Shown here: one piece after another, positions 1 to 10,502 of the stretch | Layout: each line of letters opens with the position of its first letter | Numbering within the stretch: the first letter of the stretch is position 1 | Assembly (NCBI GenBank): GCA_021399345.1 | Contig: JAAFKI010000090.1 | Location: 1-10,502, forward strand | Reading direction: 5' to 3' | DNA from: Candidatus Heimdallarchaeota archaeon | GTDB lineage: Archaea > Asgardarchaeota > Heimdallarchaeia > Heimdallarchaeales > Heimdallarchaeaceae | Length of the DNA stretch: 10,502 bases | The notes under the pieces: generated by a model | Database searches by the model: none | What the model was told of the DNA's origin: nothing | The model's input: the letters and a program-made list of their open reading frames with translations, nothing else | Program-made: the position numbers and the translations under genes

Positions 1-17
1 GAGCAATTATGACAACT

Positions 18-49
18 AAAAAACCCCCAAAGAATACAAGAACCCCGAG
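18..49. repeat. Direct repeat A, copy 1 (AAAAAACCCCCAAAGAATACAAGAACCCCGAG)
   Basis: 29/32 ungapped identity to 1819-1850, including an exact 18-mer GAATACAAGAACCCCGAG (32-49 = 1833-1850). On the minus strand it ends in a T-tract. Confidence 0.9.
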
Positions 50-85
50 AGAATGATACTACAGAAATAGAGAATAAAGGGTTGG

Positions 86-128
86 GAGGTCTTGGAGAAC
101 TTTGAACGTAGGAGGTGATCTATCCGCA
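86..128 (-). repeat. Direct repeat B, copy 1: fragment resembling the 16S rRNA 3' end plus a downstream hairpin
   Basis: 93-128 vs 3430-3465 is 31/36 identical. 110-128 (AGGAGGTGATCTATCCGCA) matches the reverse complement of the conserved 16S 3' end (AGGAGGTGATCCAGCCGCA) at 17/19. Confidence 0.85.
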
Positions 129-150
129 AATTAGGTGTCACACTTTTCAT

Positions 151-165
151 ACGAACTTTTATTAG
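151..165 (+). promoter_or_regulatory. Putative archaeal BRE/TATA promoter of the subtilase gene
   Basis: ACGAAC-TTTTATTAG resembles BRE + TATA, about 55-60 nt upstream of the ATG at 218. An SD-like AGGAG lies at 203-207. Confidence 0.45.
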
Positions 166-217
166 GCGAGTAATCATTAATTTAGTAATACTCATTCAAG
201 GAAGGAGTTGACAAAAA

Positions 218-1765
218 ATGAATAAAAAACTTATTACTATTCCAGCTCTAGTTTTTCTTCTATTTTTACTAGTAGTAGGGAATATTTCCACCGTAAAAGG
301 TGTAGAATGGCCTGAAATAGAAGAACCAGATCCTCAAGTTATATCTTGGGGTTTAGATGTAATAAATGCAGAAAAAGTATGGGGAGGAAATGAAGATGCA
401 ACAATGATATGTGCAAATCCAATTGCTACAGGAGCAAGGATTAATGTTGCAATCGTAGATAACGACTTTGATTATATGCATAATGATTTGATTGATCGTT
501 TTGCAAATGATCCTAATTTTGAAGAATCTCTTGCTAATCATGCCCATGGTACTGAATGTGCAGGAGTTCTTGCTGCAAGTGATAATGGTAAGGGGATAGT
601 AGGTGTAGCTCCAGAAGTGAATTTATACAGTATCCATGGTAGACCCGATTATTCTCTAACAGATGCTTTGCAACAAATAATAGAAATGAATACTGATGAT
701 GATTCAACTAACGATATATCTGTGATTTCGATGAGTTTAACTTTAGGTCCAAGTGATGACTTAATCAATAAAATTGCTATTTTGTATGAACAAGGAGTTT
801 CCATTGTACTTCCTTCAGGTAATGCTATAGATATCACAGCTGAAACTTATGGACACGGTGTTCGTTGGGGTTTTATCTCAGATAAAGTAATCATTGTAGG
901 AGCTATAGCTGAACCAGATGACCCCAATGATCCAGCTGACTATGAACTAGCTACTTGGCCTACTTACTGGGGAACTGGAGGAAGTAATTATGATGTAGAT
1001 CCTGGAGATCCTAGCGTTTGTCTTGTTGCTCCTGGAGATACAGTTCTAACAACTTATATTAGAACATCGGGAAGCCAAACTGATTCTACATATATATATG
1101 TATCAGGAACTTCTATTGCTACGCCTATGGTTGCAGGTGTAGTAGCTTTAATGCAAGAAGTCAATCCTGTTCTCAGAAAGGATTGTGATGCTGTAAAGCA
1201 AATACTTGAAGAAACAGCTTTTACATTAACGGCAGATGAAGACGCAATAGCAAAGTTTGGTGCTGGTTTGGTTCAAGCTGATGCTGCTGTTAGTCTAGCT
1301 CAAGAGTACCTTGATTATGATAGAGATGGAGATACCTTGAAAGACATAACGGAATACATTCATGGTCTAGACTGGCATGATAATTCTGATGGATTAGCTG
1401 ATCAAGATGTAGATGGATTGATTACTAGAGATGAAATAATGATTCACAATACTTTCTGGTATGATTACGATAGCGATGATGATGGTTGGAGTGATGGAGA
1501 CGAATGTGCTATATATGGAACAAATGGTCGTAGTAGTGAAGATACACCTATGCTAGACCATGATGGAGACGGCATAATAACTAAAACAGAAGTAGATGGC
1601 TTTTATATGGATGAATTTGGGTGGATATATACAGAACCCTATAATTCTGATACGGATGGTGATTCTTGGTCAGATGGCTATGAAATAGCGCCTTTAGGAT
1701 ACTTTGAAACACCATCTGATCCAACAGATCCGTTTAGTGTTCCACGTCCTTTTACGAGATGGTAA
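218..1765 (+). CDS. Secreted subtilisin-like serine peptidase (family S8) with C-terminal Ca-binding thrombospondin type-3-like (DxDxDG) repeats
   Basis: Signal peptide aa 1-28. Catalytic D81 (VAIVDND), H110 (HGTECAG), oxyanion N202 (SGN) and S299 (SGTSIATPMVAG). C-terminal repeats DRDGDTL, DVDGL, DSDDDGWSDGDE, DHDGDGI, DTDGDSWSDGYE. Confidence 0.93.
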   Translation: MNKKLITIPALVFLLFLLVVGNISTVKGVEWPEIEEPDPQVISWGLDVINAEKVWGGNEDATMICANPIATGARINVAIVDNDFDYMHNDLIDRFANDPNFEESLANHAHGTECAGVLAASDNGKGIVGVAPEVNLYSIHGRPDYSLTDALQQIIEMNTDDDSTNDISVISMSLTLGPSDDLINKIAILYEQGVSIVLPSGNAIDITAETYGHGVRWGFISDKVIIVGAIAEPDDPNDPADYELATWPTYWGTGGSNYDVDPGDPSVCLVAPGDTVLTTYIRTSGSQTDSTYIYVSGTSIATPMVAGVVALMQEVNPVLRKDCDAVKQILEETAFTLTADEDAIAKFGAGLVQADAAVSLAQEYLDYDRDGDTLKDITEYIHGLDWHDNSDGLADQDVDGLITRDEIMIHNTFWYDYDSDDDGWSDGDECAIYGTNGRSSEDTPMLDHDGDGIITKTEVDGFYMDEFGWIYTEPYNSDTDGDSWSDGYEIAPLGYFETPSDPTDPFSVPRPFTRW

Positions 1766-1770
1766 CAAGT

Positions 1771-1801
1771 AATTTTTTTTTCTTATTTTTTCTTATTCTT
1801 T
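1771..1801 (+). terminator. T-tract (archaeal-type) terminator of the subtilase gene
   Basis: T9 run at 1773-1781 followed by CTTATTTTTTCTTATTCTTT, starting a few nt after the stop codon. Confidence 0.55.
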
Positions 1802-1818
1802 GTCTAATTGCATTATTA

Positions 1819-1850
1819 AAAAAACCTCTAACGAATACAAGAACCCCGAG
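1819..1850. repeat. Direct repeat A, copy 2 (AAAAAACCTCTAACGAATACAAGAACCCCGAG)
   Basis: 29/32 identity to 18-49 in the same orientation. It lies between the convergent ends of the two protease genes. Confidence 0.9.
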
Positions 1851-1900
1851 CGTAAGAGAAGATTCTTTTAAAAATTGTAAACAAGTTTTATAAAATATAT

Positions 1901-1912
1901 AAAAAAAAGAAA
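1901..1912 (-). terminator. T-tract terminator of the caspase-like gene
   Basis: A8 run at 1901-1908 on + (T8 on -), about 10 nt past the stop codon at 1917. Confidence 0.45.
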
Positions 1913-1916
1913 CGAA

Positions 1917-3329
1917 CTATAGATAGAAAGAATTCTCTAAATCTCCATCTAAAATCATCCCTCTCTCAGGAGGTTTAAAGAAGTTTCGTAAAAGATCTCC
2001 AATTTCATGTGTATCCTCAAATGCTTCTTCCATAGAGTGGTCATAACCGTAATAACCCTCATATGTACCATAGTAATAATTCACTTCTTCAAGCAATAAA
2101 AGTTTAAGGAACCATACTGTGAATAACCCATCAGATAACACATAATTGCCTGAAGAAATATACAATGTGTTACTATCTATATAATCATCAACATAATATT
2201 CTAACCAATAACCAGAGAAACATGTTCCAAAATAGACGAAAGTTTGACACTGTAAAGGTAGAGTATTCTTAAGTTCTAGATCATTGATGGATTTATCATC
2301 TGCACACACAATATAACCACTTGGATCTATGCCATGGGAACCAAATATAACTGAGAGCATATCATTCTCAACTAAATTACTCCCTAATTCGTCCAATTTT
2401 ATCATTAAATTAATAAATGTAGCAGGGCCTTGATAATCACCTTCTGCATATGCAAGATATTCTTCTTGAAGGTAATTTTCATAATTTCCATAAAAATATA
2501 TTTCATCATAACGCATTGAGTATTTGAAGAAACTGTACCATTCATTGGCTCTATCAATATTTGATGGTAAATCGTCCGCATCCTCGAAGTATGCGATTAC
2601 TGCTATGACAGCAACACTTTTTCCAGCATTCAAATCAGTAAAGTCTACTACATTGTTTCCTCCACTTAGACCTGTTGAAGTATGTTTGATTTCTTTTATT
2701 CCACTCTTGTGAATCGCGATATCGTAATCTCTCGGTACTGCATTAGTAACAGCTTCGAATTCATAATAACCAGTGGAATCAGTAAATACTTTCTGTAAAA
2801 CCTCTCCTGTCCATGTTCTTATCAAATAGACTCTAGCATTTTCTATTGGTTCATTTGGGTTGCTGTTATCATATACATGACCTTTGAAAGTTGTCTGAAT
2901 TGAACCAAAAAACTCTAATTCAAAGTTTACCTCAAAACTACTACCCCATCTCGAAGATCCTGGCACTGGTTTGCTTTTCCAATAAAAATTAGCTCTAGAT
3001 GCTCTTATGCTGTATAGCTTGAATCTACTTGTTTCATAAGTTATACTGAATTCTCCATCAGGTGAAGTAGAATGTGTATGCCCTACGACTGAACCGTCTT
3101 CTAATAATTCAATCAATGCATCTGTTAAGGGCTCACTGGTTGGAGGATCTCCATACATCCCCATTACTGTTCCAAAATATGTCATTTCAGTTGTAGCAAA
3201 ACTGTTTTGTTGTATAAATGTAAAACTAATAAGAATACTGAAGATTATTAAAATGATTTTTACAATGTTTTTTCTTTGTTTAATTAATCCCAATTTATTT
3301 CCACTTCCTCTTCGATATTTATGATTCAT
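1917..3329 (-). CDS. Secreted or membrane-anchored clan CD (caspase/legumain/gingipain-fold) cysteine peptidase with two carboxypeptidase-regulatory-like (Ig-like) domains
   Basis: Hydrophobic N-terminal segment aa 22-39. Two G-x-V...EP-x-x-x-A-x-[IV]...T...DG/TG beta-sandwich modules (aa ~49-140 and ~146-233). The catalytic domain has strand-His LSVIFGSHG (H332) and strand-Cys FVYFGTCFSG (C370). Confidence 0.8.
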   Translation of the reverse strand: MNHKYRRGSGNKLGLIKQRKNIVKIILIIFSILISFTFIQQNSFATTEMTYFGTVMGMYGDPPTSEPLTDALIELLEDGSVVGHTHSTSPDGEFSITYETSRFKLYSIRASRANFYWKSKPVPGSSRWGSSFEVNFELEFFGSIQTTFKGHVYDNSNPNEPIENARVYLIRTWTGEVLQKVFTDSTGYYEFEAVTNAVPRDYDIAIHKSGIKEIKHTSTGLSGGNNVVDFTDLNAGKSVAVIAVIAYFEDADDLPSNIDRANEWYSFFKYSMRYDEIYFYGNYENYLQEEYLAYAEGDYQGPATFINLMIKLDELGSNLVENDMLSVIFGSHGIDPSGYIVCADDKSINDLELKNTLPLQCQTFVYFGTCFSGYWLEYYVDDYIDSNTLYISSGNYVLSDGLFTVWFLKLLLLEEVNYYYGTYEGYYGYDHSMEEAFEDTHEIGDLLRNFFKPPERGMILDGDLENSFYL

Positions 3330-3421
3330 TCTAGAAGAATCGAATATATATTTAATTTGAGATTTATAAGTAATTGCTATAAATTGAACAAATAAATTTT
3401 GTAAAAGTTGTTAACTTCAGT

Positions 3422-3466
3422 GAGATCTCTGGAGACCTCCGAACGTAGAAGGTGATCCATCCGCAG
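3422..3466 (-). repeat. Direct repeat B, copy 2: fragment resembling the 16S rRNA 3' end plus a downstream hairpin
   Basis: Minus strand reads CTGCGGATGGATCACCTTCT-ACGTTC-GGAGGTCTCCAGAGATCTC. 3447-3466 matches the conserved 16S 3' terminus at 18/20. It begins 2 nt past the stop codon of the HEPN gene. Confidence 0.85.
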
Positions 3467-3468
3467 TC

Positions 3469-4386
3469 TTATAAATTTTTTACTCTCTCCTCAACTTCTT
3501 CTCTTGAAAATAGACTGTTTAACTCAGATTGTGCTTTAATGAAATCTTTCATTATGAAATCATTATCTATTATTTCTGGATTTTTCTCAAGCAAAACAGA
3601 ATCTAATTTTATTATGATCCTTTGGGAAACCTCCAATAGCTGATTAATTGTCTCCAAACCAATTTCAATCTTCATTCCTAATTTTACATCTTGTCTATTG
3701 GTTTTTCTAAGAAATATCTGATTTACTTTCCCATCTCCATGAGTATAGATATCTCTAATAAGCTTCAACTCTGACAATTCATCAATTAGCTTATTTTCTA
3801 TATTGTGTTTCAAACCAATTTTCTTTTGTATATAGGTTTTCAACGTACTTCTATACCCTTCATATAATTGATTGTGGATACTTTTTGATATCATCTCTTC
3901 AATTATATCTTTTTTTTCCTTTGTTTCAAGTTCTTTTGCACTAAATGTTATTTTTCCCAATATCCCTGGGTTTTTCTTAAGTAGAAAAGTAATGAAAGAA
4001 ATGATATAATTGTCAGATTCAGTAAAAATAAACTGTATAGCATATCTATAAATAAACTCTAGATATTTTTCAAAACTAAATTCCTCAAAAATAAAATCTA
4101 AAGCCTTCTTATGGCTTTTTTTCATAGTTATTCTGACTTTCCCCTCTTCAAGCTCTTCACTATAGGGGATAGTTTTTCTATCAAGATCTACCTTTTTCAA
4201 TGTTTTTCCAAAATTTGAAAGTTCTTCTTTCAGTTCTTCTGTATAGGGAAATATTTTTTTCATACGTGTGATAGAAAATTGCATATATCCTATAAACGTG
4301 AAAATCCTTTGAATATATTTCGAGTAGAATTTGCTTCCTAATTCTGATGCATTTTTACTCATTTTCTTTTCCCCTTCATTTTTCAT
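3469..4386 (-). CDS. Putative HEPN-domain ribonuclease (hypothetical protein); alternative start at Met9 (4362)
   Basis: Lys/Glu-rich protein that appears helical. It carries an RxxxxH motif ELKLIRDIYTHGDGKVN (R211/H216) and an upstream acidic helix FTESDNYI, as in HEPN RNases. It overlaps the upstream gene by ATGA (4383-4386). Confidence 0.65.
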   Translation of the reverse strand: MKNEGEKKMSKNASELGSKFYSKYIQRIFTFIGYMQFSITRMKKIFPYTEELKEELSNFGKTLKKVDLDRKTIPYSEELEEGKVRITMKKSHKKALDFIFEEFSFEKYLEFIYRYAIQFIFTESDNYIISFITFLLKKNPGILGKITFSAKELETKEKKDIIEEMISKSIHNQLYEGYRSTLKTYIQKKIGLKHNIENKLIDELSELKLIRDIYTHGDGKVNQIFLRKTNRQDVKLGMKIEIGLETINQLLEVSQRIIIKLDSVLLEKNPEIIDNDFIMKDFIKAQSELNSLFSREEVEERVKNL

Positions 4387-5192
4387 CTAAATTTTCCCCT
4401 TTCTTTGGTTTGTTTAATAGTTTTCCTTGCAGTTTGTACAATTAATCCCTCATAAGTCATCCAAGTTAATGCGCATAAAAACGATAAAGCCAAAAGAATA
4501 ATTAAAGCAATCACTGGATTTTGTAACTTGTTTGTATAATTCGATATTAGTATTATATTGAAGAAACCCATGATTAGAATCAAATTAAGAATCCTTAAAC
4601 CCCATAAAATAATATAGTATCTTCTTTTCTTTTTCTTTGACATTTGTTTTAAAGTCTCATGTTCATAATGGTGAATTGCACTTTTTTTGTCTGGTATTAA
4701 TCCTCTTCTAACTTCTTTGTCTATTTCAAGTTGAAAAGACAGAAGATTTTCAGTAATGTATGTGGATCCATCAAGACAACCTGAGAGCTCAAAAACATAT
4801 TCTCCATCTGGAATGTACTTTTTAGCTCTAAAGCTTATGAGTTTTGTAACACTAGAACGTGGCTCAACTCCTATTCCTACAAATTCTGTGATTGTTTCTT
4901 CACTATCAATTGAAAAACCTTCACTGAATTTCGAAACTTGAAATTCAAATTTTTTATCATTTGATAACGAAATTAGGGTTCCTGTAAGATAATTAACAGT
5001 ATGTGAGTAGCTTCCAGAATTTGTTAATGCTAGAGGAAAAGCTATACAAAAATCCTCTTCATCTCTCCACAGAAAATGCATATTTGGTTCTCCAAAGAGA
5101 ATCTTCCCTTTGCGTAAGTATTGATAATAGAAACCTAATACAGATATAAATAATGCTGCAATAGCTATGAACAATGCTTCATCCATTTCCAT
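4383..5192 (-). CDS. Membrane protein: N-terminal TM helix, soluble Ig-like (LEA_2/WHy-like) domain, two C-terminal TM helices
   Basis: TM ALFIAIAALFISVLGFYYQY. Beta-rich middle with IAFPLALTNSGS. A basic stretch KKKKRR precedes the TMs YYIILWGLRILNLILIMGFFNIILI and PVIALIILLALSFLCALTWM. Confidence 0.7.
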   Translation of the reverse strand: MEMDEALFIAIAALFISVLGFYYQYLRKGKILFGEPNMHFLWRDEEDFCIAFPLALTNSGSYSHTVNYLTGTLISLSNDKKFEFQVSKFSEGFSIDSEETITEFVGIGVEPRSSVTKLISFRAKKYIPDGEYVFELSGCLDGSTYITENLLSFQLEIDKEVRRGLIPDKKSAIHHYEHETLKQMSKKKKRRYYIILWGLRILNLILIMGFFNIILISNYTNKLQNPVIALIILLALSFLCALTWMTYEGLIVQTARKTIKQTKERGKFR

Positions 5193-5240
5193 CCCATCTT
5201 TCTCTATTGTAAATTACCAAATCCTAGATATTAAATCTTT

Positions 5241-6398
5241 TTAATTTTTATCAATTATTTGTTGATAATTTCTTTTTGTTTCATAGTAAACAATCATCAG
5301 AATTATTGTGAAAAATGGGAATACCTCAAAAATTAAAGAACTCGTTCTCTCACTCTCTTTTCCTTCTAGAACAACTTGTTCTTCAATAGGATACAAATCA
5401 AAATTATTTGCTTTTCCTTCAATATAGTATATAGAATCTCCTTTTAAATCATCCCAATAGTTACCCTTTTTTCCACCCTCATAGTACCAATAATTCTCTC
5501 TTCCTTCGTCTCTTCCTTGTGAACGTCCATCTAAACTGTTATTCAGAAAATCATTTAGATATATTCTATTTCTCTCACACTCATCATCTAAAAACAACCC
5601 CCTAACTTTATTATCTTTGAAGAGATTAAAATTCAACAAACACCCAATTGTACTATCTAGCTTCATCCCTCTTAACCCATTTCCTTCTATAGTGTTGTTC
5701 ATGATTGCTGATCCACTTACTTCCTCTAAATATGCCCCCTCTTCACCATTTCTTGAAATGGTATTATTGTATAATATTGCATCAGTTCCTCCCATGTATA
5801 TACCTTTTTCCCCATTTTCAAAACATTTATTCTCATAAATTATCCCATTCTCAATAACAGCTATACTCATCCCTGAGTCTCCGTTAGCATAACAAGTATT
5901 ATTCTTCAATACCAAATTATAAATAAGAACTAATACCATACCCGATGATTCATGATTGGAACAGATATTGTCTTCAATCAGCACATCCTTGGCAACGTAG
6001 ATGACTATTCCATCACCATTTTCCTCTTCACTACTCACACAGATGTTATTCTCAATTCTAGCTCCACCATCAACCATATTTTCAATCAAAATACTTGTGT
6101 GTGAAACATCAATGTAACAGTTCCTGATAAGAAACTGCTTGGTAGTTGAAGTGATATAGATTCCAAAAGAAGTGCTAGATGTAATATTATAGTTCTCAAT
6201 CAAGTAAGGATCTTCATATGTACCTGAACCTGGAAAAACTAGGAAATCTTCATCTGAACTGATTTCGATAGGATTATGAGAAATGAGCAGAGTATTCTCA
6301 CTATTTGGATTAACTGTAGTCTCTCCGTCAACTGTGAATGTTAAAGAAATTGAAACACAAAGTAGAATAATTGTGTTTCTTTTCCATGAAGAAGTCAT
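5241..6398 (-). CDS. Right-handed parallel beta-helix (NosD/pectin-lyase-like) surface protein with signal peptide and C-terminal TM anchor
   Basis: N-terminal cap HNPIEISSDEDF..FPGSGTYEDPYLIENYNI. Repeated ~22-aa IxNNxxxxNxxxGI units. C-terminal IYLNDFLNN...GNYWDD...DLYP, then TM LIFEVFPFFTIILMIVYY. Confidence 0.88.
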   Translation of the reverse strand: MTSSWKRNTIILLCVSISLTFTVDGETTVNPNSENTLLISHNPIEISSDEDFLVFPGSGTYEDPYLIENYNITSSTSFGIYITSTTKQFLIRNCYIDVSHTSILIENMVDGGARIENNICVSSEEENGDGIVIYVAKDVLIEDNICSNHESSGMVLVLIYNLVLKNNTCYANGDSGMSIAVIENGIIYENKCFENGEKGIYMGGTDAILYNNTISRNGEEGAYLEEVSGSAIMNNTIEGNGLRGMKLDSTIGCLLNFNLFKDNKVRGLFLDDECERNRIYLNDFLNNSLDGRSQGRDEGRENYWYYEGGKKGNYWDDLKGDSIYYIEGKANNFDLYPIEEQVVLEGKESERTSSLIFEVFPFFTIILMIVYYETKRNYQQIIDKN

Positions 6399-6510
6399 TA
6401 GGGTTCTCTAGAACTACTAAATCATTCTATAAAAACCAACAAGAAATCAACTCACATACAAAGTTTTCTCGCGTTTTTAAACGATTTTAATTATTATAAC
6501 TCAGAAGAAA
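6399..6510. promoter_or_regulatory. Divergent promoter region between the beta-helix gene and the giant receptor-like gene
   Basis: 112-nt AT-rich intergenic region. TATA-like TTTTTAAA at 6474-6481, within the small palindrome CGTTT-TT-AAACG, about 30 nt upstream of GTG 6511. Confidence 0.4.

Positions 6511-10502: not shown

Follow-up and report, generated by a model that had tools for sequence, protein, structure and literature searches.

Two pairs of short repeats, A and B, lie around single peptidase genes in the window analysed here, a stretch of 10,502 nt that is the entire contig of a Heimdall-group Asgard MAG. The question raised by this locus is whether the repeats are alternating sites of an integron-like gene-capture system, as proposed in the preliminary description, or have another origin.

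Repeats A and B

Both repeat pairs were confirmed at the positions originally given for them, and the gene order was correct. The A copies (18–56 and 1819–1857) are 85% identical over 39 nt and have an exact 18-mer core in common, with a blastn E-value of 5e-4 against the entire 3.27-Mb assembly (G000). The B copies (104–128 and 3441–3465) are 92% identical in blastn against the same assembly. A profile built on 20 copies from relatives matched the window contig in exactly three pieces, at 6–128 (E 4e-28), 1819–1875 (E 7e-6) and 3420–3467 (E 7e-6). Its sole match elsewhere in the assembly was the complementary 16S leader on contig C194, and neither sequence nor profile searches of G000 found A or B copies beyond those in the window. 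The second A copy had been located correctly at 1819–1850 but extends to about position 1875. The 36-nt interval between the first A and B copies had been correctly measured but is not a mere spacer, since in an alignment of copies it is conserved and belongs to the unit.

Outside the window, at least 20 copies run through from A to B without interruption, and the two repeats are opposite ends of one ~120-nt unit rather than two alternating sites. When the unit is read on the minus strand, B corresponds to the last 19–20 nt of 16S rRNA followed by a hairpin, and the 36-nt segment together with A corresponds to the 3' strand of the pre-16S processing stem, with an oligo-T terminator at its end. 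In relatives, B runs on into genuine 16S sequence and the 16S gene detected with RF01959 abuts the arrays; the trailer directly follows the 16S 3' end in G009, G001 and G013. The copy at 6–128 is 94% identical to the working trailer of G009, which is itself continuous with true 16S sequence. The A-plus-spacer part pairs with the 16S leader both in G001, where the leader–trailer helix spans ~60 bp with a cofold energy of -118 kcal/mol, and in the window's own genome, where the leader and the unit at 6–128 form a computed duplex of -79.6 kcal/mol as compared with -39.8 ± 4.9 kcal/mol for shuffled sequences (z about -8). By sequence comparison, then, the unit is a displaced copy of the last 19–20 nt of the 16S rRNA gene plus its ~100-nt 3' trailer. 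Rfam and tRNA scans of the window returned nothing.

The A core is strongly conserved across nearly all copies. This conservation and the computed pairing with the 16S leader would suit functional RNA elements under selection, for example 3'-UTR modules that contain the anti-Shine-Dalgarno sequence or rRNA-leader decoys. Both B copies in the window, however, carry substitutions at invariant 16S positions as well as broken hairpin pairs, including a broken hairpin in the sense strand of the first copy, and these changes show decay. Many copies are truncated and their lengths differ, and no co-oriented gene precedes the unit at 6–128 within the window. We therefore regard selection for an RNA function as highly improbable.

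Content of the window

The displaced 16S tails are referred to here as fossils. Fossil 2 (6–128, minus strand) is intact and is matched by the 16S-end pattern at 110–128. In the direction of the minus strand it comprises the last 19 nt of 16S rRNA with one mismatch (128–110), a linker with a decayed hairpin (109–86), the 3' strand of the processing stem (85–57 and 56–24), and a T6 terminator (23–18) followed by ~12 more conserved nt. Fossil 1, also on the minus strand, is in two halves. The proximal half (3420–3467; profile model positions 83–130) contains the last 20 nt of 16S with one mismatch plus the hairpin; the 16S-end pattern matches at 3447–3465, the boundary is at -20, and the tail begins 1–2 nt past the stop codon of a 305-aa ORF. 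The distal half (1819–1875; model positions 18–68) contains the end of the processing-stem strand and the T-run.

Alignment of the two halves to the G009 trailer places an insertion-deletion of ~1.55 kb (1876–3419, minus strand) within fossil 1, at which ~25 nt of the tail would be absent; no target-site duplication is present. The inserted DNA contains a 90-nt upstream region, an ORF at 1917–3329 (minus strand) and a T8 terminator right past the stop codon (eight A at 1901–1908), so that the gene does have its own upstream region and T-tract, as previously described. The insertion-deletion that broke fossil 1 would have brought in a complete gene. What had been called a filled site is best taken as a single unit into which that gene was inserted, and not as separate A and B sites. 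The encoded protein of 470 aa has a signal/TM segment, a CarboxypepD_reg domain (Pfam) and a C13-like peptidase domain. Its assignment as caspase-like is a lead, based on CarboxypepD_reg, Peptidase_C13 look-alikes in a protein atlas, and His-Gly and Cys motifs.

The cargo between fossils 1 and 2 is a secreted subtilase (218–1765, plus strand; Peptidase_S8, Pfam E 2e-33), oriented opposite to the 16S gene. No ortholog was found in the arrays of relatives, and the best matches are 35–40% identical paralogs located elsewhere. The block closest to the 16S gene (3469–10502) contains three minus-strand ORFs, encoding the 305-aa protein, a 269-aa membrane protein and a NosD/beta-helix protein, and a giant plus-strand ORF (6511–10500). 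The 305-aa protein does have a single RDIYTH motif, but its description as part of a HEPN operon finds no HMM match in Pfam, NCBIfam, PADLOC or PHROGs. Among the window's cargo, PADLOC and PHROGs matched only a subtilase model.

The 5' part of the 16S gene of this genome lies on contig C194 and the remainder is unassembled. The giant ORF leaves the window toward the unassembled 16S gene, and the homologous ORF ends beside the working 16S trailer in G013, G017, G022 and G023. Synteny accordingly puts the window's accessory genes in a stack immediately past the 16S gene of this organism; the order rests on synteny because the working 16S tail of G000 is unassembled.

Arrays in related genomes

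Of 24 genomes of the genus, 17 contain the unit. A genome has up to seven copies, spaced 1–6 kb apart, and every copy lies on a 16S-adjacent contig. The genes between copies encode a TPR paralog family, S9 peptidase, alpha/beta hydrolase, HEAT, STAND NTPase, DUF917, beta-lactamase-like and LRR proteins. Copies are 91% identical within a genome as compared with 68% between genomes. The comparison with related genomes suggested earlier therefore yielded varied genes between copies, clearly not an absence of further copies and polymorphism. The idea of a gene-capture array holds in that relatives carry different genes between copies, although the two alternating integron-like sites do not. The cargo was also correctly characterised as secreted proteases and defence-type genes, with peptidases in the window and defence-type genes in relatives. 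In metagenomes, the exact 33-mer of the first unit had no match, whereas a looser unit core identified 16 further array contigs, none from the window's species; no same-species strain variants were found in these searches, and no viral contig matched the unit.

The same layout was seen in three further genera, one locus matching the published HeimM2 element. In a closed 3.08-Mb genome, a 6.6-kb LRR cassette lies between the copies of a 134-nt repeat (95.5% identical); next come a LAGLIDADG gene and a tRNA with TCT anticodon. HEPN and AbiV genes are enclosed by a 99-nt repeat in another genus, and in a genus belonging to a different family a 152-nt repeat encloses the genes for an SBBP protein and a C13 peptidase.

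In four genera the longest fossils begin 20–23 nt before the 16S 3' end (-20 to -23); others begin at -17, -14, -9 or later, giving a full span of -2 to -23. The shorter fossils form a nested series trimmed from the 16S side, while the terminator end is constant. Given this spread of starts, a single precise insertion site is a possibility and no more. The G001 fossil contains an extra ~70-nt domain that the working tail of G001 lacks, and this fossil and the G023 working tail are 96% identical; the reverse pattern occurs in G004, G013 and G023. Judged from these alignments, a fossil and the working tail of its genome may represent alleles of different structure, although a later indel is also possible.

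TPR paralogs, whose upstream module and 3' end are both conserved, form tandem series in which tails separate the genes, and TPR genes elsewhere in the genomes keep only the last ~40 nt of the tail (the T-run part) directly past the stop codon. Both observations would fit a purely local origin, in which an old segmental duplication was followed by unequal crossing-over and the tail was retained as a transcription terminator for downstream genes. Against this, in different genera genes unrelated to one another abut tails at a nearly identical 16S position, the working tail and the fossil can differ as structural alleles, and the peptidase gene in the window has its own T8 terminator ahead of the distal half of fossil 1. 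We consider a purely local origin improbable. As a separate matter, the arrays of TPR genes may have grown by unequal crossing-over after one fossil existed.

Search for mobility enzymes

The search for an adjacent recombinase called for in the preliminary description found none in or near the arrays. Tyrosine integrase (PF00589) has no match in the entire G000, G004 and G013 assemblies and matches only unrelated contigs in G001 and G010; none lies in or near any array. No recombinase was found in Pfam scans of array ORFs, one of which covered 25 of its 43 matched families, and no nuclease or recombinase domain was recognisable in the window's cargo genes with Pfam, NCBIfam, PADLOC or PHROGs. 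Although these genomes are rich in TnpB genes, five TnpB queries from G000 had no match in 48 array loci (449 kb). The tail of the giant ORF, a candidate PD-(D/E)xK domain, gave a weak AF2 model (pLDDT 63) with no Foldseek match at E <= 0.001. A 530-aa family that fills many arrays was considered as a nuclease or recombinase and rejected, as it is predicted to be an all-alpha TPR solenoid (pLDDT 89) with generic TPR matches only.

Integron-like capture, with A and B as alternating sites served by a dedicated recombinase, accounts for the variable, cassette-like array layout and for the interruption of one window unit by exactly one gene. Its defining features are contradicted: A and B are contiguous elsewhere and 16S-derived, no intI is present, single-stranded DNA folding of the first unit gave no attC-like structure better than shuffled sequences (z +0.31 and +1.30), and the cargo genes lie in both orientations under promoters of their own. 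It can be taken as refuted on these features.

Tandem accretion could also arise by Campbell-type integration, in which circular cassettes carrying one 16S tail enter the working tail by plain homologous recombination or by means of a site-specific recombinase that went unrecognised, with excision between tails possible as in tandem tRNA-end islands. Cassettes bordered by direct repeats of 99–152 nt from the 3' end of a stable RNA, the appearance of the arrays, and similar copies within a genome alongside diverse cargo all favour such integration. The integrase and TnpB searches speak against it, and the variable truncation from the 16S side suits break processing better than conservative recombination. 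We consider it unlikely, though less so than the alternatives above.

Proposed mechanism

The best explanation, and in our judgement probably the correct one, is serial insertion at the tip of the 16S gene, with a fresh tail each time displacing the old one. DNA would have been inserted repeatedly ~21 nt before the 16S 3' end, each insert bringing a fresh copy of the tail, and the rRNA therefore remains intact. The previous tail would be shoved downstream along with older cargo and decay there. The window would then hold two fossils, one intact (6–128) and one later broken by the insertion-deletion that carried the C13-like peptidase gene. More tentatively, a homing-type nuclease may start the process by cutting both DNA strands near -21, and homologous recombination would complete it, with the highly conserved 16S gene as one arm and an old tail as the other, and perhaps with no dedicated integrase taking part.

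A homing nuclease is plausible as the responsible enzyme. A free-standing LAGLIDADG gene, 56% identical between two genera, lies directly after a tail copy in both (G016 and G045, the only genomes with this arrangement). Against this role, the gene is present in only 3–4 of 83 genomes of the class, and the window's cargo has no recognisable nuclease or recombinase domain; LAGLIDADG domains are frequent but mostly within inteins, with one free-standing array copy in the window's genus. It is possible, although we rather doubt it, that Heimdall-group and other Asgard archaea have a general integrase-free, nuclease-started mode of gene capture, in which a break ~21 nt from the single 16S end admits any DNA with a fresh tail, the near-universal 16S gene serves as an interspecies homology arm, and rRNA mini-introns at -13 and -28 are resistance alleles.

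If serial insertion is correct, the end of the most conserved cellular gene would be a landing pad for accessory genes, among them proteases, HEPN/AbiV-type defence genes, STAND NTPases and surface proteins, in the archaea most closely related to eukaryotes, and would be a prokaryotic counterpart to the yeast WHO mechanism. Reading these loci as arrays also accounts for the breakage of 16S-bearing contigs in Heimdall-group MAGs, and short 16S 3'-end matches in such genomes should be treated with caution, as they can be fossils and not genes.

Comparison with known systems

The unit agrees with an archaeal pre-16S 3' trailer in both its contiguity with the 16S end and its complementarity to the 5' leader. 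Its arrays share with integrons, including those in Archaea, a row of small swappable gene units with a recurring site between them. They differ in having no IntI, attC fold or common promoter and in their mixed gene orientation; in place of promoterless co-oriented cassettes, the window has a subtilase on the opposite strand and a peptidase gene with its own upstream region and terminator. Islands at tRNA and tmRNA 3' ends resemble the arrays in having a direct repeat that is the 3' end of a stable RNA, an intact RNA gene and tandem accretion. Such islands carry a tyrosine integrase next to att, which none of the Asgard arrays does, and the Asgard units are often single genes.

The mobile elements HeimM2 and HeimV2 of Ca. 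Heimdallarchaeum were reported directly behind the only 16S rRNA gene, HeimM2 carrying an LRR protein and an rRNA-intron-type homing endonuclease (Wu et al. 2022, Nat Microbiol, PMC8813620). The closed 3.08-Mb relative has the same gene content as HeimM2 between the 16S gene and the tRNA with TCT anticodon. The passages of that report considered here describe no direct repeats, flanking copies of the 16S end and trailer, or multi-copy arrays; the present analysis adds to them the flanking 134-nt repeat, its start near -21 and arrays of up to seven fossils. The window's cargo is different from that of HeimM2 and HeimV2.

The WHO elements of Torulaspora and Lachancea yeasts lie behind FBA1, in clusters interspersed with FBA1 3'-end fragments that start near one position. 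Each insertion swaps the gene end, moving the old end and older cargo downstream, and each unit encodes its own endonuclease, whose cleavage was shown experimentally (Coughlan et al. 2020, eLife, PMC7282813). The Asgard clusters likewise lie directly behind a conserved host gene with 3'-end fragments between units. Their units are mostly ordinary cargo, however, the host gene is an rRNA gene, and a nuclease is only postulated, the window's units having no nuclease domain in place of one endonuclease each. As to a common fragment start, the longest Asgard fossils cluster at -20 to -23 in four genera, with others at -17, -14, -9 or later. As to the swap of host-end alleles, the working tail and the fossil differ by the ~70-nt domain in four genomes, where a later indel is also possible. 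On the best reading, serial insertion with a fresh tail each time, comparable to that of WHO elements or of islands at tRNA gene ends, makes the end of the 16S gene a gene-collecting site for which no integrase was found.

Repeats A and B belong to a single unit

The source assembly comprises 3.27 Mb in 199 contigs at 33% GC, and the window is one whole contig (C17, 10,502 nt). Sequence comparison places the repeat A pair at 18–56 and 1819–1857, with 85% identity and an exact 18-mer core, and the repeat B pair at about 86–128 and 3422–3466, and no further copies of A or B were found when the rest of the assembly was searched. A search profile derived from the copies of relatives matched the window at 6–128 (E 4e-28) and at 1819–1875 and 3420–3467 (E about 7e-6 each), and gave one more match in the source assembly, a complementary one on contig C194. 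Both repeats are therefore where the preliminary description had placed them, and the ORF map of the window bears out its gene order.

Minus-strand B has the 3′ terminus of 16S rRNA at its end; the final 19 nt of that rRNA, used as a search pattern, match 110–128 and 3447–3465 with one mismatch each. In the closest relative (G009), a unit 94% identical to window positions 7–128 leads uninterrupted into true 16S sequence, at the very point where the 16S gene detected with RF01959 ends. Because the G009 unit continues into the end of the 16S gene, B is the last 19–20 nt of that gene followed by a hairpin, the stem of which co-varies between species in the alignment of copies. What remains of the 3′ trailer, up to the T-run at its end, corresponds to the 36-nt "spacer" together with A; in the pre-16S processing stem it supplies the 3′ strand. 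In another relative (G001), leader and trailer folded together give a helix of some 60 bp, and the source genome's leader on C194 folds with the first unit of the window at −79.6 kcal/mol (shuffles, −39.8 ± 4.9). It follows that A and B, earlier taken for two separate sites, are parts of one unit, the 16S 3′ end plus trailer.

Layout of the window and its probable place behind the 16S gene

At one end of C194 (1–560) lie the 16S leader and the opening ~330 nt of the gene itself, a 16S start that the RF01959 search of the source genome did not report. In four relatives (G013, G017, G022 and G023), the working 16S trailer is faced by a convergent homolog of the giant ORF. From this synteny we infer, since the working tail of the source genome is unassembled, that the 16S gene lies on the minus strand, about 1 kb past the window's right end. 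In the 16S direction, leftward through the window, the working tail lies beyond the contig and is followed by the antisense giant ORF, which runs past the contig end and the tail of which gave a structure model of pLDDT 63 without a fold match, and then by genes for a NosD/β-helix protein, a 269-aa membrane protein and a 305-aa protein. Next come the proximal half of a displaced tail copy, fossil 1 (3467–3420, starting 20 nt before the 16S 3′ end), a 1.54-kb segment that holds a C13-like gene together with 90 nt of upstream region and its own T8 terminator, and the distal half (1875–1819). The antisense subtilase gene separates fossil 1 from the intact fossil 2 (128–6), after which the contig ends.

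The loss of ~25 nt of tail between the halves of fossil 1, and the lack of any target-site duplication at the split, point to an insertion-deletion rather than a transposition. Invariant 16S positions have changed in both fossils, and fossil 2 also has a broken hairpin (sense strand); both are decaying copies. That the copies serve a selected RNA function is unlikely, given that they have decayed and been truncated. The window is thus a small case, with two fossils, and is distinctive in that a later insertion split one of them.

The subtilase has a Peptidase_S8 domain and a signal peptide, and its C-terminal third (1320–1765) holds many Asp-x-Asp-x-Asp-Gly-type repeats resembling calcium-binding thrombospondin type-3 motifs. 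The product of the C13-like gene, 470 aa long, combines a CarboxypepD_reg domain with a C-terminal region resembling Peptidase_C13; an atlas score of 0.93 and His-Gly and Cys motifs make this likeness a lead, and the former label "caspase-like" can be kept tentatively at best. The same applies to "HEPN", the sole sign of which is an RDIYTH motif in the 305-aa protein. No orthologs of the subtilase or the C13-like gene were found in the arrays of relatives. A second trio of NosD-like protein, C13-like peptidase and giant membrane protein, 32–49% identical, occurs elsewhere in the source assembly (C113:1337–8960) with no 16S tail copy, and for this reason the peptidase may belong functionally to a giant-protein module.

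The unit in relatives

The unit is present in 17 of the 24 other genomes of the genus, in up to seven copies per genome, all on contigs bearing or adjoining the 16S gene, 1–6 kb apart and oriented like it. Copies are 91% identical within a genome versus 68% between genomes; same-species variants of the unit were looked for and none was found. The cargo between copies includes a fast-duplicating family of ~530 aa, predicted to be a TPR solenoid (pLDDT 89) and matching only generic TPR proteins, together with S9 peptidase, α/β hydrolase, HEAT-repeat, STAND NTPase, DUF917, β-lactamase-like, LRR and Schlafen/AlbA proteins and one free-standing LAGLIDADG gene. The ~530-aa family, which has no Pfam match, fills many arrays (loci L009:456–5995, L017:478–4063 and L015:3969–9652 in relatives; also C194:31612–33183), and its last ~80 residues and a ~200-nt upstream module are far better conserved than the remainder. 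All genomes checked have a 560-aa member upstream of the 16S gene; copies also occur away from the 16S gene, some retaining only the terminator part of the tail.

The layout extends past the genus. Another genus is represented by a closed genome of 3.08 Mb, where the last 21 nt of 16S and the trailer make up a repeat of 134 nt (95.5% identical). Copies of it enclose 6.6 kb that encode an LRR protein, and after the repeat come a LAGLIDADG gene and a tRNA with a TCT anticodon. In a second genus, HEPN and AbiV-HEPN genes stand between copies of a 99-nt repeat; in a genus from a different family the repeat is 152 nt long and encloses genes for an SBBP protein and for one that joins CarboxypepD_reg to Peptidase_C13. 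The latter protein has the same architecture as the product of the window's C13-like gene and aligns with it only at the catalytic-Cys motif.

Proposed insertion mechanism

The genes stacked behind the 16S gene vary, and in many genomes copies of the 16S tail stand between them. Each insertion would have brought a fresh tail, pushing the old one away. Four observations argue for this. Unrelated genes adjoin tail copies at a near-identical 16S position, the longest fossils starting at −20 to −23 (nt before the 16S 3′ end) in four genera. Shorter fossils form a nested series trimmed from the 16S side with a constant terminator end, which is what processing of a broken end should produce. The working tail and fossil of one genome are sometimes distinct structural alleles: in G001 the fossil contains an extra ~70-nt domain that the working tail lacks, and it matches the working tail of G023 at 96% identity (146/152), whereas G004, G013 and G023 show the reverse pattern. 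Such mismatch is not predicted by simple duplication in situ. Finally, no tyrosine integrase was found in or near any array (three assemblies lack one outright), no TnpB-like gene across 449 kb of array loci, and no attC-like fold of the unit in a folding test. The preliminary model of two alternating integron-like sites was rejected, the tests that define such a system having come out against it.

The extra domain (L010:14275–14330, L014:560–640, L013:4590–4650, L009:60–130 and L015:7955–8030) sits between the stem strand and the hairpin, and its presence varies between working tail and fossils of the same genome. Pure tandem duplication may account for the growth of the TPR arrays, but leaves the unrelated cargo and the allele mismatches unexplained. 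Campbell-type integration of circles bearing a tail is possible; it shares serial insertion with the fresh-tail reading and differs only in the mode of insertion.

For the enzyme behind fresh-tail insertion there is a hint of a homing nuclease, because a LAGLIDADG gene lies behind tail copies and mini-insertions lie on either side of the presumed insertion site. The gene directly follows a tail copy in two genera (56% identical) and is sporadic, in 3–4 of 83 genomes; this free-standing family of ~205 aa (L088:11498–12118 and L019:275–889) is missing from most relatives. Working 16S genes of several species carry mini-insertions of ~30 nt ("mini-introns") at −13 (L015:10075–10130, L016:150–213, L022:450–510 and L013:4480–4546) and/or −28 (L009:1–45, L010:14375–14440 and L014:470–535), sites that flank the fossil start position. 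The −13 type can fold into a 4-bp helix between two 3-nt bulges.

Comparison with known elements

We found no description of 16S-tail fossil arrays in the literature. The closest is that of HeimM2 and HeimV2 behind the 16S gene of Ca. Heimdallarchaeum; the gene content given for HeimM2 in passages of Wu et al. (PMC8813620) is that of the 16S locus in the closed 3.08-Mb genome, and in the passages on the two elements neither fossil arrays nor 16S-tail repeats at the flanks are mentioned. In mechanism, the nearest counterpart is the WHO elements of yeasts, clusters located behind FBA1 (PMC7282813).

What the first reader, a model, noticed from the sequence alone, without database searches (positions are those of the whole stretch)
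86..3466. Two dispersed direct repeats that copy the 3' end of 16S rRNA: candidate att scars of integration at the rRNA gene
Seen: 93-128 and 3430-3465 are 31/36 identical and in the same orientation, although the neighbouring genes point in different directions. Their minus-strand consensus is CTGCGGATGGATCACCTCCT-ACGTTC-GGAGGTCTCCAGAGACCTCC. Known: prokaryotic 16S rRNA ends in ...CTGCGGCTGGATCACCTCCT (helix 45 3' strand plus anti-SD), and site-specific integrases that target tRNA/tmRNA genes leave displaced 3'-end duplicates. Both copies share the same deviation (GCGGAT instead of GCGGCT), which may be the host's own 16S sequence. Similarity stops abruptly at about CTGCGG in both copies, as expected at a crossover point. 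Inference: this is a tandem island array built by repeated integration at the 16S rRNA 3' end, a target I do not know to be commonly described. No integrase is present in the window.
Basis: partly seen in the sequence, partly recalled or inferred. Interest (0 to 1): 0.88.

Follow-up and report, generated by a model that had tools for sequence, protein, structure and literature searches.

The report
Spare 16S rRNA tails joining gene blocks
The two repeats are leftover spare copies of this Asgard archaeon's own 16S ribosomal RNA gene tail; they mark the joints of accessory gene blocks that have piled up just behind the 16S gene, so an rRNA gene end is used here as an insertion site the way tRNA gene ends are in other microbes, with no integrase in sight.

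Summary
Observation confirmed. 93-128 and 3430-3465 match 31/36. On the minus strand each copies the genus's own 16S 3' end, including the GCGGAT deviation, plus the start of the 16S trailer. Copy 1 carries the whole trailer to the contig end, and 1819-1857 is a third, partial copy.

The window is a whole contig of a Heimdall-group Asgard MAG. By synteny, the real 16S gene lies about 1.1 kb beyond its right end, on the minus strand.

In at least 15 species of the genus, and in three other genera, same-direction copies of this tail and trailer lie behind the 16S gene. They separate blocks of unrelated, fast-changing genes.

In a closed relative (G045), 134-nt repeats starting exactly at CCTGCGG bracket 6.5 kb of a stretch that fits the published mobile element HeimM2.

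Of 17 displaced copies, all but one stop at or 3' of the helix-45 loop.

No recombinase lies in the window or in any cassette tested. Four genomes, one of them closed, have no detectable tyrosine recombinase.

Its integrase att mechanism is not shown, and homologous recombination clearly reshapes the arrays.

This scan has noted the same kind of array before on other Asgard DNA.

The parts
111..128 (-). Copy 1, 16S tail: the last 18 nt of the 16S gene (from TGCGG), with one mismatch to the genus sequence
   Evidence: Upstream of it (129 and beyond) is not 16S.
82..110 (-). Copy 1, proximal trailer: the TACGTTC word plus the first trailer hairpin, here decayed
   Evidence: Matches the G009 trailer. 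The hairpin no longer folds (-1.3 kcal/mol, against -19.1 for the G009 version).
18..81 (-). Copy 1, distal trailer: the 3' arm of the pre-16S processing stem, ending in a T6 run (18-23)
   Evidence: Pairs with this genome's own 16S leader on C194, cofold -75.8 kcal/mol. 94% identical to the G009 trailer.
218..1765 (+). Cassette gene: secreted subtilase (Peptidase_S8), 515 aa, antisense to the repeats
   Evidence: Pfam E 2e-33. No orthologue in 24 other species of the genus; best hit 40% identity.
1819..1857 (-). Partial trailer copy: the end of the processing-stem arm plus a T run, 60 nt after the stop of the 470-aa gene
   Evidence: 85% identical to 18-56. Two mismatches to the distal trailer word.
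1917..3329 (-). Cassette gene: 470-aa protein with a CarboxypepD_reg domain, lying between the proximal and distal parts of a trailer copy
   Evidence: Pfam. No orthologue in the genus. A 33%-identical paralogue on C113 lies beside a paralogue of the large ORF.
3420..3466 (-). Copy 2: the last 19 nt of the 16S gene (3448-3466, from CTGCGG, one mismatch), then TACGTTC and the first trailer hairpin (3420-3447). It starts 2 nt after the stop codon of the 305-aa gene.
3469..4386 (-). 305-aa protein of no family. It has an Rx4H word and a weak lead to RiboL-PSP HEPN. I saw no recombinase features.
   Evidence: GC 28-29% against 33.5% for the genome.
4383..5192 (-). 269-aa predicted membrane protein of no family. 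Its gene overlaps the start of the 305-aa gene by 4 nt.
5241..6398 (-). NosD-like beta-helix protein, 385 aa. It lies next to the large ORF in several congeners too.
   Evidence: Pfam. Orthologues lie beside the 16S-side large gene in G022, G017, G023 and G016, and a truncated one in G013.
6511..10500 (+). Large ORF (more than 1330 aa, runs off the contig). In relatives it is the convergent neighbour of the 16S gene, so it places the real 16S about 1.1 kb beyond position 10502.
   Evidence: 61% identity to G013 L021 9239-14182, which ends 16 nt from that genome's 16S trailer. The first 345 nt of this genome's 16S lie at the start of contig C194.

Best explanation
**What the repeats are.** They are displaced spare copies of the organism's own 16S rRNA gene tail. 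Each holds the last 18-19 nt of the 16S gene, starting just 3' of the helix-45 loop. Each is joined to the 16S 3' trailer, which is the 3' arm of the pre-16S processing stem and ends in a T-run terminator.

**Where they lie.** They sit downstream of the real, unassembled 16S gene. In the two congeners checked (G009, G013) this stretch is the 16S-to-23S interval. They mark joints between blocks of accessory genes: subtilase; the 470-aa protein; the membrane protein with the HEPN-like protein; and then the older NosD-like gene with the large ORF.

**How a joint most likely arose.** DNA was recombined into the end of the 16S gene. The gene kept a complete tail, and the previous tail plus trailer was pushed downstream. 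Repeated events give a same-direction row of copies.

**The likeliest route.** No integrase is detectable, and copies within a genome are alike over their whole 100-135 nt. I therefore favour recombination through the tail-and-trailer homology itself. Circles looped out between two copies would re-enter at any copy, and copies would also undergo unequal crossing-over and gene conversion. An unidentified activity at the helix-45 loop would have founded the duplication.

**Later history.** The copies then decay or are trimmed. That is the state of the two in this window: one mismatch each in the 16S tail, a lost hairpin in copy 1, and a gene lying inside copy 2's trailer.

**Shown:** the identity of the repeats, their link to the rRNA locus, variable cargo, the recurrent boundary, and reshuffling by homologous recombination.

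**Inferred:** the position of this genome's 16S gene, the insertion events themselves, and the enzyme.
For: 1. **Identity.** Both copies equal the congeneric 16S end plus trailer. The trailer arm pairs with this genome's own 16S leader, 25 of 26 in the distal helix by my own pairing of the sequences, with a cofold energy of -75.8 kcal/mol.
2. **Locus.** Trailer words occur only on this contig in the assembly. The large ORF is the 16S neighbour in G013, G022, G005, G017 and G023. The 5' end of the 16S gene is at C194:1-345.
3. **Arrays.** 17 of 24 congeners have trailer copies. In the 15 species whose regions I fetched, they lie in same-direction rows behind the 16S gene.
4. **Cargo.** It is heterogeneous and lies in either orientation: TPR-like 530-aa paralogues, beta-lactamase-like, alpha/beta hydrolase, HEAT, STAND NTPase, Schlafen/AlbA_2, S9 peptidase, LRR and HEPN_AbiV. 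The window's subtilase and 470-aa genes have no orthologue in 24 congeners.
5. **Closed genome G045.** 134-nt repeats at 95.5% identity start exactly at CCTGCGG and bracket 6.5 kb. The stretch fits HeimM2, described as inserted exactly behind the only 16S gene (PMC8813620).
6. **Boundary.** Of 17 displaced copies in four genera of two families, 16 stop at or 3' of the helix-45 loop. Five end within CCTGCGG.
7. **Cargo versus copies.** Paralogues within one array are about 40% identical, yet the trailer copies beside them share species-specific hairpins.
8. **Two trailer types.** Long and short trailer types swap between the 16S-attached and the displaced position among congeners.
9. **Homologous recombination.** A 96%-identical gene unit sits at different array positions in G005 and G022, with one break point inside a gene.
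10. **No integrase.** None in the window. PF00589 finds none in G000, G009, G013 or the closed G045.
Against: - This genome's real 16S 3' end and trailer are not assembled, so no attL-like partner can be shown here. The layout rests on synteny with relatives.
- No empty-site allele with identical flanks was found.
- A block next to the 16S gene (large ORF, NosD-like) is shared by several congeners, so at least that part is old.
- The distal trailer word is nearly invariant in all copies, even where the rest is lost. That could mean the copies are kept for a function (terminator or processing signal) rather than being passive joints.
- Many 3' and 5' limits of copies are ragged: mid-hairpin in G046 and G004, and shorter tails in 11 of 17 copies.
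- The same 5' limit in different genera is not expected from homology-driven insertion alone.
Confidence: 0.55

Rival explanations
1. Classical att scars. Each block is, or was, an integrative element with its own tyrosine or serine integrase. Its attP copies the 16S tail. The crossover lies in or beside the helix-45 loop, just as integrases use the anticodon or T loop of tRNA genes.
For: - The 5' limit recurs at the loop of a perfect inverted repeat (helix 45) in four genera.
- The 16S gene stays whole in G045, G013 and G022, with a displaced partial copy downstream.
- Two structurally different trailer types exchange places at the 16S tail.
- From my own knowledge, this geometry is the known sublocation preference of integrases at tRNA and tmRNA genes (Williams 2002, Nucleic Acids Res).
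Against: - No integrase was found in any of about 50 ORFs in and around these arrays that I scanned.
- PF00589 has no hit in G000, G009, G013 or the closed G045.
- The blocks are mostly single genes of 1.5-2 kb.
- Repeats are identical over 100-135 nt and carry host-species-specific polymorphisms, which is more than an attP core would share.
Confidence: 0.15
2. In-place tandem duplication only. One old duplication began inside the 16S tail and copied the tail, the trailer and the next gene. Unequal crossing-over then multiplied the unit, and gene conversion from the real trailer keeps the copies alike. No DNA came in from outside.
For: - Most units in congeners hold one paralogous 530-aa TPR-like family at about 2-kb spacing.
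- Recombination break points lie inside genes.
- A boundary inherited by descent would explain the common limit within the genus.
Against: - Blocks with unrelated genes in both orientations sit between copies, including those in this window.
- The window's block genes have no orthologues in congeners.
- Paralogues within an array are deeply diverged, and their closest relatives are in other species.
- One copy in another family reaches 7 nt further into the 16S gene, so there was more than one founding event.
- The published element at this site is reported to be targeted by CRISPR spacers (PMC8813620).
Confidence: 0.15
3. Homing-endonuclease-driven insertion. A free-standing LAGLIDADG endonuclease gene lives just behind the 16S trailer. 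It cuts endonuclease-free alleles near the 16S end, and repair of the break copies in, or captures, neighbouring DNA.
For: Orthologous LAGLIDADG ORFs (56% identity) lie directly after a 16S tail-plus-trailer copy in two genera (G016 L027 275-889; G045 L051 11498-12118). They are present in only 3 of 47 genomes of the order, a patchy pattern typical of homing genes. Wu et al. proposed this role for it (PMC8813620).
Against: - The gene is absent from this genome and from most genomes that have arrays.
- In G045 it lies outside the repeat-bracketed segment.
- Homing by gene conversion does not by itself create 100-135-nt direct repeats.
- Its cleavage site is unknown.
Confidence: 0.08
4. The copies are kept for their own function. 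They could serve as terminators or insulators for genes placed in a strongly transcribed rRNA locus, or as alternative partners of the 16S leader. In that case their spread is selected rather than a by-product of insertion.
For: - The distal trailer word plus T run follows stop codons by 10-60 nt in many units. It stays nearly invariant where the rest of the copy is lost.
- Copy 1 can still form the full stem with the leader.
Against: - This does not explain why copies include the 16S coding tail, which is of no use to a terminator.
- The tail and the first hairpin are decaying in this window.
- An oligo-T run is thought to suffice for archaeal termination (my own knowledge).
- This reading is compatible with the main explanation rather than an alternative origin.
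Confidence: 0.07

Closest known systems
HeimM2 and HeimV2 of Candidatus Heimdallarchaeum (Wu et al. 2022, Nat Microbiol, PMC8813620)
   Same: These mobile elements are reported as inserted exactly behind the only 16S rRNA gene of a Heimdall-group archaeon. One carries an LRR protein and an rRNA-intron-type homing endonuclease. In a closed 3.08-Mb genome of the same family as the window (G045) I find this layout: 16S gene, LRR gene, LAGLIDADG gene, tRNA.
   Different: The main text has no occurrence of 'direct repeat'. Here the LRR block is bracketed by 134-nt repeats of the 16S tail and trailer, and the endonuclease gene lies outside them. The window has neither an LRR gene nor an endonuclease gene, and its copies are decayed.
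Genomic islands and tandem arrays at tRNA/tmRNA gene 3' ends (tyrosine-integrase att sites; tycheposon-type accretion)
   Same: - A displaced partial copy of the 3' part of a stable RNA gene lies downstream, while the gene stays whole.
- The copy starts at a loop flanked by inverted-repeat arms.
- Copies form same-direction rows.
- Cargo is accessory and partly defence-like.
   Different: - The target is the 16S rRNA gene (helix 45 to the 3' end plus trailer), not a tRNA.
- No integrase is found in the blocks or, for PF00589, in the whole genome.
- The repeats are 100-135 nt long and host-specific.
Sedentary chromosomal integrons and integrase-less attC clusters (CALINs)
   Same: Rows of small accessory-gene cassettes are separated by a repeated non-coding element. 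In CALINs there is also no integrase.
   Different: - The repeat is an rRNA tail plus a processing-stem arm, not an attC palindrome.
- Cassettes point either way and have their own upstream regions.
- There is no IntI, attI or Pc.

Membership tests
Integrase-built islands at stable-RNA gene 3' ends (att scars) | The direct repeat is the 3' part of the RNA gene, and the gene itself stays intact | tested here: inconclusive
   Met in relatives (G045, G013, G022). This genome's 16S 3' end is not assembled.
Integrase-built islands at stable-RNA gene 3' ends (att scars) | A tyrosine or serine integrase gene at one end of the island | tested here: not met
   None in the window or in the cassettes of relatives. 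PF00589 finds none in G000, G009, G013 or G045.
Integrase-built islands at stable-RNA gene 3' ends (att scars) | The repeat boundary lies at a loop between inverted-repeat arms, which would be the recombinase core | tested here: met
   16 of 17 displaced copies stop at or 3' of the helix-45 loop, and five end within CCTGCGG.
Integrase-built islands at stable-RNA gene 3' ends (att scars) | Excision: a circular junction and an empty site | not testable with these tools
No exact-protein contigs are on record.
Integrase-built islands at stable-RNA gene 3' ends (att scars) | Island content varies among close relatives | tested here: met
Integrons / CALINs | IntI integrase with attI and Pc | tested here: not met
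   No PF00589 match in the genome.
Integrons / CALINs | attC-type imperfect palindrome as the cassette boundary | tested here: not met
   The repeat equals the 16S tail plus trailer and pairs with the 16S leader, not with itself. No dedicated attC model was run.
HeimM2-type element (Wu et al. 2022) | Inserted directly behind the single 16S gene | tested here: met
   By synteny with G013 and others, and from the 16S 5' end on C194.
HeimM2-type element (Wu et al. 2022) | Carries the LRR protein and the LAGLIDADG endonuclease | tested here: not met
   Neither is in the window. No close homologue of the endonuclease is in G000.
IS200/IS605-type TnpB element | A TnpB (and TnpA) gene beside the repeat | tested here: not met
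   G000 has 21 TnpB-like matches, none on this contig. Pfam finds none in the window ORFs.

The most novel reading that the evidence does not exclude
The end of the 16S rRNA gene, from the helix-45 loop to the trailer terminator, is a dedicated gene-capture site of Heimdall-group Asgard archaea. It would be served by a recombination activity of a kind not yet recognised, because no known integrase family is present. One specific, untested variant is RNA-mediated. The copies begin exactly one base 3' of the two universally dimethylated adenines of the helix-45 loop, where reverse transcription of rRNA stops. They end just past the transcript's terminator. So the spare tails could be cDNA copies of the pre-16S 3' end.
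Probability: 0.12. Interest if true: 0.85.

Novelty: new variant of a known kind. Interest (0 to 1): 0.62.

Why it matters
Integration at the 3' ends of tRNA and tmRNA genes is a textbook rule of microbial genome evolution. An rRNA gene end used in the same way, and apparently without an integrase, would extend that rule to a new target and possibly a new mechanism.

It occurs in the archaeal group usually placed closest to eukaryotes, where rDNA is itself a well-known landing site for specialised mobile elements.

There are practical consequences too:
- It explains why 16S genes and their surroundings assemble so badly in these MAGs.
- It explains why the 16S and 23S genes are separated by 6-11 kb of protein genes in the two congeners examined (G009, G013).
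- It points to where strain-specific accessory and defence-like genes are likely to be found.

Tried and rejected
- **Rfam on the window**, permissive threshold: no match. The copies are too short to score as rRNA.
- **16S and 23S searches of the own assembly:** no match. BLAST against relatives' loci then found the first 345 nt of the 16S gene on C194 and the last 681 nt of the 23S gene on C199.
- **Genome-wide dispersed repeat:** rejected. All trailer words lie on this contig only.
- **Assembly chimera through an identical repeat:** rejected. The copies differ from each other and from relatives, and the same architecture is seen in a closed genome.
- **Extended Shine-Dalgarno reading of the plus strand:** rejected. 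Copy 1 is 90 nt from the next start codon, and the match continues for 110 nt of rRNA trailer.
- **The 530-aa family as a hidden recombinase or nuclease:** rejected. The AlphaFold model (pLDDT 88) is an all-helical TPR-like solenoid, and Foldseek finds only TPR scaffolds. It has no Pfam, NCBIfam or PHROG family.
- **The 305-aa gene beside copy 2 as an integrase:** no support.
- **A shared 30-nt word after copy 2 and in G013:** not significant.
- **Exact-protein contig look-up:** nothing on record.
- **Literature:** one full-text search for integration at the end of the 16S gene found no paper naming it as an attB.

Full report
**1. The observation**

The window is the whole of contig C17 of a 3.27-Mb, 199-contig MAG with 33.5% GC. 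The repeat finder returns 93-128 and 3430-3465 as a direct pair at 31/36. A 25-nt pattern with 23 fixed bases, taken from the shared core, occurs twice in the window and in none of 200 shuffles. The assembly has no third copy even at five mismatches.

A second direct pair, 18-56 and 1819-1857 (85%), turned out to belong to the same story.

**2. What the sequence is**

Earlier notes of this scan label the MAG as a Heimdall-group Asgard archaeon. Its relatives' small-subunit rRNA genes match the archaeal Rfam model.

A pattern search in 40 relatives found the exact complement of the repeat core in 9 of 24 congeners. In the loci with enough sequence, Rfam shows this is the true 3' end of a full 16S gene. 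The genus's 16S gene therefore ends in TGCGGATGGATCACCTCC.

The sequence that follows the 16S gene in the closest relative, G009, matches window 7-128 at 94% over 122 nt. It matches window 3422-3466 at 93% over 45 nt.

On the minus strand the copies are therefore:
- Copy 1: the last 18 nt of the 16S gene plus the entire trailer, to the contig end.
- Copy 2: the last 19 nt plus TACGTTC and the first trailer hairpin.
- 1819-1857: the distal trailer only.

Upstream of the (C)TGCGG word, neither copy has any 16S sequence.

**3. What the trailer does in its real place**

Contig C194 starts with the first 345 nt of this genome's 16S gene, preceded by its leader. A leader word is the near-perfect complement of the distal trailer. 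By my own pairing of the sequences, 25 of 26 positions pair in the outer helix. Cofolding of the leader with copy 1 gives a stem of about 56 bp with small bulges, at -75.8 kcal/mol. G013's leader and its real trailer fold the same way.

The trailer is thus the 3' arm of the pre-16S processing stem, and it ends in a T run. In relatives the inverted match upstream of the 16S gene is this leader arm.

**4. Where the window lies**

The large ORF at 6511-10500 is 61% identical to a 1647-aa gene of G013. That gene ends 16 nt from G013's 16S trailer and converges on the 16S gene. Homologues hold the same place in G022, G005, G017 and G023. The NosD-like gene at 5241-6398 accompanies it.

About 980 nt of the ORF are missing from the window. 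The real 16S 3' end should therefore lie about 1.1 kb beyond position 10502, on the minus strand. That fits the break in the assembly.

In G009 and G013 the 16S and 23S genes point the same way and are 5.9 and 11.4 kb apart, with protein genes between them. The last 681 nt of this genome's 23S gene are at the end of C199. So the window most likely lies in the interval behind the 16S gene, which in those two congeners runs on to the 23S gene.

**5. The same architecture in relatives**

A BLAST search of the genus with copy 1 finds trailer copies in 17 of 24 congeners. In the 15 species whose regions I fetched, they lie in same-direction rows behind the 16S gene, often about 2 kb apart.

Most units hold one member of a 530-aa paralogous family (31 members in the fetched loci). 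That family has no Pfam, NCBIfam or PHROG match. Its model is an all-helical TPR-like solenoid.

Other units hold unrelated genes in either orientation:
- beta-lactamase-like
- alpha/beta hydrolase
- HEAT repeats
- STAND NTPase
- Schlafen/AlbA_2
- S9 peptidase
- LRR
- HEPN_AbiV

The window's own block genes, the subtilase and the 470-aa protein, have no orthologue in the other 24 species.

**6. Beyond the genus**

A pattern search of the order found extra 16S tails in three more genera.

- **G045.** This is a closed 3.08-Mb genome. The 16S gene (L051 3055-4532) is followed by three small ORFs and a 1171-aa LRR gene. Next comes a second copy of the 16S tail and trailer, then a LAGLIDADG ORF and a tRNA. 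The two copies are 134 nt long and 95.5% identical. They begin exactly at CCTGCGG and end about 20 nt past the T run.
[quoted passage not shown] HeimV2 (44 kb) is reported at the same site in the sister genome (PMC8813620). The identification rests on genome size and gene layout only.
- **G046.** In this 3.33-Mb sister genome, partial trailer copies lie 38 and 41 kb behind the 16S gene.
- **G042 and G035.** G042 has a displaced copy 4.85 kb behind its 16S gene. G035, from another family, has two.

**7. The boundary**

I lined up 17 displaced copies against the matching real 16S end.
- Five begin within CCTGCGG (G045, G016b and both window copies) or its equivalent TGCGGG in G035a.
- Two, G013 and G042, begin one to five bases further in, depending on how mismatches are read.
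- Nine keep only 8-16 nt, which looks like erosion.
- One, G035b, reaches 7 nt further, through the loop and 3 nt of the 5' arm.
- None includes the rest of the 16S gene.

CCTGCGG is the first word after the GGAA loop of helix 45, a perfect inverted repeat in DNA. From my own knowledge of Williams 2002, this is the geometry that integrases use at the anticodon and T loops of tRNA genes. It is the best argument for a site-specific step. It is also the position one base 3' of the two dimethylated adenines, which I note only as a speculative alternative.

**8. Arguments against a classical integrase**

None of about 50 ORFs in and around these arrays has a recombinase domain. PF00589 has no match in G000, G009, G013 or the closed G045. 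It has one match in G046, far from the locus. Small serine recombinases (1-4 per genome) and TnpB-like genes (6-27 per genome) exist, but not at the joints and not on this contig.

The repeats within one genome are alike over their full length and carry species-specific hairpins. An attP shared among hosts would not do that.

**9. Evidence for homologous recombination and for turnover**

In the 530-aa family tree, members of one array are deeply diverged, and their nearest relatives are often in other species. Yet the trailer copies beside them are homogeneous within each genome.

G005 and G022 share a unit (upstream element, gene, distal trailer) at 96% identity in different array positions. 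Their flanks are 82-90% identical, and one break point lies inside a gene.

Two trailer types exist, a short one and a long one with two extra hairpins. Each is the 16S-attached trailer in some species and a displaced copy in others. This shows exchange at the conserved 16S tail.

**10. The homing endonuclease**

Orthologous free-standing LAGLIDADG genes (56% identity) lie directly after a tail-and-trailer copy in G016 and in G045. A third is at a contig start in G020. Only 3 of 47 genomes have one. This patchy distribution at a fixed position is typical of a homing gene and may feed breaks into the site. However, the gene is absent here, lies outside the bracketed segment in G045, and does not by itself explain long direct repeats.

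**11. State of the copies in this window**

- Each 16S tail has one mismatch, at different positions.
- Copy 1's first hairpin no longer folds (-1.3 kcal/mol, against -19.1 in G009).
- In copy 2 the trailer stops after the hairpin. The 470-aa gene, with its own AT-rich upstream region, follows. The distal trailer reappears 60 nt after that gene's stop.
- The block with the membrane protein and the HEPN-like protein has 28-29% GC, and the subtilase gene 36-40%, against 33.5% for the genome.

These are old, partly eroded joints.

**12. Verdict**

'Joints of blocks inserted at the 16S end' is the best reading.

The integrase att mechanism is unproven. On present evidence it is less likely than recombination through the tail-and-trailer homology, with an unknown founding activity at the helix-45 loop.

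The site was already known as a landing place for two Heimdallarchaeum elements. I did not find the following in the paper's main text or in my searches:
- the repeat structure
- its fixed start in helix 45
- its spread across the order
- the lack of any integrase

Earlier notes of this scan describe the same kind of array behind the 16S and 23S genes of other Asgard genomes. I treated them as leads only.

Noticed in passing
L031 about 10085-10140 (G001), L033 about 170-230 (G017), L036 about 465-525 (G021); displaced copies L032 about 1667-1720 (G016) and L026 about 5561-5590 (G022): Some 16S genes of the genus carry a hairpin insertion of about 33 nt exactly after CCTGCGG, between helix 45 and the anti-Shine-Dalgarno end. 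The stems show compensatory changes between species. G016 and G022 have the insertion only in a displaced copy, not in their 16S gene. It could be an expansion hairpin or a mini-intron; I could not tell which.
   Followed up: partly
L021 about 14373-14420 (G013), L025 about 10325-10370 (G005), L023 about 118-165 (G004), L034 about 470-516 (G023); L026 and L027 near the AAGTCGTAACAAGG word: Further species-specific hairpin insertions lie in the 5' arm region of helix 45 and just before it. They fall within otherwise universally conserved 16S sequence.
   Followed up: no
L024 478-2076 and 2312-4063, L028 456-9150, L029, L030, L031; own genome C194:1150-2832 and 31609-33186: A family of about 530 aa with no Pfam, NCBIfam or PHROG match forms tandem arrays around the 16S and 23S genes. 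Its model is a TPR-like solenoid (pLDDT 88). One deep clade is a conserved single gene divergent from the 16S gene. Each array gene has a conserved upstream element of about 130-200 nt.
   Followed up: partly
L027 275-889 (G016), L051 11498-12118 (G045), L060 17-454 (G020): A free-standing LAGLIDADG endonuclease gene lies directly behind a copy of the 16S tail and trailer. It is present in only 3 of 47 genomes of the order.
   Followed up: partly
L023 and L025 (G004, G005), L054 (G042): In some species the 16S and 23S genes are divergent rather than in tandem. In G042 the leader arm that pairs with the 16S trailer lies about 2 kb upstream of the 16S gene, with 66-69-nt tandem repeats in between (L054 11713-12405).
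   Followed up: no
whole genomes G000, G009, G013, G045: No Pfam Phage_integrase (PF00589) match anywhere, so not even a Xer-type recombinase is detected. One of these genomes is closed.
   Followed up: no
window 3469-5192 (minus strand): Two overlapping genes of low GC (28-29%). One encodes a 269-aa membrane protein. The other encodes a 305-aa protein with an Rx4H word and a weak lead to RiboL-PSP HEPN. Together they may be a defence or abortive-infection pair.
   Followed up: partly
own genome C113:2672-7043: A paralogous pair lies elsewhere in the genome: a 470-aa-like gene (33% identity, one in-frame stop) divergent from a large-ORF-like gene (38% identity). The two families may therefore work together.
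   Followed up: no
L024 5867-5884 (G009) and L021 3013-2996 (G013): A conserved word resembling a 16S tail (TGCGTGTTTATCACCTCC) lies about 100 nt upstream of the 23S gene in two species. It may be chance or an old relic.
   Followed up: no
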